This document shows, piece by piece, positions 1 through 64,000 of a stretch of 64,000 nt of DNA. The translations under genes and the position numbers were made by a program. This DNA is from Bdellovibrionales bacterium (lineage in GTDB: Bacteria > Bdellovibrionota > Bdellovibrionia > Bdellovibrionales > Bdellovibrionaceae): positions 24,242 to 88,241 of the forward strand of contig JANMPT010000117.1 of the NCBI GenBank assembly GCA_031370005.1, in the 5' to 3' direction. Numbering within the stretch: position 1 is the first letter of the stretch; every line of letters begins with the position of its first letter. The notes under the pieces are model-generated. The model saw only the letters and a program-made list of their open reading frames with translations, had not been told where the DNA came from and did no database searches.

Positions 1-174
1 ATCAACATCGAGAATAACGACATCAAATTTTTTCTCGTCACTGGACTTCACCTTTTCGATTGCATTCAGGCCATCGAAAGCCTCTTCGACTTCAAAACGT
101 GCCGATGAGACGAGCGCCGTCTTAACTGAGAGTCTCAACCCCTGATCGTCATCGACCACTAAAACCCTAAGCAT
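1..174 (-). CDS. Response regulator, N-terminal receiver domain (partial, runs off the window start)
   Basis: Hand translation from the ATG at 174 gives MLRVLVVDDDQGLRLSVKTALVSSARFEVEEAFDGLNAIEKVKSSDEKKFDVVILDVD, with typical receiver motifs (VLVVDDD, A-x-DG, DVVILD). It overlaps the kinase stop codon. Not in the ORF track. Confidence 0.93.
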   Translation of the reverse strand, partial: MLRVLVVDDDQGLRLSVKTALVSSARFEVEEAFDGLNAIEKVKSSDEKKFDVVILDVD

Positions 175-2044
175 GTGACCTCCCCTGTTCCAGAGGCAGT
201 TCTACAGTAAAAGTGCTGCCTTTTCCATAGGTACTTTCTACAAAAATTCTGCCTTGATGTAATTCTGTAAAGTATTTAGCAAGATAGAGCCCGAGCCCAG
301 ATCCTTTTATAGGAGAGCTTTTCGCATTCTTACTCCGAAAAAATTTCATAAAAATATTATTCACTTCATCTTGAGGAATTCCAGGGCCGCAGTCCTCAAC
401 GCGTACGATGACTTTGCCGTCTTTTTCTTTGCTATGGACTCGTACTTGAGACTCTTCAGGGCTGTATTTGATTGCGTTCTCAATCAGGTTCGAAAAGACC
501 TGCTTCATCAGCTCTGGGTCGACTTGAATCGGAAACAGAGGCTCGGATTCAAACTCAATTGGGATGCGTTTTACTTTAGCTAAGAACTCGTGCTTACGAA
601 TCACATCTTTTAAGAGCGAGTTCACATCGCGACTTTGCATATGAAGTTCAACGCCTTGGCTTTCGATTTTTCCATAATTTAAAATTGTATTTATAAACTT
701 TAAAAGGTCATCGCCCGAGTGGCGAATAGTATCTAGAGCCTCTCGTTGTTGCGAGCTCAAGGCTTGAGGGTCTTTTAAAATAACATCCGTCATGCCTTGA
801 ATACGCGCAATTGGTGTTTTCAAATCATGGGACATCATTGAAATAAAATTGCCTTTAAGCTCTTCGACCTGAGAGAGGAGCTTATTTTTTTGGTAGTATT
901 CCCAACTGCGCCGATTCTCAATGATAAGTCGATAGGGAATAAAGAAGTAATAACACAAGAAGATAGCTAAGAGGGGGTGAGCCATCTTGATCCAATATTC
1001 AAATGGCCAAAAGCCAAGGGCGCTCATTGCGATTAAAGTCACGCCAGTCATCGCAAGAATAGTCAGACTGCGGATCGGTTTCATGGTGAAAAGAACGTGA
1101 ACTGTTAAAATCGACGTTAAAATAGTCACTAGGATATTCAGCCACGGAGGGGCTTGGATCGGAGCATTATTCTGAATCAAAGTATCAATCATGTTGGCAT
1201 TTAATTCAACCAGGGTCATCGCCTTGGCATTCGATGAAAAGGGCGTCTTTGCGTAGTCGCGGATAGCTCCGCCATGGTCATTCCCGAGAAGAATTATTTT
1301 ATTTTTAAATTGGCCAGGTAAAAACCGACCATCCATTACATCTTCAAAAGAGGTCCGCGGATAGGAGTTCGTTTTTCGATAACTGATATAGACTTGTTCC
1401 GAGTCAAAGAACCCAAAAAGTCCGTGAATATTTTTTTTTATTTTAATATCAGGGTTCACAAGTCCCGCAATATAGGGTTGGGCCATCTGGCGATCCTGAT
1501 AAGTGATCATCATACGGCGAGTTACTTTATCCTGTGCGAGTACGTCGCCATCGTTTGTACGTGGCCCCGGAAAGATTTCAATGGAGCTTAAGGGCTCAGC
1601 GAGTTTGAGCTTGCCCTCTTCGCCCTTCATCTCGAGATCTTGGCTGATCATGTAGAGATTATTAATTTTTTTTGCTTCCTCCGCGAAAGCCTTTTTTTCC
1701 TCAAGAGTCCCTTGAAGCTCGTCAAGGTTTTGCGTGTAAAGCAAGGCAAGAGGTTCTTCCCTTTCAATCTGCTTAAGAAGCTCCAATTGGTCTTTAGCTG
1801 TTGGAAGACCTTTTAGGCTCTCAACAGTTTTCGAGGTGGTCACGATTGTTTCAATATGTCCAGATGGGGACGGCTTGGGCAACAATCGAATTCGCATATC
1901 ATAGAGCCCGGACTCCCAGGAATCTAGCTTGAGTTGGCTGATAAATACGCCCATCGCACAGGCTAAAACAAGGCGCAGGGCAGAGTATAAAACCCCACCT
2001 TTAAAAAAGCCTGTTGTATGAGTGTGCGACGGAATCGGTGTCAT
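167..2044 (-). CDS. CHASE2-domain membrane sensor histidine kinase
   Basis: N-terminal TM, CHASE2-like periplasmic region (YDMRIRL...FKNKIILLG...VELNANMIDTL), three TMs, H-box SHDLKTP, N-box NLIENAIKY, DCGPGI, GSGLGL. Start moved from 2113 to the ATG at 2044, which lies 1 nt after the stop of the small peptide ORF. Confidence 0.9.
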   Translation of the reverse strand: MTPIPSHTHTTGFFKGGVLYSALRLVLACAMGVFISQLKLDSWESGLYDMRIRLLPKPSPSGHIETIVTTSKTVESLKGLPTAKDQLELLKQIEREEPLALLYTQNLDELQGTLEEKKAFAEEAKKINNLYMISQDLEMKGEEGKLKLAEPLSSIEIFPGPRTNDGDVLAQDKVTRRMMITYQDRQMAQPYIAGLVNPDIKIKKNIHGLFGFFDSEQVYISYRKTNSYPRTSFEDVMDGRFLPGQFKNKIILLGNDHGGAIRDYAKTPFSSNAKAMTLVELNANMIDTLIQNNAPIQAPPWLNILVTILTSILTVHVLFTMKPIRSLTILAMTGVTLIAMSALGFWPFEYWIKMAHPLLAIFLCYYFFIPYRLIIENRRSWEYYQKNKLLSQVEELKGNFISMMSHDLKTPIARIQGMTDVILKDPQALSSQQREALDTIRHSGDDLLKFINTILNYGKIESQGVELHMQSRDVNSLLKDVIRKHEFLAKVKRIPIEFESEPLFPIQVDPELMKQVFSNLIENAIKYSPEESQVRVHSKEKDGKVIVRVEDCGPGIPQDEVNNIFMKFFRSKNAKSSPIKGSGLGLYLAKYFTELHQGRIFVESTYGKGSTFTVELPLEQGRSHA

Positions 2045-2045
2045 G

Positions 2046-2180
2046 CTAGTTGTCAGTTGCCAAGATATCGCCACCGACAGGAGGACATGGGTTGCCACCG
2101 TTGCCGTGACCAAAACTCGCAGTTTGTGTTGTTAGCGGTTTTAGTTTTTTAATGTGTTTTTTCTTGAGTTTTTCCATCAT
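2046..2180 (-). CDS. Putative RiPP precursor peptide, 44 aa (MMEKLKKKHIKKLKPLTTQTASFGHGNGGNPCPPVGGDILATDN)
   Basis: Hand translation. GGGAGAG RBS just upstream of ATGATG. Overlaps the 3' end of the rSAM gene and fills the gap to the kinase start. Basic KHIKKLKPL leader and a Gly/Asn/Pro-rich core with one Cys. Confidence 0.78.
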   Translation of the reverse strand: MMEKLKKKHIKKLKPLTTQTASFGHGNGGNPCPPVGGDILATDN

Positions 2181-3492
2181 CTTCTCTCCCGCGACACTGC
2201 TCATAATAGACCAGCGTTAAAGCCACCATAAATCTTGTTCGCTCACAAAATTGCGAGTTTTTAATATTTTTATTACCTGAACCATGCTTGTGAACAAACA
2301 TACAACCGCCACCGCACAAAAATCTAGCCCAGCAGTTTTCACACTTATTTGCCTCAAGAATTGGCTTTTGATAAGCCTCTAAAGTTTTTTCGTTGAGTTC
2401 AGTGCCTTGACCGACTTGCTCTTTTTTGTCGTTTACATCCCAAGGGCACGTATAGATCTGATTGCGGGCATCGATCATTAAAAAAGATTTTCCCGCACCA
2501 CAGTAGTTTTCTGTCCGTCGCTGTTGATCCAAAGATTGAAAGTGCTGTTCAAAAATTCGAATTTTCCTTAAAGCGCTCTCGCCACCTTTAGTGAAAGCAG
2601 AAGCCGCTAGCTTCGTCATTTGGCTCATGTACTCGACAGTTGCGCGGGGATTGTTCTCAGAGACCGAAAAAGAAAAATCATAACTATCGACATCGAATTT
2701 GGAGTAAAACTCGTAAGCCTTTTCAAGCTCCATGTTATTGCTGTCAAATACGCCATGGATCAAGATATGGCTAAACTCCATTTTGCGAGCGAGGAGCCTT
2801 TCAAGACCAGCAACGATCATTGCTGTGGGGGAAGTGCCATTTTTAGTTGGGCGCATAATATCGTTGATCTCAGGAGGACCATCAAGACTGATGGTTACGG
2901 AGGCTTTCATGCTTGCTAAGATATCGAGGTTTTTATCTGTCAGTAATGTGCCATTGGTGATGATGGTGTAATTCACAGTGCGCTCAGGGGCGACTTCAGC
3001 AACATATTTTGCTATCAAGGCAAGGCCTTCGGCATAAAGCAAGGGCTCTCCGCCTAAGAAGCTGATGTTAAAGCTGACGTTTGGTGGCAAACGATCGAGA
3101 AAAAATTTAAGTTGAGGCAAAGTTTTCTCAATGGAGATCTTGGCAATCGTATCGCCAAAAGTTCCATCTCCGCCGGCAGCGCAGTAATTGCAATGCAGGT
3201 TGCAGATCTGAGTGACGTTCAAAGTGAGAAAGCGAATCACGGAATTGATTTTGCTAATTTTTACATCGGGGTTATTTTCAACATCCCAGGATTTAAGCTC
3301 TGTAAGTGCTTCATTTATTTTTTGCGATTGAATGACTTCTGGGGCAGCAGAGTTGAGTAAAGTCGTAGGAGACATGTTTAGCCAAGTAGACTCAGAAATT
3401 TGCGCCACTTCCATATTGCGCGCGTGGAAAGCCAAAAGCGCTCCCGCTTCCGATTTTAGCGCTAAAATGTCATTATAGCGTCGCAATTCCAT
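2149..3492 (-). CDS. Radical SAM/SPASM domain protein, probable peptide maturase
   Basis: CxxxCxxC motif (CNLHCNYC), GGEPLL, ITNGTLL, ISLDGP. SPASM cysteines: CGAG...YTCPW...CENCWARFLCGGGC...C. The ~85-aa N-terminal extension is compatible with an RRE. Confidence 0.93.
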   Translation of the reverse strand: MELRRYNDILALKSEAGALLAFHARNMEVAQISESTWLNMSPTTLLNSAAPEVIQSQKINEALTELKSWDVENNPDVKISKINSVIRFLTLNVTQICNLHCNYCAAGGDGTFGDTIAKISIEKTLPQLKFFLDRLPPNVSFNISFLGGEPLLYAEGLALIAKYVAEVAPERTVNYTIITNGTLLTDKNLDILASMKASVTISLDGPPEINDIMRPTKNGTSPTAMIVAGLERLLARKMEFSHILIHGVFDSNNMELEKAYEFYSKFDVDSYDFSFSVSENNPRATVEYMSQMTKLAASAFTKGGESALRKIRIFEQHFQSLDQQRRTENYCGAGKSFLMIDARNQIYTCPWDVNDKKEQVGQGTELNEKTLEAYQKPILEANKCENCWARFLCGGGCMFVHKHGSGNKNIKNSQFCERTRFMVALTLVYYEQCRGREDDGKTQEKTH

Positions 3493-3543
3493 TGAGCTTT
3501 CCCCAGTGTCTTTTTGACACTAATAATTCCATGGGCTTAAATG

Positions 3544-3560
3544 TGCAATTAGGGGGCCAG
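3544..3560 (-). promoter_or_regulatory. Sigma-54 (-24/-12) promoter upstream of the rSAM gene
   Basis: Minus strand reads CTGGCCCCCTAATTGCA, i.e. GG-N10-GC with TGGC and TTGCA, about 50 nt before the ATG. Confidence 0.7.
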
Positions 3561-3672
3561 TTTTAATTTTGTCACCACAAATAAAAACTTAATAAAAACA
3601 TATAGTTACATATTCATCTGAAGAAGTAAACCAGGCCTCGGTAGAGCCACAATGTAACTATTTCGTTATTGT

Positions 3673-5391
3673 CTAGAGTTTCAAGCACTCATGGTGGAAG
3701 TCTTTTAGAGCGGCCTCGTCATGGCTGAAGCTCACTAGAATCATCTGCGGGAAGCTTGCGATAAGGTCAAGATAGAGTTCTTTTTCAGTTTCTTTTCCAA
3801 GTGCAGAAGTGGCTTCATCCAAGAAAACTAGTTCGGGTTTTTGCAAGAAAATGCGGGCAATGGCGACTCGTTGTTGTTCGCCCGAAGACAGGCGCATAGA
3901 CCAGTTTTCTTCTTGATCAAGGGCTTGAGCCAAGTGGTTAAGTCGGGTCAGAGTCAAAACTTTTTGATACTCGAGATCACTAAAGAGGCTGCCATCCATC
4001 GGATAAGCCAAGGTCGCACGTAGACTGCCGATGGGTAGATAAGCTTTTTGGGTGAGGGCAAGGCGATGGCTTTCTTTGGGAATTCGCACATGGCCTGAAA
4101 TATAAGGCCAAATGCCATTCATACTCCGAAGCAGAGAAGTTTTTCCTTTGCCGGAGGCGGCCGTGATCAGAATCCGTTTTCCTGGCGTGAGTTGCAAGCT
4201 CAGTGCCGTAAGCAGGCTTTGATGTTCGGGCGTCATCACACTTAAGTTTTCTATTTCATATGAACCCGTAGTTATCTGAACACTTTGTGTGACAGTTTTG
4301 TGGCGAAGTTTACTGTTTTCCTCAAGCGAAAGAAGGAAGCCTCCAAGACGAACGATGACGGAGTGAAGGCGCGCGATCTTAGCATACATATCGACAAAAA
4401 CGGAGACGGATCCTTGAACTTGGCCAAAGGCACTACTGATCTGAAAGAGCTGCCCCAATGTGATTTCACGAGTAAAAACCTTCGGTGAGGCCACAATGAA
4501 TGGAAAAATATATGCTAGCTGACCATAGATATTGGTTGTCACGATAAGCTTCTTCTGACGAGAGATCAATTTCTTGAAATTTCCCACGACCTGAAAGAAC
4601 TTGGTCGAGAGTTTTTGTTTCTCGACGCGTTCACCGTTAAGGAGAGCAATGCTTTCGCTGTTCTCACGAAGTCGCACCAGGAGATAACGGAAGTCAGCTT
4701 CGAGCTTTTGTTGCATAAAATTGATTTTTGAGAGGGGGCTGCCAATTTTATGAACGACCCAGGTGCCAATGACGGCATACAACAGACAGATCCACACCAA
4801 GTAGCGATGAATCTCAATGTCATAACCCATCATATTTGTGAACTTGATTGAGCTTGAAAGTCCCCACAGAATACCAATGAAAGAAACAAAGGTGATGAAC
4901 TCTCGCAAGATTTTTTCTGAAATTTCTAGGCTCAAGTCCGTCAGCTCGTGAATATCATCTGAGAGCCGTTGATCGGGATTGTCATTATTATTGGTGGTGA
5001 TATGCCAGTAGTAGAAGTTTTTTTCTGAAAGCCAGTGGGTGAGATTTTTTTCGGTGACCCATTTCCTCCAATTGATTCCCAGGCTTTGTAGAACATAGTA
5101 CTTGTAAGCCATAATGACCGAATAAGAGAGCGCAATAATGAAAAACCGGCGGAGCTGGTGGAAGAACTCTTCTTTATTGAGATTTTGAAGGGCGTCGTAA
5201 AATGCTTGATTCCAACGATTGAGTAAAACTAGGCTGTAAACCATTCCGAGAATTAATAACAAGGTTAGCAACAGCAGACCCCGCGCCCTCCAACGATTTT
5301 CGGAGCGGGTCCAATATGGAAGCACAAGCTCTTTTAGAACTATTCGGATCGAATGCCATTTCTTGGTGCTTTTCAGCTTTTGCGAGCCCAT
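3673..5391 (-). CDS. ABC transporter, fused permease/ATPase of the SbmA/BacA-YddA (ABCD-like) type
   Basis: WNQAFYDALQ, NPDQRLSDD, EAA-like EADFRYLLVRLRENSESIAL, Walker A variant AASGKGKT, signature LSSGEQQR, Walker B VFLDEATSAL. Confidence 0.9.
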   Translation of the reverse strand: MGSQKLKSTKKWHSIRIVLKELVLPYWTRSENRWRARGLLLLTLLLILGMVYSLVLLNRWNQAFYDALQNLNKEEFFHQLRRFFIIALSYSVIMAYKYYVLQSLGINWRKWVTEKNLTHWLSEKNFYYWHITTNNNDNPDQRLSDDIHELTDLSLEISEKILREFITFVSFIGILWGLSSSIKFTNMMGYDIEIHRYLVWICLLYAVIGTWVVHKIGSPLSKINFMQQKLEADFRYLLVRLRENSESIALLNGERVEKQKLSTKFFQVVGNFKKLISRQKKLIVTTNIYGQLAYIFPFIVASPKVFTREITLGQLFQISSAFGQVQGSVSVFVDMYAKIARLHSVIVRLGGFLLSLEENSKLRHKTVTQSVQITTGSYEIENLSVMTPEHQSLLTALSLQLTPGKRILITAASGKGKTSLLRSMNGIWPYISGHVRIPKESHRLALTQKAYLPIGSLRATLAYPMDGSLFSDLEYQKVLTLTRLNHLAQALDQEENWSMRLSSGEQQRVAIARIFLQKPELVFLDEATSALGKETEKELYLDLIASFPQMILVSFSHDEAALKDFHHECLKL

Positions 5392-5554
5392 CAGAACTTT
5401 CTAGCAGACTTATGTAAAGTAAGACAGGTATGGCTCAACCTAGGTCTAATTTTTTTTGATTCAATGATGATAAGTTGGGTACGTGAGTACAGTCAGGATA
5501 TTTCCAACATATTTTGTTTGCACCCATCATATTAGCCCGTCATTCTAGATAAAT

Positions 5555-6535
5555 ATGTCTTTAACCATGAAGTACTGGGGAGTAAGAGGCTCGCTTCCAT
5601 CCTCGCCATCGCCATCCGATTGGACCAACCATATTGAAGGACTGCTTCGCGGGTTTTTCAATGCTGGATTGCGTGATGCTACTCAGGTTTCCAAGTATAT
5701 TGACTCCTTAGGCGCTGCACATCTTGGCGGTTATGGCGCGGCAACAACATGTGTAGAAGTTAAGAGTGCAAAAAATCGTATTATCATCGATGGTGGCAGT
5801 GGTATTCGCTCCTTGAGTGAACAGATCATGAGTGGAAAAGCAGGGACGAGCAAAGGACCTTTTCATATTTTCATGACTCACTTTCACTGGGATCATGTGA
5901 TCGGCTTGCCATTTTTTACTCCTCACTTTGTCCCAGGCGTTCAAATTCATTACTACGCAGTCCAACCAGAGCTTGAGAAATTGATTCGTGGGGTTTTTGC
6001 AAAACCATATTTTCCAGTACCTTTTGAGTCCCTTGCCTCAAAAGTTCATTTCCATATTTTGGAGCCAAGAAAAACGATCGAACTCGATGATATGAAGATT
6101 ACACCCTATCAGCTTGATCATCCAGACCCTTGCTGGGGCTTCCGTGTGGATTGTGGTGGTAAAGCCTATGCACACTGCGTGGATACAGAAGGAACTCGGG
6201 TTTCCCGTGAAGAGTTGGGGAATGATCTACCACTCTATCAAGGGATTGATTTGATGTACTATGATGCTCAATACACCTTTCCAGAGCTCGCAGAAAAAGC
6301 GAACTGGGGTCATAGTGCTGCGCAAGTGGGGCTCGACGTCGCCTTTCGCGAAGGTATCAAGCATGTTCTTTTTGCCCATCACGATCCTGGAGCGACGATT
6401 CAACAGCTCCAAGAGCTAAAACGTCAAACCCTTGAGTATTATGACTGGCGCTTAAGCGTGGCTAAAGAAAATGCCGAGTCACTTAGCTCTGTTCAATGGG
6501 ACTTTGCCTACGAAGGCCTCACTGTAAAACTTTAG
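5555..6535 (+). CDS. MBL-fold metallo-hydrolase
   Basis: YWGVRGS start, THFHWDH metal motif, DAQY, WGHS, HHDP. Confidence 0.88.
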   Translation: MSLTMKYWGVRGSLPSSPSPSDWTNHIEGLLRGFFNAGLRDATQVSKYIDSLGAAHLGGYGAATTCVEVKSAKNRIIIDGGSGIRSLSEQIMSGKAGTSKGPFHIFMTHFHWDHVIGLPFFTPHFVPGVQIHYYAVQPELEKLIRGVFAKPYFPVPFESLASKVHFHILEPRKTIELDDMKITPYQLDHPDPCWGFRVDCGGKAYAHCVDTEGTRVSREELGNDLPLYQGIDLMYYDAQYTFPELAEKANWGHSAAQVGLDVAFREGIKHVLFAHHDPGATIQQLQELKRQTLEYYDWRLSVAKENAESLSSVQWDFAYEGLTVKL

Positions 6536-6659
6536 AAACAGCTTCATTTTTGGCATTTATTTACGGCATGTTGCGTAGAATCAACCAACTTGGTTGGCGA
6601 AGTTTTGGGTCAGGCTCAAAAATGCTGTAAATCTAGACACTTTTTGATAGGATCAACCG

Positions 6660-7019
6660 ATGTCTAGTTTATTGAAGTTAAATCGAAAGAGAACCCCACC
6701 CTATGATGGGATTAAAATGGCCTCTGAGCTCGTTCAGAAGCTTGAGTCTGAAATAGCTTTGTATCAGGTTTACCTTTTTGGATCAGCGGCAACTAACGAG
6801 CACACGCTGGATTCGGATTTAGATCTTCTTGTTATTGTTGATGACACTTCTGATATTAAAAAAGTGTATAAAATTGTACAGCGCCCATTTTTTTCTTCAG
6901 TAGCGGTTGATTGGATAGTCAAATCAAAAGCTGAGTTTTCGAAAATGAAAGATATCGGTGGGGTTTGTTTTGTTGCGTTTCACCAAGGTAAGGAAATTAA
7001 TTTAAATGGCTCAAAATAA
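6660..7019 (+). CDS. Minimal nucleotidyltransferase (MNT) antitoxin-like protein
   Basis: YLFGSAA...DSDLDLLVIV motif. Overlaps the downstream HEPN gene. Confidence 0.88.
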   Translation: MSSLLKLNRKRTPPYDGIKMASELVQKLESEIALYQVYLFGSAATNEHTLDSDLDLLVIVDDTSDIKKVYKIVQRPFFSSVAVDWIVKSKAEFSKMKDIGGVCFVAFHQGKEINLNGSK

Positions 7020-7404
7020 GAGCGTTTTATTTAAAAAAGAATACGCGAAAGAACTTTTAAAGATTGCTGTCGGCGATTTGAAAACGGCCAAGGCCCTTAT
7101 TGAATCCCCAGATCCTGGAAGGCCAGAAAATATCCTCTATATGATTCAACAATCAGTAGAGAAGGCCGTGAAAGTGGTCCTTATTTCAAAACAAATTCCA
7201 TTTCCTCTTGTGCATGATTTGGGAATTCTGATTGCTTTGTTGTCGACGGCAGACTACCCCCCAGGGGGATTTGATTTAACCGCATTAAATCCATACTCAA
7301 CAATTCGTCGTTATGAGACTGGGGAAATTCCTTTAGATAACGAAGAAATTCAAGGGGCTTACTTGGCCGCCGAATTAGTTATTGCATGGTCTTCGAAGTA
7401 CTAG
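7006..7404 (+). CDS. HEPN domain protein
   Basis: QQSVEKAVK, HDLGIL and RRYE motifs. Paired with the MNT gene. Confidence 0.85.
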   Translation: MAQNKSVLFKKEYAKELLKIAVGDLKTAKALIESPDPGRPENILYMIQQSVEKAVKVVLISKQIPFPLVHDLGILIALLSTADYPPGGFDLTALNPYSTIRRYETGEIPLDNEEIQGAYLAAELVIAWSSKY

Positions 7405-7418
7405 ATTAATGAATTGAT

Positions 7419-9752
7419 TTAGAACCCGAAGGCTCCGGGCTCTGTACCCTTTTTGAAAATTAACTCAACGCTCATTGGTTGTTTCAGATCTGCGGGCTGA
7501 ACGGCATTCATTTCACGTAGTTTGTTTTCGCCGAAGGTGACTTTTACAGTGTCCGCTGGCCAAGGGAAGTCTTCGATAGGATCCTCTGCGGTGGCGCGCT
7601 TCATGAAGGCCGTCCAAATTGGGGCGGCACCACTGGCGCCTGTGAGTTTGTTGGCGGTGCTTGTGTCATATCCAACCCATACGATAGTTGTACGATAAGG
7701 TGTAAAACCTGAGAACCACACATCGCGACTATCGGAAGTAGTCCCCGTTTTTCCAGCAGCAGGGCGAGTAAAACCGCTTGCGCTGACGTATTTGCCTGTG
7801 CCGAAAAGAAGGGTCTGCTTCATCATGCCGACGAGGCTAGCCACTGCTATGGGGTCCTGCACTTGCTCAGCATGTGGAGTGAAAAGAAAGATCTGTTCAC
7901 CCTTTGCATTTTCAACTTTGTGAACAAAGCTGAGATCCGTTTTTTGACCCATTTTCGAGAGGCTTAAGTAAGCCTGCAAAACCTCTTTGGGGTAAAGCTC
8001 AAAGGCTCCCAGGACCATGGAAGGCACGGGTTTTAAGGGCGAGGTCACGCCCAAAGACCGAGTGATATTGATAATTTTTTCGAGTCCGACCTCGAGTCCA
8101 AGGGCTGCCGTTGGAATATTCAAAGAGTTTTCCAAGGCAAAGAACATGGGCACGACACCAAAGGACTCGTTGCCGTAATTACTTGGAGACCAGGTTTGTC
8201 CCTCATATCTAATTGTAAATTTCTCGTCTTTCAGAGGTGAGATAGGAGTGAAGTCTTTGCCATTTTTATCTTTGGACTCCAGTGCTGCCAAGTAGACAAA
8301 AGGCTTCATTGTTGAGCCCACTTGGCGGTGGCCATCGATGGCGCGATTGAACTGAGTCTGGCGATAGTTACGGCCGCCCACAGCGACTTGAATAAGCCCA
8401 GTGGCCGCGTCTGCAGAAAGAATGACTCCTTCAAGAGTTTGGCCTTTTTCTTTTTGCGATTTGATGATTTTATTTTCTTTTTCGAGTTTCTCTAGATGGT
8501 TTTTTAAGGCCTCTTGGGCAAATTGCTGGGATTCAAGATCCATTGCAGTATAGATTTTTGCGCCAACAATTTCAATATTCTGCGCCTGTAATTGTTTGCG
8601 AACTGCATCTAGATAATAAGGCGCTGTTTCTGTTGCAAGACGTGGCTGAGCTGCAGGTAAGGGCTCTTTTTTTGCGGACTCAGCATCGGCGGCAGTGATA
8701 AAGTTGTGCTCAATCATTTTGTCTAAGACTAAGTTGCGGCGGCCAAAAGCTTTTACCGGCTGCCTAAATGGGCTGTAGACGCCGGGACCGTTTACAATAG
8801 CAGCAAGTAAAGAGCATTCGCTTAAATTGAGTGCGGAGATTTGTTTGTTGAAGTAATACTTTGCGGCGGCCCCAAAGCCACGAACCTGGAAGGGGCCATT
8901 TTGCCCCATGTAGATGATGTTGAGATAGGTTTCTAGAATCTGGTCTTTACTGAATTTAGACTCCAGCATATAGGCCATGATAAATTCTTGAAACTTGCGC
9001 TTGAGGGTCTTCTCGCTAGTTAGAAAATAGTTTTTAACTAGCTGCTGGGTAATTGTGCTGCCACCTTGGGCGGCGCGACCGGAGGTGAGATTCTTAATTA
9101 GAGCCCTGAGAATGCTTCGATAGTTGACCCCTTGGTGCTCTAAAAATCTTGGATCTTCGATGGCCATTACAGCATTGGAACAAAAAGGAGGAACCATCCC
9201 TAGGGATTCTTCCTCTTGCATAATAGGCTCTATTCCGACGTATTGGGCCACCAAAGGGGCTTCCAGGTGAACTTCATTAACAACCTCAAGGGGAAATGCC
9301 TTATAAATTTGCTGAATTTGGTTTTCTGTGTTGAAGAGCATGATCCGGATGTCATTTTGCGCTTGGCCGGGGTCTACGTCCTTTTTCACAAAAGCAATGC
9401 AGATAGTAAAAATCACGTCATCTGGGATTCGAAACAGGGCATGGCACTCAGAGCTGTTAGTTTTTAAGTAATCACCTGGGAGAAGCCGTTGCTGAAAATC
9501 TCTAGAGCGATAATTTTGGCTCTGGAGCACTGCCACGGACTTATCCACATTTTGGAGTGAGGGAGTATGGAAACGATATGGGGCGGCATAGTATTCTGTC
9601 GGCAGGAGTATTCGCTTTGCCTCAAGCTTTTGATCCATTTCTTCTGACAAGCTGAAAAAGGCGTAGGAGATAGCAGCTCCCAGAGTGATGATTGCGAGCG
9701 TCACAACGATTGTAAATAAATGGAAAATGTTCTTTAATCCTGATCGAGGCAT
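7419..9752 (-). CDS. mrcB: Class A penicillin-binding protein (PBP1B-like)
   Basis: Transglycosylase motifs EDPRFLEHQG, GGSTITQQLVKN, RKFQE. Transpeptidase motifs SxxK (STMK), SxN (SLN), KTG. Confidence 0.9.
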   Translation of the reverse strand: MPRSGLKNIFHLFTIVVTLAIITLGAAISYAFFSLSEEMDQKLEAKRILLPTEYYAAPYRFHTPSLQNVDKSVAVLQSQNYRSRDFQQRLLPGDYLKTNSSECHALFRIPDDVIFTICIAFVKKDVDPGQAQNDIRIMLFNTENQIQQIYKAFPLEVVNEVHLEAPLVAQYVGIEPIMQEEESLGMVPPFCSNAVMAIEDPRFLEHQGVNYRSILRALIKNLTSGRAAQGGSTITQQLVKNYFLTSEKTLKRKFQEFIMAYMLESKFSKDQILETYLNIIYMGQNGPFQVRGFGAAAKYYFNKQISALNLSECSLLAAIVNGPGVYSPFRQPVKAFGRRNLVLDKMIEHNFITAADAESAKKEPLPAAQPRLATETAPYYLDAVRKQLQAQNIEIVGAKIYTAMDLESQQFAQEALKNHLEKLEKENKIIKSQKEKGQTLEGVILSADAATGLIQVAVGGRNYRQTQFNRAIDGHRQVGSTMKPFVYLAALESKDKNGKDFTPISPLKDEKFTIRYEGQTWSPSNYGNESFGVVPMFFALENSLNIPTAALGLEVGLEKIINITRSLGVTSPLKPVPSMVLGAFELYPKEVLQAYLSLSKMGQKTDLSFVHKVENAKGEQIFLFTPHAEQVQDPIAVASLVGMMKQTLLFGTGKYVSASGFTRPAAGKTGTTSDSRDVWFSGFTPYRTTIVWVGYDTSTANKLTGASGAAPIWTAFMKRATAEDPIEDFPWPADTVKVTFGENKLREMNAVQPADLKQPMSVELIFKKGTEPGAFGF

Positions 9753-9760
9753 GCACCATT

Positions 9761-10039
9761 ATGAAATTATCCTCCCAACAAATTCAAGTCTTAGCTGAAA
9801 AAATTCTGAATCAGTGGAAGAAGCAAAATGTTATCGTCTTCAAAGAAGATGAAAAGCTTGTGCTTAATCGAGTGATTGAGCTTATTAAAGGTGATTACGA
9901 TCGCGAAATGGCTCTCGATAGGGATGTCAATGCGATGTTGGATCAATTGGAGAAGAGTAATCCTGGCGAGTTTCAGCGTTTTAAGATGTTTCCAATTTTA
10001 AAACAAAAGCTCGCGAAAGAAAGAAAAGTGATTCTATGA
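9761..10039 (+). CDS. DUF507 family protein
   Basis: MKLS...KQKLAKERKVIL pattern, first of a tandem pair. Confidence 0.7.
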   Translation: MKLSSQQIQVLAEKILNQWKKQNVIVFKEDEKLVLNRVIELIKGDYDREMALDRDVNAMLDQLEKSNPGEFQRFKMFPILKQKLAKERKVIL

Positions 10040-10311
10040 TTATTTCAGGTGATCGTCAAAATCATCTGGCGCATATCGTGACTGATGGTGTTTGGGCTGA
10101 TGATATTGCGGACTTCACGGATGATGATCAAGCCCTGCGCGCAGCGAAAATCGCTATTGCTGAGTTTGTGAAAGAAGATGAGGATCTCAATCAGAGAGCG
10201 CGTGATAAAGTGGCATCCTTAAAGCGCAACGTGATGGAAGGAACCCCTGAGTGGGATGTCATGTACAAAAAATATTACGAAGAGGAAAGAGCTAAACGTG
10301 GCAAAAAGTAA
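10036..10311 (+). CDS. DUF507 family protein
   Basis: DRQNHLAH...EGTPEWDVMYKKYYEEE pattern. ATGA overlap with the previous gene. Confidence 0.75.
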   Translation: MIISGDRQNHLAHIVTDGVWADDIADFTDDDQALRAAKIAIAEFVKEDEDLNQRARDKVASLKRNVMEGTPEWDVMYKKYYEEERAKRGKK

Positions 10312-10723
10312 GAAAAAAACCGGCAAGAAAAAAGTTAAAACAATAAAAAAGCTTAAAAAAGCACCCGTAAAAGCTACTGTGACTAAGACTAAGCTTGTGG
10401 CTAAGGCAGTGAAAAAGATTGATCTCAAAAATTTTGTTACTCCTTTAGATGACCGCGTAATGGTTCAGTTAATTGCTGCAGAAAAAATGACGGCAGGCGG
10501 TCTTTATATCCCAGACACAGCGGTAAATTCTTCTGGGAACCTAGAGGGTTCCGTGGTGGCAGTGGGGCGCGGCCGTCGAAATAAAAAAGGCGATGTTCGG
10601 CCGATGGACTTGAAGGTCGGCGACAAAATTCTTTTTTCAGAGTACTCTGGCTCAAAAATTAAGATTCAAGATCATGACCTTGTCATCCTTCGTGAGGGTG
10701 ATGTGCTTGGTGTGATTGCATAA
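10298..10723 (+). CDS. groES: Co-chaperonin GroES with a Lys-rich N-terminal extension
   Basis: PLDDRV, TAGGLYIPDTA, VVAVGRG, LKVGDKILF, LREGDVLGVI. Likely GTG start at 10298. Confidence 0.9.
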   Translation: MAKSKKKTGKKKVKTIKKLKKAPVKATVTKTKLVAKAVKKIDLKNFVTPLDDRVMVQLIAAEKMTAGGLYIPDTAVNSSGNLEGSVVAVGRGRRNKKGDVRPMDLKVGDKILFSEYSGSKIKIQDHDLVILREGDVLGVIA

Positions 10724-10738
10724 AACGATAAGGGAATA

Positions 10739-12172
10739 ATGACGTTGAAAAATAAAATACTACTTTCTTTAGCAGCACTTTTAATTTCAGTTGTAACCTC
10801 CAATGCAAACGCAATCAGCGTTGATTGGAAAGGGACTTACCGATTTGAATGGACTCAAGTGGATCGTCCGTCTTTGGGGACTCCCTATGGAATGAAATCT
10901 TACGGGTTGAACTATTTGTCTTTGAGCCCAAAGATTATTGCCACAGATGGAGTAACTGTCGTTTCAAGGTTTGATGTCTTAGCAAATCAAGACACTGCCT
11001 ATCAAAATGCGCAGTTCGGCCAACTTTGGGGTCAAGCGTGGCCTAGTCCTGGCGCTCCGACCTCTCAAAGCAGTGTGATGGCACAAAATCAACGTTCGAC
11101 CCAACTTTTGGTTTCTCAGCTCTATTTGAATTTGAATCAGGAATATGGCGCACTTGTATTAGGTCGCGCTCCTCTTGAGTTTGGTTTGGGGATGACTCAT
11201 AACGCGGGTAACGGCGCTTTTGATCACTGGGCAGACACCGAGGACATGGTCGGATATAAATTCATTGTTGATAATTTTTTCTTCATGCCGATAATTGGCC
11301 GTGTTTATGATCAAGATGCATCTCAGGGCAATACGGTTCAAGATATGATCCTACATTTGCAATACGAGAGCAAAGAAACCGGTTCTTTGATTGGTGTTAT
11401 GCAACAGTCGCGGAAAGCCAGCTTTGGTGCGAATGATGTACCCTTTGGAGTCACAAAAACAGGGGAGTACAGTGTTCAAACAGTGAGTTTCATTTTAGGT
11501 CGTGAATGGGAAAAGTTCGGCTTCAAGCTTGAGGCGGGATTCAATAGCGGGAACGTCGGCGCGCGGACTGCTCTTGGCGAAGATATCAAAGCCAATGGTT
11601 ATGGAATCGCGGCAGAATTATATTTCCCACGTAAGGAATCAAAAATTGATTGGAATCTGCGTTTTGGTATGGCGACAGGTGATGATCCGAACTCTGGTGA
11701 TACATATGAGGGCTTTCAGTTTGATCGCAATTATGACATTGCAATGCTGATGTTCAATCACCGCTTAGGGCAAAGAGACTTTCTTGGCACAAGGTACATC
11801 AGGGACACCGTAAGCCATGATGTATCTAACTCTTTAGATGATGAGGCAATCAGCAACGCCATTTATATCTCGCCTCGGGCTTCCTATGCTTGGAATGACC
11901 GTTTGGATTTGAATAACACATTGACCTACGCGCAGTTGATGACCAATCCCATTGCAGGTAACACGGGTTTTAGTAAAGACCTTGCTTTGGAGTGGGATAT
12001 CGAATTGGTTTATAAGCCAACCGATAGAATTCAATGGGTAAATCAATTGGGTTTACTATTCCCCGGAGCGGCCTTTAAAAATGGTACGGGTGCTGGCCCA
12101 GGCGATGCAACTGGAAACTTAGAAAACGCAAGCACCTATGGCTTTGCAACTAAAGCCGCCATCAGCTTTTAA
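10739..12172 (+). CDS. Outer-membrane beta-barrel protein
   Basis: Signal peptide (ANA cleavage site), alternating beta-strand pattern, C-terminal Phe (AAISF). Confidence 0.75.
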   Translation: MTLKNKILLSLAALLISVVTSNANAISVDWKGTYRFEWTQVDRPSLGTPYGMKSYGLNYLSLSPKIIATDGVTVVSRFDVLANQDTAYQNAQFGQLWGQAWPSPGAPTSQSSVMAQNQRSTQLLVSQLYLNLNQEYGALVLGRAPLEFGLGMTHNAGNGAFDHWADTEDMVGYKFIVDNFFFMPIIGRVYDQDASQGNTVQDMILHLQYESKETGSLIGVMQQSRKASFGANDVPFGVTKTGEYSVQTVSFILGREWEKFGFKLEAGFNSGNVGARTALGEDIKANGYGIAAELYFPRKESKIDWNLRFGMATGDDPNSGDTYEGFQFDRNYDIAMLMFNHRLGQRDFLGTRYIRDTVSHDVSNSLDDEAISNAIYISPRASYAWNDRLDLNNTLTYAQLMTNPIAGNTGFSKDLALEWDIELVYKPTDRIQWVNQLGLLFPGAAFKNGTGAGPGDATGNLENASTYGFATKAAISF

Positions 12173-12238
12173 TCACCGATGCTGCAACTTGTACGACATC
12201 TATGATCGCAACTTGGCTTAATTGCTGTTGGCGAGGAG

Positions 12239-12267
12239 CCCGGGGGTGAAAGCCTCCGGGTTTTTTT
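12239..12267 (+). terminator. Intrinsic terminator
   Basis: CCCGGGGG-TGAAAG-CCTCCGGG hairpin followed by a T7 run. Confidence 0.8.
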
Positions 12268-12343
12268 CAATAAAAAAGAGAGCGGCGAGTTCATCTTGAA
12301 CCCGCCGAGGATGACGTAAACATGTGCATGTGTATGAGTCGTA

Positions 12344-13753
12344 TTAGCGTCCCGGGCGAAGAATACTCGGGTTTGGCGCAGATACTGTCGGCGCTTGTGT
12401 TGCGTGGAACACTTGGATCGTTGCTGTTCCTGGATTTTCAATTGCATTCAAAGTGGCAATCCGTGGAGTACTTTGGTTTGCCGTATTCGCGGCCGTCAAG
12501 CCATTGCTCATGACTGTGATTCCACGGCCTGCAGTACGCTGTTGAATCAAAGGACTGTTGCGCGGAGTAAGTGTGAATGTCTGACCATTCCCATCAACAA
12601 TCACGCTGCCATCTGAGAGGGCCACTGACGGAATGACATATGTTAGTGGGCTTGTAGCCATACCTTGGATTGCCGCATTGACCACGTTTGCATAATTATC
12701 TTGATACAAGTTGTCGAATTGGTCTTGATTGATCAAATTGCTCCACTGCGCGCTTGAAAGACCATCATAGAGACTGCCGCCAATTTGATTCGCAACTTGC
12801 GTAGCGGCCTCTCTTCGTGCATAACCTTCGCCTTGCAATCTTAAGGCTTGGCCCGGATTGGATTGTTTAATTTGATCTGCTTGTTTTAATTTTCTTTGCG
12901 CATCTTCTTGATTGGCTAGAACGGCCTTTGCTGCAATAGCTGTCAATTGTTGACGTAGGTAATTGTATTTCTTGTCAATGCTTGAAATCATATCTTCTAC
13001 TAGGTTTTGAGTTTTTTCACGGCGATTGTCTTTTTCGGTATCAATGTCAGCAAATGGGTCGTTGCGCATTCTTCTAGCGGGTAACAGATCGCTGATATCT
13101 TTGAGTCCTGAGATAAGGCCAGGTTGGATTTCTTCTTTAAAAAGAGCCATAATCTCTTCTTTTTTGTACTCTTTCTTTTTCTTTCTATTTGCTGAGCTGC
13201 TTTTAAGTAAGCGAGTCAGGCCATTTGAAAAACACTCGGTTCGTGAGTCATTTTCTTTATTTTCACATTTCAGTTTAAGCGCAGCAATATCTTTGTCCTC
13301 AGATTGATCATCAGCCTCGGTTGTTATTTTTTGTTTTTTACGCGAAGCGAGTTTTTGATCTAAGTCTTCTCCATCGGAAGAAACTTCTGATTTTTTGCTC
13401 ATAGCTTTGCGAAGAGCCGCCTCTAAAGAGGTCGCACTGCTGTCGAAGTTTTTTGGTAATAAGTATTTCTTGCCGCAAGTATAGCAGGCACCACCTTCTA
13501 ACATTTCAGGCACGATAGCGGCAGTTTGCTCGCTGTTTTCTTGAATGTACTTTACTTTAAGTTCTTCACCCTTATCAGAAATAAAGGGTTCAAGTTTCAT
13601 ATTTGGATCTTGGCTTTTTTCTGCTGCCTTTGAGGCAAGGTTTGTTGATCCATAATTTGTACCCGTCAATCCCATTACAAGATTGAAGCTAAGTACTGAT
13701 GCTAAACTGGCCGTAAGCACCCATTTCCTTTGTATATCTGTTAGTTTTTTCAT
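12344..13753 (-). CDS. Hypothetical exported protein
   Basis: Long ORF with AGGAGG RBS, N-terminal signal/anchor, CYTC motif, charged helical middle region. Confidence 0.8.
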   Translation of the reverse strand: MKKLTDIQRKWVLTASLASVLSFNLVMGLTGTNYGSTNLASKAAEKSQDPNMKLEPFISDKGEELKVKYIQENSEQTAAIVPEMLEGGACYTCGKKYLLPKNFDSSATSLEAALRKAMSKKSEVSSDGEDLDQKLASRKKQKITTEADDQSEDKDIAALKLKCENKENDSRTECFSNGLTRLLKSSSANRKKKKEYKKEEIMALFKEEIQPGLISGLKDISDLLPARRMRNDPFADIDTEKDNRREKTQNLVEDMISSIDKKYNYLRQQLTAIAAKAVLANQEDAQRKLKQADQIKQSNPGQALRLQGEGYARREAATQVANQIGGSLYDGLSSAQWSNLINQDQFDNLYQDNYANVVNAAIQGMATSPLTYVIPSVALSDGSVIVDGNGQTFTLTPRNSPLIQQRTAGRGITVMSNGLTAANTANQSTPRIATLNAIENPGTATIQVFHATQAPTVSAPNPSILRPGR

Positions 13754-13806
13754 GTCATCCTCCTAGATTTGAGCCTGCCTGGCTCTTGTTTCTATAAGTT
13801 TAGTAA

Positions 13807-13860
13807 AGCGAGACCCAAGCCAATGTGCCAAAAACCCACATCCTGGTTAAGTATTTGATT
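13807..13860 (-). promoter_or_regulatory. Sigma-54 promoter plus IHF site
   Basis: TTGGCTTGGGTCTCGCT (GG-N10-GC) at 13807-13823. AATCAAATACTTA at 13848-13860 is an exact WATCAANNNNTTR match. Confidence 0.6.
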
Positions 13861-14011
13861 TTGTTGGGATCACTTGATCGTTTTGAATTGAAACAAGCAA
13901 TGACAGTTGTCAAACTTCTAGTGTATCACTCTGAGAACCAGAAAAACTCCATGTAGTTTGGAGGTCTTAGGAATGTTATAAGACCCTATGTAAGAAGGAC
14001 TGAATGCGCCC

Positions 14012-15208
14012 ATGAAATTGCAGTTTAAGCGAGCCCACAGATCAGATTTTATTTCGGCCTCCGATTGGAATCGCTGGACATGGCAACTTCAGAAGAGCCT
14101 TAAGTCGCGATTAGACTTTGAAAATTTCTTTGAATTAAGCGCTGAAGAGCGCCAGGCCTTCCAGCAGGGGCCCGAAGTTTTTAATATTCGCAGCACTCCT
14201 TATTATGCCAGTCTTGCCGGGACTCATCCCGCAGATCCGATACGGAAAATCTTGATGCCGAATGCTTTGGAGCTCGCGACTCCGACACAGGCGATGCTCG
14301 ATCCTTTAGGCGAGGGCAAGAATAACCCTGCGCCTAGAATCATTCATCGCTATCCTGATCGCGTGCTTTTTTTGATCACCGATATTTGCAGTGTTTATTG
14401 TCGCTATTGCACTCGTAAGCATTTCACCGGGCAAGAGCAGGCTTTCATTAAGCCAGATGAATACACAGAGGCGCTCAGTTATATTAAGTCACACCCAGGC
14501 ATTCGCGAGGTGATTCTTTCTGGTGGCGATCCGCTTACGGTGGGTGACGCTCAGTTGGATCGCACACTTTTTGATCTTCGTCAGATTGAGCATGTGGAAA
14601 TCATTCGTGTAGGCAGTCGCATGCCGGTGGTTTGTCCAATGCGAGTCAGCGAAGATCTGGTGAAAATTTTGCGTAAACATAAGCCGGTCTTTTTGATGTC
14701 CCACTTTAATCATCCGCGGGAAATCACAGAAGAGGCTGCAATCGCCTTGGAGCTTTTTGTTGATAGGGGTATTCCGGTGATGAATCAGATGGTGTTGCTC
14801 AATGGAGTGAACAATCATCCGGCGATTGTGCAAGCCCTATCGCGACGCTTATTGTATTTGCGAGTGAAGCCTTACTATATGTTTCAATGCGATCCCTCTC
14901 GTGGGACCGATCATCTGCGAACAAGCATAGAGGACTCTCTTGAGATTCAAAAAGAATTATGGGGGAACTTGTCGGGTCTAGCGATGCCGACACTTTCCTT
15001 GGATATCCCGGAAGGCGGCGGCAAGACTTACTATGTACCAAATTATGAAATACAGGTCTCCGCAGAAAAACGTAGCTATCGTGGCTGGGATGGCGTGGAG
15101 GCTGAATATATGAATCCACCAAGCAAACGTATTGAAAAGCCCTTAGATGCTGAAGTTTATTTGGAAGAGTGGGAGTCTTTGAAGAGCGCTAAGAGCGGCT
15201 CCAGGTGA
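14012..15208 (+). CDS. KamA-family radical SAM enzyme (lysine 2,3-aminomutase-like)
   Basis: HRYPDRVL, CSVYCRYC, LSGGDPL, HFNHPRE, PYYMFQCD, PLP-lysine motif PEGGGK. Confidence 0.9.
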   Translation: MKLQFKRAHRSDFISASDWNRWTWQLQKSLKSRLDFENFFELSAEERQAFQQGPEVFNIRSTPYYASLAGTHPADPIRKILMPNALELATPTQAMLDPLGEGKNNPAPRIIHRYPDRVLFLITDICSVYCRYCTRKHFTGQEQAFIKPDEYTEALSYIKSHPGIREVILSGGDPLTVGDAQLDRTLFDLRQIEHVEIIRVGSRMPVVCPMRVSEDLVKILRKHKPVFLMSHFNHPREITEEAAIALELFVDRGIPVMNQMVLLNGVNNHPAIVQALSRRLLYLRVKPYYMFQCDPSRGTDHLRTSIEDSLEIQKELWGNLSGLAMPTLSLDIPEGGGKTYYVPNYEIQVSAEKRSYRGWDGVEAEYMNPPSKRIEKPLDAEVYLEEWESLKSAKSGSR

Positions 15209-15590
15209 TTTATTTAAACACCATATTTGATCCTGTTCAAAAGTAGATACTGTAGATACTCGTTCTTATCCAACCGTTCCGACCACTACTTTGATTATTT
15301 GATGAGTTTTTCTGGAGTCGAGCAAGGGGTTTTTGCGGGTGGCTAGGTCTTTTTGGAGATTCCTGTTCAATGGGATCCCTAAGTGGACCCGGTCTCCTAG
15401 GGCTGTGCTCAATCAGAATGCGAATCCCAAATGTCTGACGAAGACCTGATTTCTTTCGGTAATGGGTCCACCTAATTATTGGAGATCAGACCTTGAGGGC
15501 TTTATAGAGGGGCATGGCCTTTAGCAGGCCACGGGTCCTTCCAACACGACTCCTTGGGGGTCCCCACAAAGTCTGTTATCAGCGAACTCG

Positions 15591-17837
15591 CTACTTAGCT
15601 CCCCGTGTATTATTTTGCAATGGTAGCGATCCTCTGTTCGATTTTAATCCATATAAGTAGGATTTTCTGTAAAAATCATAAACTGCACACGCCTTGTCTG
15701 GGTAACTCTTTTTAGAAAGCATATTATAGTCCATCTTTATTCCTGACCTGTCATAAATGCTTGAGTATATCTTTCCTGAACAGTATTTACTAACATCAAT
15801 GTCACCAATTTTTGGAGAATCTGGCACAGCAAGTGATTGCATACAAAGAAGAGCAAGTGACTCGTTTGCATCGGGATCATCCTTGGCATCCTTGCTTAGC
15901 TTTTCCATTCTTCCTTCAAGGTTTTCTGAAAAAATAGAACCAAGCGCCGTCAGATTTGCTTTTGACAACTCCTTAGAGGATCTTGATTGCGTCTTGGCGG
16001 CCTCAAGCCCGATGTAGTATTTTATTAACTCACCAAGACTGTCATTTGATGATAATTGCATTAGAGCCGCTAAATTATCGTCAATTTGTCCTAGACTTAT
16101 TTTTTGATCAATATCTTGGTTTATGATTTCACTTAAAGATTTGGGTATTGCAAATGTATCACCTTGAGGAATAAGCTCCTTTGATAGATCAGTTATTTTC
16201 TTAGCTGGATCTGCTGGTTGTTTAGGGCCATTGGGCACTTTTGGATCGACGGGCTCTTCGATTTTTTCAATTATAGCTAAAGAGCTTAATATTTGAGTTT
16301 TTGTTTTTTCAATAAGATCTTTTTGATTTTTCCTTTTTGCAATGCTGTTTGGATCTTTTAAGAGGTTTTCAAGATAAGCAACAGATGAATTCAAAAACTC
16401 TCGCGCTGAACGACGATTGGTTGCACGTGTGTCTACCTTTGACAGAACCAAGTTTGGATTACTTTCATTCACCTGAGATAGTCCAATATTTACGTTTTGA
16501 GTTGCTTCAGCGACCAGTCCATCTACTATAGGACCAACTTCTGTATTTATATCAGGGGGATTGGGATATTGAGTGGTAACATATGTTGTACAGGGAACAG
16601 TACCAACATCTTTCCGTACTCGATCCGCTCCCTTTGAATATAAGTAGATGTAAGGTCCACAGCTAGTATCAGAAGTAAATGAACTTATAAATGGACCTCC
16701 TTGCGTACATGTTCCTGTTGTGTCGCAAGTATTTTTTGGTTGCATTTTTGCTGCCATATCGTTGAGTGCTTTTCGCGTTGCATCGCCTTTGTTTGGACTT
16801 TGGGCAACGGTTCTTTTTGCTGTATTTAAAATGCCGTCCAAATCAATCTTGGCAGAACGTAAGTCATTTTGAAGTGAAAGTGCAGTTTTTTTATCTGAAG
16901 CTCTTCCCGTGGTTCCAGCAGGGGCTCCAGAGTCAACTTGCGTTATCCAATCCATATAAGATTGCACATCCTGACCTATTATTCCTATTCCATCTAGCCA
17001 ACTAGGGTTGTTGCCGTTAGCTTCGGATTTGTTTTTATTAAAATTAATCACTGTTTCAACATCACGAGCCTGGCAGTATGTGTAGCCAAGTCCTTCAAAC
17101 GAACAGCCAATAGCTTCTCCAATCCGATTATTGTTAATTCCTTTAATTTTATTTCCCAAGCTTCTTTCTCGAAAGAATGAGACAAAATTATCAATCATAT
17201 TTCCGGTAGCCAACATAAGTGATCCAACCAATCCGGAGGCTAATGATGAACCCAAACCTAAAACCTGAGCGCCGATTTGAGCAGATAGATTTGGATTTTT
17301 CGTAAGGCATTGATCACTTTGCTTTAATCTCGAAAAAAGAACATTAGAATATTTTTGAAAATTATCGATCGCCTCGAGCCGCTGCCTAGTTTTTTCTTGA
17401 TTTGAGAGCTTTTTGGATTTTACAATGTTCACCTTGGTTGTAACTAACTCTGTTTTTAAAGTAGTAATATATGATGTATCTGGACTTGCAGATTTAGATT
17501 CTGCTTGTATTGCTAGCTCAAGATCATTAGCTTGCATTGACATATACTCGAGATCATTTTCAGCAACTCGCGCCTTTAATAACTGTGGGATATTTAATGA
17601 CTCTATATCCGAAAGAGCTCCTGTTATGCCTTTGCAGGCATTGTCATCACGAATATTTTCAATAATGTATTTCAATCCGGCACCATCATTTAGCGCAGTA
17701 TTATTTATCGGCCCTTTGCCTTTGCACCTACTCCCGAATGCAAAAAATAAATCATTTGTTGGGTCATAACCTTCTGCAAGTGAAAATTGCGAAAAGAGTG
17801 AAACGAGTGTCATGCACAGAATAACCCGCATTTTCAT
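15591..17837 (-). CDS. Hypothetical secreted protein
   Basis: Signal peptide, paired cysteines, one internal hydrophobic Gly-rich segment, AT-rich coding sequence. Confidence 0.8.
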   Translation of the reverse strand: MKMRVILCMTLVSLFSQFSLAEGYDPTNDLFFAFGSRCKGKGPINNTALNDGAGLKYIIENIRDDNACKGITGALSDIESLNIPQLLKARVAENDLEYMSMQANDLELAIQAESKSASPDTSYITTLKTELVTTKVNIVKSKKLSNQEKTRQRLEAIDNFQKYSNVLFSRLKQSDQCLTKNPNLSAQIGAQVLGLGSSLASGLVGSLMLATGNMIDNFVSFFRERSLGNKIKGINNNRIGEAIGCSFEGLGYTYCQARDVETVINFNKNKSEANGNNPSWLDGIGIIGQDVQSYMDWITQVDSGAPAGTTGRASDKKTALSLQNDLRSAKIDLDGILNTAKRTVAQSPNKGDATRKALNDMAAKMQPKNTCDTTGTCTQGGPFISSFTSDTSCGPYIYLYSKGADRVRKDVGTVPCTTYVTTQYPNPPDINTEVGPIVDGLVAEATQNVNIGLSQVNESNPNLVLSKVDTRATNRRSAREFLNSSVAYLENLLKDPNSIAKRKNQKDLIEKTKTQILSSLAIIEKIEEPVDPKVPNGPKQPADPAKKITDLSKELIPQGDTFAIPKSLSEIINQDIDQKISLGQIDDNLAALMQLSSNDSLGELIKYYIGLEAAKTQSRSSKELSKANLTALGSIFSENLEGRMEKLSKDAKDDPDANESLALLCMQSLAVPDSPKIGDIDVSKYCSGKIYSSIYDRSGIKMDYNMLSKKSYPDKACAVYDFYRKSYLYGLKSNRGSLPLQNNTRGAK

Positions 17838-18361
17838 TTTGCACTTCCGAGCGAGGCCGGTATTCTAGAGTTTTGAATGATTTTGATTTTATTTAAAATA
17901 TTTCTAGTTTCTGAAAAAGATTTTAAAGAAGTGATTCGAATTAAAACAAGATCATTTTTGGTATTCCAAAAGATGGATTCGGAAATAAATTTTCCATCTT
18001 GAGCAACATCTCTTGTGCAACGGAAACTCCTGGCGGATTTTTGTATACAACCCATGTCGTTTTCTTTTTTATCATATGGTCTAGTTTGCTTACGGCTATT
18101 TTTCCAGTATCTTTCGACACTGAATTTATTTGCATATGTTTGAGGTTTATTGTGCACAATAAGAATCTGTGGTTCATTGTGGACAGTGCTCTCTTTGATG
18201 CGAATTAGTTTTGACTGAAAAGATGGTATTTCAACTTTTGTAGAAATACGAAATGGAATAGCAATTTTAAATGTTCTGGATATTTCAATTTCGTTGGTTT
18301 CTTTTGCACAAACTGAAATAGAAATAATAAATGCAATAAAAAAACAAACAATGAGTTTCAT
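17834..18361 (-). CDS. Hypothetical secreted protein
   Basis: Signal peptide. ATGA overlap with the 748-aa gene. Confidence 0.7.
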   Translation of the reverse strand: MKLIVCFFIAFIISISVCAKETNEIEISRTFKIAIPFRISTKVEIPSFQSKLIRIKESTVHNEPQILIVHNKPQTYANKFSVERYWKNSRKQTRPYDKKENDMGCIQKSARSFRCTRDVAQDGKFISESIFWNTKNDLVLIRITSLKSFSETRNILNKIKIIQNSRIPASLGSAK

Positions 18362-18623
18362 GGCTTCTTCTTCGGCTTAACTAACTGAAAAAATTAGGTA
18401 AGTTCTGTTTTTTTGGACTATTGTCTTGTTTTAAATTCAAAACTAAAATCTAAGCAAGCTTTTGGATGCCCAGTCCATCATCTCAGAGACAAAGCGCCCG
18501 CAAGAAACGTAATGGAACTCATTCCCGCCCCTGCGGAGTGTTTGCAAGTAGACAGGGGGAACTTCAGACATCTTCGAGGTTCTCGAGGTGATCTCAAAGT
18601 TCTTTCGGACGGCTTGTAGAGTT

Positions 18624-19187
18624 TTACTTTACATGAACGTGCGACTTATTTTCATCGCTCGGGTAAGACACTCGTGTGCCCTTCACTTTTGCAAAAGATG
18701 TCATTTTATGGGGCCGAGGCAAACCCATGCCAATCAAGTCGGAAACGCTTAGTCCGTGGGCAAGCAGAGCGTCGGCTATCAGCGAACGGTGGCACCGCCA
18801 GGGAAGCGCCTCAGCGCACATAATGACCAGCCGCCGACGTTTGGATAGCGCGATCAACTGACGCAAATATTTTTCGAACTCGGCTGTCTGCATATAGTCG
18901 GCGTAACCGCGAAACGAAGAGTTGCGCCAAGCCTGATTTGGCGAATCCTTTCGCTTGTGTCTTAAACCTCCTAACCCAGGAGCATGTAAATAACGAATTC
19001 CGTGACGAGCGAGAGTCTTGGCCAAACGCACTCCACCATATTGAGGATTGTGACGGGATTTTGGAATTGTTCGTACATCGACGACTTGTTTTAATTTCTT
19101 GGAGTCGAGCATCGCAATGAACTCGCTTATGGGACGAGTCGAGTGACCGATTGTGAAAATGCGGGGCTTTTGCGCCGATGATGCCAT
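18624..19187 (-). CDS. DUF488 family protein
   Basis: IFTIGHST, VDVRTIPKSR, WRNSSFRGYADYM, MCAEALPWRCHRSLIAD. Confidence 0.9.
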   Translation of the reverse strand: MASSAQKPRIFTIGHSTRPISEFIAMLDSKKLKQVVDVRTIPKSRHNPQYGGVRLAKTLARHGIRYLHAPGLGGLRHKRKDSPNQAWRNSSFRGYADYMQTAEFEKYLRQLIALSKRRRLVIMCAEALPWRCHRSLIADALLAHGLSVSDLIGMGLPRPHKMTSFAKVKGTRVSYPSDENKSHVHVK

Positions 19188-19317
19188 AGATCTGCATTTA
19201 CCAAAGTTCTGATGGAATGTGAACCTCCAACTTCATTCATACCAACACGGCCGTTTCTGTTAAAAATCATAATCTTTATGATTTTACTTTTATTTTTCCC
19301 AATCTCAGTTTTTGACT

Positions 19318-20487
19318 TCAGTGCTCTTTTCCATCGATTCGTGCCTGAAATAGAAAGGGCACAAGTCTAATCCCAAGTATCAAATAGGCTCCTGACCAGA
19401 ATAGCCCAGCCGTCATTACCCACGTCGAATATTCTGCCGGTAAAATTAATGGAAGCAATAGCCGAATAAACGCCGCGCTAAAAATAAAGGAAATGGCAAT
19501 TTTATCCGAAACAAAAAACTGCGGCGGACGACCTGTATGTCCTTGGGAAATTCGAACCAGCATACTGGGAATAACAATCCCCAAGCACAGCAGCGTAAAT
19601 ATATGAAGCGCAATTGTACCAACACTCCAAATTTCAGCGATCTGTAAAACAGAAAAAACAAAATGTATAACAAGTCCAAGATAACCAGCATACATCATAG
19701 CGTTCCCAAATTTTTTAAAACCTATATCCGGTCGCCACAGAATCCACCTCAAAAGCAGCAAAGAGCCTGCAAACATCAGAATGCCAGCGGCAATCAGCGG
19801 AGGAAAAAAGTTTTGAAAAACAGAAAGTAGAACTGACGCCTTGATTGAGAAATCTAAAATTTTATTCCTATACAGTACCTGCCCCTCCGTATTTTTCATA
19901 AATTGTGGTATAGTGCGCTCAAACATGACAACAAAAGCGAGCCGAAAAAGGCCGACTGTCATGGATATCCCGTACGGATAGTAAGACTCTGAAATTAAGA
20001 GATTCTTGGCCACAAGAATAAGGCTCAACAGAACAACAAAAAAATAGTTATCACTGAAACTGTCATTGCGCCGATGCTTGAGCAAAGTGCTAATAATATA
20101 TAATCCACTGGCTGCAAAAAAGAGGCTCATCCCCAAGTGTTTAAGAATCAGACCGCAGCCTGATGCATAATAAATAAATACTCGTTCAAAAACCCAAAGA
20201 CCTACGAGAAACATAAGGTTCCCCCCATTAATCCCTCGGACCTTGACCCAGTTCTTACTTGCAGTTAACAAAAAACCAATAAGCACGGATCCGGCAAATC
20301 CAAAGAACATTTCGTGCGCGTGCCACTGAATGGGATTGATCCCGATGGGTAAGGCCAGTCTTCCTGAAAAAACCAAACCCCAGATTGCTGGCATGAGAAA
20401 GCCCATAAAAATAGCAAGCGTGAAGAAAGGTCGAAAACCAGCAGACCACAAGGGATGACGTGGAGATAAAAATCGTAACTGTATCAT
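19318..20487 (-). CDS. nnrS: NnrS family membrane protein
   Basis: GFRPFF, WHAHEMFFGF, GFLLTA..NW, RISQGHTGR, RIDGK. Confidence 0.9.
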   Translation of the reverse strand: MIQLRFLSPRHPLWSAGFRPFFTLAIFMGFLMPAIWGLVFSGRLALPIGINPIQWHAHEMFFGFAGSVLIGFLLTASKNWVKVRGINGGNLMFLVGLWVFERVFIYYASGCGLILKHLGMSLFFAASGLYIISTLLKHRRNDSFSDNYFFVVLLSLILVAKNLLISESYYPYGISMTVGLFRLAFVVMFERTIPQFMKNTEGQVLYRNKILDFSIKASVLLSVFQNFFPPLIAAGILMFAGSLLLLRWILWRPDIGFKKFGNAMMYAGYLGLVIHFVFSVLQIAEIWSVGTIALHIFTLLCLGIVIPSMLVRISQGHTGRPPQFFVSDKIAISFIFSAAFIRLLLPLILPAEYSTWVMTAGLFWSGAYLILGIRLVPFLFQARIDGKEH

Positions 20488-20606
20488 AGTCTCCTATTCT
20501 GAATTCATATTGCGACATGTAACTGTTTACATATATGCCACCTGATCTGTAATCAGAACAATTATCATATTATTTATTTCGTTATGTCATCCATGCGTCG
20601 ACGTGA

Positions 20607-20968
20607 TCATTGCCAAAATAAAACGAAGCAAACAAATATTCCATAGGCGCCAATGAGCACAAGTCCTTCCCTCCTCCTCAATTGGCCGCGAACAAATAAA
20701 AAAGCAACAGCTGCGACGGTCATCACGAGAAACCACCACGCCGTCACTCTTGTGAATGACGCAATTTCCCCCTCGCCAAAAATTAAAATAGAAAGGGCCA
20801 TTCCAACAAGCACATTGGGAATCCCGGTTGCGTCGCTGAAACCAGTATGCCCAAAATCCGTGGCGAAACCTGCCAATGTTTCCCGAGAATATTCGCAGAA
20901 TCAACCATCAAAATACTGGATAGTAGTAAAATAATAATAAGTTTTTTCGCACCCAAATCATCGGCCAA
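20607..20968 (-). pseudogene. Fragment of a Na+/Ca2+ antiporter (YrbG-like)
   Basis: Two short, out-of-frame hydrophobic ORFs. The C-terminus LRRREGLVLIGAYGIFV resembles the end of YrbG. Far shorter than a full antiporter. Confidence 0.5.
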
Positions 20969-21015
20969 TTAGTTTATAAACTAAAGCGCTTTTTAAATAG
21001 CGTGTCAGGTTGGGA

Positions 21016-21291
21016 TTATGCTGTCTTACCCTTAAGGATAGTTTCCAAACGAGCAAGTCTCGCCTCGAGGCTTCCAGGGCCTTCGACGTGCTTCCTAAGG
21101 ATATCATTAATCAGCGCCTGGTATTTGCCACCGGGAACCTGCGCCGCCTCCTCTCGAAGCTTTAAAAGCAGGTCGCCATCAACCCATGTTGTGATTTTCA
21201 CCTTGTGATTTTTAGGGTCCTCAATGCCTTTTGGCAATTCGGCCTTTCCGAATTTTATCTTTTTATTTTCTTTGATTACTTTGGATTTCAT
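21016..21291 (-). CDS. BrnA-like (RHH) antitoxin
   Basis: KVKITTWVDGDLL...GKYQALINDILR motif plus a coiled-coil tail. Confidence 0.8.
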   Translation of the reverse strand: MKSKVIKENKKIKFGKAELPKGIEDPKNHKVKITTWVDGDLLLKLREEAAQVPGGKYQALINDILRKHVEGPGSLEARLARLETILKGKTA

Positions 21292-21520
21292 CCCATTCCT
21301 CCAGCCATTATTCGCTGTACATATTTGTTATCTCTAAAATCTGCTTTAAGGCTTTATAAGAAAAGCCCTCTGACGCTATCATTTCTACTTTGTCTAAACG
21401 GACCTTAGCTTTTGCCTCGTAGGACTTTGGGTTCCCGAGGTATACGGTCACGTGAGGAAAACCATGGTCGTTTGTGTGAATTGTAAATATTAAATTTTTG
21501 AAAATGAAAACTGTACCCAT
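21263..21520 (-). pseudogene. DUF4160 family protein with an internal nonsense codon
   Basis: IHTNDHGFPHV motif. The TAA at 21308-21310 is followed in frame by WLEEWDEIQSNQRK*, which resembles the family C-terminal helix. Confidence 0.7.
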
Positions 21521-21852
21521 GATTAGATAATGCCATACATTGCTGGCAAAGTCAATATTCGTTAGATTGCATGTCTACTTCGAGAAGAAATAGCCTAATA
21601 TCGAATGGTTGCCTATAAACAGGTCTAGATCTTCATAAACTTGTTCAATTTACGTCGAGTCGATGCTGTTAAAACTGGTCGACGGGTATAGTCCCTCTGG
21701 CCATGGAGTGTAGGTTCAAGGCTTCGGAATCTGCCTTACGCTAGGGGTTGTTGACCTATTGGGCCAGTTGCTCTATCTACTAGGTGCACGGGTCGTCCGG
21801 CGCCCCTAACTACCCGCGCGAGTAGTTTTTCCATCAATTGGTTGGGAGATTT

Positions 21853-22263
21853 ATGAATGTCGCTGATAATGAAATTAAAGATCTGCTGACCAAATATAAG
21901 CAAATGACTGTCTATGGACTAAGTCCCGAGATCGACAAAGCCAGTCATTATGTTCCTTTGTATATGCGAAATCACGGTTGGGAATTGGTTGGTACTTACC
22001 CTAAACCCCATTGTACTGATGAATTTCAAATCTATCCGCAACTGAGTCAAGTCCCAGCAGAATATCGTAAATTTATTGATGTGTTTCGAAGTCCTGAAAA
22101 AATTCCCCAGGTCGTTGATGAGGTCATTGCCCTTGGTGGAGTTGAGGTCCTTTGGCTTCAATTAGGAATTTCCCATCCCGAGGCAGAAAAAAGGGCTGAA
22201 CAAGCTGGAATTAAAGTGGTTTCAAATCGGTGTTTAATTATCGAACATAAGAAATGGTTTTAA
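21853..22263 (+). CDS. CoA-binding protein (YccU-like)
   Basis: VYGLS, IDVFRS, LWLQLGI, VVSNRC. Confidence 0.88.
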   Translation: MNVADNEIKDLLTKYKQMTVYGLSPEIDKASHYVPLYMRNHGWELVGTYPKPHCTDEFQIYPQLSQVPAEYRKFIDVFRSPEKIPQVVDEVIALGGVEVLWLQLGISHPEAEKRAEQAGIKVVSNRCLIIEHKKWF

Positions 22264-22363
22264 ATGTGGATCCGGCAAATAGGTTTCCAATGACTGGATC
22301 GGGAAGCTTTTCATTTCCGTTGTATCGCTTCGATTGCTTGTGTAAGTAGAAAGGGTTCCCATT

Positions 22364-22723
22364 ATGGCAACAGATTCAAAATGTCCAAAGTGCAGCTCTG
22401 AAAACATCTATCAGGATGGCAATATGTGGATCTGCCCAGAATGCTCAAACGAATGGAGTGCATTAGCCTCTGCGCCACCAGAAGAAACCGCTATCGTTGA
22501 GGACAATCTAGTCCGCGATGCCAATCGGAATATCTTAAATGAAGGCGATACGGTTGTTGTTGTAAAAGATCTCAAGGTAAAGGGCTCCTCATCGGTAGTA
22601 AAAGTTGGCACAAAAGTTAAAAACATCCATCTAGTGGATGCTTCCGATGGACACAATATTTCCTGTCGTATTGAGGGCTTTGGGGCAATGAGCTTAAAAT
22701 CCGAATTTGTTAAAAAAGCCTAA
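22364..22723 (+). CDS. yjdM: PhnA/YjdM zinc-ribbon protein
   Basis: CPKC...[26 protein letters not shown]. Confidence 0.9.
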
Positions 22724-22943
22724 GCTGTTTCTCTTCCACTTACTGTCGCTACATACGTGATGTCTCCGACCCACACCTGGCTATGCCCAGCAAGATGCCG
22801 CAAAGTTGAGCTTCAGTTTGAAATTCACACCAAGGTGGCTATCTGGTATCAGTTTGCGAATGTCTGGCTCTTTGATTCAGTGAATCCCCAGAAATTTTAA
22901 AATGCAAGCTAGCCACACCATTGCAGTATTTTAAAACCTTAAA

Positions 22944-23378
22944 TCAGCCAGCAGCGCCACCTACTGTGCGTATGTCGATAATACATTCTCCAGATTTATT
23001 GCAGACTACTGAGTTTACATCTACTTCGACAGAGGAATAACCGGGGAATAGTTTGGCTTTTAAGTTGTTCACCAAATCACTTAATTGCTTGCCAGGAGCA
23101 CCAGTAATCTGAGTTCTAAATGTTCCCCCGTCAGACGCTGGCCCCTTTGCCAGACAACCAGCTGGAGACAAATCAAAAGCTGCTTGGCAACGCAGACCCG
23201 TTATAGTTATAGTACCATTAATGACAGGAATTTTTCCTGATCCTGACTGAAGAATCATAATGAGTTTTGCACTGTCATCACCCAGCAGAGTAACTGTTTT
23301 CTGTGCGGCGTTCCCCGTTACAGAAACCATAATAGCAATACAAAATGCGCAGAGTGAAAATATCTTAGAATTTTTCAC
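22944..23378 (-). CDS. Hypothetical secreted protein
   Basis: GTG start with AAGGAG RBS, signal peptide, 4 Cys in the mature part. Confidence 0.7.
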   Translation of the reverse strand: MKNSKIFSLCAFCIAIMVSVTGNAAQKTVTLLGDDSAKLIMILQSGSGKIPVINGTITITGLRCQAAFDLSPAGCLAKGPASDGGTFRTQITGAPGKQLSDLVNNLKAKLFPGYSSVEVDVNSVVCNKSGECIIDIRTVGGAAG

Positions 23379-23393
23379 GAAATCTCCTTTTTG

Positions 23394-23819
23394 TTAATTA
23401 AATTTACAAGTGAAGGTCTTACTATCAATGAAAAGCTGAGTGCCATAAATGCCCGATCTTCTATATTGGATAGCCTCGATTTGTTGTAAATTTGGCGAGA
23501 TGATCATCTTGACCGAATCTTTAGTGAAATTTGTTCTAGCTATATTGATATAAGTCATAGTTCTCCCATCGTAGGAAATCGTGGCTTCATCCGACGACGA
23601 GAAGGATGATTGAAAGGTCTGATTAAGCCCCTTAGACAAAGGAAGAAGTTCGCTTGGGATAAGAATTCGTGCCCATTGTCGAGATGGAAGGTGGTCTACG
23701 CGAATTTCCACGGCACCTTTATTGTTTTTGCTGTAAGAAGTCTGACAATCAGATTGGGCATAAACCAACGAAGAACAAAATAAGGCACAGGACAATAGAA
23801 AAAAACTGTAATTTTTCAT
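23394..23819 (-). CDS. Hypothetical secreted protein
   Basis: Start reassigned to the ATG at 23819 (MKNYSFFLL...VYA signal peptide, GAGG RBS). Confidence 0.65.
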   Translation of the reverse strand: MKNYSFFLLSCALFCSSLVYAQSDCQTSYSKNNKGAVEIRVDHLPSRQWARILIPSELLPLSKGLNQTFQSSFSSSDEATISYDGRTMTYINIARTNFTKDSVKMIISPNLQQIEAIQYRRSGIYGTQLFIDSKTFTCKFN

Positions 23820-24462
23820 AAAAAACCTCGAAAGATCAGTTGATACCCTTGCAAAGTTGGTTGGACTTCCCTTTATCCCAGCACTTAATGCAACAACTAA
23901 TGCAACAACTATTCCAAGCGCGATTTCTTGTTTATTTTGATCTGGATGTGGCGATTGCCTCAAGATTAACACCGAGTTGACGTGTGGCTTGTAGAGCCAT
24001 TTGAGTAAGATGTCACAATTTGTGGTGTTGCAATGGCTGTTAGTGAAATTGACATTAAGCTTAAAATTGTCATGACTTCTTCAAGTCTCCCAGCCAAGAA
24101 CTTCTTAGAAAGATGTTTTTTTGCCGTCAAACTCAACGTCCATATCCATCAACCCTTTTTCGATATCTATGATCGCAATGAAAATAATTATTCTTCGACA
24201 AGTGATTCCGGCACGAACTAGGGATGAGCGCACTCCATTTTCTGAGCGGCCATATTCCTTGGCGATTTCCGCGAGAGAATACCCTTTTTGGTATTTTTCA
24301 ATGAAATTGGGAGTTAAATCAAATTTTCCTTTTGCGAAAAAGAAAGCAAAATCAGCAGGGTAGAGTCGTTCGGACAATGGAAAACATGGTTTGGGCCTAC
24401 AACTTAGGTCACACTGCATCTGCCTGAAAACACTAGACTTTTGGCCAGTATCATTTGCAATA

Positions 24463-24503
24463 GTACATTCCAATATGTACGCCACAGGCATACAATTGTA
24501 TGC
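24463..24503. promoter_or_regulatory. Operator-like palindromes upstream of the wHTH-MNT gene
   Basis: GTACAT-N6-ATGTAC at 24463-24480 and the perfect 16-bp palindrome GCATACAATTGTATGC at 24488-24503. Confidence 0.55.
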
Positions 24504-24516
24504 TATTAACATACAC

Positions 24517-25095
24517 ATGAATTTACTCACTCAGATCCTATCAAGCCAAGTTCGCGCTGAAATTTTTCGTCTGCTTTTTAACGGCGACAAAGTTTCAATT
24601 CATCTTCGTGATCTTCAAAGACAATCAGGTTTGTCTATTGGAACGATTCAAAAAGAAATTGCTCATCTTAAAGAATTGGATCTCGTGACGCCCGAACGCG
24701 ATGGCAATCGTCTTTACTACACCGCAAATACCGATCATCCGCTTTATAAAGAAATCTGCGGCCTCGTCGAAAAAACTTCCGGCATTGCAGAGCGATTAAA
24801 GGAAACATTGAGATCGGTAAAAGAAATCGAATGTGCGTTTATCTTTGGATCTTATGCGAAGGGTGAAGAAAAATCCCATAGTGATGTCGATCTGATTATT
24901 ATCGGGAATGTAGGACTCCGCGCCCTTTCAACAATTTTTAAAAATCTAACAAATCAAATCCAACGCGAAATAAATCCGCACGTCTACTCGAGGAAATCGT
25001 GGAAAGAAAAAGTGAAGAAGAAAGACCACTTTATCAAAAGCGTACTCGGAGAAAAAAAAGTCTTTCTAGTCGGAGATGAAAATGTCATTAGCTGA
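24517..25095 (+). CDS. ArsR-type wHTH fused to a nucleotidyltransferase (MNT)
   Basis: LSSQVRAEIFRLLF...LRDLQR...RDGNRLYY HTH, then FIFGSYAKG...SDVDLIIIG. Confidence 0.88.
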   Translation: MNLLTQILSSQVRAEIFRLLFNGDKVSIHLRDLQRQSGLSIGTIQKEIAHLKELDLVTPERDGNRLYYTANTDHPLYKEICGLVEKTSGIAERLKETLRSVKEIECAFIFGSYAKGEEKSHSDVDLIIIGNVGLRALSTIFKNLTNQIQREINPHVYSRKSWKEKVKKKDHFIKSVLGEKKVFLVGDENVIS

Positions 25096-25525
25096 TTGGG
25101 CTAAAAATGGCTGGCTACGTCCGCATAAGCCAACGAAAGAGGAAGTTGCCAATCTTTTAGAAATTGTTGAGCGCGATTTGAAAGACACTTCCGCAAAAGG
25201 GCTTTCTGACGATTGGAAGTTTGGCATCGCATACAACGCAGCACTTAAGCTTTGTACCATTTTACTCCATAGCTCTGGCTACCGTCCCGAGAAAAATTTA
25301 GCTCACTATCGAACCCTGCAATCATTGCCTCTTATTTTAGGCGACAAGCATAAATCGAACGCAGATTATCTCGACACTTGCCGCAAAAAGCGCAATGAAA
25401 CTGAATATGATTTTGCCGGTAATGTGAGTGAGGACGAAGCACAAGAGCTCTTAGCCTTCTGCCAGGAATTGAAAAATGAAGTTGAAATCTGGCTTAAGAA
25501 AAATCACAAGGGCCTGGCGAAATGA
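25082..25525 (+). CDS. HEPN-like protein paired with the wHTH-MNT
   Basis: IAYNAAL, GYRP, HYRT and RKKRNETEYD motifs. Overlaps the MNT gene. Confidence 0.75.
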   Translation: MSLADWAKNGWLRPHKPTKEEVANLLEIVERDLKDTSAKGLSDDWKFGIAYNAALKLCTILLHSSGYRPEKNLAHYRTLQSLPLILGDKHKSNADYLDTCRKKRNETEYDFAGNVSEDEAQELLAFCQELKNEVEIWLKKNHKGLAK

Positions 25526-25645
25526 CACGTTACTGAGCGACTTGCTTTGCGGCTTTTAGCTTGCAATATTAAAGCGATATTTTAGGTCGCAGAATGCAAA
25601 AAGAGTTCATCAACAACGAACAGGTTGAAAAATTCTAAAGTAGTT

Positions 25646-26263
25646 TCACACAACGTACATAACTAAACACAAATACTGAAAAAGTGTGCCGCCAATAACG
25701 CCGATATGCCATATGCCATGGCCATGTTTGATGCGTGTATCGTTGAGATAGAAATAGAAGCCAATGGCATAGGAAACGTATCCCGCCATGATCAAAGCGA
25801 AGCCCTGAGGGGGAAGCGTATCAATTAAATTTTTAAGCACCGGCAAAATTGATAGCGTCATGATGCAGTAGATGATTAAGGAATAGCGACGAGTTTTTTT
25901 GCCGAGACTGAACTCATGTAAAATACCAATGATTGCAAGACACCAGATAACGGTTAGCGTGGCCCAACCGATAGTCCCACGCAGTAGAATGATCAGAAAA
26001 GGCGTTTGGTTTCCTGCAATTTTAAGATAGATGCCAATATAGTCCAAGCGCCGGAGCAAATTTTTAATTGTTCCCTGCGAGCCATGATACAAAGTGGATG
26101 CAGAATAAAGACCGACTGTGGTTACAGCATATATGGCGACGGCTATGACTTCGACGAGGTTGTTTTTGGAAACCGCAAGTGAAAGAGCAATAACAGCTCC
26201 CAGGAGAGCAAAGCCAGTGGCGATAAGGTGACTGATGGTATTGAAACGTTCTCCATACTGCAT
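25646..26263 (-). CDS. Hemolysin III / PAQR family membrane protein
   Basis: ERFNTISH, STLYH, RRLDYIGIY, HGIWH. Confidence 0.9.
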   Translation of the reverse strand: MQYGERFNTISHLIATGFALLGAVIALSLAVSKNNLVEVIAVAIYAVTTVGLYSASTLYHGSQGTIKNLLRRLDYIGIYLKIAGNQTPFLIILLRGTIGWATLTVIWCLAIIGILHEFSLGKKTRRYSLIIYCIMTLSILPVLKNLIDTLPPQGFALIMAGYVSYAIGFYFYLNDTRIKHGHGIWHIGVIGGTLFQYLCLVMYVV

Positions 26264-26294
26264 TTATCCAATTTATCACTGATTCAGGGCAATA

Positions 26295-26321
26295 AAAAAG
26301 GGACCCATGAGGTCCCTTTTT
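26295..26321. terminator. Bidirectional intrinsic terminator
   Basis: AAAAAGGGACC-CATGA-GGTCCCTTTTT. Confidence 0.8.
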
Positions 26322-26359
26322 AAATTTGGATTTTGATCTAGGTCTGTAAGAGCAGCAAG

Positions 26360-26947
26360 CTAGAACATAATAGAGAAGTTCAAGAACTCAATATCAAAAC
26401 CGATGTCCAGATCACCTTGCTTCGTTAAGGAAGCCGTTGGAATGTAGTTGACGTTGCCCCAGATAGGGAAACGTTTGCCGCCGCCAATTGTGAACCCAAA
26501 TTTGCTTTCGTGACCAGTTTTATAGTTTTTCCAAACTGGATAGATCCCGAAACCACCCTGCACGAAGAAAGCTTGTTTGAAGTTTGTATCGAAGTTGTAA
26601 ACTCCCAAAGCCACCAAAGTCAGAAGGGTTTCGTTGCTGCCGCCGCCGCTGGTGGAGTTAATGCGGGCCATGCCGCCAGCTTGGATATTAGAGTCGAGGG
26701 TTCGTAGGTAGGTCCCTGAGATATCAATATTGGTTTGGCTGTCGCAATTGCCACAATCTTTGCCAGTTAAAAGTTTGCCATAGGTGAAATTTGTGATGAT
26801 CTCATTTTCGTTACTGAAGTTCACCGAAGAGCCATAGGCCGAAGTGTTTGAGTAAGCCCCACTGCGAGTGCCGTGCTGGGCAAAAACAGTCGATGCCGTA
26901 AAGACGATGATAGTTGCTGCAAGTATATTTTGGATGAATTTTTTCAC
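26360..26947 (-). CDS. Small outer-membrane beta-barrel protein
   Basis: Signal peptide, beta-strand pattern, C-terminal Phe. Confidence 0.7.
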   Translation of the reverse strand: MKKFIQNILAATIIVFTASTVFAQHGTRSGAYSNTSAYGSSVNFSNENEIITNFTYGKLLTGKDCGNCDSQTNIDISGTYLRTLDSNIQAGGMARINSTSGGGSNETLLTLVALGVYNFDTNFKQAFFVQGGFGIYPVWKNYKTGHESKFGFTIGGGKRFPIWGNVNYIPTASLTKQGDLDIGFDIEFLNFSIMF

Positions 26948-27013
26948 GTTGGACTCCTTAAGTTGTGAACTAAAATAACAAAAGCTTTGTCACAGCCAGG
27001 CGCACAGTCAAGA

Positions 27014-29251
27014 TTAAATTTTTTCCAATCGGGCATATTTAACGATAAATTTTTTGACCGTGCTATCTGCAAACATCACGCTAACCTTAAGGTCCTCGCC
27101 CGATCCCTCAGTTGCAAACACCGAGCCCACTCCGAAGGTGGGATGACGCACGCGCATCCCTTTGTGGAAAGACATTCCGCCGGTAACATCGTCAGAATGA
27201 TAATCCGGGAAACTCTGAGCGCTATGATCATTTCTGTCTTCATCCTGATCGCTCGAGGAGCCATAACGAGACAAAAAGCGAGGGCTTTCAATTGCTGATT
27301 TAAACTCAACTAAATTCTGAGGGATTTCTTTGAGAAAACGTGACGGAGGATTAAATTGTTCTTGTCCCCAGACGCGGCGGACGCGGGTATAGGTTAGCCA
27401 TAATTTTTCGCGAGCACGGGTCATGCCGACGTAGGCTAAACGACGCTCTTCCTCCACATCCTCATTGCCGGAGTCGTCAACTCCGCGATTGCTCGGGAAA
27501 AGGTTTTCCTCAAGGCCAACAATGAAGACAAACGGGAACTCTAAACCTTTTGATACATGCAGAGTCATCAAAGTGACAGAGTTTTGTTCTTGATTGAGTG
27601 AGTCTACATCAGAGACCAAGGCCATCTCCTCAAGAAAGGATTGCAGGTGGCCCTCTTCGCCCCGCTCTTTGGCAAACTGAGTAATGGCATTGTCTAATTC
27701 ATCTAAGTTTTCAATCCGCGCCTTGGCTTCTGGCGAATCATCGGTTTTCAGTGCGGTTACGTACTCAGTGCGATCCAAAAGAATATGGTAAAACTCTGGC
27801 AAATTAAACTGCCTTGCAGAGGTTTGCAGTTCTTCAAGGATGGTTAAAAATCTGCGAATCTTTCCAGTGGTGCCAGCGTTAAACAGCCTGGTATCCATGC
27901 TTTTTTGAGCTGCGACATAAAGACTGATCTTATGCTCAATGGAATACTCTTCAAGCTTATCCACGGTGGTCTTGCCAATGCCCCGAGCGGGAACATTGAT
28001 GATCCTTTTAAAGGCCACGTCATCGGAGGGATTCATGGAAAGCTTCATATATGAAATCATATCTTTGATTTCCATGCGTTCATAGAAACGCACGCCGCCG
28101 ATCAGTCGGTAAGGAATGCCGTGAGTCCGCATTTGCTCCTCAAGGACGCGAGACTGCGCGTTGGTACGATAAAAAACGGCGTAGCTGTTGTAAGTGCCGT
28201 CACCTGACGCCATCATCGAGTGAACGGTCTTCGCGACAAAACGAGCCTCATCGTATTCATTTTTCTCTTCGTGAACTTGAATCAAATCCCCTTCCGCATT
28301 GGAGGTGAATAATGTCTTATCTTTACGCTGGGTATTGTTTTTAATGACGTGTGTGGCAGCCGTAACAATGTTTGAAGATGAACGATAGTTTTCTTCAAGC
28401 TTGACGACTTTGGCCTCTGGGAAGTCTTTCTCAAAATCGAGGATATTCGAGATATCTGCGCCTCGCCAACTATAGATCGATTGATCCTCGTCGCCAACAA
28501 CACAAAGATTACGATGTTTCTTTGCGAGGAGTTGTACTAGCAGATACTGGATATGATTGGTATCTTGGTATTCATCCACCATGATGTAACGGAACTTATC
28601 TTGGTAGGCCTCCAAGATATCAGGATACATACGGAAGATCTCATAGGTTTTTAGAAGTAAGTCGTCGAAGTCGAGACTGTTCGCTTTTTTCATTTCAGTT
28701 TCATAGAGTGAATAGACCTCGAGAGTTTTTGCATCCATGAGAGGGCGGTTGTTTTTGCGGAGCTCCTCAGGGCTAAGGGCTAAAATCTTGGCATCGCTGA
28801 TGCGGCCCTGAAAGTTTTTAGGCGGATACATTTTGTCATTGATGTTCAGAGCTTTCATGACTTTTTTGATTTGGCTCAACTGATCAGAGGAGTCATAGAT
28901 TCCAAAAAAGGCTTTGTAATCCAAAAGGGTGATGTGGGTTCTTAGAACACGAACGCAAAAGCTATGGAATGTGCTAATCCAAAGCTGGCCTCGAACCGAC
29001 ACTCCAATATCCAAAAGGGTTTTATAAATGCGGGCTTCCATCTCTTTGGCCGCCTTATTCGTGAAGGTGACACAGAGGATTTCATCTGGAGCAGCGGCTC
29101 CGCGGGCAATGATATTTGCCATTCTATGGGTTAAAACTCTGGTTTTGCCTGAGCCAGCACCGGCCAGAATCAATATAGGCCCGTTCAAGAGCTCAACGGC
29201 CTCAGATTGAGGGGGATTCAGGTTCTTGGTAATTTTTGCAAAAACATCCAT
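27014..29251 (-). CDS. pcrA: ATP-dependent DNA helicase UvrD/PcrA
   Basis: AGAGSGKT, TFTNKAA, DEYQD, VGDEDQSIY, EERRLAYVGMTRA, C-terminal Tudor-like RVRHPTFG. Confidence 0.95.
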   Translation of the reverse strand: MDVFAKITKNLNPPQSEAVELLNGPILILAGAGSGKTRVLTHRMANIIARGAAAPDEILCVTFTNKAAKEMEARIYKTLLDIGVSVRGQLWISTFHSFCVRVLRTHITLLDYKAFFGIYDSSDQLSQIKKVMKALNINDKMYPPKNFQGRISDAKILALSPEELRKNNRPLMDAKTLEVYSLYETEMKKANSLDFDDLLLKTYEIFRMYPDILEAYQDKFRYIMVDEYQDTNHIQYLLVQLLAKKHRNLCVVGDEDQSIYSWRGADISNILDFEKDFPEAKVVKLEENYRSSSNIVTAATHVIKNNTQRKDKTLFTSNAEGDLIQVHEEKNEYDEARFVAKTVHSMMASGDGTYNSYAVFYRTNAQSRVLEEQMRTHGIPYRLIGGVRFYERMEIKDMISYMKLSMNPSDDVAFKRIINVPARGIGKTTVDKLEEYSIEHKISLYVAAQKSMDTRLFNAGTTGKIRRFLTILEELQTSARQFNLPEFYHILLDRTEYVTALKTDDSPEAKARIENLDELDNAITQFAKERGEEGHLQSFLEEMALVSDVDSLNQEQNSVTLMTLHVSKGLEFPFVFIVGLEENLFPSNRGVDDSGNEDVEEERRLAYVGMTRAREKLWLTYTRVRRVWGQEQFNPPSRFLKEIPQNLVEFKSAIESPRFLSRYGSSSDQDEDRNDHSAQSFPDYHSDDVTGGMSFHKGMRVRHPTFGVGSVFATEGSGEDLKVSVMFADSTVKKFIVKYARLEKI

Positions 29252-29374
29252 AGTTCTGAGAAATCCGCCCTTTTGCTGTATAAATAACGCATATAGTCAA
29301 TAGATCAATTTGCGAGATTATTTTTGTATCTGAAACTTTGTACCTGAAACTTTATAGTCGCCGGAGATCACTTT

Positions 29375-30727
29375 GTGAAGCATTTTGGAATGAGTATCCT
29401 TCAATCTCTTCTTGGAGTTTCCGTAATAGCCCTTGTTTTAGGCTGTAGCCGAGAGCCAGACACTCAACAGGTCTCCGGAGATGTTAAAACGCGCATTCCC
29501 TTTGCGGCAGAGGGAGGATCTTACAGTCTTCAAGAGGTGGTTTTATCAGGAATTAGCTCGCTTTATGAGTTCTCTGGCCGCTATGCGAACTTCTATATTT
29601 ATCCCTCAGTTTCAGAAACCAAAATCTATGGTCATCAGCCAAAAACTCGTTTTCTTAAATCTGGTGACCTGTATATTCCTGAAGATGAGTTGTCCCAACA
29701 AGTCGCTGTGATTTATGCCCATTTTCAAAGATTAGCCGCCTTGGATATTGAGTTGGGCGCAGGGGATGTGAATAGGTGGCCTCGGGACGTGGGGATTGCA
29801 GTTCGTTATAACACAGGCAAAAAGTATCAAACAAATAATGCATTTTATGATGGCACAACCGATTCTATGTTGGTGGTGCCTTATACTCAGGATCATCTTC
29901 CCATTGCGGTAAATGCGGGTATTTTAGCCCATGAACATTTTCACTCTTTGTATTACAAAATAGTCGAGAAGAATGTTTTTAAAAAGCCAATGCCTCTGCA
30001 TGGTCAAGATATTCGTGCGGAAGTTTTGGGACAGAAAATCGTTGAAGAAAATCACCAAATTACTAAACCACTTCCGGAAAATAACGACAGCTTTATTGAG
30101 GACTACCACGCGCTTTTCTCTCGCGGAATTAACGAAGGTTTGGCTGATTTTTGGGCATGGATTTATACGGGTGATCCCGATTTTTTACAAGCCTCCTTAC
30201 CCACTGAAAAAGTTGGACGCAGCCTTAATATGAGCGAAGCCGAGGTGCAGGCGTATAAGTTCCCCAATTCAGAAGTATGGAAAATGCGATTGATCAATCG
30301 CTTTAATGAAAACCCCGAAGACAAGTGTCGCTATGACCGCGTTGCTTATTGTTTAGGGACTGATTACGCACGGACATTGAAACGCTTTACCAATAGAGTG
30401 CAGTCCTCTCGCGGGTTGAGCTCCCAAGACGCTCGAAAAGTCGTGGGTGCTGCCATCGTGAAGGCCCTGCCGCTACTGAGAGAGGGCCTCTTAGCCCTTA
30501 AAAGGACTGAGTATTTTGAGCCGACAAGGTTCTTTAATATGCTTGAAAAATCAGTTGATGGCATTACTAAGGAAGAAAAAGAGTTTCTCGAAGTATTGGT
30601 AACTAACGCGACAAAAAAAGAGGCCACACAAAGCGTGGGATCTCTTCGTTCTTCCGCAGAAGTGATCCCACCATCTGCGAAGATTATTCCTGCACCATTG
30701 TTCCCTGGTCAGGAAGTGGGCAAGTGA
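29375..30727 (+). CDS. Lipoprotein, gluzincin (M4/M36-like) metallopeptidase
   Basis: Lipobox LVLGC, NNAFYDG, HEXXH (AHEHFH), third zinc ligand in INEGLADF. Confidence 0.75.
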   Translation: MKHFGMSILQSLLGVSVIALVLGCSREPDTQQVSGDVKTRIPFAAEGGSYSLQEVVLSGISSLYEFSGRYANFYIYPSVSETKIYGHQPKTRFLKSGDLYIPEDELSQQVAVIYAHFQRLAALDIELGAGDVNRWPRDVGIAVRYNTGKKYQTNNAFYDGTTDSMLVVPYTQDHLPIAVNAGILAHEHFHSLYYKIVEKNVFKKPMPLHGQDIRAEVLGQKIVEENHQITKPLPENNDSFIEDYHALFSRGINEGLADFWAWIYTGDPDFLQASLPTEKVGRSLNMSEAEVQAYKFPNSEVWKMRLINRFNENPEDKCRYDRVAYCLGTDYARTLKRFTNRVQSSRGLSSQDARKVVGAAIVKALPLLREGLLALKRTEYFEPTRFFNMLEKSVDGITKEEKEFLEVLVTNATKKEATQSVGSLRSSAEVIPPSAKIIPAPLFPGQEVGK

Positions 30728-31281
30728 AATTTCTATTTGGCATTATGACAGTTTTATTTTTCGGCTTTGTCTCAAAGGCGGCCGAACAGAAAACTTCACC
30801 ATGGCATGTAAATCTTTTGCCCTTGAACGGAGAATACCGCTATGAACGCGATTCATCTCAACAGACGGTGGATCGCAGCCCGATAAGTCTAGCTGCTGGC
30901 GCGCGAAAAGGGACATCGACAATTTTATTTGAGTATTCTGCTTTCACAGAAAAAACAGGTAATTCAACTCTTTCAATTGATCGCAGCCACCAAGAGTATA
31001 GTTTTTGGTTGAAGGAAAATTTTATGAGCTTTGAGTCAGTAGATTTCTTTATTGGCGGCGGTCTTGGCGCTTACGAGGAAAAAGTTACGACGACATTGGC
31101 GGGCAGCGGCAGCGCGACGGATACAAGTGGGCTACAAATTATGGGCGGTACTTGTGCCGGAGTTCGGACGCTGGTGTTTCGTTATGTTCTTCTTAGTTTC
31201 GAGGGTCGCTTGATCGCGGGAAAGAGCTTTGACCCAAACCCACAGGTGAGTCTCCTAGCGCGTTTAGGAGTAGAGTTTTAA
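30724..31281 (+). CDS. Small outer-membrane beta-barrel protein
   Basis: Signal peptide, ends ARLGVEF, GTGA overlap with the peptidase gene. Confidence 0.7.
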   Translation: MKFLFGIMTVLFFGFVSKAAEQKTSPWHVNLLPLNGEYRYERDSSQQTVDRSPISLAAGARKGTSTILFEYSAFTEKTGNSTLSIDRSHQEYSFWLKENFMSFESVDFFIGGGLGAYEEKVTTTLAGSGSATDTSGLQIMGGTCAGVRTLVFRYVLLSFEGRLIAGKSFDPNPQVSLLARLGVEF

Positions 31282-31311
31282 AAAAAAACCCCGGCTTATT
31301 GCCGAGGCTTT
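31280..31311. terminator. Intrinsic terminator between convergent genes
   Basis: A-run then CCCCGGC-TTATT-GCCGAGG hairpin. Confidence 0.6.
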
Positions 31312-31336
31312 CGGATACGCTTTTTAATCCAATAAA

Positions 31337-32044
31337 TTACTGAATGATTTTTTGAACGAGAGCAGAGCTTAACTTCGCTTTTGTCATAAGCTCTGTTCTA
31401 TAGTCTTGAGCTTCTTTTGGGGTTGCAAAAAGGCCGACGCTGACGCGAAACCAGGTTTGACCTTTAACTTTTGCCGGAATGTAAAAGGCACTGAAGCCCT
31501 TTGATTTTAAATTACCTGCGATTTTTTGTGCCTCATCCTCTTTTGCGTAAGCCCCAACTTGAACTGTGAATTTGCCAGCAGAGTACTGGTCAACATCTTT
31601 GGGGATACTTGACGGAGCACGATTGTCTTTTTCAATTTTATTTTCTTCAACTGCTACGGCCGTGATTGCTTTTCCATGAGTGATATTTTTTGCAGCAGAC
31701 AGGGGCTCTTCTTGCTTAGTCTCCTCGTGACCACCTGTAGCAACGCCCGTTGCCGTGGAGTCGTCGGTGACGAACTCTTCTGCAAGTTTCGCGATCTCTT
31801 CATCACTCATTGTTTCGCCGACTTTGGCAGCAGTGTGTTCTTTTGCAGCTTCAGGTGCAACTTCAGGGGAGCTGTGATCAAGCTTGTTTGGCTCTAGGGC
31901 CGCAAGCTTGTGTTGATTGTCACTGTATTTCTTGCCGACAAAAGTGCCAATTGAAAATGACAAAAGAGAAATAAAAAACACCAGAACCATTTTTACGATC
32001 ACATCAGTTTTAGCGCCCATGTATGAATTCCCTCGGGGTGACAT
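31337..32044 (-). CDS. SPOR domain protein
   Basis: N-terminal TM, low-complexity linker, FTVQVGAY...WFRVSVGLF. Confidence 0.9.
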   Translation of the reverse strand: MSPRGNSYMGAKTDVIVKMVLVFFISLLSFSIGTFVGKKYSDNQHKLAALEPNKLDHSSPEVAPEAAKEHTAAKVGETMSDEEIAKLAEEFVTDDSTATGVATGGHEETKQEEPLSAAKNITHGKAITAVAVEENKIEKDNRAPSSIPKDVDQYSAGKFTVQVGAYAKEDEAQKIAGNLKSKGFSAFYIPAKVKGQTWFRVSVGLFATPKEAQDYRTELMTKAKLSSALVQKIIQ

Positions 32045-32141
32045 AGAAGTTGATTAAGAGTCATTCCATAGACTCTTCTTTTATGTTAGCGTCAGGCGAA
32101 AAGTCGGTCAATAAAGGACCAGTCTAGGAAAGGCGAAAACA

Positions 32142-32993
32142 GTGCACAGCTCGCAAGAAAACCACGACAGTTCAATTGATTTAGGCCAGGCGCTTCAGGT
32201 CGGACTTAAGGCCTGCCGCCTTGGAAGAGAGGTCCTACTCAAATATATTGGCAATCTACAGCATATTTCGGAAAAATTTGAGGCAGGCTTAGTGAGTGAG
32301 GCCGACAAGGAATCTGAGAAAGTTATTTCTGATTATCTTGGGAAAAATTTTCCTAGTATTGATTTTTTGGGCGAAGAGTCGAGCTATGAGGGGACTAAAG
32401 TCCCCTGGACCTCAGCGGGACCCGAGGGGCGTTGGATCTTGGACCCTTTGGATGGAACGACCAACTATGTTCATCAATTCCCTATTTTTTGCATTAGCCT
32501 TGGCCTTGAAATTAATGGCGAGATTCAGGCCGCGGTAATTGATTGCCCGAAGATGGGGGAAACCTATACGGCCATTCGAGGACAAGGTGCCTTTATGAAT
32601 GGAAAGCCATTGAGAGTCGGCCAAGCCCAATATTTGAAAGATGCATTGTTAGCGACCGGATTTGTTGCTGAAAAGAAAAACATCATCGAGGAGCAATTAA
32701 AAATATTTTCCGACGTTGTCTATAAATGCCGTGGAATTCGCAGGCCTGGCGCAGCTGCTTATGATTTGGCATTGGTTGCACGGGGGGTTTTTGATGGATT
32801 TTGGGAAAGAAATCTACAGCCCTGGGATAGCGCTGCGGGTCTGCTCCTTATCGAGGAAGCCGGCGGAAAAGTAGTTACATACAGAGGAAACAAGTACAAT
32901 CCCTATAAAAATTCGATCATCGCGGGCAATGCAATTGTTGTCCAGGAACTCATGAAAATCCTAGCTCCACACTTGAGTGAGAGTACGGATTAA
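32142..32993 (+). CDS. suhB: Inositol monophosphatase family protein
   Basis: LGEE, WILDPLDGTTNY, RRPGAAAYDL, PWDSAAG. Confidence 0.92.
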   Translation: MHSSQENHDSSIDLGQALQVGLKACRLGREVLLKYIGNLQHISEKFEAGLVSEADKESEKVISDYLGKNFPSIDFLGEESSYEGTKVPWTSAGPEGRWILDPLDGTTNYVHQFPIFCISLGLEINGEIQAAVIDCPKMGETYTAIRGQGAFMNGKPLRVGQAQYLKDALLATGFVAEKKNIIEEQLKIFSDVVYKCRGIRRPGAAAYDLALVARGVFDGFWERNLQPWDSAAGLLLIEEAGGKVVTYRGNKYNPYKNSIIAGNAIVVQELMKILAPHLSESTD

Positions 32994-33041
32994 ATCATTG
33001 ATTCAGTGGCCGTGACGAAAGTCTATGCGGCAAAAAATGCC

Positions 33042-33188
33042 GTCAAAAGGATGACTCTGCCTATCGGTATTTTGGTTGCGCCGAGGTCTAGAGAACCCAA
33101 TAAAGAAGGTCCATTTCTTTTATAACTCGTTTGGGCTGCCAAATTCGTGACGAGACTTGACTGACGTCGTGTTGGCACTCCTGTTGCT
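33042..33188 (+). promoter_or_regulatory. Sigma-54 promoter of the fliL operon with an upstream activator box
   Basis: TTGGCACTCCTGTTGCT at 33172-33188 (near-consensus GG-N10-GC). GTCA-AAAGGA-TGAC at 33042-33055. Confidence 0.75.
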
Positions 33189-33229
33189 GCATAACTTCAT
33201 GAGATTGGTGTGTCTTTTCATCAAGGAGG

Positions 33230-33775
33230 GTGGAAGTGGCAGAGGAAAAAGCGGTGGCGGCAGCAGCAGCAGCGCCCCCTTCCGGTGGCGGAAAAAATAA
33301 TATTATTCTGATTGCTCTTGCAGTCATCAATATGTTGGTGGTGGCCGGCGTAGGCTTCATGCTTTATCAAGGCAAGAAAAAAGAAGCGGCGGAGCCAAAG
33401 ATTGAGCAAGTGATCAAGGGAGAAAAAGAAGCTCAGGATCACGAAAAAGAAAACTCTGACGAAAAGAAATTCGTAGGGCAGATAATCCCGCTTGAGAAGT
33501 TCATCATCAATCTTGCAGGATCTAAAGGCCGTAAACTTGCGAGTGTAAGCATCGAGCTTGAAGTGAAGGGGCCTGCCGTTCAAGAGGAGATCGACAAACG
33601 CAAAGCTCAAATTCGCGACATTATTATTATCATTCTTTCTAGCAAGACCTATGAAGATGTTTCTTCAAGAGAAGGCAAAGACAATCTGCGAAATGAAGTG
33701 AAGGACACCATCAACTCTTTCCTTGTTAAAGGAAAGATTTCGAATGTGTTCTTTACTGAATTTATTTATAACTAG
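33230..33775 (+). CDS. fliL: Flagellar basal body-associated protein FliL
   Basis: TM, FIINLA, IRDIII, VFFTEF. Confidence 0.93.
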   Translation: MEVAEEKAVAAAAAAPPSGGGKNNIILIALAVINMLVVAGVGFMLYQGKKKEAAEPKIEQVIKGEKEAQDHEKENSDEKKFVGQIIPLEKFIINLAGSKGRKLASVSIELEVKGPAVQEEIDKRKAQIRDIIIIILSSKTYEDVSSREGKDNLRNEVKDTINSFLVKGKISNVFFTEFIYN

Positions 33776-33784
33776 AGGTCGAGC

Positions 33785-34786
33785 ATGAATCAGGTCCTGT
33801 CGCAAAGTGAAGTTGATGCGCTCTTAGCCGCTGTCTCCGACGGTGAGGTGACGACCGCCGAAAATTCGAAGTCCGATAGTCCTGGCTCCGTAAAAGCTGA
33901 AGGTAAGAACATCGTTAACTACGATTTGACAAGTCAGGATCGTATTATTCGTGGTCGCTTGCCACAGCTGGAAGTCATTTATGAAAAATTCATGCGCGCC
34001 TTTCGTGTTTCTTTATCATCTACTTTGCGCAAGATTGCCTCTATTACATTAACCAGTACTGAGTTTTTGAAGTTTGGCGAATTCATAAACACGCTGCCAA
34101 TGCCGACTTGCATGAGTGTTTTGCGCTTTGGTACTTTACGTGGATCTGCTTTGGTAGTCATTGAAAGCAAGCTGGCCTACGCTTTGGTAGACAGTTTTTT
34201 CGGTGGAGCGGATCGTCCTTATACTAAGATTGATGGTAAAGAATTCACTCAAATTGAGCTATCAATTGTTAAGAAAGTTGTTGAGCTTGCGATTCATGAC
34301 TTGGAAAACGCCTGGGCCTCTGTAGAAAAAATTGATTGCAGTTTTGTTCGTACAGAGGTCAATCCCCAGTTCGTGGGTATTGTCCCGCCGACAGACGTCG
34401 TAATTGCTTCGACTTTTGACGTTGAGCTTGAAAACGCCACCGGAACTATTTCTGTGGTTGTTCCGTACGCAACAATTGAGCCGATTAAGCAGAAACTGCA
34501 ATCTGGATTTCAGGTGGAGTCCGATCAAACGGATAAAAAACTTTGGACAGCTATCATTAGAGAACAGCTTTTAGAAACAAATGTCGAAGTAAAGGTCAAT
34601 CTTGGTCAAACAGAGATTCTTCTTCAAGATCTTATGACGATGAAATTGGGCGACGTCATTCCCCTGGATCAGGATGCCACGGGTGAAATTGATATTCAGA
34701 TTGAAAATATTAAAAAATTTAAAGGTTACTACGGAATACATCATGGGACGGTGGCTGTACAAGTGACTCGTCAGATTAAGAAATAG
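33785..34786 (+). CDS. fliM: Flagellar motor switch protein FliM
   Basis: LSQSEVDALL, EVNPQF. Confidence 0.96.
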   Translation: MNQVLSQSEVDALLAAVSDGEVTTAENSKSDSPGSVKAEGKNIVNYDLTSQDRIIRGRLPQLEVIYEKFMRAFRVSLSSTLRKIASITLTSTEFLKFGEFINTLPMPTCMSVLRFGTLRGSALVVIESKLAYALVDSFFGGADRPYTKIDGKEFTQIELSIVKKVVELAIHDLENAWASVEKIDCSFVRTEVNPQFVGIVPPTDVVIASTFDVELENATGTISVVVPYATIEPIKQKLQSGFQVESDQTDKKLWTAIIREQLLETNVEVKVNLGQTEILLQDLMTMKLGDVIPLDQDATGEIDIQIENIKKFKGYYGIHHGTVAVQVTRQIKK

Positions 34787-34796
34787 GGGGAGAATC

Positions 34797-35201
34797 ATGG
34801 ATGATAATTTAGAGAATCTAGCCGATCAACTTGCAGAAGAAGCGGCCGCGATGAACCACGCAGTCGCAGATAAAAGCGGCGGTGGATCCGGCGGCGGTTC
34901 AGGTGCTGGCAATGAAGGTGGATCCGGCAGTGGTCCAAAAGAAAAAAATTTGCAATTGATCTTAGACATCCCACTGCGTGTAACAGTTGAGCTGGGTCGT
35001 ACAAAAATGCCTGTGAGTGAATTGTTAAACCTGACCCAAGGAAGCGTTATCGAACTCAGTAAATTAGCCGGTGAGCCAATGGAAGTTTACGTAAATGAAA
35101 AGTTGATCGCTCGCGGTGAGGCAGTGGTAGTCAATGAAAAATTTGGTGTGCGCTTAACAGATATTATCAGCCCGACTGAACGTATTGAACAGCTGAAGTA
35201 G
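34797..35201 (+). CDS. fliN: Flagellar motor switch protein FliN
   Basis: ILDIPLRVTVELGRT, ARGEAVVVNEKFGVRL. Confidence 0.96.
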   Translation: MDDNLENLADQLAEEAAAMNHAVADKSGGGSGGGSGAGNEGGSGSGPKEKNLQLILDIPLRVTVELGRTKMPVSELLNLTQGSVIELSKLAGEPMEVYVNEKLIARGEAVVVNEKFGVRLTDIISPTERIEQLK

Positions 35202-35209
35202 AGGTAAAA

Positions 35210-35812
35210 ATGCGACGGATTGTTACAACTGCATTATTGATTGTTGCCTTGTTTTCAATGACAGAAATAGCCATTGCAGCTGAATCTGCTGCTCCTGTTG
35301 TTGATAACATAGCTAATAAAAAAGAATCAGAGATACCTTTGAGCCTGGACACCCCCAAGAAAGCCTCAGAGGACAGTCATCCGATTTTTAAAATCATTTT
35401 AATTTTCTCAATGATGGGCCTTGTAGGCACGGGCGCTTATGTTTATCTGCGCAAGTATTCAAAAAATAATTTTGCGGCCGGTAAAAACAACCAAATTAAA
35501 GTTCTTACTCAGCATTATTTGGGTCCTAAAAAATCCCTGGCGATCATTCGTGTGGCTGGGGAGAGCATTCTAATTGGCATAACAGAAAACAACATTAGTA
35601 TGATCAAGTCCTTAGCCCTATTGGATGATGAAGTCCCTGAGGAAGTTCACAGCAGCAACTTTGCAGATCTCTTCGGTGGGATTTCTGATGCAAAAGTAGC
35701 GTCAAAAAGATCAGTGGAAGCCCCCGAAGAAAACGAAGAGGATGAGTTCTCGATTCGTGGCGTGAAGGAAGTGGTTTCAAAAAAATTGAAAGGCATGAGG
35801 TCTTTTCAATGA
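35210..35812 (+). CDS. fliO: Flagellar protein FliO
   Basis: TM then LGPKKSLAIIRV...ILIGIT. Lies between fliN and fliP. Confidence 0.88.
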   Translation: MRRIVTTALLIVALFSMTEIAIAAESAAPVVDNIANKKESEIPLSLDTPKKASEDSHPIFKIILIFSMMGLVGTGAYVYLRKYSKNNFAAGKNNQIKVLTQHYLGPKKSLAIIRVAGESILIGITENNISMIKSLALLDDEVPEEVHSSNFADLFGGISDAKVASKRSVEAPEENEEDEFSIRGVKEVVSKKLKGMRSFQ

Positions 35813-36549
35813 AGAAATTATTATTGATGGCGGGCGTAGTACTCTTTGGTTCATGGGCTTTTGCTCAGCAAGTGACCTTGCCGTCGGTTAATCTTGGTTT
35901 TAAGACGACGGACAACCCAAATGAAGTTGTTAACGCAATCAAACTGGTTTTGATTATGACTGTGCTGACCTTGGCGCCTGCCATCTTAATCATGATGACG
36001 GGATTTACACGAATAATTATTGTGTTAAGTTTTCTTAGACAAGCAATGGGCATTCAGCAAATGCCGCCCAATCAGTTATTAGTCGGGTTGTCTTTATTTT
36101 TGACTTTTTTTGTTATGGGTCCGGCATTTAAGGAGGCCAACGAAACTGGGGTCCAGCCTTACCTTGCCGGGAAAATATCTCAAGATATAGCATTGGAGAA
36201 CTCGCTCGCGCCTTTGAGAAAATTCATGTTCCATCAAACACGAGATACAGATTTGAGTCTATTTCTAAAACTTGCAAAAATTGAGACTCCAAAAACGCGA
36301 GCAGATGTGCCGACCATTGTTTTGGTTCCAGCTTTTGTAGTTTCTGAGCTGAAAACTGCTTTCCAGATTGGTTTTATTATTTTTCTACCATTCCTAGTGA
36401 TCGACATCGTTGCGTCTAGTGTTTTGATGGCGATGGGTATGATGATGCTGCCGCCTGTGGTGATCTCATTGCCATTTAAAATTATGCTCTTTGTTTTGGT
36501 TGATGGGTGGGGTCTTTTAATTGGTTCGATGGTTAAAAGTTTTGGATAG
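35809..36549 (+). CDS. fliP: Flagellar export protein FliP
   Basis: FTRIIIVLSFLRQAMG, PAFVVSELKTAFQIG, LPFKIMLFVLVDGW. Confidence 0.97.
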   Translation: MKKLLLMAGVVLFGSWAFAQQVTLPSVNLGFKTTDNPNEVVNAIKLVLIMTVLTLAPAILIMMTGFTRIIIVLSFLRQAMGIQQMPPNQLLVGLSLFLTFFVMGPAFKEANETGVQPYLAGKISQDIALENSLAPLRKFMFHQTRDTDLSLFLKLAKIETPKTRADVPTIVLVPAFVVSELKTAFQIGFIIFLPFLVIDIVASSVLMAMGMMMLPPVVISLPFKIMLFVLVDGWGLLIGSMVKSFG

Positions 36550-36558
36550 GGGTAAGCC

Positions 36559-36831
36559 GTGACCGAAGAAATTATTATAAAACTAGGACAAGATGCACTT
36601 CGAACCACTGCAATGTTGGCAGCTCCCATGTTGCTAAGCACTTTGGTGATTGGCTTGGCAGTGAGCATTTTTCAAGCACTGACACAGATCAATGAGTCAA
36701 CATTGACTTTTATTCCAAAGATGGTCGTGGTTGCCTTGGTGTTTGTGTTGGCAGGACCTTGGATGATGGATGTTATGAGTAGCTACACGATTACTTTGTT
36801 TGAAAATATTGCAACTATCGTGCGCGAATAA
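36559..36831 (+). CDS. fliQ: Flagellar export protein FliQ
   Basis: FQALTQINESTLTFIPK. Confidence 0.96.
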   Translation: MTEEIIIKLGQDALRTTAMLAAPMLLSTLVIGLAVSIFQALTQINESTLTFIPKMVVVALVFVLAGPWMMDVMSSYTITLFENIATIVRE

Positions 36832-36841
36832 GGAGAGCTCG

Positions 36842-37621
36842 TTGTTCTATACAATGTCTGAAGCACAAGTCATCATGTTCGGGCTCATTTTCTTGAGAAT
36901 GATTGCTTTTGTCGTCTCTTCAGTTGTCTTTGGTTCAGGCAATATCAGCACCCCTGTAAAGATTCTCTTAGCGGTGATTTTGTCAATGGTGGTGCTGCCA
37001 AGTATTCACTTAGCACCTGAAGAATCCGCACATTTGGCAGATGATGTGGTTTTGCTTTCGGCCCGTGAAGTATTAATTGGCGTGAGTCTAGGTTTTTTAA
37101 CTCGTTTGTTCTTCTTTACTGTCGGTATGACAGGGGAGTTGGTTTCAGTTTCCATTGGTTTGGGACAGGCGCAGATCTTCAATCCAATGATGGGGACGAA
37201 TAGCAACTCGGTTGAGCAATTTTATAATACAATTGCGACTTTAATTTTTTTTGCATTGAACGGCCATCACCTTTTAATTAGTGGAATAGCTCAAAGTTAC
37301 GAGCTTATTCCTTTAGCGCAGATGAAACTGAACCTTGGCCCTTACGCAGAGATCGCAATGTTTGCCCAGGACATGATGATGATGGCCATTAAAATGTGCG
37401 CGCCGATCATTGGCGCGGTGATGATCACCAATATTGCCATGGGTGTTCTAGGCCGTGCAGTTCCCCAGATAAATGTGCTTGTGACAAGTATGCCCGTCAC
37501 GTTGATGTTAGGTTTTGTCTTAATGTTTTTATGTATCCCACTTCTTGTAATGGAAATGAATGGGATTTTGGATCTTACGCACACAAAGATGATGTTGGTA
37601 ATGAAGGCCTTAGCGTTCTAG
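36842..37621 (+). CDS. fliR: Flagellar export protein FliR
   Basis: FFALNGHH, RAVPQINV. TTG start after AAGGAG. Confidence 0.93.
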   Translation: MFYTMSEAQVIMFGLIFLRMIAFVVSSVVFGSGNISTPVKILLAVILSMVVLPSIHLAPEESAHLADDVVLLSAREVLIGVSLGFLTRLFFFTVGMTGELVSVSIGLGQAQIFNPMMGTNSNSVEQFYNTIATLIFFALNGHHLLISGIAQSYELIPLAQMKLNLGPYAEIAMFAQDMMMMAIKMCAPIIGAVMITNIAMGVLGRAVPQINVLVTSMPVTLMLGFVLMFLCIPLLVMEMNGILDLTHTKMMLVMKALAF

Positions 37622-37635
37622 GAAGGAACAATTAG

Positions 37636-38700
37636 GTGGCAGTGAACCAAGAAGAAAAAACAGAACAGGCGACGGACTCCCGAAGAGAGGATTTTCGCCG
37701 TCGTGGACAGGTGGCGCAAACGAAAGAGTTGGGGTCCTGTCTGCTGTTGCTTGCATCTGCGGGCGGTGTCTTTGCGCTGAGCCGTTTTTTCTTTCAAAAC
37801 CTGAGCGATGTTTTCAATTATTCTTTTGGTCCTCAACTAGTGACCACTATCCGTTCGGGTAATATTTTGGAGGCATTGAGTTTTAGTGGTCAAAAAATGT
37901 TTATTTTAATTGCGCCCGTTATGGCGGTGGCTGTTGTTATTAGCTTGGCGTCATCAGTACTTCAGGTGGGCTTCTTACAAGTTGAAGATGCAATGAGCCC
38001 GGACATTAATAAACTTAATCCTCTTGAAGGGTTTAAGCGCGTCTTTAGTTTGCGTGCTTTGGTTGAGGGTCTAAAATCGTTCTTAAAATTACTCTTTATT
38101 AGCATTGTTTTGTATTTTCTTTTAAAATCAGAAATTTCAAAAATTCCTTATTTGGTGAGTTATTCGCTGATAGGAATTTTTCAATATATTGGTGGCATTG
38201 TTGTTCGCTTGTTCGGCGGCATTGGGGTAATGATGCTGATCCTTTCTGGCGCAGACTATTTTTTTCAGCGTTGGAATCTTGAAAAAGAAATGATGATGAC
38301 AAAACAAGAAGTCAAAGAAGAATCGAAATCCCGCGAGGGAGATCCGATGATTAAATCTCGTATTCGTCGATTGCAAAGGGAGCGCGCAAGCAAGAGAATG
38401 ATGGCAGCTATTCCTAAAGCGGATGTTGTTATCACCAATCCGACCCATATTGCTGTGGTTTTGAAATACGATGCAAACCTTCCGGCACCACAAATCGTTG
38501 CGAAGGGCGCAGATTTGATAGCTGAAAAGATTAAAGAGATCGCGCGCCAGCACAATATACCTGTGATCGAGAATAAGCCTTTGGCCAGAACTATTTATAA
38601 AACATTAAAAATTGGTCAAGTGGTTCCGCGAGAGCTTTTTGTCGCAGTAGCAGAAGTTCTTTCCTATGTTTATAAGTTACGTAAGAAGGTGAGAAGATAA
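37636..38700 (+). CDS. flhB: Flagellar export protein FlhB
   Basis: EKTEQAT, EGDP, autocleavage motif NPTH. Confidence 0.97.
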   Translation: MAVNQEEKTEQATDSRREDFRRRGQVAQTKELGSCLLLLASAGGVFALSRFFFQNLSDVFNYSFGPQLVTTIRSGNILEALSFSGQKMFILIAPVMAVAVVISLASSVLQVGFLQVEDAMSPDINKLNPLEGFKRVFSLRALVEGLKSFLKLLFISIVLYFLLKSEISKIPYLVSYSLIGIFQYIGGIVVRLFGGIGVMMLILSGADYFFQRWNLEKEMMMTKQEVKEESKSREGDPMIKSRIRRLQRERASKRMMAAIPKADVVITNPTHIAVVLKYDANLPAPQIVAKGADLIAEKIKEIARQHNIPVIENKPLARTIYKTLKIGQVVPRELFVAVAEVLSYVYKLRKKVRR

Positions 38701-40799
38701 TGGAACAGCTGTTTCAGTTTATCAAGAAGTTTGAAAAATTCACGAAGAACACTGATCTGTTCATTGCTTTTGGTCTATTAGGCATATTGGGAGTTATGAT
38801 CATCCCACTTCCACCAGTGATACTTGACGTTGCGTTGAGTTTCTCTTTGTCTTTAAGTCTTTTGATTTTGGTCGTTTCGATTTATGTCAAACGCGCACTT
38901 GATTTTACATCTTTTCCGTCACTGCTTTTAATGACGACCCTGTTTCGTCTATCAATGAACGTGGCGACGACGCGTTTGATTTTGACCCATGGACATGAGG
39001 GCACTCATGCCGCTGGCGACGTGATTGAAGCCTTCGGTAATTTCGTTGTCGGTAATAACTATGTAATCGGTATTATCGTTTTTATGATCCTGATCGTTAT
39101 TAACTTTATTGTTATCACTAAGGGTTCTGGCCGCGTAGCAGAGGTTGCTGCACGTTTCACCTTGGATGCTATGCCTGGTAAGCAAATGGCCATTGATGCG
39201 GACTTGAACGCAGGTCTTATTAGTGAGGCGGATGCTCGCAAGCGTCGTAAGGAGATCGAACAAGAAGCTGACTTTTATGGAGCGATGGATGGTGCCAGTA
39301 AATTCGTCCGTGGAGACGCGATTGCCGGAATCATTATTACTGTAATTAATATTGTTGGCGGCCTTATGATCGGTGTAATTCAAAAGGGCCTTGATGTCAG
39401 CGTAGCCGCTAAGTACTACACAATGTTGACGATCGGTGATGGTCTTTTAGCACAGATCCCTGCTTTGATAATTTCTACTGCAGCAGGTATTATTGTGACT
39501 CGGAGTTCAAGCACAGATCAGGATATGGGAACGGAGGTTTCCAATCAACTTCTTGCAAATCCACGCTCTGTAGCGATTGCCGCGTCTGTAATTGGTGTAC
39601 TTGCATTAGTTCCGGGTCTTCCAACGGTTCCTTTTTTGACAATGGCAGGGATTTTGGGAGGACTATCTTGGGTGGTTCGTCGTTATCAAGTTGAAAAAGA
39701 AGATAATGAAAAGAAAAAAAGCGAAACTGCAGCGGCGGCACCAAAAAAAGAAAACATCGAAACGATGTTACCTTTGGATTTGGTCGAACTCGAAGTGGGT
39801 TATGGGCTTATTAATATAGTTGAATCCGATAAAAGCGGTGATTTGCTTGAACGTATTGTAAGCATCCGTAAGCAGTTTGCTTTGGATCTAGGTATTGTGG
39901 TTCCGAGTATCCATATTCGTGACAACTTACAATTAGCGCCGGGAGAGTACCGCGTCCTAATTAAAGGAAATCGCGTCGGCGGCGGTTCGCTTCGTTCTGA
40001 GTTCTTGCTCGCGATGGATCCAGGAAATGTAATAGAGCGTATTGAAGGCATAGCGACAAAGGAACCAGCCTTTGGACTCGATGCCCTTTGGGTTTCGCCG
40101 AATCGTAAAGAGGAAGCTGAAATGGCCGGCTATACGGTAGTGGATTTGCCAACAGTAATGGCGACTCATTTGACGGAGATAATTCGTACGCACGCCCATG
40201 AGCTTCTTGGCCGCCAAGAGGCCTCGATACTGGTAGAGAACTTTAAGAAAACTCATCCAAAAGTTGTGGAAGAGCTTATCCCAGATCAGTTGTCCTTGGG
40301 ATCTGTGGTTCGTGTTCTTCAAGGTCTTTTGAAAGAACAAATTTCTATCCGTGATTTATTAACAATTTTTGAGACTCTTGCTGACGAGGCTCCTCGAAAT
40401 AAAGATATAGAAGTGTTGACTGAGAACGTGCGTAAGGCTCTGGCTCGAGCAATTACGGCGAAATACACCACAGATATTGGAAACATTCCAGTGATGACCT
40501 TGCATCCAGTACTAGAAGAGTTGGTTGCAAATTCGCTCCTGCAGACAGAACAGGGAGTCCAGTTGGTGATGGATCCAAATATGGCCCATCGTTTGATTGG
40601 TGAAATTGCTCGCACAGTGGAAACTCATCCTGAGATTGCCGGGCAGCCAATTTTATTAACAAGTCCGACCTCGCGCCGACATTTGTTTAAACTGACCCAT
40701 AGATTCATTCCTCAATTGGTTATTTTGTCTCATAACGAATTAACATCCGACGCTAACGTGAAGTCCGTTGCTTTGGTGGAGTTAAACCATGCAAGTTAA
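38700..40799 (+). CDS. flhA: Flagellar export protein FlhA
   Basis: RVAEVAARFTLDAMPGKQMAIDADL, FYGAMDGASKFVRGD. Confidence 0.98.
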   Translation: MEQLFQFIKKFEKFTKNTDLFIAFGLLGILGVMIIPLPPVILDVALSFSLSLSLLILVVSIYVKRALDFTSFPSLLLMTTLFRLSMNVATTRLILTHGHEGTHAAGDVIEAFGNFVVGNNYVIGIIVFMILIVINFIVITKGSGRVAEVAARFTLDAMPGKQMAIDADLNAGLISEADARKRRKEIEQEADFYGAMDGASKFVRGDAIAGIIITVINIVGGLMIGVIQKGLDVSVAAKYYTMLTIGDGLLAQIPALIISTAAGIIVTRSSSTDQDMGTEVSNQLLANPRSVAIAASVIGVLALVPGLPTVPFLTMAGILGGLSWVVRRYQVEKEDNEKKKSETAAAAPKKENIETMLPLDLVELEVGYGLINIVESDKSGDLLERIVSIRKQFALDLGIVVPSIHIRDNLQLAPGEYRVLIKGNRVGGGSLRSEFLLAMDPGNVIERIEGIATKEPAFGLDALWVSPNRKEEAEMAGYTVVDLPTVMATHLTEIIRTHAHELLGRQEASILVENFKKTHPKVVEELIPDQLSLGSVVRVLQGLLKEQISIRDLLTIFETLADEAPRNKDIEVLTENVRKALARAITAKYTTDIGNIPVMTLHPVLEELVANSLLQTEQGVQLVMDPNMAHRLIGEIARTVETHPEIAGQPILLTSPTSRRHLFKLTHRFIPQLVILSHNELTSDANVKSVALVELNHAS

Positions 40800-42147
40800 G
40801 AAATTTGAAGCGCGTACAATGAAAGAAGCACTCGAGATGGTGAAGGCCGAGCTTGGTCCTGAGGCAATTATCCTTTCGGCACGAGATAATAACAAAAGTT
40901 ACGGCTTAGTTGGCGACGGCAGTGTGGAAATAACGGCTGCTGTATCAGATGAAACATTGCAAAGAAAGAAATTCACAGAAGCTCGCATGCGCGACCAAGA
41001 TCGTACGAAATTTAATCAGAGCTCTGCGCGTTCACAGAAAGATTTGATTGAAAAAGTTGTGAGTAAGCATTTGGAGAAAAGCAAAGCCCCTCGAGCCATT
41101 ACGTCTCAACGTTATATTGAGATTGACGAAGAAAATTTAAATATTGGTGTTCACGCAGCGGCGAAACAAGCCCTAGCTTCGATGAGAAATCAAAGCCAGA
41201 AGAGCAAAGCTACTGAGTCTGTGGAAATGCAGACACTAAAAGCTGAAATTGTAAATTTAAAGCAGGTGTTAGCTCAGTTTAAAAGTGTTCCACAGAATTT
41301 TGTTCAGGGGCACCCGGGGGCAGACTTTGGAATTCCCTATGACTTGAGCTTTATATTCGAGAAACTTATTCAGGCGGGAGTAGCACAGGAATTTGCGGCC
41401 GATATATGCGGGCGCGCACAAAAAGAACTTCCACCTTTAAAACAAAAAAACCACTCTTTAGTTGAAGGCTGGGTTGCAAGGCAAATTCTTGAAACAACTA
41501 AAACCGTCAATCTGGATGAGGCAAGTAAGGCAAAAGTGCATATTTTTGTTGGAGCGGCAGGCTCTGGAAAGACGACATCCCTTGTAAAAATGGCAAGTCA
41601 TCTTGTGATTCGCGAAAACAAAAAAGTAGCAATTCTCTCGGCAGATACTTTTAAGGTCGGTGCTTCTGACCAAATGAAAATCTACGCTCAGATTTTGAAC
41701 GTGCCATTTAGCGTGATTCGCAATGCCAGTGATTGGTATAATATCATGAATTATATAAATAGCGTCGACTATATACTAGTGGACTATCCTGGATTGAGTC
41801 TTCGCAATGCGGAAGAGGGTATGAATCTTAAACGCTTGATGCCCCCAGCGACCTTGAAAAGTCGCGTCCACTTGGTGCTTTCAACTTTAGCAAAAGATCA
41901 AGATGTGACCGAGTTGGGTCGCCGTTACGGAGTGTTGGATTACCAAGATGTAATTTTCACGGGGCTTGACGAATCCGTTCAGCACGGGACAATTTATAAC
42001 TTTACAAGGCGTTTTGATATTCCACTTCACTCTTTCGGCATTGGTCCTCGAGTCCCTGAGGACTTTGAGTTCGCAACAAAAGAGCGAGTTCTTGATTTAT
42101 TATTTAAAATTACTCAGGCAAAAAAACAGGAACAACAAACAATATGA
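40789..42147 (+). CDS. flhF: Flagellar SRP-like GTPase FlhF
   Basis: MQVKKFEA...ELGPEAIILS, GAAGSGKTT. Follows flhA. Confidence 0.93.
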   Translation: MQVKKFEARTMKEALEMVKAELGPEAIILSARDNNKSYGLVGDGSVEITAAVSDETLQRKKFTEARMRDQDRTKFNQSSARSQKDLIEKVVSKHLEKSKAPRAITSQRYIEIDEENLNIGVHAAAKQALASMRNQSQKSKATESVEMQTLKAEIVNLKQVLAQFKSVPQNFVQGHPGADFGIPYDLSFIFEKLIQAGVAQEFAADICGRAQKELPPLKQKNHSLVEGWVARQILETTKTVNLDEASKAKVHIFVGAAGSGKTTSLVKMASHLVIRENKKVAILSADTFKVGASDQMKIYAQILNVPFSVIRNASDWYNIMNYINSVDYILVDYPGLSLRNAEEGMNLKRLMPPATLKSRVHLVLSTLAKDQDVTELGRRYGVLDYQDVIFTGLDESVQHGTIYNFTRRFDIPLHSFGIGPRVPEDFEFATKERVLDLLFKITQAKKQEQQTI

Positions 42148-42974
42148 AATACAATGGACTGTTTCAAAACATGGGAACTCGCACGATCAGCATTACCTCT
42201 GGAAAAGGCGGCGTTGGAAAGACTATGCTGACCGCCAATTTGGCTTTGCGTCTATCTCAGCTGGGAAATAAGGTTTTAATTTTCGATGGCGATTTGGGAA
42301 TGGCGAACGTGGATATTCTCTATGGCGTAAAGGCGGAGGCAAATATCTATGATGTCCTTACGGGAAGCAAAAGCATCCGCGAAGTGTGCATAGAAGTAGC
42401 TAAGGATGTTTTTTTAATTCCTGGCGGCAGCGGAGTACTTGAGTTCAACAATCTCAATGGCTTTCAGCGAAGAGCAATGATCGAAGCAGTAGCAACGTTA
42501 CCTCAAGATTTTGATTACATGTTAATTGATACTGCTCCTGGAATTACTGATAATGTTTTATATCTTAATGCCGCGGCACAGACAATCAGCGTGATTATTA
42601 CTCCGGATCCCGCAAGTCTCGCAGACTCCTACGCATTGATCAAAGTGCTTCACCAAAAATACAAAGAGAATAAATTTTCTATAATTTGCAATAATGTTCG
42701 TGATGACATTGAAGGCGCGGGGCTTTATCAGCGCTTTAATGATGTCGTGAATAAGTTTCTGTACATTGGTCTTGATTATTTAGGGTCTGTTCCCATGGAT
42801 CCAACTCTCCGTAAAGCCACTCAAATGAATCGTCTGATTATGAGACATGATCCAACGGCAGAATCCGCCAAGGCGATTAAAAATATTTGCACGCAAATTG
42901 TGAATTCTAATCAGAAATACGTCACCAAAGGCGGGCTTCAAATGTTTTGGGAGCAAGTCGTCGGTTTAGCTTAA
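42144..42974 (+). CDS. flhG: MinD-like ATPase FlhG/FleN
   Basis: SGKGGVGKT, DGDLGMANVD. Lies between flhF and fliA. Confidence 0.93.
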   Translation: MKYNGLFQNMGTRTISITSGKGGVGKTMLTANLALRLSQLGNKVLIFDGDLGMANVDILYGVKAEANIYDVLTGSKSIREVCIEVAKDVFLIPGGSGVLEFNNLNGFQRRAMIEAVATLPQDFDYMLIDTAPGITDNVLYLNAAAQTISVIITPDPASLADSYALIKVLHQKYKENKFSIICNNVRDDIEGAGLYQRFNDVVNKFLYIGLDYLGSVPMDPTLRKATQMNRLIMRHDPTAESAKAIKNICTQIVNSNQKYVTKGGLQMFWEQVVGLA

Positions 42975-43046
42975 CAACATAGAATTGAATTGGACTTTTG
43001 ATATCTGACATCGGTTTGCTAAGATAGAATATAACAGAGGGAACGT

Positions 43047-43832
43047 ATGGCGAAAAATGTGACTTTATTGAAGAAATACAAAGAAGAGCCAAAAAAGCTA
43101 ACCCAGAACCAAAAAGATGATTTAATCAAAGAATACGCCCCTCTAATTAAATTTGTTGCGCAAAAAATTTCAGTGCGCCTGCCATCCAATATCGAACTTG
43201 ATGACTTAATCTCAGCAGGCGTTATTGGTTTGATGGATGCTATTGATAAATATGATTCGACCCGTGACAATAAATTTAAAACCTATGCAGAGTTTCGCAT
43301 TCGTGGAGCGATCCTCGATGAGCTCCGTGCTCAGGATTGGGTTCCTCGCTCGATTCGTGATAAGGCAAAATTACTTGATAGGACCATGGCAAGCCTGGAA
43401 AGTGATTTAGGGCGCGCACCAACTGATGAAGAAATCTCTAGCGCTTTGAACATCAAGGTCAGTGAGTTCCATGATCTTGTGAACCAAGTCCGTCCGGTGA
43501 GCTTGCTCTCGATTGATAATAGTCAGTCATTCAGTAATGATGATCATAAATCGATCTTGAATCTGCTTGAAAGTTCTAAACTCAATAATCCGTTCAATCA
43601 GTTGAATGTCAAATCCATTAAAGAGGTGGTGGCTCAGGCGATTGAAGAGTTGCCAGAGCGTCAGCGCATGGTTCTTTCCTTATATTATTATGAGGACTTG
43701 AATTTAAAGGAGATAGGACAGGTCTTACGTGTGACCGAGAGCCGCGTGTCTCAGCTTCATGCCCAAGCTGTTGCCAGGCTTCGGGTGAAGTTGCAGTTAA
43801 GTATTAGCGCGGGCGAGTTGGAAGTCGCTTAG
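43047..43832 (+). CDS. fliA: RNA polymerase sigma-28 factor
   Basis: RIRGAILDELRAQDWVPRS, VTESRVSQLH. Confidence 0.97.
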   Translation: MAKNVTLLKKYKEEPKKLTQNQKDDLIKEYAPLIKFVAQKISVRLPSNIELDDLISAGVIGLMDAIDKYDSTRDNKFKTYAEFRIRGAILDELRAQDWVPRSIRDKAKLLDRTMASLESDLGRAPTDEEISSALNIKVSEFHDLVNQVRPVSLLSIDNSQSFSNDDHKSILNLLESSKLNNPFNQLNVKSIKEVVAQAIEELPERQRMVLSLYYYEDLNLKEIGQVLRVTESRVSQLHAQAVARLRVKLQLSISAGELEVA

Positions 43833-44887
43833 AATTTCTTTAGCTCTGATAAATTTTGTGAGAGCTCGCGTTCGATTGCGGCCTTACTTGCAGTTGTAGC
43901 TTTAAGATTGCGTGCCAGACTCATATTCTTATACATATGTACTAATAATATATCCATACGTGGTGTAATGCCGACTTGTTTTAAAAGACTTTTTGTCTTC
44001 AAAGCCGCAGTTAAAAATTTATTTAACTCTTCCACTTGAGCAAAGTTGAACTTTGAAAGATCCAAAGTCCATTTCATAGCAATGTATTTTGCTCCTGCAA
44101 GTTTGTCGTGGGCAATATTCGTGCTGCGCCCAAGAAATAGGGCTGAAAGATAGTTATAGCGAGCTTCCAAAAGGTAAACAGCCGTGGACTCATTGGCGAG
44201 AATCTCGGCGACATAGCCTGGATACTCATTCAAACGTTTTTCACCGGATTCAATTTTTGATTTTGCTAAGAGAGACTCTTCGATCATTAAATTCATTGAA
44301 AGAGGAGCCATTCCCTTTTTCTCTCTCAAATAGACCTCTTGCTTTGGATTTAAGCATTGAGTTGTTACCGAAAGGGCATTCAGGGAGTTGATCAGATTAC
44401 TTTTTTCCGTTGCGAAGATTTGCCCCTTGAATGGCTTTGGGTCCATTTCTCCATTAGGAATAAACTGCTGAACGTCTTTGAAGAATTCGCGAGCAGCCAA
44501 AGTTGCAAGTTCTTCACGTTTTCCCAAGCCTTTATCTTGGCCTTGATCTGACCAAAATTGGAATTCAAAAGACATAAAGTATTTTCCAGCTTCAGAAAGT
44601 TTACGAGCTGGGTCGGTAGCCTTTAGTAGGTTATCAAGAGCACTGCGACGCGCGGCTAAGGAGTCGCCTTGGCGAAGGGCATCGTAGAGCTCGTTCGTCG
44701 CGGATTGAAGATCAGTGGTGCGGTTATTCATTTGTGATGTCGTGTCATTCATCTCTTTTGTCGTGCGGTTCATTTCGACTGTTGAGTCGTGCATTTCATC
44801 AATGTTCTTTTTAACATCGCAGGCATTCAAAAGCGTAGTTGAACATAATAAAAAAAGGAAAAAGATATTCTTATTTTGCTTCATCAT
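43829..44887 (-). CDS. Hypothetical lipoprotein
   Basis: Lipobox LLNAC, N-terminal heptad-like M/T repeat (EMHDSTVEMNRTTKEMNDTT). Confidence 0.75.
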   Translation of the reverse strand: MMKQNKNIFFLFLLCSTTLLNACDVKKNIDEMHDSTVEMNRTTKEMNDTTSQMNNRTTDLQSATNELYDALRQGDSLAARRSALDNLLKATDPARKLSEAGKYFMSFEFQFWSDQGQDKGLGKREELATLAAREFFKDVQQFIPNGEMDPKPFKGQIFATEKSNLINSLNALSVTTQCLNPKQEVYLREKKGMAPLSMNLMIEESLLAKSKIESGEKRLNEYPGYVAEILANESTAVYLLEARYNYLSALFLGRSTNIAHDKLAGAKYIAMKWTLDLSKFNFAQVEELNKFLTAALKTKSLLKQVGITPRMDILLVHMYKNMSLARNLKATTASKAAIERELSQNLSELKKF

Positions 44888-44893
44888 AAGTCA

Positions 44894-45724
44894 TTACCTT
44901 GTAGTTTCATAAATTAAATCAGCCATAAGTGGCGCGTGGTCTGAAGAGTGAATATAAGAAAAATCAAATATAAATCGCGGCTTCAGGCCTCTTAAAAAAA
45001 TATGATCTAAATCAAGAAGACCCGCGATGGGTGTTGTCACTTGTACTAACCCAAGTGGTGCAAAGGTTTTATGAAGGTATATTAATCTGTTTGGATCCCA
45101 GGTGTTGAAATCACCGGCGACGATCAGTGGCCCGTGGTGCGAGCGAATGGCATCAAACAGCTGGTGAATTTGAATTTTATAACTCTCTAAGCTCACAAAA
45201 TTGATGCCGTGGATGTTGGCGACTAAAAGAGTCTCCGTTGAGTTACTGATAGCAAATTCAGAGAGCAGAATTGTTTTTGGCGTTTTAGTAATAGGTTCAG
45301 TGATGTTAGAAACAATCACTTTTTCTTGTAAAGGTTTTACACTGGCACCTGTTGCAACGCCGGTGTAAGAAGAATCTGATTGTTGAAATGACTTGGTCAT
45401 GCTCCAGCCCAACTTGGGATTGGCAGTAGTTAATGAACGAAGAAACACATTATTGCTTACTGATTCTTGAAAAAGGGAAATATCAGCACCAAAAGCTAAA
45501 TCGGCGAAATCGGCAGAAAGTCTTGGATCTACTGCTTTATGAATATTCCAAACAAAGATTCGCAGACCATCAGGCCGTAGGGGTATTTTCGGCACTATCT
45601 TACCAAAAGTAATTGTCGAATACTTATACAAATTCCCAAAAAGAGCATCGGCTCCAAGTGCCTGAGGGGCTCCGAGGTATCCTAAAGTCGTTATAATCAG
45701 AAAAAATCTCGCAATTTGAGACAT
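44894..45724 (-). CDS. Endonuclease/exonuclease/phosphatase family protein (YafD-like)
   Basis: WNIHK, FQE, NIHGINF, AGDFNTW, LDHIF, SSDHAP. Confidence 0.88.
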   Translation of the reverse strand: MSQIARFFLIITTLGYLGAPQALGADALFGNLYKYSTITFGKIVPKIPLRPDGLRIFVWNIHKAVDPRLSADFADLAFGADISLFQESVSNNVFLRSLTTANPKLGWSMTKSFQQSDSSYTGVATGASVKPLQEKVIVSNITEPITKTPKTILLSEFAISNSTETLLVANIHGINFVSLESYKIQIHQLFDAIRSHHGPLIVAGDFNTWDPNRLIYLHKTFAPLGLVQVTTPIAGLLDLDHIFLRGLKPRFIFDFSYIHSSDHAPLMADLIYETTR

Positions 45725-45844
45725 ATACTTTTAAAAATGCAAATGTCGATCCCATTTTGGATAAATAACTTTTAGCCGATATTATGGAAGGTCATCAGCT
45801 TTTAGTTTTCAGGGCTACCAAGTTCGTTTAGGAGCTAAAACAGT

Positions 45845-45861
45845 GTGGCCGCGATTTTGCT
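45845..45861 (+). promoter_or_regulatory. Sigma-54 promoter
   Basis: GTGGCCGCGATTTTGCT (GG-N10-GC), 26 nt before the ATG at 45888. Confidence 0.7.
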
Positions 45862-45887
45862 GAAGTGTCTACTGCGGGGGATAATAT

Positions 45888-46646
45888 ATGTTTAGTAAAT
45901 GGCTACACAAGGCGTCCATTGTATTTCTGATGACCCTAACGGTTATTGGTTTTCAAAATTGCGGAAAGACTCAATTTACCGTAGATGAAAACGCTTTGAA
46001 TTTAAAATCTGGAGACTCTGGAGACCCTGGTCTTGTTCCGACTCAGGATACAGGTGGTACGGCAGTGGGGGGCGGCCAAACGCCCGTGGCCCATGATCCT
46101 TTAGCGCTAGCGCCACCAGCGGCCATAGGGTTAACTGTACATACTCCGGAGGGAGCAGAAGCAGATGCTTACTCCGGGGCTTGTCAGATTTTCAAAAATA
46201 TTGCAATGCCATTGGTAATTCCTGATTCTGCCCAAGACATCAATATCAACGGCAGCGCGGGGAATTTAGATATTAGTCTTGCGAGATTTGTAAATATTCA
46301 AAAAATCGCAGGACACATCCTTATTAAAGCTGCAGAACGAATCACACAGATCAATGGCGCAGCCGGCGGCGTTCAGGCTAATGCCAACCAGATAGAATCG
46401 ATTTCTAATCTGGCGGGCGCAGTTTGCATTCGAGCTATAAAAGTCGGTAGAATTTCAAATACTGCGGGTGGCACAAAGGTTATCGCGTCAGAGATCGATG
46501 AGATTTCAAATACTGCCGGCCTTATCCACGTTTATGGTGGTGTGGTGAAGTTGGTTAGTAATAATGCAGGCGGGATTTGTTTGCATGATGGCGCGAAGGT
46601 TTTAAACTATAGCAATGTTGCTGGTTTCGTAGGGGACTGTAAGTAA
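45888..46646 (+). CDS. Lipoprotein with ~17-aa beta-solenoid repeats
   Basis: GFQNCG lipoprotein-like motif. About 8 repeats of the type xxIxxISNxAGxxxIxA. Confidence 0.75.
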   Translation: MFSKWLHKASIVFLMTLTVIGFQNCGKTQFTVDENALNLKSGDSGDPGLVPTQDTGGTAVGGGQTPVAHDPLALAPPAAIGLTVHTPEGAEADAYSGACQIFKNIAMPLVIPDSAQDININGSAGNLDISLARFVNIQKIAGHILIKAAERITQINGAAGGVQANANQIESISNLAGAVCIRAIKVGRISNTAGGTKVIASEIDEISNTAGLIHVYGGVVKLVSNNAGGICLHDGAKVLNYSNVAGFVGDCK

Positions 46647-46993
46647 AGTATTTTTCTTTAGAAGAATTATCTCAATTTGAAACTCAAGGGCATGGAGACA
46701 TGCTCTTTTGTTTTGGAGACTCTTTTCGTAGACAATTTTAAAAGAGTCTTCAATTCGAGAACATATTTGTAAGCATTTTTTTGTAAAAAGTTTGTTCAAA
46801 ATCATCAAATAATTTATTTGTAATAGGCAATAGGCATGCTTTCTGATTAATTCGCTTCTTTTTTCCCACGGAGAAAGTTCGATTTTTGTGGCCAAAATAT
46901 TTACAAGGCCGTCGCGTTGGCGTTTTTAAAAACTTACCATAATGAGAAAGCCAATAAGTCCGAGGATTTAGTTTTCTAAAAAGTATCCAGCCC

Positions 46994-47010
46994 TTGGCCC
47001 AGGTCTTGCG
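46994..47010 (+). promoter_or_regulatory. Sigma-54 promoter
   Basis: TTGGCCCAGGTCTTGCG (GG-N10-GC), upstream of the GGAGGA RBS and the ATG at 47038. Confidence 0.7.
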
Positions 47011-47037
47011 TATTCCCCTGTTGTGGAGGAAAACTGC

Positions 47038-47994
47038 ATGAAAGCATTTCTGAACCCCAATAGATTCTTGATAGGTTGTGTCCTTTCTTTAGGGCTCATG
47101 GCCTGTAATAGTAGCCCCCGTGGAATAAATGCTTTAGATCAGTCAAGTGCCGCCGGATTCAGTATGGCGACAAGTGGCGCCGATGGTTGGATTCCAGGTC
47201 AGCCAACACCTACGCCAACTCCAACGCCGGCTCCGGTAATTGATCCAACACCTACGCCAACTCCTACACCGGCTCCAACACCTTGCAGTGGTTGTCGTTG
47301 TGGTCACGGAGATCATGATGACCGCGATGACCATGATGACAACGATGACCATGATGACAACGATGACAAGTACGGAGATCATGATGAATCAGAGGCGAGT
47401 GCCGGTGTGTGTGATGTCTTTAAGGACGCCGAGGAGCTTGATTCTTTGACCGTGACTCCTTCGAGCCTGGATGTTCTTTTAGCAAATAAAGCGGGTCGAC
47501 AAAAGGTTCTCGCGGCTAGAAACTTAGAGGTTCAAAATATCTCTGGCGGCTTTACTACAAATTCCGCAATGAATATCACCTCTATCACTGGTGTTGCTGG
47601 TAATAGTTATGTAATTGTTTCTGGCAACATTGGTTCTATCAGTAATATAAGCGGAAGTGTACGTATAGACCATGCCACAGATATCGGTACGATTAGTGGA
47701 ATCTCTGGCATTCTGCAGCTTAATGCGCGTAGCTTGGGTAGCCTGAATAGGATGGCTGGAGACGCGTGTATCAGAGCAAGAATCATTGGTAAGATTGAAT
47801 CAACGGCAGGTAAGAAAGTGATTGTCGCGCGGGAAATAGATCAATTGTCTACTTCAGCCGGCGTAGTTCACATCTATGGGGCCGCAGTAAAGCTTCTTAA
47901 GAATAGTGCAGGCAAGGTCTGCTTACATGATGGAGCAAGAATTCTCAACTATAGCAATGTTGTTGGGTATGTTGGCACATGTAAAGAAAGATAA
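47038..47994 (+). CDS. Paralogous beta-solenoid lipoprotein with a PT linker and His/Asp-rich tract
   Basis: Lipobox LMAC, PTPTPT repeats, CSGCRC, DDHDD repeats. C-terminus is nearly the same as the upstream paralog (CLHDGAxxLNYSNVxGxVGxCK). Confidence 0.78.
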   Translation: MKAFLNPNRFLIGCVLSLGLMACNSSPRGINALDQSSAAGFSMATSGADGWIPGQPTPTPTPTPAPVIDPTPTPTPTPAPTPCSGCRCGHGDHDDRDDHDDNDDHDDNDDKYGDHDESEASAGVCDVFKDAEELDSLTVTPSSLDVLLANKAGRQKVLAARNLEVQNISGGFTTNSAMNITSITGVAGNSYVIVSGNIGSISNISGSVRIDHATDIGTISGISGILQLNARSLGSLNRMAGDACIRARIIGKIESTAGKKVIVAREIDQLSTSAGVVHIYGAAVKLLKNSAGKVCLHDGARILNYSNVVGYVGTCKER

Positions 47995-48020
47995 AATTAA
48001 GATAGGCTTTTAGGTTACTA

Positions 48021-48051
48021 AAGAAGGCCCTGGTATTACCGGGGCCTTCTT
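48021..48051. terminator. Bidirectional terminator hairpin
   Basis: AAGAAGGCCCTGGTA-T-TACCGGGGCCTTCTT between convergent genes. Confidence 0.75.
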
Positions 48052-49054
48052 ATTTTTCTTCCATTTTTATTTTTATTTTCTTAAGAACACGTGCTTCCAT
48101 TTGGCGAACGGCCTCGCGAGTAATGCCGTGTTTTTCACCTATTTCTTGTAAAGTCAGAGGCTCGTCGTTTAGGAGTCTTTCATCTAGAATAATTTGTTCA
48201 CGACTTGAGAGCTCAGTGCGGATTTCTTTTAGTTTTTCTCTGAGTATTTCAAGTTCTTCCTCGTGGGCCATTTTATCATCCAGGCCCATGTCGGAAGTTG
48301 ATTTTTGCATATCCATCAGTGTCCCGCCGGACTCCCCATCAAGAGGGCGATCAAGACTGATGTCGTGAGTTGCCATTCTTTGAGCCATTTGCTCAACTTC
48401 GTCTTGAGGAATGCCAAGACGAGAGCTGATGAGTGCAAGATTGGGCTCATGGCCGAAGGCATCAAGATTATCTTTTTCCTTTTGTAGCTGATAGAAAAGT
48501 TTTCTTTGATTCTGAGTAGTGCCAATACGGACCATGGAGTATTGACGCATAAGATATTCCTGAATGTAACCGCGAATCCACCAAACAGCATAGGTAATAA
48601 GTCTTGCACCTTTGTAAGGGTTGAATTCGCGAACTGCATGCATCAAACCAATATTGCCTTCTTGAACAAGATCAATCATCTTTGCGCCGAACTTGGAGTA
48701 CTCCGCTGCAATTTTTACGACAAAACGCAGGTTTGATTTAACAAGAATTTGTGCAGCTTCATGGTCTTTGGTTTCAAAATATTTTTTTGCAATCTCTTGC
48801 TCCTTCTCTTTACTCAGCACCGGGTATTTGCGTACATCGCTGAGATAAATTGCAAGAGGGTCAGTGGTTGTAATGGCCCTGCCAGAACTGCTAGTAACTA
48901 GGCTTTTGTTGGGGTGTGCTTTGCGGTCGAATTTTTTTTCAACCTCTGGTACGACGAAGTCGTCGTCTAAGAGTTCTGCAACTACACTTTTAGCTTTGGT
49001 GGGCTTCGTAGTAGATTTTTTAGATGGCTTTTTTTTTTTGGAATTTAATGTCAT
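48050..49054 (-). CDS. rpoH: RNA polymerase sigma-32 factor
   Basis: NLRFVVKIA, DLVQEGNIGLM, YAVWWIR, RpoH box QRKLFYQL. Confidence 0.9.
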   Translation of the reverse strand: MTLNSKKKKPSKKSTTKPTKAKSVVAELLDDDFVVPEVEKKFDRKAHPNKSLVTSSSGRAITTTDPLAIYLSDVRKYPVLSKEKEQEIAKKYFETKDHEAAQILVKSNLRFVVKIAAEYSKFGAKMIDLVQEGNIGLMHAVREFNPYKGARLITYAVWWIRGYIQEYLMRQYSMVRIGTTQNQRKLFYQLQKEKDNLDAFGHEPNLALISSRLGIPQDEVEQMAQRMATHDISLDRPLDGESGGTLMDMQKSTSDMGLDDKMAHEEELEILREKLKEIRTELSSREQIILDERLLNDEPLTLQEIGEKHGITREAVRQMEARVLKKIKIKMEEK

Positions 49055-49060
49055 AGGTTC

Positions 49061-49366
49061 TTAAGCCAGATATTTTATGAGTTTCTTTTGCAAAGTTTCT
49101 TGAACTTTACTCTTAAATGGAGTCAAAAGCATAGGGAGATCGACAAGGATCTGAATTTTACTACCCGTACCTTGTGCCTGGACAGATATATCAGCTTTAA
49201 ATTGGCTACCTCTAATGGAGCCATCCAGAGCGTTGTCACTGAACTGGCACGTCATTTTTGAATCGAAGCGTCGAATATCCTCATCTTCACTCATGAAGAG
49301 CTTGATTTTCTCAAAGGCCGCTTTTGCACTGTGTGAGCTGGTATGCTCGATCGTAAATTTTGGCAT
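49061..49366 (-). CDS. Small protein of the putative polyhydroxyalkanoic-acid-system family
   Basis: MPKFTIEH...VDLPMLLTPFKSKVQE pattern. Confidence 0.6.
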   Translation of the reverse strand: MPKFTIEHTSSHSAKAAFEKIKLFMSEDEDIRRFDSKMTCQFSDNALDGSIRGSQFKADISVQAQGTGSKIQILVDLPMLLTPFKSKVQETLQKKLIKYLA

Positions 49367-49428
49367 TCTCGGACTTTACAATAGTTGGATTTTGACTGCA
49401 ATAAAACATCGTGTCAGAATCAAAAACT

Positions 49429-51255
49429 ATGAAATTTGTTAAAGATATCAAAAGAACAGAGTATTGCGGGAAGATGAGCTCAAAACTGGTTGGCCAAAAG
49501 GTCGTGCTTATGGGTTGGGTGGATTCCCGCCGCGACCACGGAAGTTTGGTTTTTATCGATCTCCGGGATCGTGAGGGGATCGTTCAAGTCGTGTTGGATC
49601 CTAACAAACCCGAAACAGCGTCCTCAAAAAATCTTCGTGGTGAGTTTGTTGTCGCAGTGGAGGGTATTGTGCGTGCTCGACCTGAGGGCATGAAAAATAT
49701 GAAAGTAAAAACTGGTGAGATTGAAATAGAGGCCCTGCGTTGCGAGATCTTAAATGAAGCAGCGGTGCCTCCGTTTCAAGTCGATGATAAAAATGTGAAC
49801 GAAACTTTGCGTTTAAAATATCGTTATTTAGATCTTCGTTCGCCGCGCTTGATCAATCATCTCGTGACTCGACACAAGGTAGCCCAATTGGTTCGGCGAT
49901 TTTTGTCCGATAATGGTTTTCTCGAAGTCGAGACTCCGATACTTTTTAAGTCAACACCTGAAGGCGCACGTGATTATTTGGTGCCCTCACGTGTGAATCA
50001 GGGAAGTTTTTATGCTTTGCCACAATCTCCGCAAATCTTGAAGCAACTTTTGATGGTTTCTGGCTATGACCGTTATTTTCAGATAGCCCGCTGCTTTCGA
50101 GACGAGGATTTACGAGCAGATCGTCAGCCAGAATTTTCTCAAATCGACATTGAGATGTCTTTTATCGATGAAGAGGACATTATACAGCTCAACGAAAAAC
50201 TTCTTCGTACAATCTGGAAAGAAATAAAAGGCATGGAGGTTGGTGCCTTGCCTCGTATAACTTATCAAGAAGCAATGGATCGTTTTGGGAACGATAAGCC
50301 AGATACTCGTTTTGGTATGGAGATCAAAGATCTTAAAGCCGTTGTAAGCGGTTCTGGCTTTAAAGTTTTTGATGATGTGATTGCCCGCAACGGAGTTGTT
50401 CGCGGGATTCCTGTGCCCAAAGGCGGTACTTTTTCCCGTGGTCAACTTGATAAGCTTACGGACATTGCAAAGCGCGCTGGCGCGAAAGGGCTTGTGTGGA
50501 TTAAAGCGGAGGCTGATGGAGCTTACGCCTCTCCAGTTTCTAAGTTTTTTAGTTCAGAAAAACTTGGCGAAATATTTAAGGCGACGGGTGCTCAGTCCGG
50601 AGATTGTGCGTTGATTGTCGCGGATGATTTTGATCCGGCCTGTGCCGCACTTTCCACAATACGTTTGCATTTGGGTAAAGAATTAAACTTAATTGACAGC
50701 TCTAAATACAATTTTTTATGGGTTGTAGACTTTCCAGCTTTTGAGTACTCCCCAGATGATAAGCGATGGGTTTCAAGACATCATCCGTTTACTTCGCCAA
50801 AAGAAGAGTTCGCTCAGGATCTTATCGATGGCAAAGAATCTTCCTATGGTAGTATGCTTGCAAAAGCCTATGACCTTGTTTGTAACGGATACGAGATGGG
50901 TGGCGGAAGTATTCGTATATACCGCACAGAGTTGCAACAAGCGATGTTTCGACTTTTGGGTATGGACAAAGAAGAGCAAGAGGAAAAATTTGGGTTCTTG
51001 CTGGAGGCTTTGAAGTATGGGGCGCCACCTCACGGCGGTATTGCCTGGGGTCTAGATCGTCTTGTAATGCTTTTGTGTAACACGGATGCCATTCGTGAGG
51101 TGATTGCCTTTCCGAAAACTGCAAGGGCCACTTGTTTAATGTCAGCTTGCCCAAGCGAAGTTAGTCGTGATCAGCTTACAGAGGTAGGCATCAAGCTTAC
51201 ACCATTAGCGGAAAAAGCAGTGGAGGAAGCACACAAAGCATTCATTGCTGACTGA
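49429..51255 (+). CDS. aspS: Aspartyl-tRNA synthetase, probably non-discriminating
   Basis: RLKYRYLDLR, TPEGARDY, FRDEDLRADRQPEF, PPHGGIAWGLDR. RRDHG and RPEG in the anticodon-binding domain. Confidence 0.97.
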   Translation: MKFVKDIKRTEYCGKMSSKLVGQKVVLMGWVDSRRDHGSLVFIDLRDREGIVQVVLDPNKPETASSKNLRGEFVVAVEGIVRARPEGMKNMKVKTGEIEIEALRCEILNEAAVPPFQVDDKNVNETLRLKYRYLDLRSPRLINHLVTRHKVAQLVRRFLSDNGFLEVETPILFKSTPEGARDYLVPSRVNQGSFYALPQSPQILKQLLMVSGYDRYFQIARCFRDEDLRADRQPEFSQIDIEMSFIDEEDIIQLNEKLLRTIWKEIKGMEVGALPRITYQEAMDRFGNDKPDTRFGMEIKDLKAVVSGSGFKVFDDVIARNGVVRGIPVPKGGTFSRGQLDKLTDIAKRAGAKGLVWIKAEADGAYASPVSKFFSSEKLGEIFKATGAQSGDCALIVADDFDPACAALSTIRLHLGKELNLIDSSKYNFLWVVDFPAFEYSPDDKRWVSRHHPFTSPKEEFAQDLIDGKESSYGSMLAKAYDLVCNGYEMGGGSIRIYRTELQQAMFRLLGMDKEEQEEKFGFLLEALKYGAPPHGGIAWGLDRLVMLLCNTDAIREVIAFPKTARATCLMSACPSEVSRDQLTEVGIKLTPLAEKAVEEAHKAFIAD

Positions 51256-51290
51256 TTTTTACAGTTCTCTTTTATACAAAGGCAACCTCT

Positions 51291-52388
51291 ATGTTACAGC
51301 CGCAAAAGCCACTTTCAAAATACACGCCGAAACTTTTTACACCGATTCGCATCCGCGACTTGAATATTAAAAATCGAATTTTCGTATCGTCGATGTGCCA
51401 GTATTCGGCTGTGGAAGGTGTTCCTAATAATTGGCACCTTGTCCATTTGGGCAGTCGCGCCGTGGGCGGGGCGGGTCTTGTTATGGTGGAAGCCACAGCC
51501 GTTCGAGCAGTCGGCAGAATTTCCTTGGCAGATTTGGGAATCTGGAATGATCAACAGATGCAGGCGTATCGCCCCATCGTGGCTTTTTTAAAAGAACATG
51601 GAGCTGTTCCTGGAATTCAGTTAGCGCATGCAGGAAGAAAAGCCTCTATGGCGTCGCCATGGCAGGGGGGGCGCTCTATTGATGACAAGCAGGGCGGTTG
51701 GGAGCCTGAAGGGCCAAGTCCATTGCCTTTTAGTGATAAGCATGTGACGCCTCGTGAACTCACAAAAAAAGATATTGAATCCATCATTGATGATTTTGCT
51801 ATGGCCGCAAAACGTAGCCTTGAGGCGGGTTTTGAAGTCGTTGAAATTCATGCGGCCCATGGCTATTTAATGAATGAATTTTTGTCGCCTCTTTCAAATC
51901 ACCGGACTGATGAATATGGTGGTAGTATTGAAAATCGAATGCGTTTTCCCTTAGCGGTGGCAACGTGCATTCGTAAAATTTGGCCTGCCAAATGGCCGGT
52001 GTTTGTACGAATTTCAGCAACAGATTGGGTGGATAAGGGCTGGGACCTGTCACAAAGCATTGTGTTTGCAAAGCAGCTTAAGGAAATTGGCATTGATTTA
52101 ATTGATTGCTCTTCTGGAGGAAACTCCCCGCAAGCACAAATTCCTGTCGGTCCTGGATATCAAGTTCCTTTTGCTGCGGCTATTCGCGATCAAGTTCAGA
52201 TTTTCACGGGAGCGGTGGGAGTCATAACTAAGGGCGCGCAAGCTGAACAAATTCTTCAAGAGGGCGAAGCAGATGTGCTCTTTTTAGGGCGCGAGTTTTT
52301 GCGCGATCCTTACTTTCCCCTTCATGCCGCAAAAGAGCTTGGGGTGGAAGTGGAATGGCCTATGCAATACGACAGAGCAAAACCTTAG
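51291..52388 (+). CDS. NADH:flavin oxidoreductase (Old Yellow Enzyme, YqjM/NamA-like)
   Basis: SMCQYSA, QLAHAGRKAS, EIHAAHGYL, NHRTDEYGGS, GREFLRDPY. Confidence 0.92.
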   Translation: MLQPQKPLSKYTPKLFTPIRIRDLNIKNRIFVSSMCQYSAVEGVPNNWHLVHLGSRAVGGAGLVMVEATAVRAVGRISLADLGIWNDQQMQAYRPIVAFLKEHGAVPGIQLAHAGRKASMASPWQGGRSIDDKQGGWEPEGPSPLPFSDKHVTPRELTKKDIESIIDDFAMAAKRSLEAGFEVVEIHAAHGYLMNEFLSPLSNHRTDEYGGSIENRMRFPLAVATCIRKIWPAKWPVFVRISATDWVDKGWDLSQSIVFAKQLKEIGIDLIDCSSGGNSPQAQIPVGPGYQVPFAAAIRDQVQIFTGAVGVITKGAQAEQILQEGEADVLFLGREFLRDPYFPLHAAKELGVEVEWPMQYDRAKP

Positions 52389-52409
52389 TCTGGTTTTTTG
52401 AAAAGTGTC

Positions 52410-52436
52410 TCAAGTTTAAACGTCTCAAGCCGATAC
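52410..52436 (+). promoter_or_regulatory. Sigma-28 (FliA) promoter
   Basis: TCAAGTTT-N11-GCCGATAC versus consensus TAAAGTTT-N11-GCCGATAA. Confidence 0.75.
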
Positions 52437-52465
52437 GTAGATATGAACTCACATGGAGGTGAGAG

Positions 52466-52858
52466 ATGGAAAAGATCAGCCGCATATTACCACCAAGCAG
52501 ACGGGTTGTAGCAACCGACGTCGAGAGTTCACAACCGGTTCGTCCGGGAGCCCCCGACTTTGGTCGACCGACGCAAAAGCCCCTGGATATTCAGGATCGA
52601 GTGAGTCTCAGTTCGTTAGTGAATAATCGCAGTGCCGAACCCACGACATATAAGAACACCAAAGACGGTGCCCGAGCCCGTGTTGTTGAAGATATGGCAG
52701 AAAAGTTCTTTAACCCACGAACGATAGCTAAAGAGGGCGAAGGAACAAGGTCGGAGGAGACACTTAAAAGAATGGAAGAAAACAAGTCCTTCTCGCAAGT
52801 TACTCCGGAGACAGCACAAAAACCTGCTGAAGAAGATCGGCAGATTCTTCCGCTCTAA
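52466..52858 (+). CDS. Hypothetical protein, probably FliA-regulated
   Basis: GGAGG RBS, DRVSLS motif, sigma-28 promoter upstream. Confidence 0.75.
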   Translation: MEKISRILPPSRRVVATDVESSQPVRPGAPDFGRPTQKPLDIQDRVSLSSLVNNRSAEPTTYKNTKDGARARVVEDMAEKFFNPRTIAKEGEGTRSEETLKRMEENKSFSQVTPETAQKPAEEDRQILPL

Positions 52859-53958
52859 ATTTTTTCAACCAAAAAACCATTTTCTTCCAGGGAACATATT
52901 CTATATGCCCCCTGGAGTTTTCTGTTTCCATTAGTAATCTTTTCCACCACCAGGATATAGTCCAAACTTAAATGAATTAATCGTCTAATGGCTTGAAGAC
53001 TCCACTGTGGTGCCCCGATCTGAATCAACATTTCTAATCGAATCAAAGCCTGTCGTGGATCGCATGCGTGTAGAGTTCCAAAGCTGCCGCTATGGCCAGT
53101 GGCTAAAGCCATTAAGAGATCTTTTGCTTCGGCTCCGCGAATTTCCCCCATCACAATGCGGTCTGGGCGCAGTCGTAGTGAGTGCCTAAGCAGCTCGCTT
53201 TGATCAATGGTTTTTAGCAAGCCTTGAGGATCTTCACGCGTGATCATCTTCATACAAGAGGAGTTCGGCAGTTCAATCTCGGGGATATCTTCGATGACAA
53301 TTGCTCTTTCATTGGCAGGAATTTCTTGTAAAAGAGCATTAATTAAAGATGTTTTCCCTGTGCCGGTTCCTCCTGCTATGAGAAAGTTTTTTTTCATAGC
53401 AATCATTTTGCGTAGTTTAGCAATTTCAGTCTCGGAAGCCCATTTTTGTTCCTCGAGTTTTGCCAAGGTCCAAGGATTCTTGGGGTGGCGGCGCAAGGAG
53501 AGGTGGTGATGATTGCGAGTCAGTTCTTGGCGAACCAAAGTTAGACGAAATTCTTTAAACTGTCCGGTTGTCGCCGGATACTCCACGGTACTTTGACAGC
53601 GTGATTGCTCGCAAAGACGGTGCAGGCTGTTTGTGTAAGTTACTTCTGATAAAAAAAGATCCGGATGTTTTTGCAATCGCCCTTGTTTTTCATACCATAT
53701 AGATTCGGGGCCATTAACTAAGATCTCTGTAACTTCAGAATCCACCAAAAGACTCTCTAGGGGACCAAAGGAAAAGTATTCAGCTAGAATTCGTTGGCGA
53801 ACCTCGCTTGATGAGAGCTCTAGTGCTCCTTCGATTGTTTGCTTGAATTTCTCGGCATTTTGCGTGCGCCAGAAATCATCGTGACCATATCCTCGCTCAG
53901 AGATTTCGCGCAGTCGTTCTTGAGTTTTTGTAAATACACTTTGAAGTGCATTATTCAT
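52855..53958 (-). CDS. cpaF: Tad/Flp pilus ATPase, CpaF/TadA family
   Basis: EILVNG, GGTGTGKT, IEDIPE, LRLRPDRIVMGEIRG, TGHSGSFGTLHA. Confidence 0.88.
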   Translation of the reverse strand: MNNALQSVFTKTQERLREISERGYGHDDFWRTQNAEKFKQTIEGALELSSSEVRQRILAEYFSFGPLESLLVDSEVTEILVNGPESIWYEKQGRLQKHPDLFLSEVTYTNSLHRLCEQSRCQSTVEYPATTGQFKEFRLTLVRQELTRNHHHLSLRRHPKNPWTLAKLEEQKWASETEIAKLRKMIAMKKNFLIAGGTGTGKTSLINALLQEIPANERAIVIEDIPEIELPNSSCMKMITREDPQGLLKTIDQSELLRHSLRLRPDRIVMGEIRGAEAKDLLMALATGHSGSFGTLHACDPRQALIRLEMLIQIGAPQWSLQAIRRLIHLSLDYILVVEKITNGNRKLQGAYRICSLEENGFLVEKI

Positions 53959-55270
53959 GGCTTAGATCTCCAAGATGATGCGGGCGCTCCGCTAAAGGCA
54001 CCATGGAGTCTTCCTTCATTATGTCAGGGCGGACAAGAATAACCAGTTCAGTGCGATTTTCTTTGAAGTCGCGACTTGAAAACAAGGCGCCTAGGATGGG
54101 AATACGACTGAGTAAAGGCAGCCCTTCTGTCGAATTGCCCTCTTCGTTTTTGATCAGGCCTGAAAGAACAATAGTTTGAGGCTTGGTCAGATCAAAGTGG
54201 CTTGAAATGCGATTGGTGAGAAGTCCAGGAATGCCCTCCACAGTGCGGCTGTTATCGATCGTAGAAACTTCGGTTTCAATGGCGATACTCATTCGCCCTG
54301 AGGAGTCTGCTTTGGGTTTTATCTTTAGAAGAACCCCGTACTTCTTCCAGATCACATCTTGAGTTTTAAAATTAATTAGCTTGATTGGAAACTCGCCCCC
54401 AGCGAGAAACTCGGCCTCCTTGCCGCTGCGACAGAGAAGATTGGGACTTGCTAAAATCCTGCCGAGTCCTTGTTGCTCAAAGGCTTGAGCATTGAACATC
54501 ATATTCTCAAATTCTTTCTGACCATTTTGAAGGAGTGTCGCTGAATAGCTTGACGGCCATTGAATGCCATACTTCACTGCAAAATCTCTTCGGACTTCAG
54601 CTACAGTGATTTGCACTTTCACTACTGGTTCAATATCCAAAGCTTGACTATCTTTTTCAAGCTGCACCCCATAAGGCCCTAAGATTTCTTCATATTTTGT
54701 AAACTGTTGAGGGCTAACAGACAATCGTGCCTGTAAAGGGTGTGTAAAGTGAATGGGAACAGAGGAAAGACCAGCAAGGGAGTATTCCTGTTGCCAATAG
54801 CTTCTGGCTTTTGCTTGAATACTGGACGATATCTCTGCGCTCATAGCAAAAGAAACGCCGGTTTCTTCGCTGATTCTAGCTAGCTGTTGCCAATCCTCCC
54901 AACGATAGATTTTTCCAAAAACTGTGACTTGATATTTTTTGATTTTAAGTCGCAGTCCTAAAATTTGATGGAGCTCTTTTTCAAAATTCAGAAGAAGAGT
55001 CTTCTTCAGAGGCTGTATGACTTGCACTTGATAATTTTTGTCCCCTACCTGCAAGGCCGTGGCGCCTTCAGTGTTTCCACTCAAGATCAGGAAGCCACCG
55101 CGTGTAAGAACGGAAAGTATCTTGCGATTTTGAACCCAGACCTGATGATTTGAGGGTATGGGTAATTTGTGGTCCTCGCCAATTTTCAAAACCAGAGATT
55201 CTGCATGCACGAGCGAGGATCGAAAAACTAATAACAAAAACACTGAGACAGCTAAGACCTCTCGACCCAT
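53951..55270 (-). CDS. cpaC: Tad/Flp pilus secretin, CpaC/RcpA family
   Basis: LASPNL...AEFLAGGEFP, IPILGALFSS, TELVILVRP. ATG at 55270 after GAGGTG. Confidence 0.88.
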   Translation of the reverse strand: MGREVLAVSVFLLLVFRSSLVHAESLVLKIGEDHKLPIPSNHQVWVQNRKILSVLTRGGFLILSGNTEGATALQVGDKNYQVQVIQPLKKTLLLNFEKELHQILGLRLKIKKYQVTVFGKIYRWEDWQQLARISEETGVSFAMSAEISSSIQAKARSYWQQEYSLAGLSSVPIHFTHPLQARLSVSPQQFTKYEEILGPYGVQLEKDSQALDIEPVVKVQITVAEVRRDFAVKYGIQWPSSYSATLLQNGQKEFENMMFNAQAFEQQGLGRILASPNLLCRSGKEAEFLAGGEFPIKLINFKTQDVIWKKYGVLLKIKPKADSSGRMSIAIETEVSTIDNSRTVEGIPGLLTNRISSHFDLTKPQTIVLSGLIKNEEGNSTEGLPLLSRIPILGALFSSRDFKENRTELVILVRPDIMKEDSMVPLAERPHHLGDLSHE

Positions 55271-55375
55271 GATACACCTCTGATGGGCGCTCAAGCAAGA
55301 AACGGGCTAACCTCTAGGTAAGCTGAAGTCCCATTTGGGTACAGAAGTCGGACGGGCTTGTCCGATGGCAGAAAG

Positions 55376-56479
55376 CTAAGCCATTGGTAAACTGAAAGAG
55401 ACACAGACGCCTTCGCTCGTGTTTTCAATTTTCAATTTAGATTGATGAAGACTCAGAATTGACTGACAGATGCTAAGCCCAAGCCCCATACCTGTTGAGT
55501 GATTCATCACATCTTCGTCGATAAAAAATGGGCTCAGAATTTTCTCAATCACCTGTGTTTCGACTTGCGGTCCCTTATTTAGTACAGAGTAAATAACCCG
55601 GTCATTATTTTCAGTGGCCTCAATGAAGATCTCTGTATTGTCATAGCCAAACTTCGCGGCATTGTGAACGAGGCGGTTGAGAACTTGACGAATCAACTCC
55701 CGATCTGCGGTGGCTAGCAGACCCATGTTTTTTTCCGATAAAATTTGATGTTTATATTGAAGTACATTGCTGACATCTGCATTGAGAAACTTATCTATTC
55801 CTGAGAAAGAAACTGGGGTAAGATTGACTTTTAATTGCTTGGCCTCGGCGCGAATAATTAACAAAACATCGTCTATAATACCGTGGAGTTTATTGGCTCC
55901 TCGTGAAATGCGATTTACAAAAAGCTTTTGCTCATCGTCCATTTGAGTTTCATTCAGCAGCCCAACAAAGCTTAAAATAGATGTCAACGGTGTTTTCAAT
56001 TCATGATTAATCAGAATCATGAAGTTGCTCTTAGCCTTATCAAGACTCTTCAGCTCATTCAGTGCCTTGGCGAGTTCAATGTTTTTCTTTTTAAGCTCTT
56101 TAGAAATATCATATTTTTGAATCGCTTGATCAACCGTATTGAGTAAGTCTGTGGAGTCCCATGGCTTCGTGAGGTAACGATAGATTTGCCCTTGGTTTAC
56201 TGCTTGAATTACAGATTCGATGTCAGTATAGCCAGTCAAAAGTATACGAAGTGCCTCAGGATGTGATCTTTGAGTTTTTTCTAGAAACTCAACTCCTGTC
56301 ATGCTTGGCATTCGCTGATCGGAGATGATCAAGGCTATACCTGGATTTTCGGCTAGGACCTCTAAGCCTTGTGTGCCAGACGTAGCCTTTAGGACAGTAT
56401 AGTGCTTGCGAAAGAGTCGCTCTAATGCTTCTACATTGTCTAGTTCATCGTCTACGCAAAGAATTATATGCTTCGCCAT
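55376..56479 (-). CDS. Hybrid response regulator / histidine kinase
   Basis: ILCVDDE, ISDQRMP, TKPW, then NHELKTPL and GMGLGL. Confidence 0.93.
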   Translation of the reverse strand: MAKHIILCVDDELDNVEALERLFRKHYTVLKATSGTQGLEVLAENPGIALIISDQRMPSMTGVEFLEKTQRSHPEALRILLTGYTDIESVIQAVNQGQIYRYLTKPWDSTDLLNTVDQAIQKYDISKELKKKNIELAKALNELKSLDKAKSNFMILINHELKTPLTSILSFVGLLNETQMDDEQKLFVNRISRGANKLHGIIDDVLLIIRAEAKQLKVNLTPVSFSGIDKFLNADVSNVLQYKHQILSEKNMGLLATADRELIRQVLNRLVHNAAKFGYDNTEIFIEATENNDRVIYSVLNKGPQVETQVIEKILSPFFIDEDVMNHSTGMGLGLSICQSILSLHQSKLKIENTSEGVCVSFSLPMA

Positions 56480-56654
56480 AAAACTTAGTGTAGAATCGGG
56501 AGGTATAGGTTGTCACGGATGACGACTGCATAAGGATTATGGTCCAGATTCCATACTTCTTTTGCGGATTTGACCAAGTTGTAGTCAAGTCTTGGTCCAC
56601 ACCTGACGATCAGTAAAACGTAGAAGTGTTTTATTTCGATTCAGGAGAGCAAAT

Positions 56655-58610
56655 ATGAAATTCGGAATGCTATTGACAGTACTTGCGGTGTTTACATCGA
56701 CTCTGTCTTCTCTGTCCGCAAATGCTCAGATGGCCTGGGGAACTGGCCAGGCGATGGCGCAACAATCTTGCCCGTATAATTCTCAGGCCGGCGAGGGCGC
56801 CTCTAGTTATCTTGAAGACTATAATGATCTTAAAAAAGCAAAAGCAGATGAAGAGTCTAAGCTTCGGGAGATGAAGCGCAAGCTCCGTACATTGGAAAAA
56901 GGTATCGATAAGGCAAGAGATGCAATCACCAATGTTGTTGATGGTAGATATTCAGACGCCATTATTTCGCATATGGATAATGCTCGCCTATGTGGCGACT
57001 ATGATACTGATAGAATCCCAAAAACAGCTTCAAAAGTTCGCGGCGATGATGATGGTGAAGATCTTCCGCCTGCAAATAACGCCCAATCAAAACTCACGCC
57101 ACTTTCTGGATTTAGCCCGCGACAATGGGCACAAGTTTGTATCCAAGGAAAAAAAGGTGGCATCGATGGTATGGTTTGCAGCACAGCACCTTATGCATCT
57201 GCAGATCGCGGTCGTAACACTCCGAATGAGTGTAAACGTGCTTTAGTGTCCTATCGCAAAGACACACTTGATTATCAAAAAACGCAAGAGGATATTGCGA
57301 AATCAGAGGATCGTATTGCTCGCTACAAAGACGAGTTACCTGAAGCTTTGCGTGATGCAAAAGCTCGCTACAAAGAAGACAGACAAGCCGGAACTGAAGG
57401 CGATATTTGCTTAACTTGTATGGCTGGCGGTAATAGCTATCAAGCAGAAAGAGCAGGCCCTGATTGGGCGGGCGTTGCTGCCAATGTTGGCGTGGGTTTA
57501 GTTGCAACTTATATGGGTTATCAAACTAATAAAATGGTGGCTAAGTATAACTCTGATCTTGGCTGGCCAACTCAGGCTTATCCTGCTTGGGGCTACGGGC
57601 TTCCATTCCTGGCTAACGGTATTTATGGAGCCCTCGGTGGCGGCATTGGCAGCGGAGCATTCGGTTGTGCCGGTGGTGTTGGCGGTGGTGGTTATATGAC
57701 TGGTTCTATGGGCGGCATGGGGCCTTTCGGCCAAGGTGGCGGCCTATATGGCAACGTCGGAATGAATGGACCTTTCGGATATCCAAATGGAATGCTTGGC
57801 AGCCCAATGGGTGGCGGTATGTTCGGTGGAGGCATGGGGCCATGGGGCCTTAACGGCGGCATGGGTGGCGGCATAGGCGGCGGCATGGGTGGTTACCCGA
57901 TGGGCGGCGGCATGGGTGGTTACCCGATGGGCGGCGGCATGGGTGGTTACCCGATGGGCGGCGGCATGGGTGGTTACCCGATGGGTGGCGGCATGGGCGG
58001 CGGCATGGGTGGTTACCCGATGGGTGGCGGCATGGGTGGTTACCCGATGGGTGGCGGCATGGGTGGTTACCCGATGGGCGGCGGCATGGGTGGTTACCCG
58101 ATGGGCGGCGGCATGGGTGGTTACCCGATGGGCGGCGGCATGGGTGGCGGCATAGGCGGCGGCATAGGCGGCGGCATGGGTGGTTACCCGATGGGTGGCG
58201 GCATGGGTGGTTACCCGATGGGTGGCGGCATGGGTGGTTACCCGATGGGTGGCGGCATGGGCATGGACGGTGGTTTAGGCTCTATGCAAATGCAACAAGC
58301 TATGTTGCAAATGCAGCAGAAACAGCAGCAGCTCTATATGCAGCAGTACCAGCAGCAAATGCAAAACCAGATGGCTCGTCAGCAAACTCTGGTAGGACTT
58401 AACTCCGAACTTCAGAATTTGATGTACAGAATTCAACAGGTACAAATGGGCGGAACTTCAACGGGTTACATTAGTGGTGGCATCGGCGGTGGAGTTAGTA
58501 TTGGCGGTGGCTTGAGCATCGGCGGCAGTTCGGGAGTCCTTCCTGCCCCAGGCACCTCTGGAACAAGCACCGTGCCGAACGGTGTTGTAATACCTGCTGG
58601 CAGTCGTTAG
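56655..58610 (+). CDS. Secreted protein with Cys-rich/coiled-coil N-terminus and Gly/Met-rich repeat C-terminus
   Basis: Signal peptide (ANA), coiled coils, GGGMGGYPM repeats, Q/M-rich helix. Confidence 0.85.
   Translation: MKFGMLLTVLAVFTSTLSSLSANAQMAWGTGQAMAQQSCPYNSQAGEGASSYLEDYNDLKKAKADEESKLREMKRKLRTLEKGIDKARDAITNVVDGRYSDAIISHMDNARLCGDYDTDRIPKTASKVRGDDDGEDLPPANNAQSKLTPLSGFSPRQWAQVCIQGKKGGIDGMVCSTAPYASADRGRNTPNECKRALVSYRKDTLDYQKTQEDIAKSEDRIARYKDELPEALRDAKARYKEDRQAGTEGDICLTCMAGGNSYQAERAGPDWAGVAANVGVGLVATYMGYQTNKMVAKYNSDLGWPTQAYPAWGYGLPFLANGIYGALGGGIGSGAFGCAGGVGGGGYMTGSMGGMGPFGQGGGLYGNVGMNGPFGYPNGMLGSPMGGGMFGGGMGPWGLNGGMGGGIGGGMGGYPMGGGMGGYPMGGGMGGYPMGGGMGGYPMGGGMGGGMGGYPMGGGMGGYPMGGGMGGYPMGGGMGGYPMGGGMGGYPMGGGMGGGIGGGIGGGMGGYPMGGGMGGYPMGGGMGGYPMGGGMGMDGGLGSMQMQQAMLQMQQKQQQLYMQQYQQQMQNQMARQQTLVGLNSELQNLMYRIQQVQMGGTSTGYISGGIGGGVSIGGGLSIGGSSGVLPAPGTSGTSTVPNGVVIPAGSR
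57876..58263 (+). repeat. 27-bp coding tandem repeat (GGYGGCGGCATGGGTGGTTACCCGATG), 12 copies in blocks of 4+5+3
   Basis: Counted 12 TTACCCGATG units, interrupted by 12-bp GGGM/GGGI-coding units. Confidence 0.95.
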
Positions 58611-58662
58611 TACTAAAATTAACTTAATAAACACAAGCCCCTCTGCTAAAACAAAGGGGCTT

Positions 58663-59916
58663 ATGCTTTTAAAAATCCCTTGTCTTTATGATTCTCATGT
58701 TCACTGGCTTGGTACAGGGCAAATCGCTGTGGGGTTACAGCTTCAGGAGTTAGCCAATGCCGAGGAGATATCAAATATCAAAGTGGACTCCTCCTTTTTT
58801 CGTGGCAAATGGCTTGTAGGATTTGGTTGGGATCATAACAAATGGTCAGTGAAGAAACTTCCGGCCAAAGAGATTCTAGACAATGTGTTTCCCGACTATC
58901 CAGTGTTGTTCCAAGGCGCAGATGGCCATTGCTCTTGGTTGAACTCCATTGCTTTAGATCAGCTTGGTTACGAATGTAGCCACTCCGGAGTTCTACAGGA
59001 GGAAGAGCATTTCAAGGCCTATTATTCATTACCAAAGCTTTCGGATTTACAAATCAGTCAGTCCCTAAAAAAGGGCTGCGATATTTTTAACCAGGCGGGG
59101 TTCACCCACATTCGCGATATGACTTGTGATGAACAACAATGGAGAGTTGCGCTTGCTCTGGAACAAGCTGGTGAACTCACCCTGTATGCCCAAGAAAATT
59201 TTCTTTGCGAGCATCCGAGTGATATCGACCGGATTCTGACTTTTTTAGAAAAAGCAAAGTTGCAAGAGACTCCGCATTTGAAAGCTCAAGGCATTAAGAT
59301 TTTCTTTGATGGAACCTTGGGCTCCGATACAGCTTGGCTTTCAAAATGTCAGTGTAGAAGTCATAAATTTTCTTGGACTGCAGAAGATCTTGAGAATCTT
59401 TTTAAAAAGTCGTGGTCGAAAAATTTTGAAGTTGCTGTCCACACCATTGGTGATGAGGCAGCTCACCAAGTCGTTCTCGCGGCCCGTAAAGTGATGGCGA
59501 CCAATGAGTACACTGGCTGGTTGAACCTGGAGCACGTGGAGGTTTTAAGGCCTGAGACGGTGCAAATAATGAAGGCCATTCACGTTCGTTGCCATATGCA
59601 ACCATGTCACTGGCTGAGTGACCGAGTGTGGCTTAAAGAAAAGCTTGGAGATCTTTATAAATATGCTTTTCCGTGGGGAGCCTTGTCTAGGTCAGGTATT
59701 CCCCTGCACTTTGGGAGTGATTCTCCTATTGCAAGATCTTCGTTTTTGGACAATCAACAAGCCCTCGCAGAAAGTGCTAGGGCGAAGATTCCTGCTCTTA
59801 AAGGTAATATCACAGAGTTTCATAGGTATTCAGGAGAAACTCTGGGGGAGACATATACGGTTTTTGAAAATCAAAAACTCTGCGAGCTTATTTTCGATGG
59901 ACGGAAGATCGTATAG
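58663..59916 (+). CDS. Amidohydrolase family protein (YtcJ-like)
   Basis: DSHVH, GFGWD, KIFFDGTLGSDTA, HTIGDEA, EHVE, FGSDSP. Confidence 0.85.
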   Translation: MLLKIPCLYDSHVHWLGTGQIAVGLQLQELANAEEISNIKVDSSFFRGKWLVGFGWDHNKWSVKKLPAKEILDNVFPDYPVLFQGADGHCSWLNSIALDQLGYECSHSGVLQEEEHFKAYYSLPKLSDLQISQSLKKGCDIFNQAGFTHIRDMTCDEQQWRVALALEQAGELTLYAQENFLCEHPSDIDRILTFLEKAKLQETPHLKAQGIKIFFDGTLGSDTAWLSKCQCRSHKFSWTAEDLENLFKKSWSKNFEVAVHTIGDEAAHQVVLAARKVMATNEYTGWLNLEHVEVLRPETVQIMKAIHVRCHMQPCHWLSDRVWLKEKLGDLYKYAFPWGALSRSGIPLHFGSDSPIARSSFLDNQQALAESARAKIPALKGNITEFHRYSGETLGETYTVFENQKLCELIFDGRKIV

Positions 59917-60282
59917 GCGTGACATAATAGAGAGCAATTCCTAACAAAACGCCGCCAACAACCAAACCAACTTGAAGATAGCTACCGGAACTTCCCATCG
60001 TAGAAAAAACAGCAACGGCCAGAGCCAGTAACAATGGCGGCACGGCCATTAGGCTAAGACCAATTTGCCCTCCGGAATAGCGGCAGAAAGCTCAGCAACC
60101 ATGAGCGAAGTAGGCAAAGCCCAAAATACAGGCAATAGTAGGACTAAGTAGATGGACCACTGAGTGCCAACAGTTGCCACCAAGGGCTCGAGGCCATAGG
60201 CTCCGCCTGAAACAATAAAAAAAATCAAAGCAACCTGATGCCAAAAACCTATTTTTTGTTGGAGAGAATCTGTTTGACTCAT
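59888..60282 (-). pseudogene. APC-family amino acid permease with a large internal deletion
   Basis: The N-terminal part (VSGGAYGLE...AELSAAIPEG) is fused out of frame to the C-terminal TMs (GGQIGLSLMAVPPLL...GIALYY...RK*). Confidence 0.75.
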
Positions 60283-60337
60283 TTTAATGAGTTAAAAAAT
60301 AACTGACCCCGAGTCAATCCCTCATTGAGATATTACT

Positions 60338-61577
60338 TCAGGAAAGTCTCTTGCGGGTGATCTCGGTGGCCTTGTGGATTAACTGAGCCAGTTCACCCTC
60401 AAGTTCATCAATCATCTCAATCCAAAGTTTCGGAGCGAAACCTTTCATAGCTAGGCCGATCTGAGATAAATTCAAGTCTGCCCAGACTACTTCGCATTCG
60501 ACAGAAATTTTCTGCCAGTCGGGAAGTTCAATAAAAACCAATAACGCTTGCCCAATTTTTAGCGGCGGCAGGTGGGGAGTGAAAACTTTAAGTCCTTCTT
60601 TGGATATTTCAAGAATTTGACTCTCATAAATTTGCACGGAACTCTCTAAATGCTCTTTAAGATGCCAACTGGCTTTATAATAAACAGAAAAACGAGCCTG
60701 CTTGCGATCAATAACACTCTTGTCTTTCGGTGAGCTAAAAATGATTTCAAAATATTCTGGGTAAAAATAAGAATTTGTAATTATTATTTTTTCTTCCGGC
60801 GTTAGACCCGCAAAAGCATCAGACTTGTGAAGAAAAAAATATTCCAAAAGAGAGGGGGTGAAGCAAAAACTCGAACAGCTTGGGAATTTTTTTGTATCAA
60901 ATAAGTATTGAGGCGAATCGGGAGACAAGAAAAAATGATACAGATTCCGATTCGATTTTTTTTCGCCGTAGACGTGCTTATAATTTTCTCCTAAATCTCG
61001 CAGGCTGAGCCAACCGGCCACCGCCGCTGCTCCTTGAACGAATTCGTAGGTTTTGACCTCGCCATCTGCAATGTCATGGAAGAGCAAAACACAACGATAA
61101 AAATCTCGGATTTCAGGGTGAAAAGTTGCCACAATTTTATCGACACCAAGATATTGCCTGCAGTAGCGTTGCATAAAATCACAGAGCGGCAGAAGAAGCT
61201 TGCCTCTTTGCGCCCTGTAGCCCTTTTTAATTGCTAAAGTTGAAATTTCTGCTAGGCGTATGGAGCTTTGACGGAGATGTTTAATATCCCAGAGCTTTTC
61301 GATGGGTAAACCCAATGCGGAATCCACGATGATGGGCTGAATCTTTTTCCAGACCTCTTTCATAAAAACTCTCATAGGCTATTTGAAAGGCCTGTTCAAT
61401 TTCCTTTTTGGTCTCTGCCTTTTTAAAGGTTAGATTTGTTGGAAGTGGAAGCTCGAATGAGAAAAGTCTTCGTATAATGGGGCCACGAAATGTTATTGGC
61501 AAAAAGGAGAACAAATTCCAGAGGACTCTGCCCACAGAACGATAAACCCGAATTTTTTCTGTAATTCTATACTTCAC
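60338..61577 (-). pseudogene. FeeM-like N-acyl amino acid synthase fused to PilZ, frameshifted near 61335
   Basis: One frame gives FKKAETKKEIEQAFQIAYESFYERG. Another frame continues IIVDSALGLPIE...AEISTLAI...HPEIRDFY. PilZ motifs RKQAR and EISKEG. Confidence 0.72.
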
Positions 61578-62679
61578 TATGAATATATCGTTCCAATAAG
61601 CCTGGTTCTTCTTGCAAGTTAACTTCTTTCCGGGGTGCTCTACCGAACTCGCCATCAGTGTGCCCAACCCGAAAACCAATAGCAAGCTGACTGAGGTCCA
61701 GGGAGAACTTGCTGCGGATACTCTCTGTTACGGATTTGATTTCGAGACGTTGTTTTTTTGTATAAAAATTATTTTCAGGGTCGAGCCAGTAATTTAATGC
61801 GATAAACGAAGCAGCCAATGGCTGAAATGATACCTTTTCCTGATTTACATAAATCCATATTTTCTGAAATTCTTTTCCGAATTGAAAACAATTTTTAAAA
61901 TCATGATGCTTGGCTTGAAGAAAAAAAACACGATCACAATATTTGACTGGCTTTACAACTCCTTGATAAACTGGAATTTTGTGAAACCCCATCCGAAACA
62001 TATAGCGAATTGGGGGGATATACACTAGAACTCGCAACAAGACTTGGTCTTGTAAAGGAATTCCTAGTTGGCTTAGAGGAATTTTGTCACCTCTGCTTTT
62101 ATCTTTCCTGCCAAAGCTAATTTCCTTCAAGAACCCGCCTAGCAAGAACGGGTTTTGCCAACGAATTTTTTCAAGTCGCATCAGCTCCTTCGCAAAGGCC
62201 ATTTTATTTTCATGAAATTCAAAGATGTTCACGTTTTCTGAACTCTCAATAGTCTGCTTGATCTTATTACGTAACTTTTCAGGAATGGGTTTAGACTCGA
62301 AAGCTAAACGATTGGTAAATCGATTTTCTAGTGCTTGTAAATCCACCTCGGGCAATACCTCCGAGGATTCAACAAAGCTCAAGATGGCGGAGCTAGACCA
62401 CAAATCAGACCCTTCAATATAAGTGGTCTTTTGGAGTTTAAATCCGTCATGTGCTGCGGCAACCTCTAAGTTAAAAGCAAAACTGCCCAATGCCAAAGCT
62501 GCCGCCGAACCTTTTACGTCCATAGGAGATTTTTTTTTACGATAAGACTCATCTATTTTAAGACGAAAAGCCACTTGGCCCGGAGTGCTTTCAAAAGCTA
62601 CTGACCAGGGTTGAGCATTTCCACCTGAAGGAGCGCTTTTAGCTTTTTCGATCCATTTTTTTATTTTTTCTGTCGTCAT
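61567..62679 (-). CDS. Nitroreductase-like flavoprotein of the type associated with ThiF proteins
   Basis: APSGGNAQPW, RFTNR, FRVG motifs. Confidence 0.8.
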   Translation of the reverse strand: MTTEKIKKWIEKAKSAPSGGNAQPWSVAFESTPGQVAFRLKIDESYRKKKSPMDVKGSAAALALGSFAFNLEVAAAHDGFKLQKTTYIEGSDLWSSSAILSFVESSEVLPEVDLQALENRFTNRLAFESKPIPEKLRNKIKQTIESSENVNIFEFHENKMAFAKELMRLEKIRWQNPFLLGGFLKEISFGRKDKSRGDKIPLSQLGIPLQDQVLLRVLVYIPPIRYMFRMGFHKIPVYQGVVKPVKYCDRVFFLQAKHHDFKNCFQFGKEFQKIWIYVNQEKVSFQPLAASFIALNYWLDPENNFYTKKQRLEIKSVTESIRSKFSLDLSQLAIGFRVGHTDGEFGRAPRKEVNLQEEPGLLERYIHSEV

Positions 62680-62835
62680 TGATGAAGCTCCCGTGCATTA
62701 GAATAGCATATGGACTTATTCCTTGGAAGGCGACGGGTGTTTCTAATTCTCTTTAAACTATTAATCAGATAGAAACAAGACTGGCGAAAATGCCCAGACT
62801 AATTAAAATACAAGATTGATGATTGGAAAGTTTTT

Positions 62836-63729
62836 ATGAAGACACCACTTAATATCGCAGGCTTTGATCGGAACACAGCATTTTCCAGAAGTATTGGCCT
62901 TATTACCAAGCAGGAGTTGGATCTGCTGAAAGGTAAAACCGTTGCAATTGCTGGTTTAGGCGGAGTTGGTGGAAGTTATTTATTAACATTGGCACGCCTT
63001 GGGGTTGGTGGATTTCATATTGCCGATATGGACACGTTCTCCATTGAAAACTTCAATCGGCAAGCCGGCGCAAATATGAATACTCTCGGGCGGGCTAAAG
63101 TGGAAGTGCTTAAAGAAATGGCGCTTGCAATAAATCCTGAATTGCGAATAAAGGTCTTTTCAGAAGGTGTTAATAATCAGAATATCAGCGAGTTTTTTTT
63201 AGGCGTTGATACTTATGTAGACGGCTTAGATTTTTTTGCTTTTCGCGTTCGCGAATCAGTCTTTCGTTTTTGTTATCAAAAAAAGATTCCCGCGACTACG
63301 GTTGGGCCCATTGGTATGGGAGCCGCTCTCATGAATTTTCTCCCTGGAGGCATGAGTTTTGATGATTATTTTCAGTGGAAGCCCACGGATTCTGATTTAG
63401 ATTTATCCATTAAGTTATTATTGGGGTTGACGCCAAGCGCCTGTCACCGTTTTTACATTGTGGACCCTTCAGCTTTAGATTTTGAAGCTAGGCGCGGCCC
63501 TTCCTTACCCATGGGAATTGAACTTTGCGCTGGCGTTCTTGGAACTGAAGTTCTTAAAATTTTGTTAAAGCGAGGAAAAACCTTTGAAGCCCCGCATTCG
63601 ATTTTGTACGACGCTTACTTCAATAAGTTATTTCATCACTATGTGATGTTTGGGAACCGCAATCCTCTTCAGCGCTTAAAATATTTTTTGGCAAAATGGA
63701 AAATGACGCGGCTCAAGCCCAAAGTTTAG
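62836..63729 (+). CDS. ThiF-family adenylyltransferase
   Basis: AFSRSIG, AGLGGVGG, ADMDTFSIENFNRQ, DGLDFF, RGPS..CAG. Confidence 0.9.
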   Translation: MKTPLNIAGFDRNTAFSRSIGLITKQELDLLKGKTVAIAGLGGVGGSYLLTLARLGVGGFHIADMDTFSIENFNRQAGANMNTLGRAKVEVLKEMALAINPELRIKVFSEGVNNQNISEFFLGVDTYVDGLDFFAFRVRESVFRFCYQKKIPATTVGPIGMGAALMNFLPGGMSFDDYFQWKPTDSDLDLSIKLLLGLTPSACHRFYIVDPSALDFEARRGPSLPMGIELCAGVLGTEVLKILLKRGKTFEAPHSILYDAYFNKLFHHYVMFGNRNPLQRLKYFLAKWKMTRLKPKV

Positions 63730-64000
63730 CGTATCAGACTTCGAAAAAATCTTTTAAATCCATTTTGAAAAATTCCAGTAGGGAAATCCCCTGAGGGCAA
63801 TGACTAGGCCACGATGAATCTTAAGTATCTAATAACATAGTCTTTTTAAGAATAATCACCAGGCCTGACCGGCTTATTTTTCAGTGAATTCAGCACATTA
63901 TAAAAATCTTACCTGTTCGCCCGCTGCGACCAACCCTGCTCTCGACGGAACTTTGGGTCGTTCATAAATTTATTTAAAACATAGGCCAGTCCCTCAGCTC

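Follow-up and report, generated by a model that had tools for sequence, protein, structure and literature searches.

The agr system consists of a precursor (AgrD), a protease (AgrB), a sensor (AgrC) and a LytTR regulator (AgrA). Closest in its enzymology to the locus described here is the SCIFF/thermocellin pair CteA/CteB, for which the available text of a review reports a Cys32-Thr34 (i,i+2) C-gamma thioether formed in E. coli and lists SCIFF ranthipeptides as clostridial quorum-sensing molecules (PMC8326336). The same text places the streptococcal SHP/Rgg radical SAM RiPPs (streptide, NxxcA) under a signalling regulator. For B. bacteriovorus, the available part of a 2023 review reports no quorum-sensing systems in the HD100 genome and counts the signal that terminates growth within prey among the open questions (PMC10225642). 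An earlier note on the present DNA had proposed a RiPP autoinducer circuit encoded by four genes in one operon, with the modified peptide as the ligand of a CHASE2 kinase.

Gene order and conservation of the operon

The window, i.e. the whole stretch of 64,000 nucleotides of Bdellovibrionales DNA that was analysed, begins with regulator, kinase, peptide and radical SAM genes, all on the minus strand in one tightly packed row. The radical SAM/SPASM maturase with an N-terminal RRE-like domain (2149..3492, 447 aa, orthologue of Bd3357) is followed by the RiPP precursor peptide (2046..2180, 44 aa, orthologue of Bd3358), the CHASE2 sensor histidine kinase (167..2044, 625 aa, orthologue of Bd3359) and the 5' end of a sigma-54-dependent response regulator (1..174), which starts at 174 and continues past the window edge. 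In the full genome the regulator has 507 aa with a REC-AAA-HTH architecture and is the orthologue of HD100 Bd3360 'zraR'. The overlapping or 1-nt junctions claimed for these co-directional genes were confirmed from the window ORFs: maturase and peptide overlap by 32 nt, peptide and kinase meet at TAG-C-ATG, and kinase and regulator overlap by 8 nt. The first of these overlaps has arisen locally; relatives of the same genus have a maturase gene that stops approximately 10-45 nt before the peptide, which there is longer (51-55 aa). As a possible peptide transporter, an upstream YddA/SbmA-like ABC gene (3673-5391) was weighed and excluded from the core, because its position beside the maturase gene is confined to the genus from which the window comes.

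Synteny and co-occurrence across Bdellovibrionales revealed a conserved unit. The radical SAM gene was present, essentially in single copy, in 172 of the 182 genomes of the family, with the precursor next to it in 140 of 141 loci (136 unique sequences). Where a locus had room, the kinase lay at most 1.2 kb from the radical SAM gene in 137/138 cases and the regulator near it in 102/106. The radical SAM/peptide cassette is near-core, single-copy and vertically inherited, and adjoins the kinase even in one rearranged locus (L362). One conserved transcription unit of four genes in Bdellovibrionales predators is supported.

The sensor kinase was found in 163/165 genomes carrying the radical SAM gene, and this gene was missing from 62/225 sensor-positive genomes. 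Peptide-less kinase-regulator pairs fall in about nine separate places of the kinase tree, and no precursor-like ORF was present in the peptide-less loci read. The pair thus occurs alone, but not usually, as the earlier note had required for its refutation. After cassette loss the ratio of sensor to cytoplasmic divergence was 2.04, against 2.04 with the cassette, and conserved columns were retained at 0.91 versus 0.95. No relaxation of the sensor followed the loss, no sensor column being lost in more than 4 of the 9 lineages.

Promoter, palindrome and expression during predation

A sigma-54 -24/-12 promoter is predicted in front of the operon (3544..3560, minus strand, 20.2 bits), together with a putative palindromic upstream activating sequence at -100 (3642..3660, strand-neutral, 13.8 bits) and a weaker copy of the latter at 3559-3577. 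A further copy in the operon 5' leader (3504..3522, strand-neutral, 17.7 bits, +38 from the sigma-54 site) is a possible auto-repression site. The sigma-54 site preceded 99/124 radical SAM-led loci versus 33/796 coding windows, and the palindrome, with the consensus tgGtGtCA-www-TGaCaCca, was found in 87/99 peptide-linked and 12/12 peptide-less promoter regions and in 3% of their shuffles. Of 24 peptide-less loci, 12 had kept promoter and palindrome immediately in front of the kinase. The B. bacteriovorus regulator orthologue comprises REC, Sigma54_activat and HTH_8, i.e. it is an NtrC-type sigma-54 activator, and the HTH segment is identical in 79 of 81 peptide-linked orthologues. On these sequence features the operon is probably positively autoregulated through predicted binding at the palindrome and the sigma-54 site.

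The palindrome also occurred at ECF-sigma orthologues (Bd0743; 26/30, shuffles 13/300) and at outer-membrane barrel orthologues (Bd1542; 14/27, shuffles 18/270), and was not enriched at a third candidate (5/30 vs 27/300). In the L155 genome the combined palindrome and promoter pattern gave 0 matches, and the palindrome alone, 15 versus 10 for the control, was too weak by itself. A site near Bd0655 stands without a sigma-54 promoter, and Bd0655 expression was unchanged. One of the 10 sigma-54 activator matches belongs to a paralogous pair of kinase and activator that lacks a peptide and has a similar HTH; the palindrome may therefore belong to another activator.

Co-induction of the four operon genes during predation is supported. 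In HD100 arrays, Bd3357-3360, which are all in the predatosome sheet, were up 1.6-, 2.2-, 2.2- and 3.0-fold at 30 min, with the flanking genes at 0.68 and 1.06; in host-independent growth the radical SAM gene (0.69) and the peptide gene (1.08) were not up (PMC2797640). Bd1542 was up 6.5-fold and Bd0743 stood at 0.69-fold; bd0743 appeared constitutive by RT-PCR (PMC3464611). L468 had no assignable position in the HD100 table and is left out. In the proteome at 3 h, Bd3360 had risen by 1.96 log2, falling afterwards, and Bd3359 by 0.86, the rise of the radical SAM protein was not significant (+0.27 log2, FDR 0.10), and Bd3358 was absent from the tables searched (PMC12546842). As a weak hint, RNA contigs of three studies start shortly downstream of the promoter, and a single contig covers the whole set of four genes; one 38 kb contig was left out as DNA-like. 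In pooled Tn-seq, radical SAM insertions had a W of 0.57-0.80 and the flanking genes 1.4-1.9, kinase insertions were unimpaired (2.05-2.45), and the fitness of the regulator, which is outside the essential list, was given as 'ND' (PMC6561027). The low W in a pool indicates that neighbours did not fully rescue the radical SAM mutants, and the effect could be polar.

Precursor, maturase and predicted cross-link

The peptide is basic, lacks a signal sequence, and combines a leader motif HIKKLKP, the predicted RRE-binding strand (2136..2156, minus strand), with a C-x-P core (Cys32-Pro33-Pro34; 2079..2087, minus strand), the predicted thioether site. It is no chance ORF, since it is the only one of 21,467 small ORFs of its genome with the leader and a terminal C-x-P together. 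An H/F/Y-I/V leader was found in 120 of the 136 peptides and a single Cys within the last 30+ residues in 134; residue +2 from this Cys is Pro in 129, Glu in 5 and Val in 2, and no conserved aromatic residue was found from -8 to +8 of the core. KHIK in the leader also occurs in SCIFF precursors, the comparison set of which was gathered by its leader motif (77/80 matches being Cys-rich short peptides). A search of loci L005-L026 for a SCIFF precursor was negative, NCBIfam models matched 0/11 peptides, and a PDB search with the peptide returned nothing.

Bd3357 is annotated 'heme biosynthesis', although it is a radical SAM/SPASM enzyme. The best PDB match of the maturase was CteB, both by profile (E 3e-49) and by fold (TM 0.76-0.78), and the 7-Cys SPASM pattern is that of CteB, with C331, C349, C384, C387, C393, C397 and C416 invariant. 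The maturase is CteB-like, with RRE, radical SAM domain and an open Aux I site, the class feature of ranthipeptide enzymes, and branches apart from the SCIFF maturases in a separate clade (support 0.999). It scored 128.6 bits with TIGR03974 (cut-off 425) and 156.9 bits with PapB, its top NCBIfam match (cut-off 340), and was far below cut-off for cyclophane models. Leader and RRE co-varied with a partial r of 0.22-0.41, matched by 2, 4 and 0 of 300 pseudo-core controls, and the predicted reading of the KHIK-type leader by the N-terminal RRE is well supported. The claim of a precursor with its maturase is upheld by this co-variation and by the presence of the precursor at nearly every locus. From the Pro/Glu/Val at +2 and the CteA precedent, a Cys-to-Pro(+2) thioether is predicted in the product; its carbon would most likely be in the side chain, an alpha-carbon link being possible.

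Role of the peptide and comparison with known systems

The kinase consists of a TM segment, a periplasmic CHASE2 domain (Pfam 75 bits, cut-off 26), three further TM segments, HisKA and HATPase, and its AF2 model has a pLDDT of 83.5. Fold searches with the full model were filled by cytoplasmic-domain matches, and an Atlas search returned CHASE2 clusters only. A Ras-like label for the Bd3359 orthologue (PMC3526173) does not fit the kinase and was set aside. Complex prediction for the CHASE2 domain and the unmodified peptide scored 0.00, i.e. 'no answer', and was counted neither way. Co-variation of core and CHASE2, which the earlier note had suggested as a check, was not significant (partial r 0.15-0.17, equalled or exceeded in 37, 30 and 66 of 300 controls). 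In an exploratory scan, the kinase windows correlating most with the core were at sensor residues ~134-214. No linked exporter or protease was found at the loci, and C39 matches were stand-alone ORFs of ~300 aa only, in 3/5 genomes.

The best explanation, put forward tentatively, is an older autoregulated predation-phase two-component switch that carries a ranthipeptide-like module as an accessory, with probable feedback of this module on the kinase. The order-wide CHASE2 kinase/sigma-54 activator pair would be this switch, probably activating its own promoter. A prey- or envelope-derived cue would activate the kinase, and the phosphorylated activator would bind the palindrome, drive its own sigma-54 promoter and such genes as Bd1542, and damp the RpoE-like Bd0743, sites and co-expression being the observed part of this step. 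The RRE of the maturase would grip the H-I-K-K leader, a well-supported pairing, and the single Cys would be joined to residue +2, in most cases Pro, with a side-chain C-S bond as the likeliest link. In the weakest step, the modified peptide may act back on the kinase within a single cell or bdelloplast, and would set the strength or timing of the switch without being its only trigger. A variable core, a fixed cross-link and vertical inheritance beside a sensor are what a signal would be expected to look like. It is conceivable, and put forward with reserve, that the Cys-Pro thioether peptide is an autocrine signal on the CHASE2 kinase, timing or amplifying the sigma-54 switch for part of the predatosome in a predator committed to prey. 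A strict model of confinement in the bdelloplast was weakened, because Bdellovibrio sp. qaytius (L226), an epibiotic predator, carries both enzyme and peptide.

A rather doubtful alternative is that the peptide is an output only, the pair switching on the RiPP module along with other predatosome genes and the peptide being directed at prey or at competing predators, or working as a factor within the cell, and leaving the kinase untouched. Such a role agrees with the shared promoter, with a sensor unchanged after cassette loss, with promoter and palindrome directly before the kinase in peptide-less loci, with the non-significant core-sensor co-variation and with streptococcal radical SAM RiPPs as quorum-system outputs in the available review text (PMC8326336). 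It fits less well that linked genes for an exporter, a protease or immunity are missing, that near-core, single-copy, vertical inheritance is unlike that of an antagonistic effector, and that the cassette stays beside the kinase even in L362.

Agr-like population quorum sensing, in which the secreted modified peptide would be the obligatory kinase ligand and report predator density, is improbable. The gene layout with likely autoregulation, the short variable Cys-containing core, the quorum-sensing listing of SCIFF ranthipeptides and the exploratory windows in the sensor would suit it; however, the kinase is kept unrelaxed without the peptide in over a quarter of sensor-positive genomes, no export route is linked, radical SAM mutants are disadvantaged in a pool, in which a shared signal should reach them from their neighbours, and neither cassette gene is up in host-independent growth. 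The earlier interpretation is partly supported, by the transcription unit, the precursor/maturase pair, the co-induction in predation and probable autoregulation; an obligatory density-sensing autoinducer is unlikely. Very improbable is an anSME-like conversion of Cys to formylglycine, giving an aldehyde peptide: the B. bacteriovorus core C-I-P-V-R resembles the sulfatase motif C-x-P-x-R, the anSME substrate, residue +4 is Arg in 27 of the 136 peptides, and anSME is among the PDB matches (E 3.6e-23), but +4 is Gly in 58 and absent in 5, and the maturase has an RRE-like domain, is much nearer CteB and, aligned with CGAGKS..CPW against CGMNGTC..CD of anSME, has neither the additional Aux I Cys nor an Asp behind the second Cys of Aux I.

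The operon was not found in the literature searched. The locus is part of the model strain's genome, where it carries the wrong labels 'heme biosynthesis', 'hypothetical' and 'zraR'; it is induced in prey, with a peak at 2-3 h. It provides candidates for a signal and for a master activator, the latter with a predicted binding site, and a radical SAM peptide family that is new and probably bears a Cys-Pro link. If the tentative autocrine reading is true, a CHASE2 sensor would for the first time have a RiPP as its ligand, the cross-link would be new, and a bacterium said to be without quorum sensing would possess a self-signal; if the peptide is an output only, neither the new RiPP family nor the regulon is called into question.

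Among known systems, SCIFF/thermocellin shares the KHIK-type leader, the RRE, radical SAM and 7-Cys SPASM domains, the best sequence and fold match, and a lineage-wide, housekeeping-like distribution. SCIFF precursors, however, have six cysteines in ~45 residues, whereas here a single Cys lies in a C-x-P core, the maturase clade is separate with a TIGR03974 score far below cut-off, and the module is embedded in a two-component operon under sigma-54 in a Gram-negative predator. PapA/PapB (freyrasin) and other ranthisynthases are alike in the top NCBIfam match and a Cys donor near the C-terminus, but the C-x3-D repeats of the freyrasin type are absent, residue +4 is Asp in 5 of the 136 peptides and the PapB score is below cut-off. 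Three-residue cyclophane RiPPs have an aromatic-x-x core, unlike the peptides here. In streptococcal SHP/Rgg systems a separate pheromone and a cytoplasmic receptor have the RiPP as their output, whereas here a membrane kinase and an activator are co-transcribed downstream of the precursor. Like agr, the locus has precursor, maturase, sensor kinase and regulator together in a single operon, which is probably autoregulated, and a short variable Cys core. The agr-type layout claimed earlier holds, but not its parts: a radical SAM enzyme replaces the AgrB protease, a periplasmic CHASE2 sensor AgrC, and a REC-AAA-HTH_8 sigma-54 activator the LytTR regulator, no export step is encoded, and the kinase is often kept without the peptide.

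Conservation and surroundings of the operon

The four tightly joined genes described in the earlier note were borne out on re-reading of the window, in the order rSAM maturase, precursor peptide, CHASE2 sensor kinase and regulator on the minus strand. The regulator gene extends past the window edge to a full length of 507 aa in the genome, and its B. bacteriovorus orthologue consists of REC, sigma-54 AAA and Fis HTH domains. The rSAM/peptide overlap is local to the source genome; in its congeners a short gap separates the two genes and the peptide is longer at its N-terminus. The operon is conserved, as seen in the co-occurrence and synteny that the note had proposed to check: among 141 distinct rSAM loci (one further locus, running off its contig, was dropped) the precursor was identified at 140, the missing case having 31 nt of room, the kinase lies within 1.2 kb behind the rSAM-peptide cassette in 137 of the 138 loci that leave room for it, with the regulator present in 102 of 106. 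The single locus without a kinase at that distance, L362 (genome G117), still has its parts clustered; there, rSAM and peptide are divergent from the regulator, the kinase lies further on and palindromes are kept between.

The rSAM was found in 172 of the family's 182 genomes (in 126 of the 129 of high quality), as one match per genome save a few fragmented assemblies, in 165 of 301 sampled genomes of the order and in 48 of 301 genomes of the phylum sample, every one inside the order. The nearest named loci belong to Bdellovibrio sp. HCB337 and Bdellovibrionaceae MAGs, and 79 of the best 80 loci of the alignment search are titled Bdellovibrio or Bdellovibrionales/-ota. The remaining one (L180), a record titled Streptomyces griseus, contains the same Bdellovibrionales locus with 47% rSAM identity and is probably a mislabelled bin.

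No exporter or protease linked to the operon was found, and a peptidase-ABC fusion was not seen in the 5 genomes searched. A YddA/SbmA-like ABC transporter (3673-5391, minus strand) lies directly upstream of the operon on the same strand, and is probably outside the system since it adjoins the rSAM only among loci from the window's own genus. Further along are an MBL-fold hydrolase conserved near the operon (5555-6535, plus strand), two overlapping small ORFs resembling by eye a nucleotidyltransferase/HEPN pair (6660-7404, plus strand), and a GroES-like ORF whose N-terminus may carry a lysine-rich extension (10256-10723, plus strand). In strain 109J an MBL-fold gene neighbouring the locus (EP01_RS01950) is listed as 'ND' for fitness in the Tn-seq table of PMC6561027.

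Promoter, putative regulon and induction inside prey

A sigma-54 promoter with enhancer-like sites precedes the operon. A sigma-54 site was found before 99 of 124 rSAM-led loci and before 12 of the 24 led by the kinase (coding windows: 33 of 796), and the palindrome tgGtGtCA-www-TGaCaCca, near -100 to -120 and +30 to +45, in 87 of those 99 and all 12 regions, compared with 3% of shuffles for a matrix trained on the same regions. Out of sample, it occurred in 26 of 30 orthologues of an ECF-sigma gene at a constant position immediately next to the -24 box (shuffles 13/300) and at -84 or -154 in 14 of 27 outer-membrane barrel orthologues (shuffles 18/270), and was not enriched at a third candidate (5/30 versus 27/300). 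Named cluster members and neighbours identify the ECF-sigma gene as Bd0743 and the barrel gene as Bd1542. The activator HTH is almost invariant throughout the order, which fits a single shared site.

A paralogous sensor kinase and sigma-54 activator pair without rSAM or peptide lies elsewhere in the own genome (L480:1662-4939, contig C49); its activator has 70% identity in the AAA domain and a similar HTH, sigma-54 site and strong palindrome are absent upstream, and the pair may act on the same regulon or against it. We infer that the operon's activator, rather than this paralogue, binds the palindrome, and the operon would be autoregulated. Across most of the family members examined (L371-L400, L462), the -24 box in the sigma-54 promoter of the RpoE-like Bd0743 gene is directly adjoined by the palindrome; the gene lies downstream of an FHA-GGDEF gene, taken to be dgcB, and the arrangement is read as a sigma-54-to-ECF cascade. 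In B. bacteriovorus YOA24, small secreted hypothetical proteins (L468, L477, L478) with palindromes at their sigma-54 promoters, two at -25 and one at +50, are candidate regulon members.

The operon is induced inside prey. The named locus L155 clusters with HD100 CAE78160-78163, or Bd3357-Bd3360 (UniProt ids confirmed for three), rSAM to regulator. In the expression values of PMC2797640 these rose 1.6, 2.2, 2.2 and 3.0-fold after 30 min of predation (flanking genes 0.68 and 1.06; Bd1542 6.5, Bd1541 2.2, Bd0743 0.69), belong to the predatosome of about 7% of genes, and had no significant rise in host-independent growth; passages there mention Bd3359 and Bd3360 merely as sensor-regulator genes. 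By RT-PCR bd0743 looked constitutive (PMC3464611). In the supplement tables examined from a proteome study (PMC12546842), Bd3360 stands at +1.96 log2 at 3 h and has dropped under its initial level by 6-7 h; Bd3359 is at +0.86 and Bd3357 at +0.27 (not significant), with Bd3358 not among the rows. RNA contigs from three studies begin at 5001, 5001 and 5040 of L155, directly behind the promoter at 4967-4983; one covers all four genes, contigs being no proof of a single transcript, and one ends at 9870, past the regulator. In the Tn-seq table of PMC6561027, with the locus matched by gene order, fitness W is 0.57-0.80 for the rSAM, where polarity is possible, 2.05-2.45 for the kinase and 1.4-1.9 for flanking genes (local median 1.23, 46 scored rows, one condition); the regulator is ND and the peptide unannotated.

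The kinase with and without the peptide

The earlier note held that a kinase and regulator usually found without rSAM and peptide would tell against its circuit, and here the outcome was mixed: the CHASE2 sensor, in 225 of the same 301 order genomes, occurs by family tallies with the rSAM in 163 and alone in 62 (rSAM alone 2), in a sample rich in the window's own family (130/301) where some misses are fragmented assemblies. Peptide-less kinases fall at about nine places in the kinase tree (FastTree; 117 peptide-linked, 24 peptide-less; rooted on a distant paralogue, the root unreliable), the deep groupings of which are similar in the rSAM tree, and repeated cassette loss would be the simplest account. 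At the peptide-less loci examined no ORF with leader and C-x-P was found. Sensor relaxation after cassette loss was looked for and not seen (sensor-to-cytoplasmic divergence 2.04 vs 2.04; conserved columns kept 0.91 vs 0.95). The kinase survives peptide loss unchanged and, given also the peptide-less paralogous pair, therefore has or can have another input.

The proposal that the modified peptide is the kinase ligand drew little from co-variation, core distances tracking sensor distances weakly (partial r 0.17, 0.16 and 0.15, reached by 37, 30 and 66 of 300 controls). We tentatively favour an accessory role for the peptide, feeding back on the kinase. That the RiPP module is solely an output of the two-component pair is a possible if doubtful reading, set beside that weak tracking on one side and the close synteny of kinase and cassette on the other. 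Obligatory density sensing through the peptide, with which the same synteny also agrees, is unlikely beside kinases persisting without it.

Maturase, precursor and known systems

The precursor/maturase family is new. The rSAM proteins form their own clade (support 0.999) and score below all curated cut-offs (PapB 157/340, nif11 148/519, SCIFF 129/425). The nearest solved relative is CteB, both by profile (E 3e-49; anSME 4e-23) and by fold (TM 0.76-0.78; AF2 model, pLDDT 92). The N-terminus is a strand-rich, RRE-like domain and the SPASM has seven invariant cysteines in the CteB pattern; CteB itself is described with an open Aux I site and a leader-RRE contact (PMC6231123). Formylglycine chemistry, a question apart from the signalling readings, is very improbable for an enzyme that matches anSME by profile but lacks its extra Cys and Asp.

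The 136 unique precursors have the leader H-I-K-K-[VIL]-K-P (120/136), a linker of variable length and the core G-x-G-C-x-P. Since the peptide picker preferred C-x-P and leader when choosing ORFs, Cys invariance is partly by construction; as a control, both occur together in 1 of 21,467 small ORFs of the own genome. Leader distances track RRE distances beyond phylogeny (partial r 0.22, 0.24 and 0.41 at three dereplication levels, matched by 2, 4 and 0 of 300 controls), a result in favour of enzyme-substrate pairing. Residue +2 from the core Cys is Pro in 129, Glu in 5 and Val in 2, and five precursors stop at +3; position +2 is therefore indicated as acceptor. By analogy to CteA/CteB, for which a Cys32-Thr34 C-gamma thioether in E. 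coli is reported and earlier Cys32-Thr37 assignments are mentioned (PMC8326336), a link from Cys-S to the Pro(+2) side chain is predicted in the mature peptide. In one subgroup (L103, L104, L135, L138, L142) C-P-E replaces C-x-P, which suggests a Cys-Glu link made by the same enzyme family.

The full-text literature covered, to which most subscription papers do not belong, held no description of the peptide and no peptide-kinase link. Among known systems, agr has a like layout but the operon falls outside it, and SCIFF precursors, in a comparison set itself retrieved with a leader motif, share the KHIK start of the leader but the peptide/maturase module falls outside SCIFF; the cassette here would work in the way of a ranthipeptide module.

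Follow-up and report, generated by a model that had tools for sequence, protein, structure and literature searches.

The radical SAM (rSAM)/SPASM maturase and short peptide gene of this Bdellovibrionales locus open a sigma-54 operon that continues with a sensor kinase and an activator, and this is the main point overlooked in the original prediction. The operon is probably a two-component cassette that signals to itself and whose specificity types can be interchanged; a self-made cyclic peptide would act on the cognate sensor. Enzyme, peptide and the sensor half of the kinase move as one block relative to the kinase core and activator. No description of this operon was found in the literature searched.

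Organization of the operon

The gene order rSAM, peptide, CHASE2 kinase and NtrC-type activator has, from sequence and conservation, the layout of one operon (Table 1; the window is the whole 64,000-nt stretch analysed). In the window the kinase gene begins 1 nt beyond the peptide stop. Across the family the kinase adjoins the peptide slot in 106 of the 107 loci having at least 800 bp downstream, and the activator holds its position in 63 of the 67 that have at least 2900 bp downstream, being divergently upstream in three more. No recurrent transporter or protease, and likewise no immunity gene, occurs among the neighbours in 78 long loci. An ABC_membrane_2/SbmA-like gene (3673–5391), considered as a dedicated exporter, was rejected as a core part since it lies above the promoter and is found at only seven same-genus loci.

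Table 1. Coordinates of the operon and its parts in the window.
Feature	Position	Strand	Remarks
Upstream palindromic operator	3643..3659	-	Consensus RGKGNCA-N3-TGNCMCY; 100 bp above promoter; candidate site for the operon's own activator
Sigma-54 (-24/-12) promoter, GG-N10-GC	3544..3560	-	Pattern counts across 95 loci
Second operator copy, 5' leader	3505..3521	-	38 bp below promoter start
Radical SAM/SPASM maturase, 447 aa	2149..3492	-	RRE-like N-terminus, CxxxCxxC, 7-Cys SPASM; orthologue HD100 Bd3357
RBS of peptide gene (GGGAGAG)	2184..2190	-	Within rSAM 3' end; read from sequence
Precursor peptide gene, 44 aa	2046..2180	-	Conserved start probably 2177; orthologue HD100 Bd3358
Leader motif H9-P15	2136..2156	-	Family form H-[IV]-K-K-[VIL]-K-P; presumed RRE-binding strand
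Core G29-x-x-C32-x-P34-V35-G36	2073..2096	-	Residue counts in 94 distinct peptides
CHASE2-HisKA-HATPase_c sensor kinase, 625 aa	167..2044	-	Orthologue HD100 Bd3359
Start of REC-sigma54 AAA+-Fis HTH activator, 507 aa	1..174	-	Continues outside window into G000:C13:22892; orthologue Bd3360

A sigma-54 promoter lies within 200 bp of the rSAM start in 75 of 95 loci, compared with a mean of 2.9 and a maximum of 9 in shuffled sequences and 2 on the opposite strand. The operator, found with about 10.5-bp phasing in 70 of the 95 by a model trained on these same loci, was recovered out of sample in 36 of 39 enzyme-less kinase loci (1.9 in shuffles), and its second position at +38 to +41 recurs in orthologues. 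Promoter and operator accompany the kinase/activator pair, also where the enzyme is missing. If the activator binds this phased operator, as the arrangement suggests, the operon would be self-regulating. A scan of G000 returned 12 promoter-operator pairs, with its own operon first (a partly circular result); several lie upstream of genes for secreted or outer-membrane proteins and an ECF sigma factor, and four lie inside ORFs. Exact promoter and operator patterns gave 10 matches in five genomes and 3 in reversed controls, too few to define a regulon. RNA contigs from four studies start on locus L123 at 8168, 8168, 8181 and 8243 (ATG at 8169) and span the operon's genes, which is only a weak hint.

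The precursor peptide

The short ORF reads as originally described, with its ribosome-binding site 3 nt before the first ATG and 6 nt before a second; the second Met is kept in same-genus orthologues, so that the product is probably 43 residues long. The reported overlap with the end of the rSAM gene holds in the window (32 nt) but not in relatives, where the rSAM stop lies 12 codons earlier and leaves a spacer of about 70 bp. Similarly, the gene is unannotated in this track but not in Bdellovibrio bacteriovorus HD100, whose operon is Bd3357–3360 and whose orthologue Bd3358 is annotated as a 38-aa hypothetical protein. The ORF is a real gene under purifying selection, which extends to the core: pN/pS across six same-genus genes is 0.015 in the leader, 0.28 in the linker and 0.059 in the core. 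By script, 106 of 110 orthologous loci have a leader-plus-Cys peptide after the enzyme; of the four misses, three end within 138 bp of a contig end and the fourth, L088, was recovered, and a one-Cys peptide is present at 107 of 107 loci with room downstream. The assignment of the peptide as precursor of the adjacent RRE-bearing rSAM/SPASM enzyme is supported, and its sole Cys is the likely site of modification.

The conserved elements are an H-[IV]-K-K-x-K-P leader and a G-x-x-C-x-P-[VTLSI] core. Among 94 distinct peptides the leader positions are occupied by H in 77, I/V in 94, K in 83, K in 78 and P in 70, while in the core (numbered from Cys) Gly-3 is found in 59, Pro+2 in 90 and V/T/L/S/I at +3 in 85. 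Position +4 is the final residue in 37 and missing in three; it is Gly in 48, including 45 of the 54 longer tails, and Arg in 13, and C-x-P-x-R/K terminates 23 of the 94. The peptide has no signal sequence. In line with the original prediction of a possible new class, it matches no named precursor family: the window peptide gave 0 NCBIfam hits at E ≤ 10, and in a scan of 20 peptides only that of L106 gave a weak SCIFF leader match (E = 0.1). A peptide profile searched against PDB sequences returned two chance matches and did not recover CteA.

The maturase

The anticipated features of the enzyme are all present, namely the CxxxCxxC motif (C97/C101/C104), an N-terminal extension which is RRE-like (three strands plus helices in residues 1–71) and a SPASM set of seven invariant cysteines (C331, C349, C384, C387, C393, C397 and C416) in 25 aligned orthologues, among which no eighth is conserved. 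The closest solved structure is CteB (1e-45, against 1e-16 for anSME). CteB is also the top fold, anSME being among the top folds, and the enzyme model aligns to it full-length, RRE included (453–463 columns, TM 0.77). The seven SPASM cysteines align to those of CteB, which suggests an open site on auxiliary cluster I. All NCBIfam family scores fall below their cut-offs, the best being PapB (157 bits/cut-off 340); SCIFF maturase scores 129/425, QhpD 119/453 and anSME 89/349. The catalytic-site residues A105, L146, I178 (T/V in some orthologues), S202, P350 and W351 differ at four of six positions from their CteB equivalents (F112, F152, T186, S210, H363 and Q364) and match two of the six residues Y, T, I, S, K and L of the sactisynthase StsB, as given in the available text. 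With respect to ranthipeptide precursors, the peptides carry one Cys instead of six, and Asp or Glu at +4, the acceptor of a CX3D/E motif, in only 5 of 94. A thioether at the peptide Cys is likely because the enzyme is CteB-like in its RRE and seven-Cys SPASM domain, although its active site differs; the varied side chains at +3 and +4 are compatible with, but not proof of, an S-to-alpha carbon linkage. The HD100 orthologue Bd3357 is annotated 'heme biosynthesis'. A distant enzyme, that of cassette L124, forms a long branch that the tree does not place relative to this family; its cassette lies back-to-back with multiheme cytochrome genes.

Exchange of enzyme, peptide and sensor half

On the rSAM and CHASE2 trees, the five genus-g10 genomes whose peptides are of the CxPL-x(x)-T kind share a single deep clade (1.0 and 0.997, respectively), but the tree of kinase core plus activator puts them in two places. 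The alternative groupings are rejected by AU tests (p = 1e-9, 7e-8 and 9e-115). Between L210 and L206 identity is 20–60% over kinase residues 1–360, 90–100% beyond and 94–100% in the activator; the swapped block takes in the N-terminal tail and membrane helices of the kinase up to about residue 360. Over 45 loci, strongly supported splits conflict in 0 of 29 cases for rSAM and CHASE2, 6 of 29 for rSAM and activator, 3 of 20 for CHASE2 and core, and 0 of 8 for core and activator. Order-wide parsimony of core residues fits the sensor tree no better than the backbone (8 vs 9, 21 vs 23, 24 vs 26, 25 vs 24 and 45 vs 45 changes), and the co-variation of peptide and sensor is a signal at genus level with none order-wide.

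The kinase/activator pair occurs in 141 of 201 genomes and the enzyme in 98 of 201, about 43 of the 141 carrying the pair alone. None of 39 enzyme-less loci holds a CxP peptide: 31 have no peptide in the slot, seven have a Cys-less short ORF there and one (L171) an ORF with a signal peptide, a single case judged by eye. Thus Cys and enzyme go together, while enzyme-less lineages hold a Cys-less peptide or none, the former having outlasted the enzyme at that position in several branches. The enzyme-less set also replicates the exchange: the activators of L145 and L169 are 99% identical, their sensors 37%, and their Cys-less peptides differ, whereas L145 and L170 have a common peptide type and sensors 73% identical. 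For comparison, the sensors of 22 peptide-less pairs among the 25 closest are 55–98% alike. Sensor type shifts with peptide type in these two separate lineages, one of them enzyme-less, and sensor and core trees conflict in the enzyme-less set too (2/17 and 3/17). A fold search with the CHASE2 model (pLDDT 93) against 48,161 chains gave nothing informative (best Z 5.0), and the literature searched yielded no described ligand for CHASE2 domains.

Expression and fitness in Bdellovibrio

The HD100 operon is induced on prey entry, all four genes Bd3357–3360 being in the 240-gene 'predatosome' sheet with fold changes of 1.6, 2.0–2.2, 2.1–2.2 and 3.0. RNA-seq gives higher growth-phase RPKM (0.7 to 41, 2.6 to 26, 1.3 to 34 and 4.4 to 88; PMC3627812), in a data set where the peptide is covered by 1 vs 3 reads, three of the genes carry the flag 'silent' and an increase is seen for most housekeeping genes as well. 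In published Tn-seq of strain 109J the enzyme mutant is mildly unfit (W 0.57–0.80, above the authors' flag of 0.5) and the kinase mutant fitter (2.05–2.45). These opposite signs count against a plain activating autoinducer, which predicts like signs, and lean towards restraint of the kinase by the peptide. One supplementary file of PMC10288494 contains no Bdellovibrio entry, the dataset being possibly larger.

Discussion

In the mechanism that we propose, the RRE would grip the HIKKxKP leader, as suggested by CteB/CteA (PMC8326336), while the open auxiliary cluster would bind the single Cys and the enzyme would close a single small thioether ring (-2 Da). The best candidate for the acceptor is the +3 residue (V/T/L/S/I), because no other downstream position apart from Pro is both present and under chemical constraint in every peptide; alternatives are Pro at +2, the +4 residue or Gly-3. 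The co-inheritance suggests that the matured peptide acts on the outer portion of its cognate kinase (CHASE2 or the membrane helices) and not on the kinase core. Given that induction follows prey entry, the peptide may, more speculatively, build up in the sealed bdelloplast and report confinement. Weighing against this mechanism are the lack of a recurrent transporter or protease and of a signal sequence in the peptide, the loci where the kinase/activator pair stands without enzyme or peptide, the sensor-core tree conflicts in the enzyme-less set, the order-wide parsimony result, the opposite Tn-seq signs and the catalytic-site differences from CteB. A fuller version can be put forward only tentatively: a pherotyped Gram-negative peptide pheromone, cyclized by an rSAM enzyme through a new C-x-P-x thioether ring, which is the CHASE2 ligand and feeds a sigma-54 loop through which Bdellovibrio would sense being sealed inside prey (or sharing it with kin), its incompatible strain types being exchanged by recombination.

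The cassette is nearest in structure and profile to the SCIFF/thermocellin (CteB and CteA; PDB 5WGG/5WHY) and PapB/freyrasin systems, which likewise fuse an RRE to an rSAM and a seven-Cys SPASM domain, and its basic, beta-strand-like leader recalls SCIFF, in line with the one weak peptide match; SCIFFs are reported to have a quorum-sensing function (PMC8326336). It differs in its single Cys in place of six, the lack of CX3D, an A-L-[ITV]-S-P-W rather than F-F-T-S-H-Q catalytic site and the dedicated kinase and sigma-54 activator encoded alongside. Compared with streptosactin (GggB; four-residue sactionine rings), the enzyme lineage and operon context are different and the predicted ring is single. 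The gene order follows Bacillus comQXPA (modifying enzyme, peptide, kinase, regulator), where a polymorphic enzyme/peptide/receptor block defines pherotypes (PMC4408185), and both lack a Cys-thiolactone; here the enzyme is an rSAM and not ComQ, the sensor is CHASE2, the regulator is a sigma-54 enhancer-binding protein, the host is Gram-negative and signalling is predicted. Staphylococcal agr (AgrBDCA) also has four genes, and its peptides resemble the many here in which four residues come after the Cys (+4 is the last residue in 37 of 94). The agr peptide ring is a thiolactone, whereas a radical thioether is predicted here; no AgrB or other peptidase/exporter was found, and the regulator is not of LytTR/NarL type. 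The agr system feeds back positively on its own operon (PMC8895600), where self-regulation of the present operon is predicted. In common with agr and comQXPA, the locus has a single operon for all four functions, from maturase and peptide to kinase and regulator, and a co-varying maturase/peptide/sensor block.

The peptide might instead be a mere output (a toxin, cofactor or prey-directed effector), with the kinase sensing a prey or envelope cue and joint swapping being hitch-hiking; a divergent stretch that is contiguous and lies between conserved flanks would move as a unit whether or not its parts were functionally coupled. This would explain why the pair persists with promoter and operator at the 31 peptide-less loci, the prey cue alone would account for induction on prey entry, and the opposite fitness signs fit; moreover rSAM peptides of the SCIFF and streptococcal types often serve as signalling outputs (PMC8326336 and PMC9389541). 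We regard it as unlikely given that a change of peptide type comes with a change of sensor type in two lineages, one enzyme-less, that a Cys-less peptide is kept after enzyme loss and that no immunity or export gene is present. The lack of an exporter or protease speaks for an intracellular feedback, in which an unexported peptide binds the kinase membrane helices from the cytoplasm in a role like that of MgrB, and the oxygen-labile rSAM sets the state of the peptide; the pair would thereby read out low oxygen or Fe-S state within prey. The inclusion of the N-terminal tail and membrane helices in the swapped block, Tn-seq signs fitting an inhibitor and the cytochrome genes beside L124 point the same way, but a private signal would hardly account for allelic types of specificity and the L171 slot, by eye and in a single case, holds a signal-peptide ORF; we consider this feedback quite improbable.

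The same signalling role could also be served by other chemistry. The sulfatase motif is CxPxR, which the C-x-P-x-R/K termini of 23 peptides resemble, and anSME-like oxidation of the Cys in CxPx(R/K/G) to formylglycine (-18 Da), or another non-crosslinking reaction at Cys, would suit both the presence of anSME among the top folds, with its SPASM fold, and a catalytic site unlike that of CteB. However, the auxiliary clusters of anSME are fully Cys-ligated (PMC8326336) where seven SPASM cysteines and no eighth are conserved here, the enzyme has an RRE, its substrate is a free peptide, its anSME score is low and +4 is Gly in about half of the peptides, making this chemistry very unlikely. The original prediction was either a three-residue crosslink through an aromatic residue, at F-G-H/H-G-N, or a thioether of the PapB type from Cys to Asp/Asn, and the window peptide does contain F23, H25, N27, N30 and D38, with PapB the best-scoring family. 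Both readings are highly improbable for the family: the His25 position is H/A/P/H/S/P within the genus, the seven most frequent residues at each position from -8 to -1 of the Cys in the 94 peptides include no aromatic, the conserved aromatic-X-X core motif of triceptides (three-residue cyclophanes) is absent, and Asp+6 and Asn-2 occur in only 15 and 11 of 94 peptides, many of which end at +3 or +4. The His-Arg pair of PapB modelled to bind the carboxylate is Pro-Trp in this enzyme, and a PapB-like link to terminal R/K is weakened because PapB did not process C-terminal L-Ala, Lys, Phe, Asn, Ile or Gln.

The self-signalling cassette bears on an open question, how Bdellovibrio knows that it has entered prey and switches programme, since Bd3357–3360 are induced at that point in the genetically tractable HD100, and it makes a testable circuit of a gene mis-annotated as 'heme biosynthesis' and a hypothetical protein of 38 aa. 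The ring chemistry may be new too, because the active site differs from those of characterized thioether synthases. Peptide signalling of the agr/comQXPA style is described as the Gram-positive mode (PMC8895600). If the peptide is the ligand, such signalling would have been rebuilt from other parts in a Gram-negative predator, and CHASE2 domains would gain a ligand together with natural specificity pairs for cross-talk tests.

Results

The peptide gene and its operon

The short open reading frame of the original prediction is present in the window as described; it encodes 44 aa and overlaps the final 32 nt of the radical SAM (rSAM) gene, whose product has 447 aa. Purifying selection, for which a test on the core was proposed, is borne out by six same-genus genes: leader, linker and core, as segments anchored on conserved motifs, have pN/pS of 0.015, 0.28 and 0.059, respectively. 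The peptide frame is thus a real gene under selection. A GGGAGAG site lies 3 nt upstream of the first ATG and 6 nt upstream of the second, whose methionine is kept in same-genus orthologues, so that the product probably has 43 rather than 44 residues. The gene overlap is local to the source genome; in relatives the enzyme stops 12 codons earlier and a spacer of ~70 bp follows.

The CHASE2-HisKA-HATPase kinase gene begins one base past the peptide stop, and its end is overlapped by the gene for a REC-sigma54-Fis activator. The kinase adjoins in 106 of the 107 loci with enough sequence, and the activator is in place in 63 of 67 such loci and divergent and upstream in three more. In 75 of 95 de-duplicated loci the enzyme gene has a sigma-54 promoter upstream (mean in shuffles, 2.9, maximum 9; opposite strand, 2), and a palindromic operator, modelled on these same 95 loci, occurs in 70 of them, phased at about −112, −101, −80, −57, −24, +28, +39 and +51. 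The operator model also matched 36 of 39 kinase loci lacking the enzyme (shuffles, 1.9, maximum 8), of which 25 have the promoter; promoter and operator therefore go with the kinase and activator genes, a pattern suggestive of autoregulation by this pair through the candidate operator. Elsewhere in the source genome (contigs C5, C7, C54, C67 and C117), candidate targets with promoter and operator encode secreted and outer-membrane proteins, an ECF sigma factor and what we take to be a DUF4360-like protein.

Features of the window and of other loci (L-numbers)
Feature	Locus	Coordinates	Strand	Remark
Activator gene	window	1–174	−	start only
Kinase gene	window	167–2044	−	
Precursor peptide gene	window	2180–2046	−	
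rSAM enzyme gene	window	3492–2149	−	
Sigma-54 promoter	window	3560–3544	−	upstream of rSAM gene
Inverted repeat TAGTTACAT...ATGTAACTA	window	3598–3660		left arm overlaps upstream operator
ABC_membrane_2/SbmA-BacA-like ABC transporter	window	3673–5391	−	directly above promoter
MBL-fold hydrolase	window	5555–6535	+	
Nucleotidyltransferase and HEPN gene pair	window	6660–7404	+	
PBP1b-like transglycosylase/transpeptidase	window	7419–9752	−	
Tandem precursor genes	L012	2794–3063		between enzyme and kinase
Tandem precursor genes	L080	downstream of 8308		between enzyme and kinase
Cassette outside the order	L124	613–2968		genome G109
Cys-less slot peptide	L140	4231–4356		
Signal-peptide-like slot ORF	L171	4521–4646		
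Lipoprotein-like gene, family f6	L150, L152, L154, L157, L162, L163, L167, L168, L173, L174, L176–L178			just above promoter

In 78 long loci, neither a transporter nor a protease is a recurrent neighbour of the operon. The SbmA-like transporter is found only in seven same-genus loci; SbmA-type proteins import peptides, and a link to the peptide in this one lineage is possible. The MBL-fold hydrolase is near the operon in 48 of the 78 long loci, and its 109J orthologue, assigned by gene order, has Tn-seq fitness recorded as not determined, as has the regulator. The nucleotidyltransferase/HEPN pair is a probable MNT-HEPN toxin–antitoxin module. The PBP1b-like gene recurs in the operon's vicinity in 53 of the 78, and it immediately precedes several enzyme-less kinase loci.

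The peptide family and its distribution

The peptide set draws on 30 loci from relatives, where a survey of 61 genomes found the enzyme in 40, and on 80 named loci, 79 labelled as Bdellovibrionota groups and one as Streptomyces. A script recovered a leader+Cys peptide in 106 of the 110; three misses end ≤138 bp from a contig end and the fourth, L088, was recovered separately, so no locus with enough room failed to give one. The filter demanded Cys followed by Pro one or two residues on, or one known exception, and the Cys and Pro counts are therefore partly by construction. The 94 distinct peptides carry a leader H(77)-[IV](94)-K(83)-K(78)-[VIL](85)-K(60)-P(70), a variable linker and a core G(59)-x-x-C-x-P(90). 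Counting from the Cys, position +3 is V (25), T (20), L (16), S (14) or I (10); three peptides terminate there, another 37 terminate at +4 (13 on Arg, 10 on Lys, 3 on Gly), and of the 54 that run further 45 have Gly at +4. The proposed resemblance to SCIFF leaders survives as faint but plausible, since an NCBIfam scan of 20 peptides gave a single match, to the SCIFF leader at E=0.1.

Several loci depart from this plan. The tandem precursor genes of L012 and L080 have differing cores; L021 and L071 carry an extra ~70-aa ORF with an aromatic-rich tail between enzyme and peptide; L037 and L045 are two cassettes of one MAG with CKPLGL and CIPVQ cores, through duplication or bin mixing; and one clade (L090, L093, L127, L129, L130) has C-P-E-[LIR] cores, with Glu at +2, where the chemistry may differ.

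Genus g10 has the enzyme in 43 of 44 genomes, the source's family in 66 of 67 and the order in 98 of 201; the kinase sensor is found in 141 of those 201. In a phylum sample of 351 it was scored in only two genomes outside the order; in one of the two, the L124 cassette has an enzyme more like PapB, a peptide of the leader+Cys kind without Pro, an inserted gene, a CHASE2 gene and the same operator and promoter, back-to-back with divergent multiheme cytochromes. Enzyme-bearing and enzyme-less loci are interspersed on the kinase+activator tree, implying repeated loss or gain of the enzyme. Between promoter and kinase, 7 of the 39 enzyme-less loci keep a short Cys-less ORF, generally rich in Lys and in most cases with an AGGAG-type site; a signal-peptide-like ORF fills the slot in one locus, and the other 31 show no ORF there. 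The L171 slot ORF is small with CxxC near its end, while L140, from the source's family, encodes 42 residues with a duplicated N-G..K-P-P-F motif. The f6 genes, at peptide-less kinase loci, encode 280–400 aa and could provide a substitute sensor partner.

Discussion

The rSAM enzyme missed every NCBIfam family cut-off, the best being PapB (157/340 bits), then Nif11, SCIFF, CcpM and QhpD maturases. Against the PDB its family profile places CteB top (1e-45; anSME, 1e-16), and the predicted structure (pLDDT 88) aligns with CteB over its full length, RRE included. The 25 aligned orthologues all share seven SPASM cysteines and have no eighth conserved Cys; in CteB such a set leaves one iron site free, at which the substrate Cys is proposed to bind, while the auxiliary clusters of anSME, SuiB and PqqE show complete ligation (PMC8326336). 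By this analogy a Cys thioether is the likeliest product, and we consider it probable. The absence of CxP peptides from all 39 enzyme-less loci points the same way, to Cys as the site. The enzyme appears to work like CteB, yet it is not a member of that family by cut-offs, precursor pattern or active site, which is different in the alignments: of six catalytic-site residues named in PMC10288494, CteB F112/F152/T186/S210/H363/Q364 correspond to A105/L146/I178/S202/P350/W351.

We favour +3 as the acceptor because it is present in all peptides and aliphatic even in the four without Pro at +2; streptosactin offers a precedent for four-residue rings (PMC9389541). PapB is reported to join Cys to a C-terminal Gly but to form no link when the terminus is L-Ala, Lys, Phe, Asn, Ile or Gln (PMC12373016). 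The crosslinks first proposed, an aromatic three-residue link or a thioether to Asp or Asn, now seem very improbable: His25 varies within the genus (H/A/P/H/S/P), Asp occupies +6 in 15 and Asn −2 in 11 of the 94 peptides, and the PapB His-Arg pair modelled as holding the carboxylate (PMC10739248) is absent here. Formylglycine chemistry, compatible with either role of the peptide considered below, is improbable.

Order-wide parsimony gave peptide cores no specially better fit to the sensor tree. In a genus-level test of co-inheritance on 45 loci, five genomes with CxPL-x(x)-T cores are 50–55% identical to L123 in the enzyme and 38–42% in the sensor, and 86–91% in the kinase core and 93–95% in the activator, with a sharp break at about kinase residue 360. 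Enzyme and sensor trees unite the five in a single clade, which the core+activator tree splits between two positions. AU tests, for which the groups were named with the trees already in view, covered 36 of the 45 loci; they rejected the five-genome clade for the core+activator backbone (p 1e-9) and rejected, for sensor (7e-8) and enzyme (9e-115), the pairing of L210 with L206 that the backbone gives. Supported splits conflict in 0/29 cases between enzyme and sensor and 0/8 between core and activator, and do conflict across the blocks (6/29 and 3/20). There is also an enzyme-free replicate: L145 and L169 are 99% identical in the activator and 37% in the sensor and carry different peptides, L145 and L170 are 90% and 73% identical and carry one peptide type, and sensors of 22 peptide-less pairs are 55–98% identical. 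This block swapping matches the polymorphic comQXP blocks of comQXPA (PMC4408185). The operon would work like comQXPA or agr, yet is not one of them, as processing enzyme and regulator class differ.

Against such coupling, sensor–core conflicts occur in the enzyme-less set too (2/17 and 3/17), and exchange of the entire divergent block is to be expected in any case where its flanks are conserved; the peptide might then be output only and the swapping hitch-hiking, which we regard as unlikely. Intracellular feedback linked to Fe-S or oxygen is a still slighter prospect.

The enzyme orthologue in B. bacteriovorus HD100 is CAE78160.1 (427 aa, annotated ‘heme biosynthesis’), and in the PMC3627812 gene table Bd3357 (1284 nt, ‘heme biosynthesis’) is followed after an 8-nt gap by the hypothetical Bd3358 (117 nt), then by a kinase, Bd3359, and a regulator, Bd3360. 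The gap is again 8 nt in L038, a named B. bacteriovorus locus, whose peptide has 38 aa. Bd3357–Bd3360 all belong to a set of 240 genes that predation raises at 30 min and prey-independent growth does not (fold changes 1.6, 2.0–2.2, 2.1–2.2 and 3.0), in a text that calls Bd3359 and Bd3360 predatory sensor genes (PMC2797640). For 109J, with loci matched by the gene order TolB-rSAM-kinase-regulator-siderophore protein-LspA, pooled Tn-seq gave W of 0.57–0.80 for the enzyme, exceeding the authors' 0.5 flag, 2.05–2.45 for the kinase and 1.4–1.95 for flanking genes, the regulator being not determined (PMC6561027). The opposite signs for enzyme and kinase count against a plain activating autoinducer and would be compatible with inhibitory feedback or with possible read-through from the transposon.

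In a mostly open-access literature search, no publication dealt with a Bdellovibrio RiPP or with this operon, apart from the mention of expression in PMC2797640 and one line on Bd3359 in PMC3526173, although a genome-mining table could list the family. On balance we prefer a reading in which the enzyme would close a ring at the peptide Cys and the cyclised product would contact, and act on, the outer half of its cognate kinase; the activator would then feed back on its own sigma-54 operon, completing a loop that would come on inside prey.
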